Source: Balamuthia mandrillaris | Taxonomy: Eukaryota | Assembly: GCA_031835245.2 (NCBI GenBank) | Contig: JAVKOQ020000014.1 | Span: forward strand, 1 to 64,000 | Direction: 5' to 3' | Length of the DNA stretch: 64,000 nt | In this document: one piece after another, positions 1-64,000 of the stretch | Layout: each line of letters opens with the position of its first letter | Numbering within the stretch: the first letter of the stretch is position 1 | Translations under genes and position numbers: made by a program | The notes under the pieces: model-generated | What the model saw: the letters and a program-made list of their open reading frames with translations, nothing else | Database searches by the model: none | Told to the model about the DNA's origin: nothing

Positions 1-121
1 CCCGTTGGTTGCACCACCACCGCACTTTAGGGTTTTTATTTTGTTTGTTTGTTTGTTAGTTTGTTTGTTTGTTGGTAGCATTTCGTTGGTTGGTTGGTTT
101 GCATTGTAACTTAAGGCTCAT

Positions 122-3100
122 ATGTTTCCAGTTGCTGCTATTGGTAGCCCAGAGGCCGAAGCTGAGATCCTCAGCAAATTTAACCCCAGCAATCATGCGT
201 TCTTTTTAACCCTTTATCTCTCTTTTCTCTTTTCCTTTTGTCCATCATTGTTATTATGGTTATTGCTGTTGGGGTTATTGGTTTATTTTTTTTGTTTCCT
301 TGTGAGTAACTGAGCCTCTGTGTTTTTCTTTCTACCTACCAACCAACCAACCAACCAACCAACCAACCAACCAACCAACCAACCAACCAACCAACCAACC
401 AACCAACCAGACTCATGGAGAGTACATCTCAGGATAGGTGTCTTGAGCGGTAACACTCGCTTAGCCACACTGCAAGCCTTGCTAAAGGCAAAGCAAGCAG
501 CAGTCAATGCAGCAGCAGCGGCGGCAGCAAGTTCAGCATCGCTATCCCCTGCTGCTGCTGCTGCTGCTTCACTTGGCCTACCTTCATCATCGCAAGAGAG
601 CCCCATGCCTTCTGGTGGGACCATCAACAGCATTCTCTTCACTCCTCCTTCTACTCCACTGAGAACCACAGCTATTGTAGCTGCCTCGCCTACTAGCCCC
701 CCCTCTGCCTCTTCATCAGCTGCTGCTGCTGCTGCTGCTGCTGCCTCTTCTCCTCAGCAAAGGGTGGCAGCAAAGTTGTCGGACAGCGATCTTAACGCGG
801 TGTATCGTTCGGCTAGCGATGTAGTACGGCGTTATCAGCTCGCCGATGAGAACGGCGCATGGTTATCGCCACTTATGCCCATCTACGGTCGATATTTCAA
901 CATTATTCATCTACTGTCACTGCCGGTGCATCAGATTGTGTCCATGGTGGAAGACCCCAACACCAAAGTGAAGCCCCGAGAATGGTCATTTGCAGACACG
1001 TTGCTGAAACTGGCCAATGCCGTGCAACTATCAAAAACTGAGTATGTTCTTCTTTTTATTTATTTGTTTGTTTGTTTGTTTGTTTGTTTGTTTGTTTGTT
1101 TGTTTGTTTTTATATGGCCCTTGGTTATCTGACCTAACTACCTCTCAACTTACTGCTATGTGTATGTGTTGTGTTGTTGCATTGTCAGTGCAATGGATCA
1201 GATTCAAAGCAACAGGGCCTTGAAAGTGGCGCTTGCTGCTGCAGAACATATTTTCGATGAGGCCAAATCAAAGAAAAGCCTACCTCCACGGGAGACGCTC
1301 CCCTATTTTGTGCTCACCAAACAGGATTTGCCAGCAGCTCATGCGAAATCCTTTACACTCAACGCTTTTAGACAAGATCTCTCCCTGGTGGAGCATATGT
1401 CCATCGACGTTATTTCCCAACTGGCAGCAGAGAACCGGGGTCTCATTTCGAAAACCGACTTTCGTCTGCTGCACCCCTTGGCTCCAGCCATCCAGAAGCA
1501 GTTGGTGTTTTATTATTACATTCCCATGGTGGTCAGCCCTCCATCTGAAGTAAATACAGAGCTAAGCAAAACCTTTCTGAGGTTTTGTAGACGCAAGGTC
1601 CGTTTATCATTATCTGTTTGTTTGTTTGTTTGTTTGGTTGGTTGGTTGGTTGGTTGATTGTTTCAATTGGTGGGTGGGTGGGTGGAAGGAAAGTGCTAAC
1701 TCTCGCTTACTTTGGGTGGCTGCAGGCCCAAAACGAGGGAATCATCCAGGAATTGGGTGATATCGTGGCCAATGGCTTACGCTGCCATGGCAGCATCGTT
1801 GAAGGACCCTGGATCGTCAACGGTCTGGAAAATCCACGGTGGAAGTGGCTGGCGCAATCCATTCGCAAGGGTCATTGGGACGTGCTGCATCAGGCCGCTC
1901 TTGGTCTTGACCGTGGCAAAGAAGTCTTGCCGATGGATCCATCGCAACAACAACAACCGTTGGATGCGACTTCCTCCCAGTCCAGCAGCAGCAGCAGCAG
2001 CAGGTTTTATGAGACACCAACTGGAAGTTGGATCCGTAACCTCATTAACGCTGCAGTGTATAGCATTCTGAAGGAGATGCCCTCCTCGGATGAACGGCGC
2101 AACCGCAAAGGACGCGTTTTTCAGGGTTCCTTCACCCGGGAAGAACTGTTGTTAGTATATAGACAACTCCCTCTCGGCCTGCAGAAACTTTTCATGTTAT
2201 TACGGGCCAAAACTATCCAGTATGTTGCTCCTCTTTCGCTTGGTTGCTTGCTTGCTTGCAATGCAAGACATGTTATCCTTGCCACCTCTCTATATTCCCT
2301 TTGCCTGTTTACTCACTCGCTCGCCTCCTTGCTTGCTTGCTTGCTCATAGTGATAGCGCAACACACGAGGAGAATACCCGTTTGCCACCGCTGCGCCAAG
2401 AATGGTTGAACGAGTCATCTTTGGCAGATGCTCTAATGTCAGCTACCCCCTCAAAGCCAACAACGAGCAGCCATCGAACCAAAGTGCAACAAAAGGCGAT
2501 ATTAGCAGGAGGGGAAGAGGAGGAGGAAGAAGAAGAGGAAGAAGGTGAAGAGCAACAACAACAAGAAGAAGAAGCGGCAGTGATGGAGGAAGATCCAGAA
2601 GCCTTCTTATATCCCCCATTGGACGGCCAGCAATTAGAGCAAGCAGCCCGAACGGAAGCGATGGTAGAGAAACAGCATTCCGCCAAGGAAAAGTTGTTCC
2701 AATACCGTATGAAGCTAATCCATTATTGTCCTCCCTTTACGGTGCAAGAAGCCTTGGCAGAGAACGCGTTGAACTTTGCCAGTCTGAAATCCTTGAAAGG
2801 CATGCGCATTTCTACCAGCATCAACCTTTCTGGACCTTTGGAGGATGTCAAGCGGTTGATGCTTGCTGTTCGTCGCTGCTTGGTGAAGGAAGCGCAACAA
2901 CATAATACTCCGCTGGAGTTGGATCCTTTGGATAGAAAGCTCTGGAAGACACGCATTCGTCATCCGGTTCGTTCTCAGCTGGAGCGAGTGTGGCCGCACA
3001 TCACACTGGAAAAATCCAGCAAACCTGAGCGACGGCGAAGCAAAAGCAAAAGCAAAAGCAGCAGCAGCAGCAGCAGCAGCAGCAAAAGCAAGAACAAGAG

Positions 3101-3393
3101 TAAAGCTAGCAGCAGCTCTGCTACCACTAAAGTGCCTGCAGACCAGTTATACAATGCAGCTGCTATTGTGCATGTAAAGGACTTGCCTGAGCTGGATGCT
3201 ATATCACCACTCGCGGCTGATTGGTAAGTTGTTTGTTTATTTGTTTGTTTGTTTGTTTCATAGGAAAGGAACAATTCACCACTCTCTACCAACCTCCTCC
3301 CATTTACTCGCTTTTTAACTTTTTGTCTTTCTTTCTCTCTCTTTTTCTCTTTCTTTCTCTCTCTTTATTTCTCTCTCTTTATTTCTCTCTCTT

Positions 3394-3431
<38 letters not shown>

Positions 3432-5172
3432 TCTCTCTCTCTCTTTCTCTTTCTCTTTCTGTCATTCTCCAGGGATTTACAATATGTGGATCAATTGGAT
3501 AACAAAACATGGCAGCCTATCCATACCACCTCTACCCAAGTCGGCAATACAGAAATGAAGAGGGAGAAGCATCGTGCCAAACGCCATTCTGTTAGGCACC
3601 AAAAAGCCATGGACAAGCTGGCTCAGAAGAGCAGTGAGCTGCAGCAAGACATCTCTGTCGATGCCAGCCCCTGTATAGACTTGACAGAGTTTTTTGGGCC
3701 TGACCTTCGCTCTTTTGCTGCTGTAGACCAGAGTAGTTTGGATGATGCGGAGTTTAATCTCGATGATGGCAGTATCCTGGGTGGTGGTGGTGGTGGTGGT
3801 GGTGGTGGTGGAAGTGGTAGTGGAAATGCTACCTCAGCTGGTGTGTTCGTAGACACAATGGACCTAGCAGCAACAGCAGAAACAGCGCAGCAACAACCAA
3901 GCTCAACAAAGCGCCCAAGAGCTATGTCCTCTTCTGCCTCTTCCTCTCCTGTGACAAGCAAGAAGCCACGGAAAGCGGATGATGATCAACTGTTGTTGGA
4001 AAAAAAGAAAAAAAAGCAACAACAGAAGCAGAAACAGAAGGACAAGGAGAAGCAGAAGCAGAAGCAGAAGCAACAGCAGAAAAAGAAGAAGAAGGAGAAA
4101 GAGAAGGAGAAGGAGAAGCAGAAGCAGAAGCAGAAGCAAAAGCAACAACAGAAAAAGAAAGAGAAGGAGAAGGAGAAGGAACAGGAGAAGGAGAAGCAGA
4201 AACAACAGCAGAAAAAGAAACAAAAGAAGACTGCCACCGAGTCAGAGGAGTCCGAAGCCTCATCCGCATCAGAGGCATCAGATAAGTCGGAGGAGTTTGA
4301 GGCCTCATCTGAGTCAGAGGCATCAGATAAGTCAGTGGAGTCAGGCAAGTCAGAGGAAGAGGAGGAAGAGGAGGAAGAGAAGGAGGAGGAGGAGGAGGAA
4401 GAACCCAAGAAGACAGAGAAGCTTGCAACTTCCACCAAGTCTACTGCTCCTAGCATCAGCAGTAACAGCAGCAGCAGCAGCAGCTCCTCAGATGATGATG
4501 ATGATGAGATTGCCAGTCTCATGAGCCTTGATATCACTAATGTAGCAGGTAAGAGGCGCTCACGTTTGGTGTTACTTACAACAACTCACATATGCACTAA
4601 CCACACTTGCTGGCATGCATGTATACATGCATGCATGCAGATACACGTGATGGTGCTGGAGATAGCAAAACAAAGTCAGATATTCCCAACCAGACAGCTC
4701 CTTCAACAGCTGCGATGGTGGATAAAGATATTGATGATTCCATACTGAGTGTTGGAATGTATGTATTTTTATTTCATTTGTCCATTCGAGTTTGGTTCTC
4801 TATCTGTCCGTCTGTCTGTCCATCTGTCCGTCAGTTTTTCTACTAGCTTTGTGTTTTGTCTCTCTTTTGTTGGTTTACTCGTTTTCTGTTTGTTTGTTTG
4901 TTTGTTTGTTTGTTTGTTTGTTTGTTTGTTTGTTTGTCCTCTTCCTCGTGGTGTTTTTTTTTGGGCTTTTCAGTTGCAATTCTATGCTTATACAGTGGCG
5001 CTCCGTCGGAGCGGCAGCTTTTTAACTCCAGTTTTGTTCTTATTATTATTTGTATTTCTTGTTGGTTGTCTTTTTGGTGTTGATTGTTTAGCGCTCCAGC
5101 GGAGCGCTATCTTTTTGGAGTTTGTTTGCACTGTTATGCCTTTGTGATTTCTCATTCAAGCCTTACTGATTT

Positions 5173-5204
<32 letters not shown>

Positions 5205-5623
5205 CTAGTATCAAAAAAACCTGCTAATGGCCCAGAGAAACAAGCAGCAGCAGCAGCAGCACAAAATGAAGAAGAGGAGGAGGAGGAAGAAGAACAAGAA
5301 GAAGAAGAAGAAGAAGAAGAAGAAGAAGAAGAAAAAGAAAAAGAAAAAGAAGAAGAAAAAGAAAAAGAAGAACCAAAAGCAGCAGAAGCAGAAGCTGGCG
5401 AAAAAGAAGCAGAAAAACAGAAAGAAGAGGAAAACACAAGTGCTACTAAGAGCCCTAGCAGCAAATCTACGCGCAAGGCTGCAGCTGCTGCTCAAAAGGC
5501 TATTGCTACTGCTGCTGCCAAATCATCTTTGCAAAGAGCTGCTGCTGCCGTGGCTGCCTCATCTAGCAGTAGCAGCAGAAAAGGAGCCACAACTCGTTCA
5601 CAACGCTGTAACTCAGGTAGGTG
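122..5623 (+). CDS. Large multi-exon orphan protein (about 8 exons) with Ala/Ser/Glu/Lys low-complexity tracts; no recognisable domain
   Basis: Consecutive + strand ORFs (320-1132, 1160-1657, 1618-2409, 2244-3227, 3486-4748, 4607-4846 and an acidic exon at ~5209-5623). They are separated by GT..AG introns filled with (AACC)n, (GTTT)n, (GGTT)n, (GCTT)n or (CT)n. Start and end are approximate. Confidence 0.6.
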
Positions 5624-6024
5624 ATCTCTTCCTCTTTTTCGTTATATTAGTTTGGTTGTTTGAGAGAAAGCTTGAGTTAGTTGATTGGTTGGTTGGTCGG
5701 TGGCAATAATACTGGTTAAACAATGGATGGATGGATGGATGGATGGATGGATGGATAGATGGATGGATGGTAGAACAGTGATGGTGGTGGAGGCAGTGAT
5801 GGTGATGGTAAGAGTTGTTAAGCATAGCATGGTGAATAAGGGAGTGAGTGACATGACAAACAAGCAAAAACAGTAGTATTGTTGCAAATAATAATACTAA
5901 TAGAAAGACAACAAGAAATGTAAACAAACAAAGAATGAAAAGGCAATTATAAAAATGAACCTCCTGCTACTGCCAGATGTAAAAAGGAAAGAAAGAAAGA
6001 AAAAAAGAAAGAAAGAAAGAAAAA

Positions 6025-6060
<36 letters not shown>

Positions 6061-6366
6061 AATGATAAAGAATGGAAAGGAGAGGAAAAACAAAGCAAGT
6101 CTCCAAATAGTTCTCATTATTTATTATTATCTATATCTTCATTCATCCAGACTAGACCTACTAACTTCTTGTTTCTTTTGTTTCCATTTGTTGTTTGTGT
6201 TTGTGTTTGTGTCTACAATTTGCTTGTTTAACAACAACAACAAACAGAAGATAATATATCTATTCCTGCTGTCTTTGACCAACCATCATCACTAAATAAC
6301 AACAACAACAACAACAAAGAGGTAGCAATAGCAACAGCAGCAGCAACAGAAGAGGATGATGAAGTA

Positions 6367-8297
6367 ATGATTGTCTCAATATCATCATCCTCATCCTCAT
6401 CAGCAACATCTTTCAATCATCACTTTGCTCCCTATCAGGCTCTCAACACTCAGTCATTTGTTCGCAAGCAGTTTTTGGATCATTATTTGTTAAAAACACC
6501 ACCACCAGCTACTGTTGTTGCTTCTGCTCCTGTTATTGTTGTTGATAATCCTGCAGAGCTCTTTTCACCTCCTCCATTTTCTGCATCACCCTTTTCATCC
6601 ACTACTACCACCATTACTCCCACTTCATCATTTACTCAATCACAACCACAACAACTACAACAACAACAACAACTACAACAACAATCATTAGAAAGGACGA
6701 CCTCTTCTTCTTCTTCTTTTTCTTCTTCTTCTGCTTTTTCTTCTTCTTCTTCTTCTTCTTGTTCTCCTTCTTCTCCTCCTCCTTCTTCTTCTTCTTTTCT
6801 CCCTTCTTCTCCTCCTTTTTCTTCTTCTTCTTCATCTTCTTCATCTTCTTCTTCTTCTTCTTCTTCTTTGTGTTCTTCTTCTTCTTCTTCTTCTTCTTCT
6901 TTTTCTTTTTCTTCTTTTTCTTCTTCTTCTGCTTTTTCTTCTTCTTCTTCTTCTTCAAATTCAGAGTCCTTTGTCTTTGAGAACAATGATGGTGATGTTA
7001 TGGATAGCGGTGATGACAGTAATTTATCATCATCATCATCATCATCATCATCCTCATTAAGAGGAAGAAGAGGAGGAGTAGAAACAGATATAGATGCAAC
7101 AAGCAAAACAACAACTCCACCAACATTGATAGATTTGTTGTTGTTAACTGAAGACGAAGAAGAAGATGAAGAAGAACAAAAAGAAGAAAAACAAGGAAAA
7201 AAGAGAAAAATAGAGAAACAACAAAATAGAGCTAGAACAAAGGATGATACTGATGATAATACTACACATGACAGCAGTAGTAGTAATGGTGGTGGTGATG
7301 GTGCAGGAAGACGTCTTTCTCGTGCTATCACATTGATGAACCGTTTGACAGAAGAGCGATGGACAGAGTTGACGGCAGTGACGAGTTGATGGAGCCCTTC
7401 TACCCAACGTAAACATGCCTGGACTTTGACCATCTGGGAAGCACATTGTGCGCATCATAAATGTTTGCCAGCTCTTCCTTTGAATCTCCAACGTCATAAC
7501 GTAGGAGCCTTTGTTCAATGGTTGATTTTGGATGTGGGTTATGCCTTGAGCTCTGTGCGTGATGTCATGATTGCCAGTCTTTATCGTTTGCATGATGAAA
7601 GTATCCAACAACAGCTTGACTCCCTTTCTGCATCCTCCTCCTTCTCCTCTTCCTCCTCCTCCTCCTCCTCCTCCTCTGTTTCCTCCATGATCTCTTCGTC
7701 TCCAGCATCATCATCACCTACCACTTCTCCTCCTCCTTCTCCTTTATCCAGAACCATTCTTGGTGATGGTGTCACTCGAGTAGCCACAACAGGAGCGACA
7801 GGACGCACTACAGCATTGACGGCAACCTCAGACCATGCTTACTTGTTGTTGCTAAAAAACCAAATGGATGCCATCAAAGATCAAGTCAAACAGGCCATTC
7901 GGCATTGCAAAAGAGCCAAACCCTCCTGTTCTAGCAAACAATTGTGCAAAGACGCATGTTTGTTAGATGATGTCTTACATATCATCGCATCCACTCCAGA
8001 TGGACTGGTGAGCAAAGCTGGTGAAGCCAGTTGTTGGTTACACAGTGTTTGTACTGGTGCCAGAGCCATTACAGCTGCAAACATTCGTTTGGGTGATATT
8101 GTGGCATTTCGACCTAAACTTTCATCCTCCTCTTCCAACAACAACAACAACAACAACAATGGCAACCTCAGCTGCCATCACCAAGAGGATGCATTTTCTG
8201 CTCCTCCTCTTTATTTCCTTTCGTTGCGCCAACAAGTCACCAAAGGAATACCAAATCATTGGAATCATGTCGTTACATTTGAAGGTTATTTAACACC

Positions 8298-8331
<34 letters not shown>

Positions 8332-9322
8332 TCATCACGAGGATCATCTTCTTCACCATCACCATCATCATCATCACCACTTAGCACCGTCACTGCTACG
8401 ACCTCTGCTGCCGCCGCTGCCACCACCGCCGCCGCCACATCAACAACATCAACACCAAGCATTTGTCTTGGAGATTTTATTTACTGGTTAAACAAGCATC
8501 TGTTATGCAAGCATGGTTTGGATTTGCGCGAGTTTCACAACTGGCGCTTAACGGATGCACAAAAACAAACATCATTATGGGGATGGTCATGCGATACTTT
8601 AAATGCCAAGTTGCAAGATCGGGCTGTTCGGGCTGGTTATCCTGAAGGATTGTTTTCCTTTCACTCCTTGCGTGCTGGCTTCCTTTGCACTGCCTTGATC
8701 TTGGAGGGACTGCAGGAAGGTCACAGTCAGAACAATGTACTGGATACTACTGCCCTTATTGCAGGTTGGGTACCTCGTGGTAGATCCCAGCAAGTCTACG
8801 TCAAGGATACATTAAAACGTGCTATTGTGGCCAATCGCTTGGTCAGCAATGTTACTACTCATCCTCATTCTTCTTCTTCTTCTTCTTCTTCTTCTTCGTC
8901 ATCTTCATCCTCTGTTGCAACTACCACTGCTGATTATCATCCTCCTCGACATTGCGGTTTGTTACTGCTCATCTGATTTTTGTTTTTTCTTTTGTTTTTT
9001 CTTTGGCTGGGCTAGCTGCCTGACCAGCAGTAATAAACCACCACCACCACCACCACCACCACCACCACCACCACCATTACCACTTGATGGACTGACTTGC
9101 TCTCTTTTTGGTTCTTTTCATCCTCACTCCCTTGCATGCATACAGTTATTGCTCCAGAGCTAGTTACCAAAGAAGCATTTCACAATCTATCCCCAGATGC
9201 TTTGCAACAATCCAACTGGTCTGCAGATACCAACTATCAGAGTTTTATTCATGCTGTTCGCCAACGGTTTGTTTGTGTGTTGTTTGTTTGTTTTGTTTGC
9301 ATAGTATCCACCACCATCACCA

Positions 9323-9374
<52 letters not shown>

Positions 9375-10565
9375 TTATTTATCTATCCAGTCAGTCATGG
9401 CTTGTTTGTTTGCTTGCTTGCTTGCATTCAAAAATGCACCCTTAGACCTAGCGCTCAGCTAGAACGCACAGGTTTATTGTGGCAGCAGCAACATTCATAG
9501 TCTAAACAATAATTGTTATGATTGGTCTTGGTTCATTTGTTTTTCTTTTGACATTCACTCACACTTTGTTTTTTGTCTCTTTTCCCTTTTTCTTTCTTTC
9601 CCTCTTTCTTTCTCTCGCTTTCTCTTTCTCTTTCTCTTTCTCTTGTTCTTTCTTTCTTTCTCGCTTTCTTTTTCTCTCTTCTTCTTCGTTTACACTGCTT
9701 CTTTAGGTGGTTCATGAAACGAACAGATTTGCCAACCAAAGATCAACAAATACGATTTTATCACTCCTTGTGGCTTGAATGTTGTACCGCTTGGGTAGAA
9801 AATCATCCAGATGAGTTTGATAAGGATGTGCTAGCTGAAGCTGCAGCCACCTATGAGGCCAAAAACAAATCTCCTCTTCGTTGGCCCAATATTCATCGCC
9901 AGCTGTGCCGTCAACACATCTCTGGCATTCTACAAAGCTTTTTCAGTGGCTTGAATGAGCTGGTGGATGAGTTTGTAGCTCCTATACTTCCCAAGTTGGT
10001 CAATGGATCGCCCATTCACAAAGCATTCCTCACCCCTCGTCAAGAGCAATCATCTTCCTCACTTGCTTCTCTCGATGATGATGATGACAAGAGTCCTGAC
10101 TCAAAAAAACAAACACCACGACGACAACGACTTCGCAGAGCACTTCAGCGACAACAATTGTTATGCAGTCGACTCAAATATCGCAAGAATGGCCATCGGC
10201 AACGGATCGCTTGGCAGGCACCAGAAATCCGTAGACTTGTCACTTGGCGCTTGCGTGATGAATGGTCTTGGTTGGAGATTGCCAAACACTTGCCTACCCA
10301 ACGTCGAACCAACAATGATTGCTATGATAAATGGCGCAATCTCCTCACAGAATTCTCCAACAATCTGGACGCTTTGAAGGCCAAATACTTGGTGGCCCAT
10401 GATGAGGACTTTGACAAATCGGATAATGATGACAATGACAACACTTCCTCCCCATCATCATCTCCTACTTCTACTACCACTACAGTTATATCCATCTTGG
10501 ATGAAGAGGAAGAGACAGAGGAGAATGATGATGATGATGATGATATTATGATTATATCTTGTTAG
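6367..10565 (+). CDS. Tyrosine recombinase fused to a C-terminal Myb/SANT domain; exons ~6367-8956, 9146-9266, 9707-10565; one in-frame TGA at 7387-7389
   Basis: Catalytic motifs: CTGAR (R, 8062), VTKG (K, 8242), FHSLRAG (H 8662, R 8671), IAGW (W 8767), QVYV (Y 8797). Core-binding-like segment WSPSTQRKHAWTLTIWEAHC lies upstream. Introns 8957-9145 and 9267-9706 are GT..AG and phase-compatible (3570 nt spliced). C-terminal IAWQAPEIRRLV..WSWLEIAKHLPTQRRTNNDCYDKWRNL is Myb-like. The frame is also open upstream of 6367, so the true start may be further 5'. Confidence 0.85.
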
Positions 10566-11480
10566 ATTATATAGGTATTCCTATACAAAAATTGAAAAAA
10601 TTGCTACTTTGACCCACTTTATCCGTTAGACTTATAGACTTAGAGTTTTATAGAATGGACCATGGGGAGTTGAATGCCGTAGGTTCTGAGTACCCGCCCC
10701 TAACCCCTAGATAAGAAGCACTAATTGCAACAGTTTGTTCTGTTAACAAAGCTTCTTGAAGCAATGAAGAAGAAGATGAAGAAAAAGATGAAGAAGATGA
10801 AGAAGATGAAGAAAATGTAGAGATACTGTCTTCTGGTTGTTGCATACCTATTATAATGTTTTAAAATAATAAGAAACACAACAAATAACAAAAACAATAA
10901 AAACAACACTTTAGCAACAAACCGTTGGAAAAAAGATGGCTGTTAAAGCTCACAATCAGCACTACAAGATTTAAAAGTGCTCTGGTGTGTGGTTCTTTCT
11001 TCTTTCTTTTTGTTTTTCGCGAAAATCGAGTAGCATTTGTGCAAAATTTGTGCACAATACAGTTTTAGTGCTTTGTTCTACCAAAAATATTCTAACTCTG
11101 TAACACTTTATTAATACCTAACATATAATATATCTTCTTATAGCCCTTGAGTTGCTCTTTAAGATGATACTATTATTATATTTTAAAAGCTGATTCTTAG
11201 GTCAAAATCAAGCATAGAACCCTAACCTTTTCCCTTATTTATTTATTCAATATTAATGAAATACCTTTTACACATTCATTTATTCATTAATTATCTATTT
11301 ATCTATTCATTTATCAGTTTTACAAACATTTTCTATTATTTTAAAATACAAAATTATGTATAAAATTAATTACTTAGTCATAAAATATTTTTACTCTTTG
11401 TAAATAAGCTTAAAATTCCCTTTTTTCAATCATTTTGGCTTAGAGAATGTTGAAATTTTTTCTAAGTTTGAAATTTTTGC

Positions 11481-11520
11481 TATGGAACCAGGGAACCAAG
11501 CAGGTTCCCTTGGTTCCATA
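11481..11520. repeat. Near-perfect inverted repeat TATGGAACCAGGGAACC-aagca-GGTTCCCTTGGTTCCATA
   Basis: 17/18-bp arms with one extra T and a 5-bp spacer; a GC-rich island in very AT-rich DNA. Confidence 0.85.
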
Positions 11521-11704
11521 TTTTTGCACCTCAATAACTTTGTTACAACTTAATGAAACACCAAACTGTTTGTTATAGCAAATACTTCAAGTATTGTTCT
11601 TCCTTTGGACATATTTATCTTTATGATATACCTTATACTTGTCCAGCAAAGGGTAGCCTTAAAACAAGGCTGATTCCTATACTTACTTTTTCTCTTTTTT
11701 AACA

Positions 11705-12082
11705 TCCTCATTCCCTTGCAGTTATTGCCCCAGAGTTAGTTATCAAAGAGGCTTTTCACAATCTATCCTCAGATGCTTTGCAACAATCCAAGTGGTCTAT
11801 AGATATCAACTATCAAAGTGTTATCTATATTATTTGCCAATGGTTTGTTTGTTTGTTTTTTTTTCCTCTGCTTGTTGTTGTTTGTTTCTTTGTTTCAAAA
11901 TGCACCCTTAGACCCAGCACTCAGCTAAAACACACAGGTTCATTGTAGCAACAACAATATTCATGGTCTAAACAATAATTGTTACAATTAATGTTAGTCT
12001 ATTTGTTCTTTTTTTAACATTCATTCACACTTTGTTTTTGTCTCTTTCTCTCTCTCTTTCTCTCTCTTTCTCTCTCTTTTTC

Positions 12083-12113
<31 letters not shown>

Positions 12114-12660
12114 CTCTCTCTCTCTTTCTTTCTCTTTCTCTCTCTCTCTCTCTCTTTCTTTCTCTTTTTCTCTCTCTTATTCTTCTATTACACTTTCTTT
12201 AGTTTCATGAAACAAACAAATTTACCAACCAAAGATCAACAAATACAATTTTATCACTCCTTGTGGCTTGAATATTGTACTGTTTGGGTAGAAAATCATC
12301 TAGATGAGTTTGATAAGGATGTGCTAGTTGAAGCTGCAGCAACTTATGAGGCCAAAAACAAATCTCCTCTTCATTGGCCCAAACACTTGCCTACCCAACA
12401 CCAAACCAACAATGATTGCTACGATGAATGGTCTTAGTTGCAGATTGCCAAACACTTGCCTACCCAACGCCAAACCAACAATGATTGCCATGACAAATGG
12501 CGCAATCTCCTTACTGCTTTGAAAGACAAATACTTGGTGGCCCATGATGAGGACTTTGACAAACTGGATGATGACAATGCTTCCTCCCCATCATCTCCTA
12601 CTTCTACTACCACTATAATCATATTCATCTTGGATGAAGAGGAAGAGACAGAGGAAGTCA
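11705..12660 (+). pseudogene. Decayed partial copy of the YR-Myb gene 3' end (exon 2, intron, exon 3 with an internal deletion and a duplicated Myb segment)
   Basis: Colinear with ~9120-10520 (e.g. 12207-12380 matches 9714-9887 with 12 substitutions). Intron sequence is retained, with stops and indels. Confidence 0.9.
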
Positions 12661-12769
12661 GTCACTTACTTCAGAGATAAGGGTTGATCCCTTTATTTTA
12701 TCTTATCTATTAATAATAAACGTCCTTATATTATTTAAAAAAGCATAACATAACAAAGCACAAAGACTA

Positions 12770-13660
12770 TTAATTAACTTCTTTACAAGAATTCTCAAGC
12801 ATTTCATCTGAAGAAGTTAAAGTTTGTTCATTCAAACAGATATCAATAGTAGCATTTTCTTCATCTTTCACTTTTTGTCTCAGCATCTTTCTCAACAAGT
12901 CAAATCTTTTAATCAACAAGAACTTGAAAAACATGGTTAATAACAAAATAAAAATGAAACAAAAAATACAAACTTGAACTATCAAAACAGGACCAAAGCC
13001 AATAGTGGAAACTATAATACCAACTGCCAGAAAACCAAACATCTTGCTCCAATGTTGTGATTCTTTGTGTTTCTCTTTAGAGTCATTATCAATATTATCA
13101 TCATTATCATTGTGATAGAAAAGAATGAAATTGCTTGTGACAAAGGTTATTGTTCCAATCATAATAACTGCTACCACTACAGTTACAAGCATCCATACTC
13201 CCAATAGTATCTCTCCCTTTGTAGTACAAAAACACAGGGTTAGTTGTGTTTCATTTTTGCTTTGGTTTAATTGAATTCAGTAAGGGAAGATCGTTTGGTT
13301 TTTTTAGTAAACAATTAACATACCACTAGTACAGCAGTAAAAGAGCAGCTGGCAAGTGCATGCAGCATAAACAATTGGAACAATAAAGTGCAAGTGGCCA
13401 TCAAGCATAAAACGCTGAAGTAAAAACTTAGGCCTTTTATCAAAAGGTAGCTGGCAACAATGAGACCCAACAAGTTAAGTGACTGTTGAGAATCAGAACA
13501 CAAAAAAGTGAGAAGAATCAAAGATAATAAACATAAGAAAACTTACAATATAGACAAAGAGAAGCTTTTTGGCACCCCAGACTTGTTGCTGGAAGTCCTC
13601 TTTAACTGGTTGAGCTTGGTTGAGCAACATTCTCGGCTGTACCTAGTTGCAAAGAGTTTA
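12770..13660 (-). CDS. Putative multi-exon membrane protein, possibly decayed
   Basis: Hydrophobic ORF segments at 12770-13204 and 13315-13521 are separated by an intron-like stretch. CpG-poor; no family recognised. Confidence 0.35.
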
Positions 13661-14490
13661 TTTCGTATACAGCTGAGCCAGATAAACTTGCGGCTGAAAA
13701 CAGAATCGATAAAAGAGGTGTTTGTGGTTCGTGTGAGGAAAAAGCAAAAAAGGGTGAATTCACGCCTTTTTGTGTTGCAGGGAACTTCGCGTCTCTCAAA
13801 AATGACCACGAGGCAGAACCTGACGAAACGGGACAATCCAGGGCAATAGGATAATAATAAATCCCTAACCAAACAGCTTTTTAGACTATTTGAACCCGGC
13901 CCGCAGAGATCAAGACAAAACCAAGATAACATGTCACACTTATCCCCTCTGTCTCTGAGGGATATGTTCATGGCTTCGCAATACGCTGTCTCTAACTTTT
14001 GAAACTGAAACTTGGGAAACCAATGATTCCCAACTTTAAGTTGTCGATGAACAAAAAGAAGAGATCACGGAGGCTTGTTGCAAGATAGGTCGCAATTAGA
14101 TAAGGTCCGAAGGGCAATATCAGCAATGGTGTCCACCTCACGGATACCCAGCCAGGGGTTTGAAAAGTTCCCACGCACCACCACTGGATCCTACCACAGA
14201 TGATCTTGCTTCTGGCCCCCTGATGAGAAACTGCCCATGGCGTCTCTACACCCTGGGGGAGTCGCATTTTGCGGGTCATCCATAGACTTGGTCCCACCAG
14301 AGGTCTCCCCTCTGGTAGCGGAGTGACAGATAGTGGCCGAGGAGGAAAACCCAGCAAATGTTCCGTTCTTCAAACGCGTGCGTAATACTAATTAATATCT
14401 CATTTATAATCCTTCTTGCCTCGAGGATGAGAGAACGTGAACCAGCGTTAGTCCGCTCAACGCCCTCTATCCTTATTGTTGCAAACAACA

Positions 14491-17018
<2,528 letters not shown>

Positions 17019-17490
17019 ACACCACCAGCCGCTTGTTTTTTTTTTTTTTTTTCGCTCAAAGGACCTACGAAGAGTTAGGAGCATGCTGGCATGATGCTCT
17101 GCCGATTTATTGGTGGTGTTTGGATAATTATCCGATAATGTATGCTTTATAAAAAGTTTTTTGAAAAAATTATTTTATTTTGGAACGAAATGACAAAAAA
17201 CAATCCACGTGAGCACGCACACGAGGCTAAACCAAAGGAGCAATTATAGTGTTGGGTGGTACCACAGTACCAACAATACAATCTGTTGAACGAAGAGGAA
17301 AGCTTAAACAACAGCAACTGGCGATATGGAAGTTGGAGCGCAAGCTTGGTGAAGCAACGTTGCCATCCGCTTTCCCATTCGTGTTTTGTTCAACTCTCTT
17401 GATAGTAATATAGTAATAAGGAAGGAGGAGGAGGAGGTGGAAACAAAAAGAAAAGGACAAGAAAGGAGAAAGACTACCAAACACGTGAAA

Positions 17491-19077
17491 ATGTGGTTGG
17501 GTGTTGAGGCTCCTAACAGCGCTGGAGGGGATGAAAACGAGACGACGGTGTGGCTCGCTCCCGAGTTGATGGAACAGATAATGATGGAGGTGGCACAGGA
17601 AGCCCGTTCTCTGGCGAGTGCAAGAGCCGTCTGCCGCGAATGGCAGCTCTTCATCGACGAGCGAGACACCCTTTTGTGGCGCCGTTGCGCTCTTGACCTC
17701 CTTGAGGCTTCCTTTTGCCAGTTCTTGGAGCCTTTGGTCGGACCTTCTTCTTCTTCTTCTTCGTTGTACAACAGTTGGAGAGAGGCCTGTGCAGCGGAAG
17801 TCGCTTGTCCTAGCCTCTCTGACTTTGAGCTATTAAGGGTGATCAACAGATTTGATGGCGGCAAGAACATGGCAGTGCGGCGAAAAACAGACGCGGAGAA
17901 GAAGAAGAGGAGGAAAGCAAAAGGCAAACAGGACGCAGAGTTGATACTTCTGAAGGTGAGCCGGTTCTCGACAGTGGAAGGCATGCGCGGCTACAAGCGC
18001 AACATCGCGAAACTGCATGCGTTGCAATCGCCTCGTTTCCTTCGTGTGGTGCACCCTTGGCTCAAGAATGAGTACTTTTTGTTTCTTTGCTTATGTTCCT
18101 TTGTTGTCCTTTCTTTGGGGCTATCTCAAGTTTTCTCCACTTCTTTTGTGTTATATCTCTGTTATTTTACCAGCTTTGCTCATAACAGAACAGGTTTTGT
18201 GGATCTCAAGCACAAAAAGACGTTCACCGTGTTGGAGCTTGCGGGTGGCGGAGAGCTCTTCTTTCATCTCCAAAGGAATCGTTGGTTCTCTGTGCAACAA
18301 ACCAGCTTCTTCGTGGCTCAACTGATGTTGGCAATAGAGTGTCTGCAAGAGGCAGGCCTCCCTTTTCCATCCTTCCAACCAGAATATATTCTGTTGGACG
18401 GCGATGGCTATCTCAAGTTGGATTGTTACTGGGCATTGCTTCATGAGGATCCCGAGCGCACCAAGACGTGCACTACCAGTCAAGTGGAGTACACTGCGCC
18501 TGAAGCATTTGGAGAAAAAAAGGCCTGCTTGGAGGAATGCCTGTGGGCGCTGGGTTGCCTTACCTACGAGATGCTTCATGGTCTCCCTCCTTTCTACGAT
18601 GAGAACCAGGCCCACATGATTGCTGCCATTCAAAACACAGCCGTCCGTTGGTCGTCTTCCTTTGCTGCGGTGCGTTACCACATCTTTGTAACAAGAGCGA
18701 GAGCAGGAGAGAGCATACACACTCTCATCTTACGGTGCCAACAGCCAAAGGTACCAGCATCATGTCGTCAGTTTGTAGAAACGCTGCTGGAGAAAGATCC
18801 TCAAAAGAGGAGGACAGCGTTGAATAACTTTAGGAATCATGCTTTCTTCAAGGAGCACGGCTTTGCCGACGAGGCAGCTTGGCGACAGTTGGAGGAGAAC
18901 GCGATGGAGGCACCCTACAAGCCTCCCCCTCAACCATCACCAGACGACTTCATTTGCGATGGACCATTCGTGACAGAACGGGTTGATGATGACTATTCCA
19001 CATTCGATAATTTTAGGTTTGATGCCAGTGCGTTTGAGGGCTTCACCTACTGTCCACCACAACAACATGGAGAATGA
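17491..19077 (+). CDS. F-box-like domain fused to a degenerate AGC-family (Akt/SGK-like) kinase domain
   Basis: F-box-like LAPELMEQIM..ARAVCREWQ..LLWRRC. Kinase elements ELAGGGELFFHLQ, EYTAPE, LWALGCLTYEMLHGLPPFY and C-terminal hydrophobic motif FEGFTY. Probable short in-frame introns. Confidence 0.85.
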   Translation: MWLGVEAPNSAGGDENETTVWLAPELMEQIMMEVAQEARSLASARAVCREWQLFIDERDTLLWRRCALDLLEASFCQFLEPLVGPSSSSSSLYNSWREACAAEVACPSLSDFELLRVINRFDGGKNMAVRRKTDAEKKKRRKAKGKQDAELILLKVSRFSTVEGMRGYKRNIAKLHALQSPRFLRVVHPWLKNEYFLFLCLCSFVVLSLGLSQVFSTSFVLYLCYFTSFAHNRTGFVDLKHKKTFTVLELAGGGELFFHLQRNRWFSVQQTSFFVAQLMLAIECLQEAGLPFPSFQPEYILLDGDGYLKLDCYWALLHEDPERTKTCTTSQVEYTAPEAFGEKKACLEECLWALGCLTYEMLHGLPPFYDENQAHMIAAIQNTAVRWSSSFAAVRYHIFVTRARAGESIHTLILRCQQPKVPASCRQFVETLLEKDPQKRRTALNNFRNHAFFKEHGFADEAAWRQLEENAMEAPYKPPPQPSPDDFICDGPFVTERVDDDYSTFDNFRFDASAFEGFTYCPPQQHGE

Positions 19078-19111
19078 GTTATGTAGTTTATTCTTATTGT
19101 ACTATTAATAC

Positions 19112-22100
19112 TCACGAAGAGCATGCGTGCCCATAAATATTCAACTTCCAACGATTCAATAGACCTTTTTTTTGAAGCAAAAATGAGTTCACTGTTAGTT
19201 CCATTCATATAAGTGCATAAACGAGATAAATGTTTTACCTTGAACGGCAACACGTGAAGTGTCCACCACGTTGAGAGTCCATGTTCCCTTTGAAGTTTCG
19301 CCCCAATGTCTCACCTAACATTCGTTCGAGTCCAGATTTCATGAATAAAGTTTTCTCCCAGAGAGAGAGAGAGACAGAGAGACAGAGAGAGAGCATACAC
19401 TTCCAAATGGCCAATCATAAAAGTTATCGCCATTATCAGGATGAGAATCAGCCAAAATACTTTCGAGGCCTGATGGAGCGAAGAGCGTGACGCGAAGAGT
19501 TCCGCGGGATGGATGAACAGCTCTAAAAATAACTTCCACGTGCTGTGGTTGACGTAAGAGAAAGTTAGAAAAATCAACCCTTGTAATGATAGGTGCTCGC
19601 TGCGTACTTCTATACAAAAGTCTTCATCGATGGGTATTGTAGTATTGATTCCATCGTTATTTTGAAAAGGGATAAGCTAATGTGAAAGGGGTAAGAACAT
19701 TTGCACTTTCAAAAACTAAGAGAAGACTACACAAAATGTACCAAAGAAGGTAAAGCTCTATATTCTCCTGTGACTACTTTTTGTGGAGACGGAAGGTTCT
19801 TACGAGCAGGATCAGTAGCTAATTTTACTGCTCCTGATGTGTCTACACGACCGAATCCATACTGAATGGTATTGCAGTGTATGTAAGAAAAAAAATGAAA
19901 AAGGAATTTAACGAAGAGAAGTTAAGAGGAGATGAGAAAAAGAACAGAAACTGAAGAAGAAGGAGAAGGAGAAGAATAAGTAGAGAGAGTTCAAATGTAA
20001 TTGAGAGATACAATACTTGATGGTTGACAGGTAATCCAGCACCATTTAACTTCCAACCTGCATCAGTTGGATCTGTCTTTATAGCTGACCGAATGAGAAC
20101 ATCTTGTACGTCCTTTTTTAAATCACCGCTATGAGAAATAACGAACCAAACAAGAGAGAAAGATTCTAACCCTCCAACCAAGGTTGGGATTGGCTTGCAA
20201 AATAACGGCCACAACGCCAGAAAGCAAAGGAGCAGCTGCGCTAGTTCCTCCAAATCCGCTTCTGCACTCAGAAAGTTAGGCTTCTCCGCGTTCTAGCTAC
20301 CTTCTCTCATTCCAGAGAAGACCAAGACAGAAGACAGAAGCAAGCAGAAAAAAAAGTAGAAGACAGAAGACGGACCTGCAATTTTCATGAACAGCAGTTG
20401 TGGTTAAACCAGGGGGACTGGAAGGAGCGCTGATTAGCACAGCAGACCCTTTCTCGCTGTAACTGGGTCTGGTACCCTGATCAGTCAAAGCAGCAACCGC
20501 AATAGTAAACCTGCTATTAGCATAACCGTCATAGTTGATATTATCATAATATCCAGCTCCATTTCCAGCTGCCCAAACGTAGATGCTGCCCAATCCGTTC
20601 CTTCCTTCGTTAATTGCCCGTTCCATCGTGGCACGAGTTAAAGGGCCTGGTCCTTCCAAACGTTTTCCATCGTCGTTCGGCCCCCATGACGATGAGTAGA
20701 TATAGTTGACGTCGGTTCGGTAGCCTAATGCGGCGGCTTCCAAGTCGTCCGTTATTTGAGCGGAGATTAGGCGTTGAGCACTGAACGAGGCGTTGAAAGC
20801 GGCTCCTATTCCGCACTTGCCTAGTGCCAATAAACACGGAGGGAGGGAGAGGGTGAGGGGAGAGAACGACTTGTAGAACCAAAAAAGATAGAAGAGAGCG
20901 CTACAAACCATTATTCCTACCAGCAAAGGAAAGCCCACCACAAGCTTATGGCGCGTTAGTAATTAGATGTCAATAGAAAAGTAGAGAGGAGAGAGGAGAG
21001 AGGAGAGAGGAGAGAGGAGAGAGCAGAGAGCAGAGAGAGAGGAGAGAGAGGAGAGAGCAGAGAGCAGAGAGCAGAGAGCAGAGAGCAGAGAGCAGAGAGC
21101 AGAGAGAGCAGAGAGCAGAGAGCAGAGCAGAGAGCAGAGAGCAGAGAGCAGAGAGCAGAGAGCAGAGAGCAGAGAGCAGAGAGCAGAGAGCAGAGAGCAG
21201 AGAGCAGAGAGCAGAGCGCGGAGACAGGACTTACAAGTGCCGTGAGTGTCTTCACGAAGAGCAGGAGAAGGATCATCATCGCTGTCATTCCAATCATAAC
21301 TGGCTTCGCTGATATACCTTCGTGGATTTTCGTCTCTTTCTTGACCTGCCTCTAAAAAGTCTGGATGGGTCCATTCCAAACCTTTGTTGTTTTGTTAAAA
21401 TATATGTGAAAAAAAGAACCTTTAACAATAATACGAAACAAAGAAACAAAACAAAACAAAACAAAAAAAAACATTAGAGAAAAAAATGTACTATGTAAGA
21501 GAACTAACCATCATCAACAATAGAAACGGTAATACCAGTGCCGGTGTAACCCGCGTCCCAAGCCTCCTCTATGTTTATATCAAAAAGATTGTCTGGTTGA
21601 TTGTTCGTTAGCGGCCTATATAAACTACAAAAACATAGACACAACAAACAACAATAAACCAGGAAGAAAGTACATACCATGCGTTGTTTTCAAATGCCAC
21701 TTTTTTGGAGGAAGAGAACAAACAAAGCACAAAGAGGGGAAGAGGGAATGAATGTTAAAACACGTTTGCCATTAGCATATGAAAGGTGTCAACGCACTTG
21801 TAGGTTAAATTGTGGGTCGGTGGTGTCTGCCACTATTCCACGTTTGTGTTGAGTGCGATACACCTGTCTTTGCATCCACTTGACTTCAGGATGAGAGGAT
21901 ATTGTCCTCTCCGTCTATTGTGAAGCGGTAGTGAAGAGGAGCGCCATATAAAATACGCATAAGTGTGGGGCAAAGAAAAGACAAGAAAAGAAAAGACCGA
22001 GAAAGAAGGGGAAGAGGAGCGAACATATTCTCTGGTTCTAGCATTCTTGTGGGAGGGGTTGTGCAGGAAGACATGGTAATCGGATAAAAGGTCGTTTACT

Positions 22101-22528
22101 GGCCCCACATAAGTCAACTTGGGAGTTTTAGATTTACGTTAGTCTAACCAAGAACAGAAGTAAGAAAGAGAAAGAGTTAAGAGGCGGAGAGCGGCAGAGA
22201 GCAAAAATAAGAGAGTGAAGAGCGAAGAGAGAACTAGAAGAGGTAAGAACAGAGGGAGAGCAGAGAGCGGAGAGAGACGAAGAATTTACGCCATGAGCCT
22301 CTGCGAAGCTTTCCGGAGAAGTGTTTGGACCCAGTCGCGCCACCCACCGACCGCTGTGTGCTTCTGTTGGGGAGTGAGTCGAAAAGGAGGACATTAATAC
22401 AATCTTTAATAAGAGGACAAGACAGATCAAATGGAAGAATAACCTGTTTCTTCATCAGCGGCAGCAACGGAGATCACGCTGCCGACAAAGAACGCAACGA
22501 CAAGGCAAACGTACAGCGGCTGCTTCAT
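19112..22528 (-). CDS. Kexin/furin-like subtilisin (S8B) proprotein convertase with P-domain; many exons
   Basis: Signal peptide MKQPLYVCLVVAFF; catalytic motifs VSIVDDG, DTHGT, SSSWGPNDDGK, WAAGNG, GGTSAAAP; P-domain RGTLRVTLFAPSG and HWGENFKGTWTL. Confidence 0.92.
20985..21215 (-). repeat. (CTCTGCT)n / (CTCTCCT)n heptamer array in an intron
   Basis: Tandem AGAGCAG/AGAGGAG on the + strand. The same unit recurs at 37885-38020 and ~50282-50305. Confidence 0.9.
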
Positions 22529-23077
22529 GCTCTCTTCTGCTACTTCTTTGCGCTGGGTTCGTTTTTTTTTGTTTCTTGTCTCTTCTTTCTCTGTTTTCTT
22601 TTTTGATTTTTTGAACTTTCTATCTGATGAAAAGAAATGGCAAGGGAGAAAGGGCAGCAAAAAAAAGTCCTTGCGCTTTCCTGCTAATTTTGGGGGAGAA
22701 AGGTCAATGTCGACAAGGACCACTGCCAAACCAACCCATTGCGCATTGGTCATGTGACAAATTAATTAAGTATTTTACGTCGACATTTGATGCTGTCGAC
22801 ACTTTCACGTGTGACACGTCATCTTGTGTCGGCAATAAAATAGCATTTTCGATTAATTCTCTAATATTCAAAGCTTAATTTTCATTGGAAAGTGATCAGA
22901 ATGATCTATTTTTTTTAAGAATTTGGATTGGCACTTTGATAAAGCAATCTTTTTGCCGATTTTTCCAACGACGAAACTTAAAAAATAAAATAAAAGAAAG
23001 GAAAAGGAAAGGAGGGTGGCTTTCGCTCGATAGTGCCTACTGTTGTTTGCTTATCCAGAAAAAAAGAACAGCACAGG

Positions 23078-24726
23078 ATGATAACAGCAGCGGGAACCGA
23101 GGCCTCCTCGTTCTCTTCGCTCACTCGCGCCAAGGTTTGTCGCTACTCCTCCCCTGAGGATAGGAAACGATCCCATCCGTTAATTTTGAGGAACGTTGTT
23201 TGACATACTTACACTCTTTTTTTTTGCCTCCCTCCCCTCCACTCTCTTGTCTTGACAGCTGCTGGAACTTGAATGTAGGATGAAAGATCCAGAGCGTGGT
23301 CTTAAAATAGCGGATCGGTGGTTCCGTCTTCGTAAGCATAGTAACTGCTTTATAGGTTCTCCTATCACATCTTTCACGCTTCTTTCTTCTTTCTTCCTTC
23401 ACTGCTTCTCACCACCACCATAAAAACAAAGCATCTGAAGCTGTCGATTGGCTGACCTCCAACTTTGACTCCCTCGGTCTCTCCACAAACCTTAATAATA
23501 ACAACAACAACAGAGAGACAGCCGTCAAACTCTTTCGTTTCTTGCAGGAAGGGAACGTCATATACAACGTGCTGGAAAAAGAGGAGCCCTTCGACGACCG
23601 GCCGCAGCTCCACTTTCGTTTCACCTCGCCGACGGAAGAGAAGGGCTCTCCTCTCAACTTCCGCAAGGTCTACACCTTTGACAGCGTGCAACATCCCTCT
23701 GACCTTTCGGTCTTGTTGCTGTACACGGTTCTTTCCTTGGTGGAAAACAAGAACGAAGAAAAGGAAGACAAAAAAGCGGAGAACGGAGGAGAGAAAGAGA
23801 AAGAAAAGAATGAAGCAGAGGAGGAGAAGAGACGGAAAAGAAGGATAGAGGCTAACCGGATTCATTTTGTAGAGGAATGTAAGCGGATAAAGAACTCGGA
23901 GAAGTTTACGGATTTTTTGCTTACCAGCAGCGAGCTACATCGGGTTTGCTCTCCCTGCTTCTCTTCTCGCTCCTCTTCTCGCTTCTCTCATTTTTTTCCC
24001 AATGTTCTTTCTTCTCGTGGTTATTTTTGTCGTTTGCCACTTATTGGACATGTTATCAAGGTTTCATTGGATGAGCTAAAAAGCGATGCAGAGAAACTAG
24101 CGTTCTGGATAAACATCTACAACACTTTGGTAATGCATTCATGTATAGTGAACGGACCACCGCAAGGTCCCGTACAGCGAAAAGCATTCTTCACCAAGAG
24201 TTGTTACAACGTCGCCTCGTATGTATTCACGTTGGATGACATTGAGCATAGTATACTTCGAGGTATTCGCCTCTTCATTCATTACCGCTTCTTGTATGTT
24301 TTGTTTTAACACTTCCTTTTTTATCTTTGTTTTAACTTCTAGGAGCAAGCGAAAAGCGAGCGTCTAAACTCTTCAAAGAGAACGATCCGCGAAAAGCTTT
24401 CACAGTACGCATCCTTTCTTTTTTTTTTTTTTTGTTTTAGTTCTTCTTTATCTACAACAATACAAAAAGCTACAAACATTAGAACCTCGCCTTCACTTCT
24501 TGTTAAGCTGTTGCACAGTTGGCTCTCCCCCGATAGCTGCATTGGACCAGTTCGGCGTGGAAGAACACCTCCACAGAGCCACTTACTCTTTTCTATCTGA
24601 TCACGTAAAATTGGAGTTGTCTAAGACGTTGGTAAAACCATCTTAACTGTTTGCTTTGTTATTTTTTCCTCCGGTTTCTTCAGTGTCTCTTTCTTTTTTT
24701 TTTCTATCTTTCTCGTGTTTCTTGTT

Positions 24727-24768
<42 letters not shown>

Positions 24769-25343
24769 ACAATACAAAACCCAAACAGATAGTATTACCA
24801 AAAGTATTCGACTGGTACCAAAACGACTTCGGTGGAACCAACTTTGACGTTATCAAATGGGCTTTTCAGTATCTGACTAGGCAACAAAAACGAACGCTCA
24901 ACTCCATGTCCGAAATGGGTTACGTATCCATCAAGTATCTCAACTATGACTGGACTCCTTCTTTTCCTCAAAGTTTGACGATACCAGAAGAAACACATAC
25001 CAACAAAAACAAAGAAGAGGGAGCAGAAGTAGAAGAAAGCAGACAACCAGAAGAAGAAGAGAATGTGGAACAAATACCAGCGAGTGCAACTCCGGAGCTG
25101 ATGTTACGGCGACAACCAACGTTTCCTTCTTCGGAAGGAAAGACTAACAGTAGCGAACTGACCTCTGCCGAAACCGAAGAATATGAAGAATATGAAGAAC
25201 TGGACGAAGAAGATTTTGCAGAGGAATATGAAGAGGAAGTAGAAGTTGCAAACGGATATTTATTGGGACAACCAGAAATCGATTCTGATGGCGTTGGCGT
25301 TGGGGAAGATGATCAAGTATTAAGCATCTTTCGAAAGTTTTGA
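23078..25343 (+). CDS. DEP domain + DUF547 domain protein with acidic tail; multi-exon
   Basis: DEP-like GLKIADRWFRLRKHSNCF..SEAVDWL..FLQEGNVIYNV; DUF547 motifs EKLAFWINIYN, TLDDIEHSILRG, EPRLHF, LPKVFDWYQNDFG. Confidence 0.8.
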
Positions 25344-25687
25344 CCTGCACCAAAATAGAATTGTTCAGAAAAGATCAGAACTGTTTTCCCTCTCGCTCGC
25401 AGAATGTGCACCATCTACGCTTGGACTACCATCTTCTTCTTCATCGCAGGTCCCTTCCCGGTTTCTGTTCAACATCTCAGGAAGCGCTTCAAAGCCAGAA
25501 CAAGGTATCCAGCGTAAAGAATAAGCCAGAGTGCTGCAGTCAATTACGTCACACAGAAGAACTCTTGCTCGCGCAGTCCACTTTGATGCTCTTACCTTGG
25601 TCATCAGGAGTTTTAAGAAGAACAGGTTAATGCAATATCTTATGGCAACGCACAGAGTTATTGTGTATTTTTTTCATCGTATTTGAG

Positions 25688-26634
25688 TTAAAGAAGTATT
25701 TGGAGACGAAGAGTAGGAGCAGAACTTCCGTCGCCTTCGCTCTCTGACCCGCCGTCTTGGCTTTGGCTGCCATCTTCCTCCTCGTCGCTTGCTTCTCTCG
25801 GCTCTCCGTCGCACGTCTCTCCCCATTTGGCTAACATGGCAGGGCCATAGGTCAGGGAACATGCGTCGTCCACAACGGCAAAGGCAACGCCGGTGCAGTT
25901 GGTGGTGTCTGCAAACACTTGTGCGATCCTTTTGGTGCAGTCCACCAGGATGCCCGCCTCTGCTCCGAAAGTAATATTCGCGCATTGGTTGTGGTTGAAC
26001 CACCACTCACCAATGCATACGGATTCACTCGCTTCCTTGCAGCTGCTGGTTGCCCTCAATGACATGAAACATACCTCTACTCATGAGAAGGGAGCGAGGG
26101 GAGGAAAAAGGTCAACAACATGTTCAAAACAAAACAAACTGAACCAACAAAGAAAGAGGGAAAGAACGATGCCTTGAGGTTCCGGGACAGGTTCACACTC
26201 CTCGCTGTTTTCCACGGGCTGAGGGTTACCATCGCAGTCCTCGTTCCACCTGACGAGAGTGGAGGAATCCCCATTGAGATAGCACTGGTCGGGCACGCCT
26301 CCAAAGACAACCGGACCGGAACAGTCGGTGGTGTTGTAGAGGTGAAACACCCCAGAGAGACAATTCACATAGGCGCTGGCCCCATTCACCTCCACACATT
26401 CTCCTCCGCTGACCGTGTGGTCGCTGCAACTGTGTGGCGCGCCATGACAGGCTTTGTTGTCATACGAATAACCGGAGAAAGTGCAGCTACATCCTTTTTT
26501 AACAAGAAAAACGTAAGAAGCTTGAGAGGGCAAACAACAACAGATTATGTAGTGGAATGGGTACCCTTCGAGACAGCAGCAAATGCCACGAGCATAAGAG
26601 CAAACTGAGTTAGGAGCAAAGCGGTTCGTTGCAT
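25688..26634 (-). CDS. Secreted cysteine-rich protein with two related exon-encoded modules
   Basis: Signal peptide MQRTALLLTQFALMLVAFAAVSKG. Modules ..VNCLSGVFHLYNTTDCSG..WNEDCDGNP and ..VDCTKRIAQVFADTTNCTG..WGETCDGEP. Confidence 0.6.
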
Positions 26635-27125
26635 TTTGGAGTACTAGCACTGGATAAGTGGCCAAGGCGGGCGTGCACTTCCAGCGACGTTGTTCGTTTG
26701 GTTGTGGGCTTGATGGCACACCAGCGGAAGCCCGACATTACCATCCCCATCCTAAGAGTACTACAAGATCCATTGCATTTTTAATGGCACGTGTGTCTTA
26801 CAATTATAATATAATATCGACAATTATAATATAATAATATAATATCGATTCAGAAATCCAATCAAAAATCAAAATCAATCAACTATATTACTTGATCTCC
26901 CGATATGATCTCACCTTAAATCTTCTCTCTCCTCTCCTCGCCCATCTCTTGGCTCCTCTCTTCTCTCTGCTCTCTTCCTCTCTTCTCTCTTCTCGCTTCT
27001 TCTTTCTCCAGTCTCACACACGCCTCATTCCACCTCAGGCGCTCAGCGCTACAAGAAAGAGAAGAAATGATGACAAACCAGATTACGATGAAAGAAGAAG
27101 AGAAGCGTCCCCTTCTCGGCTAGTT

Positions 27126-28658
27126 TTATTTGCCTTGCTGCATGCGTCTTCTCCGTTTTCCAGGCCTGTTCTTGTTGACATTCTTCTTGGCACCAGGGAC
27201 ATGAGGCAACGTCTTTGTGTTGTTGCGTTTGTTGTAGCCGGACATGCTGGCGGCAGAGTCGGCGGAGTTGCTCTTGGAGAAGCGCTTCTGTCCGCCGAAC
27301 CCATATTTCTCGTTCTTCTTTTGTCGTTTGGTGTTCTTTCTTCCTCCACTGTTTTAAATAGGAGAGGGAAGAGGGAAGAGGGAAGAGGGAAGAGGGAAGA
27401 GGGAAGAGGGAAGAGGGAAGAGAGACAAAAGAATAGACAGGGATTAGAGCATTGCGAACTATGAAAGGCAAAGAGTACAAGAGAGAAAGAGATGGAGGTG
27501 GGAACACGCACTCATTGCTTTGCTTTCGCTTCTTGCCTTTATTGTCGGCTTCGTCTTCTGGCGAAAGAAGATCCACCGAAAAGTCTTCGGTGTTGTTGCC
27601 TTGTTTTCGTTCTGCAAACAAAAAAGAGAGAAAAAGGACGAAATAAGAAACGTAAAAACATAAGCGAGGGAAAGAGAAAAAGGGGACCTTTTCGCCATTG
27701 TTTGATAGCTTCCAACTGCTGTTTCTTCTGTTTCGCTCGCTCTTGTTGCTTCTCTGCTTGTACCTGCTTGCCAAACTTCTTCAATTCTCTTTGCTTCCTC
27801 TTCTCTGCAGCTACTTCCAAGTTCTTCTTCTCCGAGAGCAACTTGGCCCGAACTTTCTTCATGTGTTGATCCGATTTAACCTATTCACAAAAAGGAGGAG
27901 ATCGAGAAGAAAAGAGAGAAACAACAAGAAAGCACAAAAAGAAGAAGAACAAGAATAGAAACGTCGTTCGGGGCGTTGCAACAAGAGTCAGAACGAAAGA
28001 GAGATTATGATAAGCGAAAGTAGCAACAAACTAGAAGAGAAGAACAAGAGATGCAGATAACGAGAACAGCGAAAGAGAAGACAGCTTGAGAACGAGGAGA
28101 AAAAAAGTACCATCTCCGCAAAATAGTCATCAGGACGTTTGTGAGGTATGCCGAGGTCCTCGAACCGTATGCAAGACTGCGCTACAGCCTCAAGCGCTTG
28201 TTTGTAGCTTTAAAACCACAACAAGAAAGATCAGCAAAGATACATTTAACACCAAAATGGAAGAAGAGAGGAACACTCACAAAGCGGCTTCGCGTTGGAG
28301 GTCATCGTGAACGTCCGGAACGGCCTCTTCTTCCTCAAAGGTGTGGTCCAAGCGTTCTATCCACTCGATCTCACGGCCTCCACCCAGAACAATGTCCTCC
28401 AACTTGCTCAACAAGCCCGCCTGTTCGACATCGAAAAGGCATTCCAGCGAGAATGGATGAAGAAGGTTTGGTTTTAAGATGAGATGAAAAGTAACCGAAA
28501 CAAGAAGCGAAGAAAAAATGTTTATCAATTTTTTGCAAAACTCAAACCTGGTTATTGATGTAAGCAGTGGAAAAGTCCAACACGCCCTCATGTTCCCCGT
28601 TCGGGTGGTCCTCCGCGGCGGCATTTCCCTCCACTACGTTCATTTCGTCGTCGCTCAT
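27126..28658 (-). CDS. EBP2: rRNA-processing protein Ebp2
   Basis: DVHDDLQREAAF, RPDDYFAEM, KQRELKKFGKQVQAEKQQERAKQKK, KYGFGGQKRFSKSNSADS. Confidence 0.92.
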
Positions 28659-29084
28659 CTCCTCCTTCTCTCTTCCTTTTTTTTTTTGCTTTTCTTCTTT
28701 TCTTCTTTCTTTTCAAACGACTCCTCAATCACATCGGTGACGTCATCATATTTATCATGACGTCGCGAATGTTTTTCATTCAACCTATTTTTACCTTCGC
28801 TGGGAGTTGAACCAACGATTGTCGACAGAAAAATATCGCAAGCAAAAAAAAGAAGAGCGCAGGACAGGGGCTGGCGATGAAGAAGGACAACGACGTGGAA
28901 GGTGGGCGGAGATGTGCAGGACAGGGGCTAGTGATGAAGAAGAGGCAAACCCACAGACAACCCATGGCATACCAACCAAAAACGAAGAGAAAGAAGAGGG
29001 AAATGATGAAAATACAACACATCTCTTTATAACAACAGCTTTTGCTCTTCTTTTTTTTTTCATCTCTAACACGTTCGTTCCACG

Positions 29085-29837
29085 ATGGCTTCCTCCTCTA
29101 CACCTACTGCTGCCACGACAGCTACCACCACCGGCGAACAGGCCAAAACCAGCAGCGCAGCTTCTACCAGCTCCTCTCCTTCCTCCCCATTCAAGCCTCT
29201 TCCCTTCGACCCTCGCTTTGAGGACCCAAATCATGGCGACCTGACCGTGGTCATCAACCACTGCGTTCGCTTCCACGTCCACCGTTTGGTGTTGTGTCTG
29301 GCCTCGCCTGTCTTCCGTGCCATGCTCGAAGGAGGAATGAAGGAGTCCCATCAGCACGAAATCCACCTTCAAGAGGACCCAAAGCATGCTCCGGTCTTCG
29401 GCCAGCTGCTCTCCTTCTTGTATCCCTACGAGCACACTGAGGTCAACGCGGATAATGTCCAGGGCTTGCTCCACTTTGCGGACAAATATCAGTTCTCTTC
29501 CAACGTGAAGAAAGCCTGTGAGGTCTTTCTTCTGACGCAACCAGAGTCTTGGGTCCAACTGCTGACCGCACAGCGGTACGGCCTCAAGAAGTTGTTGGAG
29601 AAGCAGGCGGCGTGGGCCACCTGCAACCTGCCATCAAGGGTAGGGGACGCTTCTCGGAGACTGCAGCAGTTGGATGTGGACGCATGCCGTTTGATGTTGG
29701 ACCACGTGTGCAAAAAGCTCAGAAGGCTATCGTATCTCCCCACGTGTGTTGGTATGGAAAGTAGCTTTGGTAGCAAAACTGAACCCTCCTTTGCGGCTGT
29801 GAAACGCTCCTCCATCACCGAACTGCTTTTCAACTAA
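29085..29837 (+). CDS. BTB/POZ domain protein (single exon)
   Basis: GDLTVVI..FHVHRLVLCLASPVFRAMLEGGMKES..LLSFLYP..LLHFADKYQ. Confidence 0.9.
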   Translation: MASSSTPTAATTATTTGEQAKTSSAASTSSSPSSPFKPLPFDPRFEDPNHGDLTVVINHCVRFHVHRLVLCLASPVFRAMLEGGMKESHQHEIHLQEDPKHAPVFGQLLSFLYPYEHTEVNADNVQGLLHFADKYQFSSNVKKACEVFLLTQPESWVQLLTAQRYGLKKLLEKQAAWATCNLPSRVGDASRRLQQLDVDACRLMLDHVCKKLRRLSYLPTCVGMESSFGSKTEPSFAAVKRSSITELLFN

Positions 29838-30550
29838 ATGGTTTTTGCTTATCTCCCTCTTCACTCTCAATGCACACTTGATCTTCTGCCATGTCACCCC
29901 ACTCACCATAAGAGAGAGTAAGGAGGGAACAATCATAATAAACTCTTCTTATATGTTCAGACTACCTTCGTGGCGCTTCCTCCATTATTAGCAGCCCCTT
30001 CTAAAGTCTCCAAAGCCCTGGTCCCAGGGCAGGGCCTGCGAATAAGCAGCAGTAGAAGAGGGATGCCAGGGAGTTATGCCCCATTGTTGAAACCAATGCG
30101 TCTCCTTCAAGGACGCTAAGAGCTGCGATTGCACACAGTTCGTTCGCTGCTTTCTGTTTCCATATGTTGACCAGAAACTTTGTAAATGTTTACATCCACG
30201 ATAACAACAACAAGAACACGCAAACCTAGTGGAATGGAGGCACTCTGCTGGCATGAAAACTAGTTTACCACTTGCTTTGGTACGGGATTATCTGCTCGAA
30301 TATGCCTCTTATCCACTCTCTTGTCTGCTGGGATTCATCTCCTATCCACTCTCCTATCCGCTGAAATCGTTCTGCTCTCTTATCCTCTCTCTTATCCTCT
30401 CTTTGCAGTGGGCAAAATGCATTCTGCTCTCTTATCCTCTCTCTTATCCTCTCTAGAGTTTTACACTCGTCGACAATAAAACTCCAAGAGTTTCGCTTCC
30501 CTGTTACCAATCAAAAATCAGACAATTATAAGAGTAGTACTACTACCGGG

Positions 30551-32067
30551 ATGACGGTTCGGAGGGGGTGGCTGCTGCTGGTGTTGCTGGCCTGCACCAG
30601 CGCTTTGCTGGGTGGCATCCACCTCGTGGGGCAGGGTGCGATCGCTGACAATGAACTTGAAGGTGATGTCGTTCAGCGAGAATTACCGCGGGAAGCTCCT
30701 CAAATGAAGATCAGTGTGCTTGACCAAGGGAAGCGGCTGCTTTGGCTGAGCGGGATACAAGATAAGCTCGAAGGTTCGGCCTACCACTTTCTAGTTCTCC
30801 TCCCTTCTTTTATAACTCGGCGTGGTTCTCCTCGCTCTCTTCTCTGTCTTTCTCACTCCTCTATTTCTCGCGATCCTTTTTTTACCAATGCTTAAACCAC
30901 AACAAGGAACAACAAAGTCAAAATACCTCGAATCCAGTGACTTTTATGTTCAGAGTTATCTGGTGGGTCTTCTTTCGGCCAGAGAGAAGGCTCCTTCTGT
31001 GAAACCGGTGCTCATTCTGCAAGGCGACTGGCAAGGAAGAGAGGACTTCCTCCACACCGTCAAAAAGCTTGGCGGAGTTGTTTGGTTCCACAAGCTGTCG
31101 TTTGAGGAGGAGCTGCGCAAGCACAAAGGCAAGTGGCCTCAGGTTGATAACATGTGGGGCTCATTCTTGAAAGTGGACTTACCTCTCATCATGAATGAGA
31201 TTGCACCACTCTTAGGTAATTTGTGCCCATGAATTCATCATTTAACCTCCCATCTCTCTCTCTCTCTCTCTCTTTCTCTCATTACTTCCTCATTTTTCCT
31301 TCAGATTCTTACAAGAGTTTCATAAGAGGAAAATGTGGACAAGAACTATATTCTTTGGACAGATGCTGACGTGATGTTTGAGAAAGACCTGAACTCCAAC
31401 AGCCTCCCCAAGCCAAGACTGTTCAGCGTGGCGCCGGATGCAGCCTTTGATGGCCGACCAGAGAACTTTGGCGTGGTTTACACCAATGTCTCTGCTTATG
31501 CGTCGGTCTTTCCACAGGTTAACATCTCTTCTCTCTCTCTCTCTCACTTTCTATGCTTCTTTAATTCTTAACTGTTTCTACTTATCTTTCTTTGGCTTTA
31601 AGGTGATCGAACATGCAAACAGCAGGAGCTGGCATTATGATATTGCGGACCAAGCGCTGCTGAACGAGGTATTCCAGTCTACCGCTCTTATCTCCCATCT
31701 CCCTAATACGTACAACTACCGGGTCTATTGGGGAAGACCAAAACCTCTCTTATGGAGTCCAGCCTTGCCCCCAGCCATCATTCATTTTCACGGACCCAAA
31801 CCAGAGTTTGCGATCTGTGTTGTGAACGAGCTGAGAGCCCAAGAGCTTTTAGCAACAACAGAAAGCAAGAAGAGCAAGAGGAAGACGAAGGATGAGGAGG
31901 AAGGACAAACGTTGGACGAACAGATCCTGGGCAAGTGCGGAGGACGCCTTGATATTTTGCAGCTGGTGCGTTGGGGGTTCGAAAGGGATGGGGGAGAGTA
32001 TTGGGATGAAGTGGTTGCAAAGTATAGAAGCTATGTTCAGCGTTTAGCATCTAAAAGGAAGTGGTGA
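30551..32067 (+). CDS. Type II membrane GT-A fold glycosyltransferase (GT8-like), paralog 1
   Basis: N-terminal TM; YILWTDADVMF (DxD), DQALLN, YNYRVYWG, IIHFHGPKP; four exons. Confidence 0.8.
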
Positions 32068-32621
32068 TTCAAACCTTCTCTTGTCCTTCATTTCTTTCTT
32101 TCTTTGTTTAACTTTTGAACTGATATCAGTGCAAAAAAACACGAGGAGAGAGAGGGGGAAGAGGTTGAGTAAGAGGAGGTGGCAGGAAGGAACGAGCCCC
32201 AATCTACTTCTAAATATGTGAGTATGGTCCTTGCTCATGGGTACCAACTGAATTTCGTTCATCCTCCCCGTTCCCAGCAGTGTCTTTCCAGATGACAGAC
32301 CAAACCTTCAACTGGTGCTCAAGCAACATTCGGTACGAGAGGACTTCCGCGTAGGCTTTCACTTTTAGAGGCCAGAAACTCTTCCTCCTCTCACCAAAAA
32401 GATCTTGTTGTTGCCAAAGGCGAACATCGTGTCCTCCGCAACCACCACAAAACGCGGAGGAGTACCGTGACTTGGGGAAGGTGAGCTCTTGCACCACGTT
32501 GCGAACGTGACCACAGAGATTCCGCGCCTGGTATTGTTTTGCATGATTGGCATACGTTACATCGCTTTCATACGACACATTCTCAACATTGTTTCGCGTT
32601 CATAAAAAACATAAAGAAGAA

Positions 32622-33694
32622 ATGGAAGAAGAAACGAAACGATGTGATGGACGAATGGCGAGAGAGTTTTTCCAGAAAGACTGCGTGACCTTGTCTCGCG
32701 CTCTTCTGGGGCGTGTCCTCGTTCGCGTGCTGGAAGATGGCACCCGCCTCTCCGGTCGCATCGTCGAAGTGGAAGCCTACCTCGGCGGGGAAGACCGAGC
32801 CGCTCATTCCTTCCTGAACCGCCTCACCGAGAAGAACAAAAGCATGTTTCTTCCTCCAGGTTCGTGTTGCCTTTCTTTTTGCTTTCTTTCTTCTTTTTCC
32901 ATCTAAACAACAAAGAAAAAAGGGTATTCATATGTTTATAAGTCTTTTAAGGGAAAGAACGATTGTTTTAACATAACGAGTGACGAGGAAGGCATTCCTG
33001 CTGCTGTTTTGATACGCGCTCTGGAACCTCTCGGTATCCTCCTCTCCCTTCCTTCTTCTTCTTCTTCTTCTTCGTCTCTTTGATTTTTTGTTTAATGTCT
33101 GCTTGTTAAAAATAATTAATTTAAACAGAAGGAGAAGAACAAATGTACAAGAATAGAAGAGAGGCGGTCGGTTGCACCAAGTTCAAGCGCAACAGTCTTT
33201 GTGCTGGTCCCGCTCGTCTCTGCCAATCGCTTCGCATCACTAGAGAGGAGTTTGACGGAGTGGATCTCACCGACGCAGACTCGCTTCTCTTTCTCGAATG
33301 TCTCTGTTGTCCAAAAACAAGAACGAAAACGAAGAAGTTACGTTTCGGAAGAATGCAAATGACAAAACAGAAAGCCAAAGAAGACGTTGAGAATGAAAAA
33401 GAGACAGAAGAAGAACGAGAAGAAGAAGAAGAAGAAGAAGAAGAAGAAGAAGAAGAAGAAGAACAAGAAGAACAAGAAGAAGAAGAGGAAGAGGCAGAAG
33501 AAAAAGAAGATATAGTAAGCACACCTCGGATTAATATTGCGTATGCGGGGGAATGGGCCTACAAAGAGCTGCGTTTCTGCCTTCGCAACAAGAACCAATA
33601 CTTGAGCTTTCCTATCAACGGAACTTTATCTCCTCTTTCTCCTGTCATGCTGTTCTCTCCTTCCTCTTCCTCAACAAACTCGTTATCTTCTTAA
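32622..33694 (+). CDS. MPG: 3-methyladenine DNA glycosylase (AAG/MPG family)
   Basis: LSGRIVEVEAYLGGEDRAAHS, SMFLPPG, AAVLIRALEP, LCAGPARLCQSL, TPRINI..WAYKELRF. Confidence 0.92.
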
Positions 33695-33698
33695 CCTT

Positions 33699-33884
33699 TC
33701 ATTGGTGATGGTTAACGTCGTCCTCTTCTCCTTTGTACGCTTTGAGAGATTCGTCGATGTAACGACCCCAACAATCGGTACAAATGATGGATGGCTTCTT
33801 CTTGCCTTCCAAAAGAAGTTTATGTTTGCAACATTCTGCACAGAAACTCCTGGAATAGATATTTGGAGAATTAAAGGAAAGAAG

Positions 33885-33939
<55 letters not shown>

Positions 33940-36800
33940 GGAGAAGGAGAGAACGTAAGAAAGTTACAAGAAATTAAAAGCGGAACGGAGAAGTATATAC
34001 CCAGCACAAATCCTACAATGATGCCGCCGCAAAACGACCGTGAACTTTGCTTCACACCGAGTGCAAGCTTTCTTCTTCTGCCACTTACTCTTCGGAGCTG
34101 CTTTCGGTCTCGCTCCTTGTTCTCTCTTTGGTTGGAGTTGAGAATTGTTTTGTTTTTCGTAATTGTTGATGAGGACCATGCCTAACCCAGATGAAGTGGA
34201 TGGTGGTAAGGAAGGAGATGAAGCAGTTCCAAAAAGTTGTTCTTCGTCATCATCTTCATCTGCATCCAAAATGATGACTTCCTCGTCGTCAAAGTTTACA
34301 ATGTCGTCTTCATCGTTTTCTTCATTTTTGTTGTTATGAATAACTTCTTCTATTCCGCTTGGCCTATTGGCTAAACGAAAGAGATTGTCACACTCCTCCA
34401 TCCACTTCTGTTTCAGGCTTTGAGAGATAATGTCCTCTGCTTCTGTCTTGTTTTCTTCTTTGTTCTTTATTGTTGGTATTGCTTTCACTTCAGTTATTTG
34501 TTGTTGTTGCAAAGAAGAAGAAGCAGAAGCAGAAGACGAAGACGAAGACGAAGACGAAGACGAAGATGAAGATGAAGATGAAGATGAAGATGAAGATGAA
34601 GATGAAGATGAAGATGAAGATGAAGATGAAGATGAAGATGAAGATGAAGATGAAGGGGTCTTATTTGCAGTTGAAGAAGGTTCTTGTTGAATAACAGGTG
34701 TTGAAGTAGAAGAAGCTGCAGTAGTAGTGGGGAGAGTGCCAGAAAACGAATTCGAAGCACTTCGTGGTTGACAGAATGTTTTGGCTCTTTGTGCTCGAAT
34801 ATTTTGTGCTCTTTCTCCGATAATAACGTTTCTTCTTCCGTTTCTGACGGTATCGGCGCTCAACAGAAGCGATTGACGCCAATTTCCAACACGTTTGTGT
34901 TGCTGCAGTTGGGTTGTGTTGTTATTAATGAAAGATGCAGTTGGAGCAAAGCGAGATAATGACGTCTCAGTTTGTGATCTGCGCCGTTCGTTGTTTTCTA
35001 CTGTTGTTGAAGAAGAAGGGAGTGGATGTTGTTCTCTCGCTGTTTCTTTTTCTTGGTGTTTACTCTCTTCCTGTGTGTTGTGCTGTTTCGTTTCTTTGCT
35101 TTCTTCGTTTGCACTTAGTGTTTCTTCTGTTTTTTCTTCTTCTTCTTTCTCGTCATCTTTCATAGATTCCATTAACTTTCGTTTGCGCTCCATCAAAGCA
35201 GCAACTTGTTGTTCCAAATCTTCGACCGTGTCTCGAAATGATCCTACTTGTAGTTCATCGTCCTCTGCAGTTTCTGTCGTTTTGCTATTTTGTATTTCTT
35301 GAGATAGAGCAGAAATCGGGATAGAGGAAGATGGAAGAGGAATAGAGGGAGATAAAGGAGGTGATGTTGTCGTTTCTGCGGATGTACATTCTCCGTAAGC
35401 TTGTTTGTGCTCTTCTTTTTTCTCTTCACTTTCTTGGTTTGCGTTGTCTTTTGGTTGTTCATCATTACCGTTGTTATTTCCTTCGGCGACTGTTTGTTCT
35501 TTTTCTCGTGTTTGTTGGTTGCTCACCACATCATCGTTCGTCATTGGAGCTTGCTCCACAATCGCAGTTTTCCGTTTCACCGTTCGTCGTTTGTTCGCAG
35601 CGCCTCTTCTCTTTCTTTCCACGATCACTTCATCCTCTTTTGATGTCGCTGCTTCTACACTATCTTCTCTTTCTTTCTCTTTCTTCTTTTCATCCGCTCG
35701 GTCCATCGCTGCTGCAACAGCAGCAACTCCTTCTGTCAATGTGGCCATCACCACCTCTAATTCCGCGATGGAGCGTTGATCCGCTTGCAGGTGATGTGGA
35801 TTGGCCACTTCCAGTTGTAAGAGCATGGACTCGAGGCCCATTAGCAGTTGGAGTAACGTTTGCATATCCTCTTGGTTGCGCAGAAAGGCGTACTCATCAT
35901 ACCATTCGCTTTATTTGTTTACGACAAGCAAATTAGAAGAAATCAAATGGAAGAAGATGGTAGTGAAGAAGCAGCACAAGGAAGCGGGGAAGAAGAAGAA
36001 GAAGAAGAAGAAGAAAACAAGCACAAGAAGAAGAAGAAGAAGAAGAAGAAGAAGAAGAACAAGAACAAGAACAAGAACAAGAACGAATAAACAGAAACTA
36101 ACCTAACGTGCTTGTTGCTGCTCATCCGCTTGAGGCATCCCCGCAACAGTCCATGGTTTAGAACGGCACGTAGGAACGCTCTTCCTCTCCCGTCATCCGT
36201 TCCAATAGCAGCAATTCCTTTCACTTGCGTCACCACCTTTTCCTCCGTCACCGTTTCATTCTCTTCTTCTCCAGGGCCCTCTACTCTTCCTCTTCCTTTT
36301 TCTGCTTCCTTCTCCTCTCCTCTTTCTTTAGTTACTTCTTCTGCATCCTCCACCTCCTCCTTTTGTGCTCCTGCTTTCAAGATACTCACCCGAATGCTGC
36401 TCGTTCTTCGCACGAAACTGTTGAGCACTCCCTCCACTTTGCTCTTCTCCTCCGAAGCAGAGGAAGCGGAGGAGGAGGAGGTCGAGGAAGCAAAGAAGAT
36501 CCGCTCGCAGTAATTCCAAAAGCAGTTCTCCTGGCGGGCCATCCGGTGGTTCAGCAGCTGCTCCAGGGTGGAGAGGAAGAGGGGCACGCCGTCCGTGTCC
36601 TCCTCCACCAGCACGCGGCGGGAGGAGGGCGTGCCGATCCAGTGGTCCCCTCCCCCTCCTCGCCCGTGGCCTCCTCCCAACACGGCGGCAGAGAGGATCT
36701 GACGCAGAGCGGACTTGAGCTGGGAGAGATAACGCTTTCTCTCTTGTTGGCAACGAAGCGAGGTCGCATCTTTTTTTACATAAAAAGGGAGTATTTAGCG

Positions 36801-36834
<34 letters not shown>

Positions 36835-36891
36835 AAGGAGAGAGAAGAGGGAAAGGAAGAAAGTACTCGCAGCGGAACTCCAGGGCTCCAT
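33699..36891 (-). CDS. RUN domain + coiled-coil + C-terminal FYVE finger protein
   Basis: RUN-like LEQLLNH..FWNY..GRGRAFLRAVLN..WYDEYAFLR; FYVE CTRCEAKFTVVLRRHHCRIC..FCAECC..ICTDC. Confidence 0.85.
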
Positions 36892-37294
36892 CCTTTCTTT
36901 CTTTCTGTTTGGCGGTGGTCACTCTGTCGTGTCGTCCTTGGGAGAGGTCTTTCCTGATTTTTACCTTTGGCTCCCAAGATTTCGACAATTTTCGCCTTGG
37001 TTCAAAGTACTCAGGTCCTGGTTTCCTTCAAACGAAACATAGTGCTGGAGCTGGTGTTAACCTTGGTTGGGGTACTCATCCGCGGCAATGTAACGTGCCA
37101 AAGTTTTGCGCACGGTTGCGCACGACTGTTTTTCCTTCCTGGACAATTTCATCACACAAACCAAAGCGCACCTTGTGATCTTTGCTCCCCAAATGCTCCA
37201 CAGCGGATGCCCTCTCCTGATATTCGAAACAAGGCTCACCATCTGCATTTGTTACACCAAAAAAGTACAGTAAGGAACAACAACAACAAAAAAA

Positions 37295-38019
37295 GTGATG
37301 AAGAAAGGGACAACAGCCACAAAGCCCTGTGTGTGGAGTGTGGACGAGCTGGCGCTCCACGTCTTTGGCTACGTGCCTCCCCTGGACCTCTGTCGCTCCG
37401 TTCGCCTCGTCTGCAGGCACTTTCACGCCCTCTCCCACGAGGACGCCCTCTGGCGGCGCCTCTGCCTCGCTGGTTTGTTGCCACCGCCCTTTGGCTTTGA
37501 TGAAGATGAAAAAGAAGAGGAAGAGGGCAAGGAAGCAGCAGAAGAGGAGGAGGAGGAAGAAGGAGGAGGAAGAGACGAAACAAAAGAATGGCTGGCCAAG
37601 TGGCTCGCCTTGCAAAGAGAACATCCTTCGCTTCTGCTTCAACGACCGTTTTGTTCTTTCTCCTCTGCTTCCTCGTCTCCGCTCTCGTGGCATGTCATTT
37701 GGCGGCAGCTCTTTTGGTTGGCACCGCGGGTGAACCGTGTTTGCAAGCGTTTGGGGCCTCCGTATGCCTCCTCTTCTTCGTTTCATTCTTTTTTGACAGT
37801 TTAGTACCGTTCTTTTCTTCCTGCTCTGCTTCGTCTCTTCTGCTTCTCTCTTTCTGTCCCTCCTCTCTCTCTCTCCTCACTTTCGCCCTCTCTGCTCTCT
37901 GCTCTCTGCTCTCTGCTCTCTGCTCTCTGCTCTCTGCTCTCTGCTCTCTGCTCTCTGCTCTCTGCTCTCTGCTCTCTGCTCTCTGCTCTCTGCTCTCTGC
38001 GCTCTGCTCTCTGCTCTCT

Positions 38020-38055
<36 letters not shown>

Positions 38056-39850
38056 TGTTCTCTAGTTCTCTTCTCTCCTTCTCTTGTCCTCATTCTTCGT
38101 TCTTTCGTTCTTGTTATCTCTTTCTCTCGTTCTCTCCTCTTCTTCTCCTCTCTCGTTCTTTGTTCTCTTTCTCTTGTTCTCTCCTCTCCTTCTCGTTCTC
38201 TCGTTCTCTCGTTCTCTCGTTCTCTTCTCATCGTTTTCTTTCAATTCATAACTCAGGCTTTGTTGACTCCGAATTATTTGTACCTTTTGTTGGCCATAAA
38301 GCATTGCACCCCAAAAAACTTGGACCGGTTGGCCACCTCCCTGGTCATTCTTTTGGAGGCGACACAAAGAGGAGCGGCCATCGATGGGATGGAGGGAACG
38401 GGGATGATGAGGCTGCTTTGCTCTCTGCTCTCTTCCGTGTTTCGAAGTTTCTCTGCCACTCTTCCCTCTTCTGGTGAAAATGGTGCTATATTCTGTCTTT
38501 CCCTGCTGTTCTGTTCGTGCTATTTTGTGCTTTCCTCTCTGATTCTTATTTAAACTTATTTGCTTTCTTCCGAACACTACGATAGTTCCGATGAACATAG
38601 CTGCCTTTCAATCCACGAGTTTACTTTCAAAGCTAGTAACTAGATACTTCCAGTTTGTAAGCTCCCGCTATATCTCTCAAGTGATTGGAAAGGCACTCAG
38701 GAATATTCTGTTCAAAAAGAAAATGAAAGCAACAGCCAAAAGGAAAAAAGAAATGAAGGAAAGCGAAGAGAGAAGAGGAGCAATGGGGGAAGAAAAGCGT
38801 GCTAATGAGTTGATGGATGATTGTCAATATTTATTGGATTGTATCTACGAATCTGCGGAAGCGTGTCCATTGTATGCCTTGCTCTTCTTATCTGTTTCTT
38901 CGTCTTGCTGGTCTCGTTGTTGTCCTTCTTTCTAGTTCTTCTCCTTATTGTTTTGTTCAAAACTAACTCCATTTCCTTCATCCAAAAAGTGTTATACGTG
39001 CCACATGTGCTCACATATATCAGGAACTAAGCGAGGTTTTCCCAAACGACGAATCTGGAGTGCTTCAAGTGATCCACACCGTGTTTTTGTACAGATACAT
39101 GCTCCCTCCTGTCACTGATCCTGTGCGGTTCAGCCTTTTAAAAAGTTTGTTTCCTCCCTCCTCTCTTTCTCCTCTCTTTCTCTTCTCTCTTTGTGCTTCC
39201 GTTTCTCTCCTCTGTACTAGCTTCTCCTTCTTTCTCCTAGCTCTGTTTTCTCATTGTTCCCCTGCCTCCTTTTTGTTTCTTGGGTTAACCAATTAGGAGC
39301 AGATGTTGGCGACGATGGGTTTCAACGTTTGGTGATGATGGCAAAGACGATTCAGGGTCTATCTTCAAATAGCCCTGAACAAACGTCTGCCAGCTGTGAC
39401 GCCGCCAAACAACGGTTTTGGAGCCATAACGCAACGCAACTGAAATCTTTCTATAAAAAATTAATAGTACATCCATATGCCTCACTTGTATGCTGTGTTT
39501 GTGTTTCATATTCTTGTCTTGTGCTTTTCTTACCGTCAACAACAGACACTAACCATACCTTGACATAAAAAGCATGTAAACGAGCTCGCGAAGCCAGAAC
39601 AACATCCCAGTGCATACATCAGCGACTCTGCCCTTATCACGGCCACTCGCCATGTTCATCACTTCTACCAACAGCAAGCAGAGTTGTGCGATTGGGAGCC
39701 TCTTGTTTCGGTTTGTTTTTCTTCTTCGCTCCTTCTTTTGCGTGTTCTGACTTTTTCCGTTTGCAGTTGCTAAAGGACTCTTCGTTCATCGAACCACCCA
39801 CTATCAAGTCAAAAACCAAATCGAGTCATGACAGTAACAGCTGTCTACTT
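37295..39850 (+). CDS. F-box domain fused to a degenerate RasGAP-like domain; multi-exon, 3' end uncertain
   Basis: F-box DELALHVFGYV..VRLVCRHFHALSHEDALWRRLC. RasGAP-like FQSTSLLSKLVTRY, LLDCIYESAEACP, VFLYRYMLPPVTDPVRFSLL, LVMMAKTIQGLSS. Confidence 0.72.
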
Positions 39851-39880
39851 TGTTGAACTCACATCCATCATCATTCCTGT

Positions 39881-41308
39881 TTATATCACAATACCAATCC
39901 GTTGCACATAGCTTCGGTATTTTGCGACCACTTCATCCCAATACTCTCCTCCATCCCTCTCAAACCCCCACATGGCCAACCGCAAGATATTCAACTGCCC
40001 CCCACACCTCTTTATCAACTCTCCCTCCTCCTCTTCCTGCTGCTTTCTCTCCGATGCTGCCGCTCTCATGGCTCTCATCTCTTTCACCACACAAGAGGCG
40101 AATTCTGGTTTGACCGCATGAAAGTGAATGATGGCGGGTTCAAGTGCTTGAGACCAGAAGAGCGGTTGCGGTCTTCCCCAATAGACCCGGTAGTTATACG
40201 TGTTGGGGAGAGGGGAGATGAAGTTGCCGTTTGCACCCCATTCGAAAAAGTCCAAGAAGACGCCTTGGTCTGCCACATCATAGAACCAGCCTTTTGCGTT
40301 GGCATGCGCTTGCAGCTGGTTGTTTTGTGAGGCCAACCACCCATGCATGAAGAAAGAAGCAACGCAAGGGAAAGAGGTTACCTCTTGGGAGACGGAAGCG
40401 TAGGCAGACACGTTGAGGTAGAAGACGCCAGCGTTCTCAGGCACACCGTTGAAGCCCGCATCGGGGGCCATGCTGAAGAACCTCGGTTTGGGCAGGCTGA
40501 TGGAGTTGAGGTCTTTCTGGAAGATCACGTCCGAGTCTGTCCACAGCACGTAGTCCATGTCCACTTCCTCCGGGTCTTTGTGAAGGTTCACAGAGAACTG
40601 TTCGTTATGAAACGGAAGGGGTGAGAAGGAAGGAAGGCAGGAAGAGTACCAAATAACAGTGCAACTTCGTCCATGATCAGGTGCACGTCCACTTTCAAGA
40701 GGGAGCCCCACATCCCATCGATGTGAGGGGCCGTGCCATTCTGCAGTCTGAGCTGCTGCTCGAACGAAAGCTTATGAAAGACCACCGTCGCTCCAAGCTC
40801 TTTGACCCTGTTCAGAAACGAGTCTCTACCTCTCCAGTCGCCTTGAAGCACAAGCAGGGGCAGCATGGAGGGAGCGTTCTCTGTGGCAGAGAGCAAGGCC
40901 ACCAGGTAGCTCCGTAGGTAAAAGTCACTGGTCTCAACGAACTTGGACTTGGAGCCGTCTGGTTTGTTGCCAGAGGAAGAAGCGGGGCGAGAGGATAGCA
41001 TAAACCAGTAAAGTCAGCTTCAAAGATGGAAAGAGAAGAAACAACAAGGAGGAAGCATTAGGACCAAAAGTTTTGTCTTGCAAGCCGCTCACCCAAAGCA
41101 GTTTCTTCGCCTTGAGAAGCTCGTCCCTTCGTTCAAAGCCCACTGTCCCATCACCATCCATCTCTCCTGCCGCGTGACGCCGCTGTTCCGCCGCACCCTC
41201 CTCGCCGGCCTTGTTTAACGAACGTGTTGCCAGGCCAGCGAGGAAACCCAGGATTGTGCATAGGCAAACGACCATCCCCACGAACAGCCACCGCTGCATC
41301 AGGCCCAT
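39881..41308 (-). CDS. GT8-like glycosyltransferase, paralog 2
   Basis: YVLWTDSDVIF, DQGVF, YNYRVYWG, IIHFHAVKP; C-terminus near-identical to paralog 1 (WGFERDGGEYWDEVVAKYRSYVQR). Confidence 0.8.
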
Positions 41309-41491
41309 CGTTCTTGTCTGCTTTCTTCTCTCCTTTTCTGTTGTTGAATGAAACGTCACCCTCTATACAGGACGTCCTGGAAGAAAACGAAACTCAGGTT
41401 TATCCATCTTACACGAGACGACCACCTCTTGGGGGAAGAGGGAAGGCATGGTAAAGGCAAGGAACAAAAGGAAACTTGGTCATTGTGATCT

Positions 41492-42991
41492 TCATTCCAA
41501 CCTTGTTAGTGCCTTTATGTATCTTCGATACTCATCGCCCACCTCATCCCAATACTCTCCTCCGTCCCGCTCGAATCCCCAGAGCACCAGCTCCAGGTCG
41601 CCTGAGCGACCCCCACACTTGCCCAAGATATTCCCGTGGTTCAGCTCTTTCGTTTTCTCCTTCTTCTTGACTTTTCGCAGCTCATGTACAGCACATACCG
41701 AAAACTCGGGCTTGGGTCCTTGAAAGTGAAGGATGCTGGGAGCCAAAGGTTGAGACCAGAAGAGAGCCTGAGGTCTTCCCCAATGGACTTTATAGCTGAA
41801 AGTGTTCGGCAGGTACGAGATTAAGCTGGTGTTGCCAAACAACTCCTTGAAAAGCGTGTCAGCTGACGGCGGTGTAACGTGCCAGGTCTTGCTGTTAGCG
41901 TATGCTATCACCTGTTTTTGCATCATGCCATTAAAAAAGAAGGAGACGAAGGAGGAGAAGAACAAGTACAAGAACAAGTGGAAGTAGAAGTAGAAGAAGA
42001 TAAACAACACTTCATTTTAAGTATGTTACCCACCTCTGGAAAGACGAAGGTGTAAGCACTGACATTAATGTATGTCACCCCAAAGTCCTCTGGCTTTCCA
42101 TCGAAAGCAGCTGCGGGGGGCAAGCTGAAGAGCCTTGGTTTAGCGATGCAGTTGGCGTGGAGGTCTTTTTCGAACATCACGTCAGCGTCTGTCCAGAGAA
42201 CGTAGTTCATGTCCACAGTCTCTTTGTCTTGCTCATGAGCGGTTTAATTCAGTTTGGAGTAAGTGAGAGCAAGAGGAGTTTTGGAAGGCTCTACATCAGG
42301 AAGCTTTACCAATCAAAGTAGCAATCTTCTCCATGATGAAGGGCAAGTCCATTTTCAAGAACGAACACGAAAGGTTGTTGGTCTGAGGGTGCTTGAATCT
42401 ATGCTTCTGCAACTCCTCCTCGAAGGATAGTTTATGTGATAATACCACTCCGCCTAATTGTTCAACAGTGTTGATGAAAACTTCTCTTCCGTCCCAATCG
42501 CCTTGAACGATGACCACCGGTAGCACCGACGGCGCCTTTGCCCTGGCAGACTGAAGCGCCACAAGGTAGCTGCGAAGATGAACGTCACTGGATCCATCAA
42601 CAGAGGTCCTTGATGTTCCTTCTTGACAGACGTGGTTATATCCAAGCGTGAACAGAGCAAAACCAAACCATTGGGAGAGATGAATTACAGAGAACAAGGA
42701 TAACAAAGGAGGGAATATACCGTCCACTTTGGCTTGTAAACCGCAGAGCCACAAAAGCCTTTTAGGTTTGAGCAACTCTGCCTTTTTCTTCTGTGGTGCT
42801 TCCCTCCAGTTGCTTCGCGTAATCTTTGGTCTGGACCTACCATCCTGAAGAGCAAGGATCAGCGCCCAGCGCCCCTCCTGCAGCCGTTCTTCTCCACAAG
42901 TCTTGGAGACTTCCACGCCGACAAGGAAACCGACGTACAAACAGACGCTCGCCAACAACCCAACCAGCAGGGACTGGCATGCACTGGGCAT
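41492..42991 (-). CDS. GT8-like glycosyltransferase, paralog 3
   Basis: YVLWTDADVMF, FSYKVHWG, ILHFQGPKP, WGFERDGGEYWDEV; exon layout similar to paralogs 1 and 2. Confidence 0.78.
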
Positions 42992-43220
42992 TATTGTTCT
43001 TCTTTGATCTCGACGGGTACTTGCCCGATCGGGTTTTTCCTTTTCAATATATCGGAGTTTTAAAAAACGAATTTATTCCTGGAAAAAATTGTCGACATAA
43101 ATTAGCATCCAATCATTAATCATATGTACTTACTTCCAATAAAATTTCAAACAGTGCAATTTCTTAATTTAAGAAACAGCAAGAAACGAACTGCAAGAGA
43201 ACTTTTCAAGTTCGCGCACC

Positions 43221-44930
43221 ATGCAGCAGGCGCGAGGCTTCGAGGAGGACCTCCCAACGCAACTCGAATACTATGACGAGCATCAAGGGGACAGCAGCAT
43301 TGCTCATGTCCTTCCGCGCTCCCGTTTCAGAACGGTGCTGCTCAGCGCGTTGCGTATAGCGGGCATCTGCCTGCTTCTCCTCCTCTCCACCGCCTTTGGC
43401 TTTGGGTTCAACGGCGCCTTCCCTCTTCTGGCCTTCCTCCAAGTGGCCCTCGCCCAGCTGCTCCTCCTGCATGCCCATCCCGACCGCCGCCACGAGAGCT
43501 GGTGGTGGACCGTCAGCAAGTTCTTCCTGCTTTGGCTCTGCCTCACCTTTGCCTACTCTTTCGGCTTTGCTGGCTCCTTTCGCTTCGACCCTGAGGACGC
43601 CTCCAGGAGCTACGCCATCGTGTTGGGCATCTGCGCTGTTGTTTGCCTGGGCCTCGCCTTGCTGGTCCACCTGCCGTTCTATCGAGCATGGACCCGCTTC
43701 CAGGATCAAAGCAACGCCTTGGGACTCCTCCTTCTCTCCTTGGTCCTGCCCACGCTCTACACCACGTACTGGTTCTTGATACAGAGGCTCCTGCCCATCG
43801 GAGACTTTGTTCATCCGGCCTACTCCCAGCTGAGCTTCCATTCGTTCATCATGTTTGCTGCCTTCTTTGGCCTGTCTGGCGTGGCTTTCGTGATGTGCTG
43901 GTCCAGCTTTGCCCTGTTCTGCGTTGGATGGTCGGAGCTCAGAGGCAACGATGAAGAGGAGAGGAAGAAAAGGTTCTTGCTGATGATTGCGGTGGCAACG
44001 ATCGTGTTGGTGGGCGCTTGCACTTGTGGTTCCTTTCAAGCGTTGGCGGCCAGTGGCAACTTTTATCAAAAGGACATCGCCAGAGATTCCATCGTACAGC
44101 AGCAGTTCAAGGTCGGATGCATCATCAACGGAGACTATCAAGCAACGAAACAACTCTTAACCAAAAGCAACAGCAATGAAGCAGGAGAAAAACCTTACTC
44201 GTTCGTGCTTTGGAGCGAGGGCAGCACCAGTTTGTGGAGCGGCCAACAGGACACCTTCCTGCCAGAGCTTCAGGACCTGGCACGAGAGACGCAAACCGTC
44301 CTCCTTCCTGCCTTCATGAATGGCACGAAAAATATGTTAGCCCTGATCAACGAACGAGGAGAGCTGCTCTACACCTACCAGAAGCGGCACCCAGTGCCAG
44401 GAGAGGGCATCACCCCAGGTCCAGGCGTAATCCACACCGCCACAACTGGCGTCGGAGCCATCGCTGCCGCCGTTTGCTTTGACCTCAACTTCCCTCACTA
44501 CATCTCTGACCAAGTCTCAAAAGAGGCGCAGCTATTGGCGCAGCCCTCTGAGACTTGGGGGCCCATCGGGGAGTATCATGCAGGGACTAACGCGGTGCGG
44601 AGCATCGAGCATGGCTTCGTGCTGGTACGTTGCTCCTCGGAGGGCTACTCTGGCGTGTTCTCTCCTGACGGCAAGTGGAGTCAGTTGGTGCCGGATGGAA
44701 CCTCGGGAGTGTACTCCATGGTGGCTCCTTCTCGTCCCAGGAGAGTGTTCACGCTGTACGATGCGATTGGAGATGTGTTTGCTTGGTTTTGTGTGGCCTT
44801 GTCGGCTGTGTATGTGGTGGGGTTGGTGTTCATGCCGACGTCGGTGTTGAGGCGGATCCCTCACAAGTGGCTGCAGCGAAGCGCAGCAGGATGGAGCATC
44901 GCCGGCAGAGAAAGGGAGCACCTGCTGTGA
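43221..44930 (+). CDS. Apolipoprotein N-acyltransferase (Lnt)-like membrane nitrilase-fold protein, intronless
   Basis: Multiple N-terminal TM helices, nitrilase triad motifs VLWSEG (E), YQKRHPVPGE (K), AVCFD (C), RSIEHG, TLYDAIGDVF and a final TM helix. Confidence 0.85.
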   Translation: MQQARGFEEDLPTQLEYYDEHQGDSSIAHVLPRSRFRTVLLSALRIAGICLLLLLSTAFGFGFNGAFPLLAFLQVALAQLLLLHAHPDRRHESWWWTVSKFFLLWLCLTFAYSFGFAGSFRFDPEDASRSYAIVLGICAVVCLGLALLVHLPFYRAWTRFQDQSNALGLLLLSLVLPTLYTTYWFLIQRLLPIGDFVHPAYSQLSFHSFIMFAAFFGLSGVAFVMCWSSFALFCVGWSELRGNDEEERKKRFLLMIAVATIVLVGACTCGSFQALAASGNFYQKDIARDSIVQQQFKVGCIINGDYQATKQLLTKSNSNEAGEKPYSFVLWSEGSTSLWSGQQDTFLPELQDLARETQTVLLPAFMNGTKNMLALINERGELLYTYQKRHPVPGEGITPGPGVIHTATTGVGAIAAAVCFDLNFPHYISDQVSKEAQLLAQPSETWGPIGEYHAGTNAVRSIEHGFVLVRCSSEGYSGVFSPDGKWSQLVPDGTSGVYSMVAPSRPRRVFTLYDAIGDVFAWFCVALSAVYVVGLVFMPTSVLRRIPHKWLQRSAAGWSIAGREREHLL

Positions 44931-45061
44931 CCGATAATCCGATCTGTAGATGAAATCTTTGAATAACTATTGGCCAAGATTACATCTTTTGATTTTCCTC
45001 CAATAGAAAATCAGATCTCAAGATCAATATACATTTTTTTCTTCCAAGCAACAAAAAAGAG

Positions 45062-45781
45062 ATGGAACTGCCGAGGGAGCTGTTGGCTCTTGCGTTTGAG
45101 CATCTGGACGTGGAGAGCATTCTTGCCGCTTCGCTTGTTTGCGTTGAGGTAAGTGGAAAAAAAAAACACACACACCTTTATTCTCATTCACTGTTCAAAC
45201 GCAGTGGTACCATGTTTCAAACCAGCCGCCAGTTTGGTACTGTCTTACAATTTTTTTCAAACATCACTTCTTCATCTCTTTCGTGTTGTTCTTGTTCCTT
45301 CTTCTTTCTTCTTCTTCTTTCTTCTTTCTTCTTTCTTCTTTCTTCTTTCTTCTTTCTTCTTTCTTCTTTCTTCTTTCTTCTTTCTTGTTCTTCCTTCTGC
45401 TTCTTCTTGTTCTTCTTGTTCTCCTGTTGTTGTTGTTCTTCTTCTTCTTCTTCTTCTTCTCTTAATTTTAACAAAAAACAATATTTATGTATGTAAAGGA
45501 AACGAAAATGTAAAGAGGGAGTGAAGAAAGCGCAATGGAAGGCGTTGCAACTGTTGAAGGAGCAGGAAGGTCTCTCATGGAAAGAAACCTACCAGTATAC
45601 CGGTATTATACATGCTTTCTTTCTTGTCGTTTGGGCCGTTCTTGTCCTTGCTTTCTGTCTTGTCGTTTCTTTCTTTCTTTCTTTCTTGTCGTTTCTTTCT
45701 TTCTTTCTTGTCGTTTCTTTCTTTCTTTCTTGTCGTTTCTTTCTTTCTTTCTTTCTTTCTTGTCGTTTCTTTCTTGTCGTT

Positions 45782-45853
<72 letters not shown>

Positions 45854-46722
45854 TCGTGTCGATACCGCTAGCTTGAAACAACCAGTTCACCTCTTTCCCG
45901 AGTCTGCCATTTTGGGTGCTGCCGAGAAGAAAGCTTTGGGCGAATGGTTGGGCGACTCCGCTCCTTTCTGGCGGCTTCGCTACAGGGCCTCTCGTGACGG
46001 GTTCTCTCACAAACGCTTCCACGAGCTTTGCGATGACGTCGGTCCCACCGTTTGCATTGGAATCACCCATGCAGAGTACACGTTGTTTCTCTTTTTTTCT
46101 CTTTCAGCTCGTTATTATAACTAAGCAAACCACCGCCTTTCTAAACAAGGCCTAAAAGTTACGTTTATGGCGGCTACAACCCCAGCTCCTGGAAACTGAA
46201 CTCCAAACCGTCAGACCCCACAGACGAGGACCCGCACAACAGGACCTTCATCTTCTCCATGCACAACCCGCATGGCATTTGTCCCGTTCGCATGTTTCCA
46301 AAAAGAACTGGTCGTAGCCAAGCATGGTGTTATTCTCCTTCCTACGGTCCTTTGTTTGGCACGGGCTATGATCTGGGCATGATGAATCATCCTTGTACGA
46401 ATCTCTCTTCCACTCCTGTCTGGTCTCTTTCTTCTTTATGTGGCCTTTCTTTTGACTAGTGCTTCCTGCTTTGTCATTTATTTCTTGTTGTGTTCATTTC
46501 TTTTCTTTGCTTGGTCGTTCATGTTATCTTTTTCATCGCTTTGTGACCGACTTTCAATGTCCAACAGACGGGCATGACGACAGCGCTTGGTGCAGATTGG
46601 GAACAGCCTATCCTGTTCCCGAACAATACAAAGGCAACCCGCATCACTTTCTTGCCCCCACCAGAGAGTTCAAACTGGATGAAATGGAGGTGTACACTCT
46701 GCAGATGCCAAATCCTCAATAA
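45062..46722 (+). CDS. F-box + TLDc domain protein; multi-exon
   Basis: F-box MELPRELLALAFEHLDVESILAASLVC; TLDc LRYRASRDGFSHKRFHELCDDVGPTV, YGGYNPSSW, FIFS, YGPLFGTGYDL, FKLDEMEVY. Confidence 0.88.
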
Positions 46723-47091
46723 CCTTTATCTTACCTTTGTGGTATTTCTCCTTTACTTCCTCGTGGTGACTTTTTATTACTTTCTTCCAAACCCCACGCC
46801 TGAGGACCTCTTGGCTGCTCCGGCTAGCTAACAAGAGATGCATGTAAAGAATGCCTTTTCTCTTCTCTAACAATTGTAGAGGGAGCGAAGGAATATTATC
46901 GCTGTGATACTTTTATGTGGACAAAAAATCGGAATACCTATCGATAGCGTATTGCAATCATTGTCTACAAAAATCTCAACACCCCTTTGGATAGAGAGGA
47001 TACTTTTCTGTGGACAAAAATATTGCAAAACCTATCGAAAAACATATTGCAATAATTGTCTGACCCTTTGGCAAAGGAGAAGGGAAGAAGA

Positions 47092-48295
47092 GATGGAGAA
47101 GCCCAACCTTAGGCCACAACGAGGCAAGAAGGGACTCCATGGAGCCACGCACCGGAACGAGTTTGTAGGTTTGTGCCCAAAACAACACAAAAAATCAGTT
47201 TTGCTCTGTGCTTTGTTTGGTTTGAAACCTGAACAAAAAAAAAAAACAAAGATGTGGAGGCTAACCAACAAGAAATAATACGGTACGTTCGGTATCGGTA
47301 CCACAAGAAGACCAAGACGCATGTTCAAGTCCGAGAGGCCATTCCTGACGCGTTTGGCTTGCTCCCGGACAAAAGTACGCATTCTCCTCTTTCTTGTCTT
47401 TTATTGTTGTTTCTCTTTATTTTCTTGTAACGCTCGCTGTTTCTGCTGTGTCTTCTTCTTCTTCTTCTTCTTCTTCTTCTGCTTCTTCTTTTTGTCTACT
47501 CGTTCTTCTTGTAATTCTTGTTGTCTTATGTTGTTGTTGTTGTTGTTCTTGTTCTTGTTCTTGTTCTTGTTCTTCTTCTTGTTCTTGTTCTTCTTCTTGT
47601 TCTTCTTCTTCTTCTTCTTCTTGTTTTCTTCTGGTTCTTCTTCTTCTTCTTCTTCTTCTTCTTCTTCTTCTTCTTCTTCTTCTGCTTCTTGTTCTTCTTG
47701 TTCTTCTCCTTCTTCTCCTTCTCCTTCTCCTTCTCCTTCTCCTTCTCCTTCTCCTTCTCCTTCTCCTTCTCCTTCTCCTTCTCCTTCTCCTTCTTCTTGT
47801 ACCTTTCATTTCTTTCTTTTCAACCATGTTAGGCTACAGTGTAAAGAAGGATAACCGGTGGGCGGTCGTTGCTGAGATCAAGGACAAAGCTCAATATTTT
47901 CTGGACGCTTTTGCTGGTTCATAGTTCCTTCATTCTTGCCTTTCTTATCATTGCATTCTTTCTTTTCTTGTTTTGCTTACTTTCTGCTCTTCTCTCTTTC
48001 TTCGGCTCTGTGCTCTCTTCGAACACAGAGGACGAGAATGCAGTGCCACCAGATGAAACTGTGATCGTCTTGCTTGAGAACACTGCTCTCCACTTACCCA
48101 CTAGTGCCGTTCCCTTCATTCGCGTCACAGATTCAACCACAGTTCACTTTGCCTTTACTGATGACGATGACGAGGAGGAGGAAGAAGAGGAGGAGGAAGT
48201 GGAATATGTGATGAAGAAGACAAGAAAAGGACGTGATGTGGAGAAGAAACAAACAAAAGACGAGCGACGAGGAAGAGCAAAAGAAAAAGGTACAA

Positions 48296-48330
<35 letters not shown>

Positions 48331-48342
48331 AAACTAACTTAA
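47092..48342 (+). CDS. Hypothetical small multi-exon protein with acidic/basic tail
   Basis: Short coding-like exons between pyrimidine-rich introns (e.g. GYSVKKDNRWAVVAEIKDKAQYFLDAFA; EDENAVPPDETVIVLLENT); no family recognised. Confidence 0.4.
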
Positions 48343-49048
48343 AATATTCCATTGACTTTAACAGAAGTAACCCACAAAGGAGAAGTGCTGGTCTACTTTT
48401 TGAAAGGAACAAAGAAAGGCAAGAAGCAGGTCATAGGCTATTCTGATGCGCGGGAAGGTTATGTGCGCTCCAAAAAGAAAAAGAGCTTGCTTAACAACGC
48501 ACTCGCTTAAAGCCTCTCTAAGGAAGAAGTAGCGGTAGAATGGATAGCGTCTGGTTCTGCTGTGTCTTATTTTATTCTTGCTGCTTTTCATCCTCAATGT
48601 TGTCAAGCATCTATCAAAAAATGCTTGTTTCCTTGTTGTGGTTCCTCCTCTTCTGCTGGGTGGGTAAGCAAGGGGTCGACTCTCATAAGCTTTCTCTCTC
48701 CTCATCTTCCTCAATGGCCTTCCAGAAGTTGTTTCTCGCCAGTAGCACTTGTTGGGTTGGTTAGCCAACAAAGGTCTCTCTTTGCGGCGAACGACCAAGC
48801 TCCACAGTTGACAGCCAATGCATGGGAGTCCAATAGATACGAGCATAGATAAGAGATAAGATTGAGGAAATAACAGTCGACATATAATAAATTATATTGA
48901 CGACATGAAAGAAAATCTTTACTGTCGACATAAGGTTGCTCCGTCGGTTCGAATCTCAGTCCAAACATCTTGTTTCTCGCCAAACATTTTTACAAAAAAT
49001 CGAGAATTGTTGCCACAAAATATCGATAAATTCATCCTACTGACGAAG

Positions 49049-50683
49049 ATGAGAAGGGAGGCAACGAGCGCGTTGTTGTGTGGGCGGCAGCGCCTTGGTT
49101 CCTCCGGTCGGGCCTCCATGCATTCCAGCTTCCTCAACAAGCCGGTAAGTTCAACACCTTTGCTTTTTTTTTGGGGGGGGGGGAAGGGAGTGTGATGACG
49201 ACGAAGCTAATGATAATCGTTTGATTGGGCGGGAAGAAGCGCTTCTTTCATGCCTCCTCTGCTGCCCTGCTCGCTCAACCACCCCCGCAACAGAGCAAAC
49301 AAGAAGGGGAAGAAGCAGAGGAGCTCGTCACGGTGGAGAGGGACCAAGGCGACGCCCACGTGGCCATCGTCCACCTGAACCGACCCCACAAGCTCAACGC
49401 GCTGACGGTGGAGCTGGGCGAGACCTTTCAGGCCAAGATGGCGGCGCTGAGGGCGGAGGGGGAGGCCAGCCGCTTGCGCTGCGTGGTGCTGACGGGGCGG
49501 GGCAAGGCCTTCTCTGCCGGCGGGGACCTGGACTTCCTGTGGAAGCGGACGGAGAGCGAGGCCGTTGAGAACACCGCCACCATGCTCCAGTTTTACAAAC
49601 GGTTTACTTTTTATTCTTTTCTTTTCTTTTTTCTTTTTTCTTTTTTCTTTTTTCTTTTTTCTTTTTTCTTTTCTTTTTTCTTTTCTTTTTTCTTTTTTCT
49701 TTTTTCTTTTTTCTTTTTTCTTTTTCTTTATCGTTTTCTTTTTATAAATCTTTGTTTCTTTCCATTTCGCTTCATCTATTTTCTTTTCTCTATCATCACT
49801 TTTCTTTTCTTTTCTTTTTTCTTTTCTTTTTCTTTCTTCTGTTATGTTGTTCCCTATCTGTTTCATTCTCCAACAAACAACAAAACAACAATGCAGGTTT
49901 TTGTCGGTGCGTGACTTGCCGGTGCCCGTGGTGTCGGCAATTAATGGCGCGGCAGTTGGCGCTGGTTTGTGCTTGGCGATGGCCACTGACATCCGCATCG
50001 CCAGCGAGGATGCCATTCTCAGCTGCAACTTTGCGAAGCTGGGCTTACATCCTGGTTTGTGAAGTTCTTTTTATGTTTTTGTTTGTTTTGTGCTGCATGC
50101 ATGTTTGCTTTTAAGTTGCTCATTTCTTTGTCCATCTTTTCTTTATTCTTCCTTTTTTCATGTTACTGAAGCGTTTTTAAAATAATAATAGGATTGGCCG
50201 CAACTCACTTTATGCCTTTGATAGTGGGACCTCAAGTTGCAGCTTCCCTACTTTATGTACGTTCTTTTTCTCCTGCTCTTGTGCTCTCTGCTCTCTGCTC
50301 TCTCTCCTCAGCTCTCAGCTCTCCTCTCTTCCCTCTCTCGTTCTCTTCTTGTTATTCTCTCTTTCTCTGGTGTTCATTCTTGAAATGAATTATAGACAGG
50401 AAAGAATATAACTGGAGCAGAGGCCAAACGTTACGGCCTCGTCTTGGACGCCGTGCCACGAGCACAAGTCATGGAGGAGGCTCTGAAATTGGCGAGAGAA
50501 ATAGCTGCTTCCTCTCCCTCCGCCGTTCGTTTGTTGGTAAGAACGTTGCGGACTAAACAGAATGAAGGCTTGGAGCGAGCTCTAACGAGAGAAGCGGACG
50601 GACAAGCGCATAGTTATGCCTCGGCGGATTTGAAGGAAGGCTTGCAGGCCATCGCTGAAAAGAGGAAGCCAATTTTCTTGTAA
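49049..50683 (+). CDS. Enoyl-CoA hydratase/isomerase (crotonase) family protein, probably mitochondrial
   Basis: [77 protein letters not shown]; Arg/Ser-rich leader. Confidence 0.93.
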
Positions 50684-63145: not shown

Positions 63146-63937
63146 TTAGAACCAGGGCATAACGGGAGCAACCGTGCGTGCAGCGCTGTCAGCGTTGCCC
63201 CAAACCTCGTCCTCATAGACCTTCATCATTGGCTCCTCCACTCCTGGCCCCAAAGGACCCTCATCGGAATAGCCATACACATAAACAACGGTCAGAGTCC
63301 CTGCTCCTGTGGCCACAATGCTTTTCTCCCAGATCTTGGTCCTGCTCTCGTTGTCACCGCTCTCGCTGCCGTCCTGATCTCTGAAGAATAGAGTGAAGGT
63401 GAGCTCGGTGTTGTCCTCCTCTAACTCGTCCAGGTGATAGTATTCCTCACTGGCATCCTCCAACTCGAAGGTCTGGTCGGAAGTGGAGACCTGCAAGACT
63501 GTGTTGCCGCTGAATGGCGAGTCTCCGCCATGAAGCTGAATGAGGATACCGCCGTGATCTGGAGGTGCGGTGTTAACTCGGATGGCGCTAAACCCTTGGC
63601 CAACAAAAACGTCGTGGACGCCTCTGTAAACTGCCCAAGCCAGAGGCGCAATGTTGTCACGAAAGATATCCAAGTGCTGCTCCACGGTTCCGTTGGATTC
63701 AGCGATGCCCAGGGTGAAACCGGTGCAGGGCACCGGCTCGATGACTCGCTCCCCAAAGGGGATGGTGGCCCAGGGCTCCCCGTCCAACAGGATGGTCAAG
63801 GAGTCGTGAAGCGGAGAGGTGAAGGCGTTGAAGAAGGAGAGCTCACAGTCGCGAGGCGCGGCAGCGGAGACAGAAGAGGCCTCCAGCATGAGAATGGTGG
63901 TAAGAAAAGCAACCAAGTTGCGGGAAGAGACAACCAT
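63146..63937 (-). CDS. Secreted protein with two beta-rich repeats, DUF4397-like (intronless)
   Basis: Signal peptide; LSFFNAFTSP..LTILLDGE..TIPFGE and second unit LIQLHGGDSP..TLTVVYVYG resemble DUF4397 repeats by eye. Confidence 0.55.
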   Translation of the reverse strand: MVVSSRNLVAFLTTILMLEASSVSAAAPRDCELSFFNAFTSPLHDSLTILLDGEPWATIPFGERVIEPVPCTGFTLGIAESNGTVEQHLDIFRDNIAPLAWAVYRGVHDVFVGQGFSAIRVNTAPPDHGGILIQLHGGDSPFSGNTVLQVSTSDQTFELEDASEEYYHLDELEEDNTELTFTLFFRDQDGSESGDNESRTKIWEKSIVATGAGTLTVVYVYGYSDEGPLGPGVEEPMMKVYEDEVWGNADSAARTVAPVMPWF

Positions 63938-64000
63938 TTTTTATCTTATTTTTGTTTGTTGGAGAGCGAGGAGGAAACAGGAACAGTCTTGTGTGATGAT

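What the first reader, a model, noticed from the sequence alone, without database searches (positions are those of the whole stretch)
1..13600. A 13-kb block may be one large cargo-carrying YR element
Seen: the orphan gene (122-5623) and the YR-Myb gene are co-oriented and share intron microsatellites ((GTTT)n, (GCTT)n and related tetramers). Host introns beyond 14.4 kb mostly carry (CT)n, (CTT)n or (CTCTGCT)n instead. The block has no housekeeping gene, has long CpG-poor stretches, lacks the TGTCGACA motif of host intergenic regions and contains a decayed second YR copy. Inference: a large mobile unit (analogous to fungal Starships) or an insertion hotspot, with the right boundary between ~10.7 and ~14.4 kb.
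Basis: inference. Interest (0 to 1): 0.7.

Follow-up and report, generated by a model that had tools for sequence, protein, structure and literature searches.

The report
Telomere-seeking recombinase transposon in an amoeba
The block is a pile of repeated elements, led by a high-copy unit of at least 10.7 kb whose DNA cut-and-rejoin gene belongs to a widespread family of single-celled eukaryotes that sits beside host-type telomere repeats, so it is likely a jumping gene that homes to chromosome ends.

Summary
Partly confirmed, and reinterpreted. The DNA is Balamuthia mandrillaris-like (named protein hits). Both the orphan gene and the tyrosine-recombinase (YR)-Myb gene are multi-copy, with no depth drop between them. 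The unit ends sharply at 10,709 in a telomere-repeat remnant, not at 13.6 kb. To its right lie three truncated older repeats (10,710-12,654), then single-copy DNA. The YR is Cre-like with all catalytic residues; this copy has a private stop. It belongs to a family of 333 clusters (E<=1e-10) that includes Monocercomonoides and ciliate-code members. 29 of 43 metagenome loci carry telomere tracts (0 of 860 shuffles): TTGGGG with ciliate code, TTAGGG otherwise. Some form head-to-tail arrays or run into long telomere tracts. The window's right end shares their 15-bp terminal motif. Best reading: an RT-free, telomere-targeted DNA transposon, a Crypton in the broad sense that works like Leishmania TATE. 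It is not a Starship. Not shown: the left end, movement, circles, Myb binding to telomere DNA, a chromosome-end position here, and per-copy linkage of the orphan gene. Ten literature searches found no description of the family.

The parts
1..10709 (+). High-copy unit: orphan gene plus YR-Myb gene. Right end mapped; left end at or before position 1, not mapped
   Evidence: All 21 full depth bins over 1-10437 are at least 26 times single-copy depth in X1; step at 10700-10710
1..3 (+). CCC, possibly the inner edge of a distal telomere tract (inference only)
   Evidence: Distal ends of L001 and L003 pass into the tract at GGG; no direct evidence here
122..5623 (+). Orphan gene, about 1,350-1,400 aa, low-complexity C-terminal half. 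Exons 411-1041, 1189-1597, 1726-2219, 2351-3223, 3473-4548, 4641-4758 are open; first exon (122-194) and last exon (5209-5623) are inferred
   Evidence: 1133-aa run identical to named protein P0029; spliced joints in X7 contigs; no family or fold hit
5624..6247 (+). Spacer or intron between the genes, with branch point at about 6160 and acceptor at 6246-6247; no telomere-type end motif
   Evidence: depth 63-133 times single copy in X1, 0.9-5 times in X14
6248..10565 (+). Tyrosine recombinase-Myb gene, exons 6248-8956, 9146-9266, 9446-9471, 9727-10565 (1230 codons; first exon unknown)
   Evidence: same exon joins in named proteins P0003 and P0004
7387..7389 (+). In-frame stop private to this copy, a CpG-type change
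   Evidence: 27 of 27 X1 contigs, 1 of 1 in X7 and 1 of 1 in X14 carry a sense codon
8062..8799 (+). YR catalytic set R (8062), K (8242), H (8662), R (8671), W (8767), Y (8797)
   Evidence: invariant or near-invariant in 59 family members; family model matches Cre
10194..10346 (+). Myb/SANT-type DNA-binding domain
   Evidence: PF00249 E 0.0005 here; 38 of 59 family members
10690..10709 (-). Right terminus: 15-bp family motif (GTT-RGG-N6-WAC on the G strand) overlapping a degenerate telomere-repeat remnant
   Evidence: other copies end in two repeats plus CCTA, then a different flank (X4)
10710..11227 (+). Repeat B, left-truncated here, ending in a telomere-repeat remnant; lacks the family motif
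   Evidence: Contigs with other sequence before 10710 (X4: 2, X16: 3) and a different flank behind 11228
11228..11679 (+). Repeat C, AT-rich, with a 40-nt hairpin at about 11481-11520, ending in a telomere-repeat remnant in other copies
   Evidence: X16 contigs of depth 574 and 235 stop at 11677 with repeat letters behind; table 5c
11681..12654 (+). Decayed 3' fragment of an older YR-Myb copy, truncated on both sides
12655..13600 (-). Mostly single-copy, CpG-poor host-side DNA with a membrane-protein-like ORF remnant (12770-13276); not part of the element
   Evidence: Single-copy depth from 12923; CpG o/e 0.12; a second allele in X1 stops aligning left of 12716 (record 4)

Best explanation
Window 1-10,709 is a high-copy unit with a Cre-like recombinase-Myb gene and a telomere-repeat remnant at its right end, and it is likely one copy of a DNA transposon that inserts, without reverse transcriptase, into telomere repeats at chromosome ends. 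Shown: high copy number, the sharp right end, the repeat remnant, the catalytic residues, and the family's link to host-type telomere tracts in other protists. Inferred: the recombinase would excise or copy the unit as a circle and recombine a 15-bp site, one arm of which is a telomere repeat, with the innermost repeats of a telomere. That would leave 1-7 repeats on the inner side and the telomere on the outer side, always in one orientation. The Myb domain would help find the repeats (untested). In this amoeba the inner neighbours are cut at arbitrary points, so rounds of end breakage, telomerase healing and new insertion likely built the pile at 10.7-12.65 kb, oldest piece innermost, with the chromosome end to the left. 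The orphan gene likely travels in the unit as an accessory gene (about 70%). This copy's recombinase is interrupted by a stop and shows CpG decay, so it would move only with enzyme from other copies.
For: Copy number: median summed depth against single-copy DNA is 56x (orphan), 98x (spacer) and 180x (YR) in X1; 2x, 3x and 5.6x in X14. End: depth step at 10700-10710, an X16 contig of depth 824 stops at 10706, and other copies show repeat letters then other flanks. Two named gene models of a second YR family read through the same kind of end (P0017, P0018). Host telomere is TTAGGG (10.1101/2025.02.25.640156, passage). Enzyme. Family: 333 clusters at E<=1e-10, Monocercomonoides members. Telomere tracts of 14 nt or more in 29 of 43 loci against 0 of 860 shuffles. 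TTGGGG goes with in-frame TAA/TAG only (5 of 5 such loci checked). TTAGGG goes with stop-free standard-code matches (L001, L003, L008, L010, L042). Six contigs hold two different YR families head to tail on one strand, split by short tracts; L001 and L003 run into 118 and 93 nt of telomere repeat at the contig end. The terminal motif is in 13 of 15 ends examined and in the window's right end; window background 6 of 176. Polarity here: 3 of 3 tract joints whose kind was shown, and the window's 3 junctions, continue on the same strand.
Against: The left end was not seen, and no long telomere tract is in the window; the read tool filters human-like repeats, so this is not testable there. Summed contig depth is no copy number, and in X14 several orphan and spacer bins are at or below single-copy level (0.1-0.9x). 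None of the 10 orphan accessions is adjacent to any YR accession listed, though the annotation is fragmentary. The Myb's best solved match is GT-1 trihelix (E 0.002); telomere binders TBP1 and TRF2 score lower (E 0.11-1.1). Most tract-bearing loci (23 of 29) are ciliate-code contigs that form one clade and appear to be one sample series. Of the 13 other DNA clusters only 5 have a full tract. Shuffles do not control for telomere tracts in random eukaryotic contigs. Repeats B and C lack the terminal motif. Two named models join a YR directly to part of a host gene (P0017, P0024), which fits internal insertion as well. In Balamuthia and L010 the gene points toward the inner end, the opposite of the other loci.
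Confidence: 0.62

Rival explanations
1. The elements carry a short telomere-type tract as part of their own end and insert at internal sites, often into each other, so the pile is a nested internal hotspot whose left halves lie before position 1.
For: Uninterrupted versions of repeat B exist (loose ends before 10710 and 11228). YR ends are joined to parts of host genes in P0017 and P0024. A second allele continues with other sequence left of 12716. Junction tracts here are only 1.5-2.5 repeats.
Against: All junctions with known orientation are on one strand. Relatives run into long terminal tracts (L001, L003). No common target sequence or duplication at the 5 flanks seen.
Confidence: 0.2
2. 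The orphan is not an accessory gene of the unit: it is either a separate repeat that sits next to the YR in only some copies, or the 5' half of one fused orphan-YR gene.
For: Orphan depth is about a third of YR depth. No adjacent accessions. No relative of the orphan in 43 family loci. For fusion: a GT donor at 5617 is in phase with the acceptor at 6248, and the YR's first exon is unknown.
Against: The spacer is high-copy in X1 and has no end motif. Left truncation explains the depth gradient. No fused protein of 913-2605 aa was found (weak). No 5616-6248 joint among the 15 of 23 joints shown.
Confidence: 0.2
3. The units are passive subtelomeric repeats spread by break-induced replication from short telomere seeds, and the recombinase is not the agent.
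For: B, C and a second site in B (11147) end at telomere-like seeds without the family motif. This copy's gene is broken.
Against: Three Balamuthia YR families at 41-52% identity keep the catalytic set. The terminal motif is conserved from ciliate-code loci to this amoeba. Ciliate-code arrays mix families in different orders with exact ends.
Confidence: 0.08
4. The whole 13.6-kb block is one Starship-like cargo element.
For: CpG depletion runs to about 13.6 kb. Starship Captains also have a Cre-like fold, and the Atlas model shows TM 0.54 to a DUF3435 cluster.
Against: Depth steps at 10.7, 11.2, 11.7 and about 12.7 kb. 0 of 59 members match DUF3435. The YR is the last gene, not the first.
Confidence: 0.03

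Closest known systems
TATE (telomere-associated transposable element) of Leishmania braziliensis (PMC6681497, PMC2696322; passages)
   Same: YR-encoding, tandem clusters at chromosome ends, inserted at a fixed position in the GGGTTA repeat.
   Different: TATE is a retroelement with Gag, RT and RNase H and split direct repeats. Here no RT was found in the block or in 13 proteins scanned, the genes keep their introns, and the YR carries a Myb domain ('Myb' does not occur in PMC6681497).
Crypton DNA transposons in the broad sense, including CryptonF-1_cRei and microsatellite-targeting CryptonV (PMC3212892, PMC9977147, PMC13465315, PMC8869645; passages)
   Same: Eukaryotic DNA element with a YR, introns, an extra C-terminal DNA-binding domain, an optional second gene, and a terminus that matches its target. 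Some CryptonV families insert in microsatellites.
   Different: No GCR1_C, NDC10_II or DUF3504 match in 59 members; Myb instead. Target is the telomere repeat, with polar arrays. CryptonV sequences (Repbase Reports) were not available, so kinship to CryptonV is untested.
Telomere-associated YRs of endogenous nimaviruses (PMC10871703; passages)
   Same: YR-mediated insertion into the host telomere repeat, with concatemers or episomes.
   Different: Those are large viruses whose YRs have arm-binding and C2H2 domains. Here the units are 3-11 kb with no viral genes found, and no relative was found in IMG/VR. No sequence comparison was made.
Fungal Starships (PMC10104507; passages)
   Same: Cre-like YR fold; terminus homologous to target; can carry other genes.
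   Different: No DUF3435, YR not at the head of the element, one accessory gene, telomere target.
Yeast Y' elements and Drosophila HeT-A/TART arrays (recalled; HeT-A/TART seen only as abstract)
   Same: Polar head-to-tail arrays at chromosome ends, with truncated inner members.
   Different: Y' encodes a helicase and spreads by homologous recombination; HeT-A/TART are retrotransposons. Neither uses a YR.

Membership tests
Crypton (broad sense) | Encodes a tyrosine recombinase with R-H-R-Y catalytic residues | tested here: met
   Cre is the best fold match, E 1.4e-5 (model of family member P0008)
Crypton (broad sense) | No reverse transcriptase; DNA element that keeps introns | tested here: met
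   No RT family in 11 block exons/ORFs or 13 family and locus proteins; no intron-skipping joint listed for DNA run X1; 3.1-3.4-kb units hold one recognisable ORF. DNA left of position 1 not seen
Crypton (broad sense) | Short direct repeats at both ends matching the target | tested here: inconclusive
   Met in relatives (direct telomere tracts at both ends of L012, L013, L015, L016, L019, L020, L028, L034); left end of the window unit not seen
Crypton (broad sense) | Excision or circular intermediate | not testable with these tools
   L002 has 155-bp identical ends, a circle or a tandem array; not decisive
CryptonF / CryptonA | GCR1_C or NDC10_II domain / DUF3504 | tested here: not met
   0 of 59 members at E<=0.01
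CryptonV | YR lineage membership and microsatellite target | not testable with these tools
   Only a one-sentence description and a reference were seen; no sequences on hand
Starship | DUF3435 Captain | tested here: not met
   0 of 59; fold similarity only
Starship | Captain leads the element with cargo behind it | tested here: not met
   YR is the last gene, ending 144 bp before the mapped end
TATE / DIRS-type YR retroelement | Gag, RT and RNase H ORFs | tested here: not met
TATE / DIRS-type YR retroelement | Tandem clusters in telomere hexamers | tested here: inconclusive
   Met in relatives; in the window only a repeat remnant and same-strand stacking
Telomere-binding (telobox) Myb | Closest to TRF/TBP1-type Myb and binds TTAGGG | tested here: inconclusive
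   GT-1 and c-Myb rank above TBP1 and TRF2 with the profile; TBP1 scores 14.5 bits for P0008, above any single c-Myb repeat shown; binding untested

The most novel reading that the evidence does not exclude
An undescribed, widespread lineage of RT-free recombinase-Myb DNA transposons homes to whatever telomere repeat its protist host uses (amoebae, ciliates, oxymonads), by a lox-like site with one arm supplied by the telomere, and builds polar arrays at chromosome ends. In Balamuthia one family has grown to 10.7 kb with a second gene, and repeated breakage, healing and insertion make these elements the main builders of subtelomeres.
Probability: 0.5. Interest if true: 0.82.

Novelty: new variant of a known kind. 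Interest (0 to 1): 0.7.

Why it matters
Telomere-targeted mobile elements are known as retroelements (TATE, TRAS/SART) and as large viruses. A small single-gene DNA transposon that does this across distant protists was not found in ten searches. It would give a simple, testable site-specific recombinase for telomere repeats, show how target choice follows the host repeat, and explain part of the poorly annotated repeat content and chromosome-end turnover of an amoeba with over a hundred chromosomes.

Tried and rejected
No whole genome was held, so copies could not be aligned; read-set contigs, named proteins and metagenome relatives were used instead. The first Pfam call had a frame slip and was repeated. 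The repeat finder returned only low-complexity families. Raw RNA run X19 (about 3% read) gave no real cover on either gene or on the host gene, so it says nothing on expression. Run X12 (organism B) had one contig at 9720-9932. No longer or fused YR protein was found (weak). No family relative in viral or prokaryotic contigs. The orphan had no hit in Pfam, PHROGs, PDB (low-complexity hits only), the Atlas or the 43 loci; its structure job never finished. A telobox assignment for the Myb was not supported over other Myb types. The tree is the quick version, mostly unresolved; the ciliate-code members form one clade, so one change of repeat type is no proof of co-evolution (28 rows, 11 of 26 ciliate-code loci and 12 of 17 others given, loci without a readable ORF dropped). 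Locus-tag spacing of three named YR records fits the same relative position on consecutive contigs, but this is only a hint and was not used. TGTCGACA absence and shared intron microsatellites were rejected as evidence. A Helitron-type CTAG end was considered and rejected: no fixed T follows, and no Rep/helicase family was found. Three look-ups in earlier findings returned nothing.
Full report
1. Setting. No genome was held. The only close homologues of the YR exon were five Balamuthia mandrillaris proteins, and the orphan matches named B. mandrillaris proteins, one over an identical run of 1133 aa. The host is therefore taken to be this species. Its telomere repeat is TTAGGG and its TEs are said to await annotation (10.1101/2025.02.25.640156, passages).

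2. The observation. The two genes, the CpG depletion and the decayed second copy are real. CpG observed/expected is 0.47 over 1-10710, 0.10-0.21 over 10711-13600 and 0.77 beyond 14.5 kb. The second copy lost 11 of 13 CpG against 30 of 232 other C/G sites, which fits methylation-driven decay (inference). The motif absence is not significant (P=0.11), and the tetramer microsatellites belong mostly to the orphan.

3. Copy number and boundaries. Laid on 1-14900, run X1 gives median summed depth of 56 times single-copy over the orphan, 98 over the spacer and 180 over the YR; run X14, another sample, gives 2, 3 and 5.6. These sums overcount and are not copy numbers, and X14 has bins at single-copy level in the orphan and spacer. 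At finer scale depth falls from 35,689 to 738 to 32 across 10,700, and an X16 contig of depth 824 stops at 10706. Other copies continue with telomere-repeat letters and then a different flank (X4, table 5c). Right of the end lie repeat B (10710-11227), repeat C (to 11679) and the old YR fragment (11681-12654). B and C also end in telomere-repeat letters in other copies, and B exists uninterrupted elsewhere. Depth is single-copy from 12,923, and a second allele in X1 and the X14 contig stop aligning left of 12716 and 12964. The left end was not seen. Three of three tract joints whose kind was displayed continue on the same strand; two more (11227-9962, 11677-9498) were listed without kind.

4. 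The genes. The YR has R, K, H-x-x-R, W and Y, conserved in 59 members. A model of the intact relative P0008 (mean pLDDT 79) matches Cre best (E 1.4e-5). The stop at 7387 is private to this copy. At least three YR-Myb families exist in the species, one with 17 cluster members. Contigs of X7 skip orphan introns at GT..AG and cover YR exons, so some copies are likely transcribed. The orphan has no recognisable family or fold. Its link to the YR rests on continuous depth and on the lack of an end motif in the spacer. Against it, no listed orphan accession is next to a listed YR accession. A fused gene is possible by splice phase and untested.

5. The family. A profile found 552 clusters at E<=0.001, 333 at 1e-10 and 159 at 1e-30. 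Of 10 looked up, 2 are Monocercomonoides exilis proteins, one with 5 cluster members, and 8 have no organism. 38 of 59 carry Myb; none matches DUF3435, DUF3504 or GCR1_C. Of 43 metagenome loci, 29 hold a telomere tract of 14 nt or more, against 0 of 860 shuffles. 23 of the 29 have TTGGGG; the 5 of these checked read only with ciliate code. Six have TTAGGG, in 5 of the 13 non-ciliate DNA clusters; most negatives are short contigs. Eight ciliate-code contigs show 2.9-3.2-kb units between direct tracts. Six hold two different families head to tail on one strand, and first units join varied AT-rich flanks. L001 with L005 gives a whole unit: flank, three repeats, 3.3 kb, then a long tract to the contig end. 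L002 is a 3.4-kb circle or tandem unit. On the G strand 13 of 15 hand-picked inner ends read TT-RGG-N6-WAC, mostly as a 15-bp imperfect palindrome with the telomere repeat as one arm. The window's right end reads the same; window background is 6 of 176. So the window's right end is the inner end, and the chromosome end would be to the left.

6. Mechanism. Shown: enzyme class, ends, tracts, polarity, host-matched repeat. Inferred from YR biology and the Crypton model (PMC3212892, PMC9977147, passages): a circle, recombination with the innermost telomere repeats, and fixed orientation. Inferred for this locus: breakage and healing between insertions. The Myb's role is open, since GT-1 and c-Myb rank above telomere binders, and the ciliate-code clade has a different recognition helix. 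The internal-nest rival cannot be excluded without the left end.

7. Known systems and novelty. It works like TATE (PMC6681497, PMC2696322, passages) and the nimavirus YRs (PMC10871703, passages), but has no RT and no viral genes. It is a Crypton in the broad sense (PMC13465315, passages). Microsatellite-targeting CryptonV is in print (PMC8869645, passage; PMC5753468, passages), and its sequences could not be compared. It is not a Starship (PMC10104507, passages). Ten searches (listings and abstract starts) showed no description of a YR-Myb telomere family. Repbase, subscription papers and all supplements were not seen and may hold one. Two unchecked earlier notes describe telomere-side YR elements in other genomes; kinship was not tested.

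8. Verdict. Observation partly confirmed; interpretation partly supported. New variant of a known kind; interest 0.7.

Noticed in passing
window 195-196: The in-phase donor position of the orphan's first intron reads AT, not GT; either a second lesion in this copy or a different first exon.
   Followed up: partly
window 4996-5110: Two short GC-rich hairpins in the orphan's last intron; a small exon here could fix the phase mismatch between 4758 and 5209.
   Followed up: no
window 11481-11520: A 40-nt hairpin in repeat C; contigs in X1 and X7 (depth 181) show an opposite-strand joint 11520-11638.
   Followed up: no
window 30800-32070, 39880-41360, 41490-43070: Three related host genes, 70-80% alike in DNA, one on + and two on -; glycosyltransferase-like by eye, not scanned.
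   Followed up: no
P0017, P0024, P0002, P0025: Public gene models fuse a YR-Myb to part of a Rap1GAP or DEAD-box gene, or to a truncated YR of another family; their names hide the element.
   Followed up: partly
L003 1-15046: YR-Myb gene 7.7 kb from a terminal TTAGGG tract among long minisatellites; may be another large member.
   Followed up: no
L002 1-3567: 3412-bp circular or tandem unit with an N-terminal CxxC..CxxxC exon like that of P0008 and a degenerate 17-nt tract.
   Followed up: partly
L011-L036: About ten ciliate-code YR-Myb families in mixed tandem arrays between TTGGGG tracts; whether these are somatic or germline ends is unknown.
   Followed up: partly
P0009-P0011: Three unrelated 50-aa proteins are filed in the P0001 cluster, a clustering artefact.
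   Followed up: no
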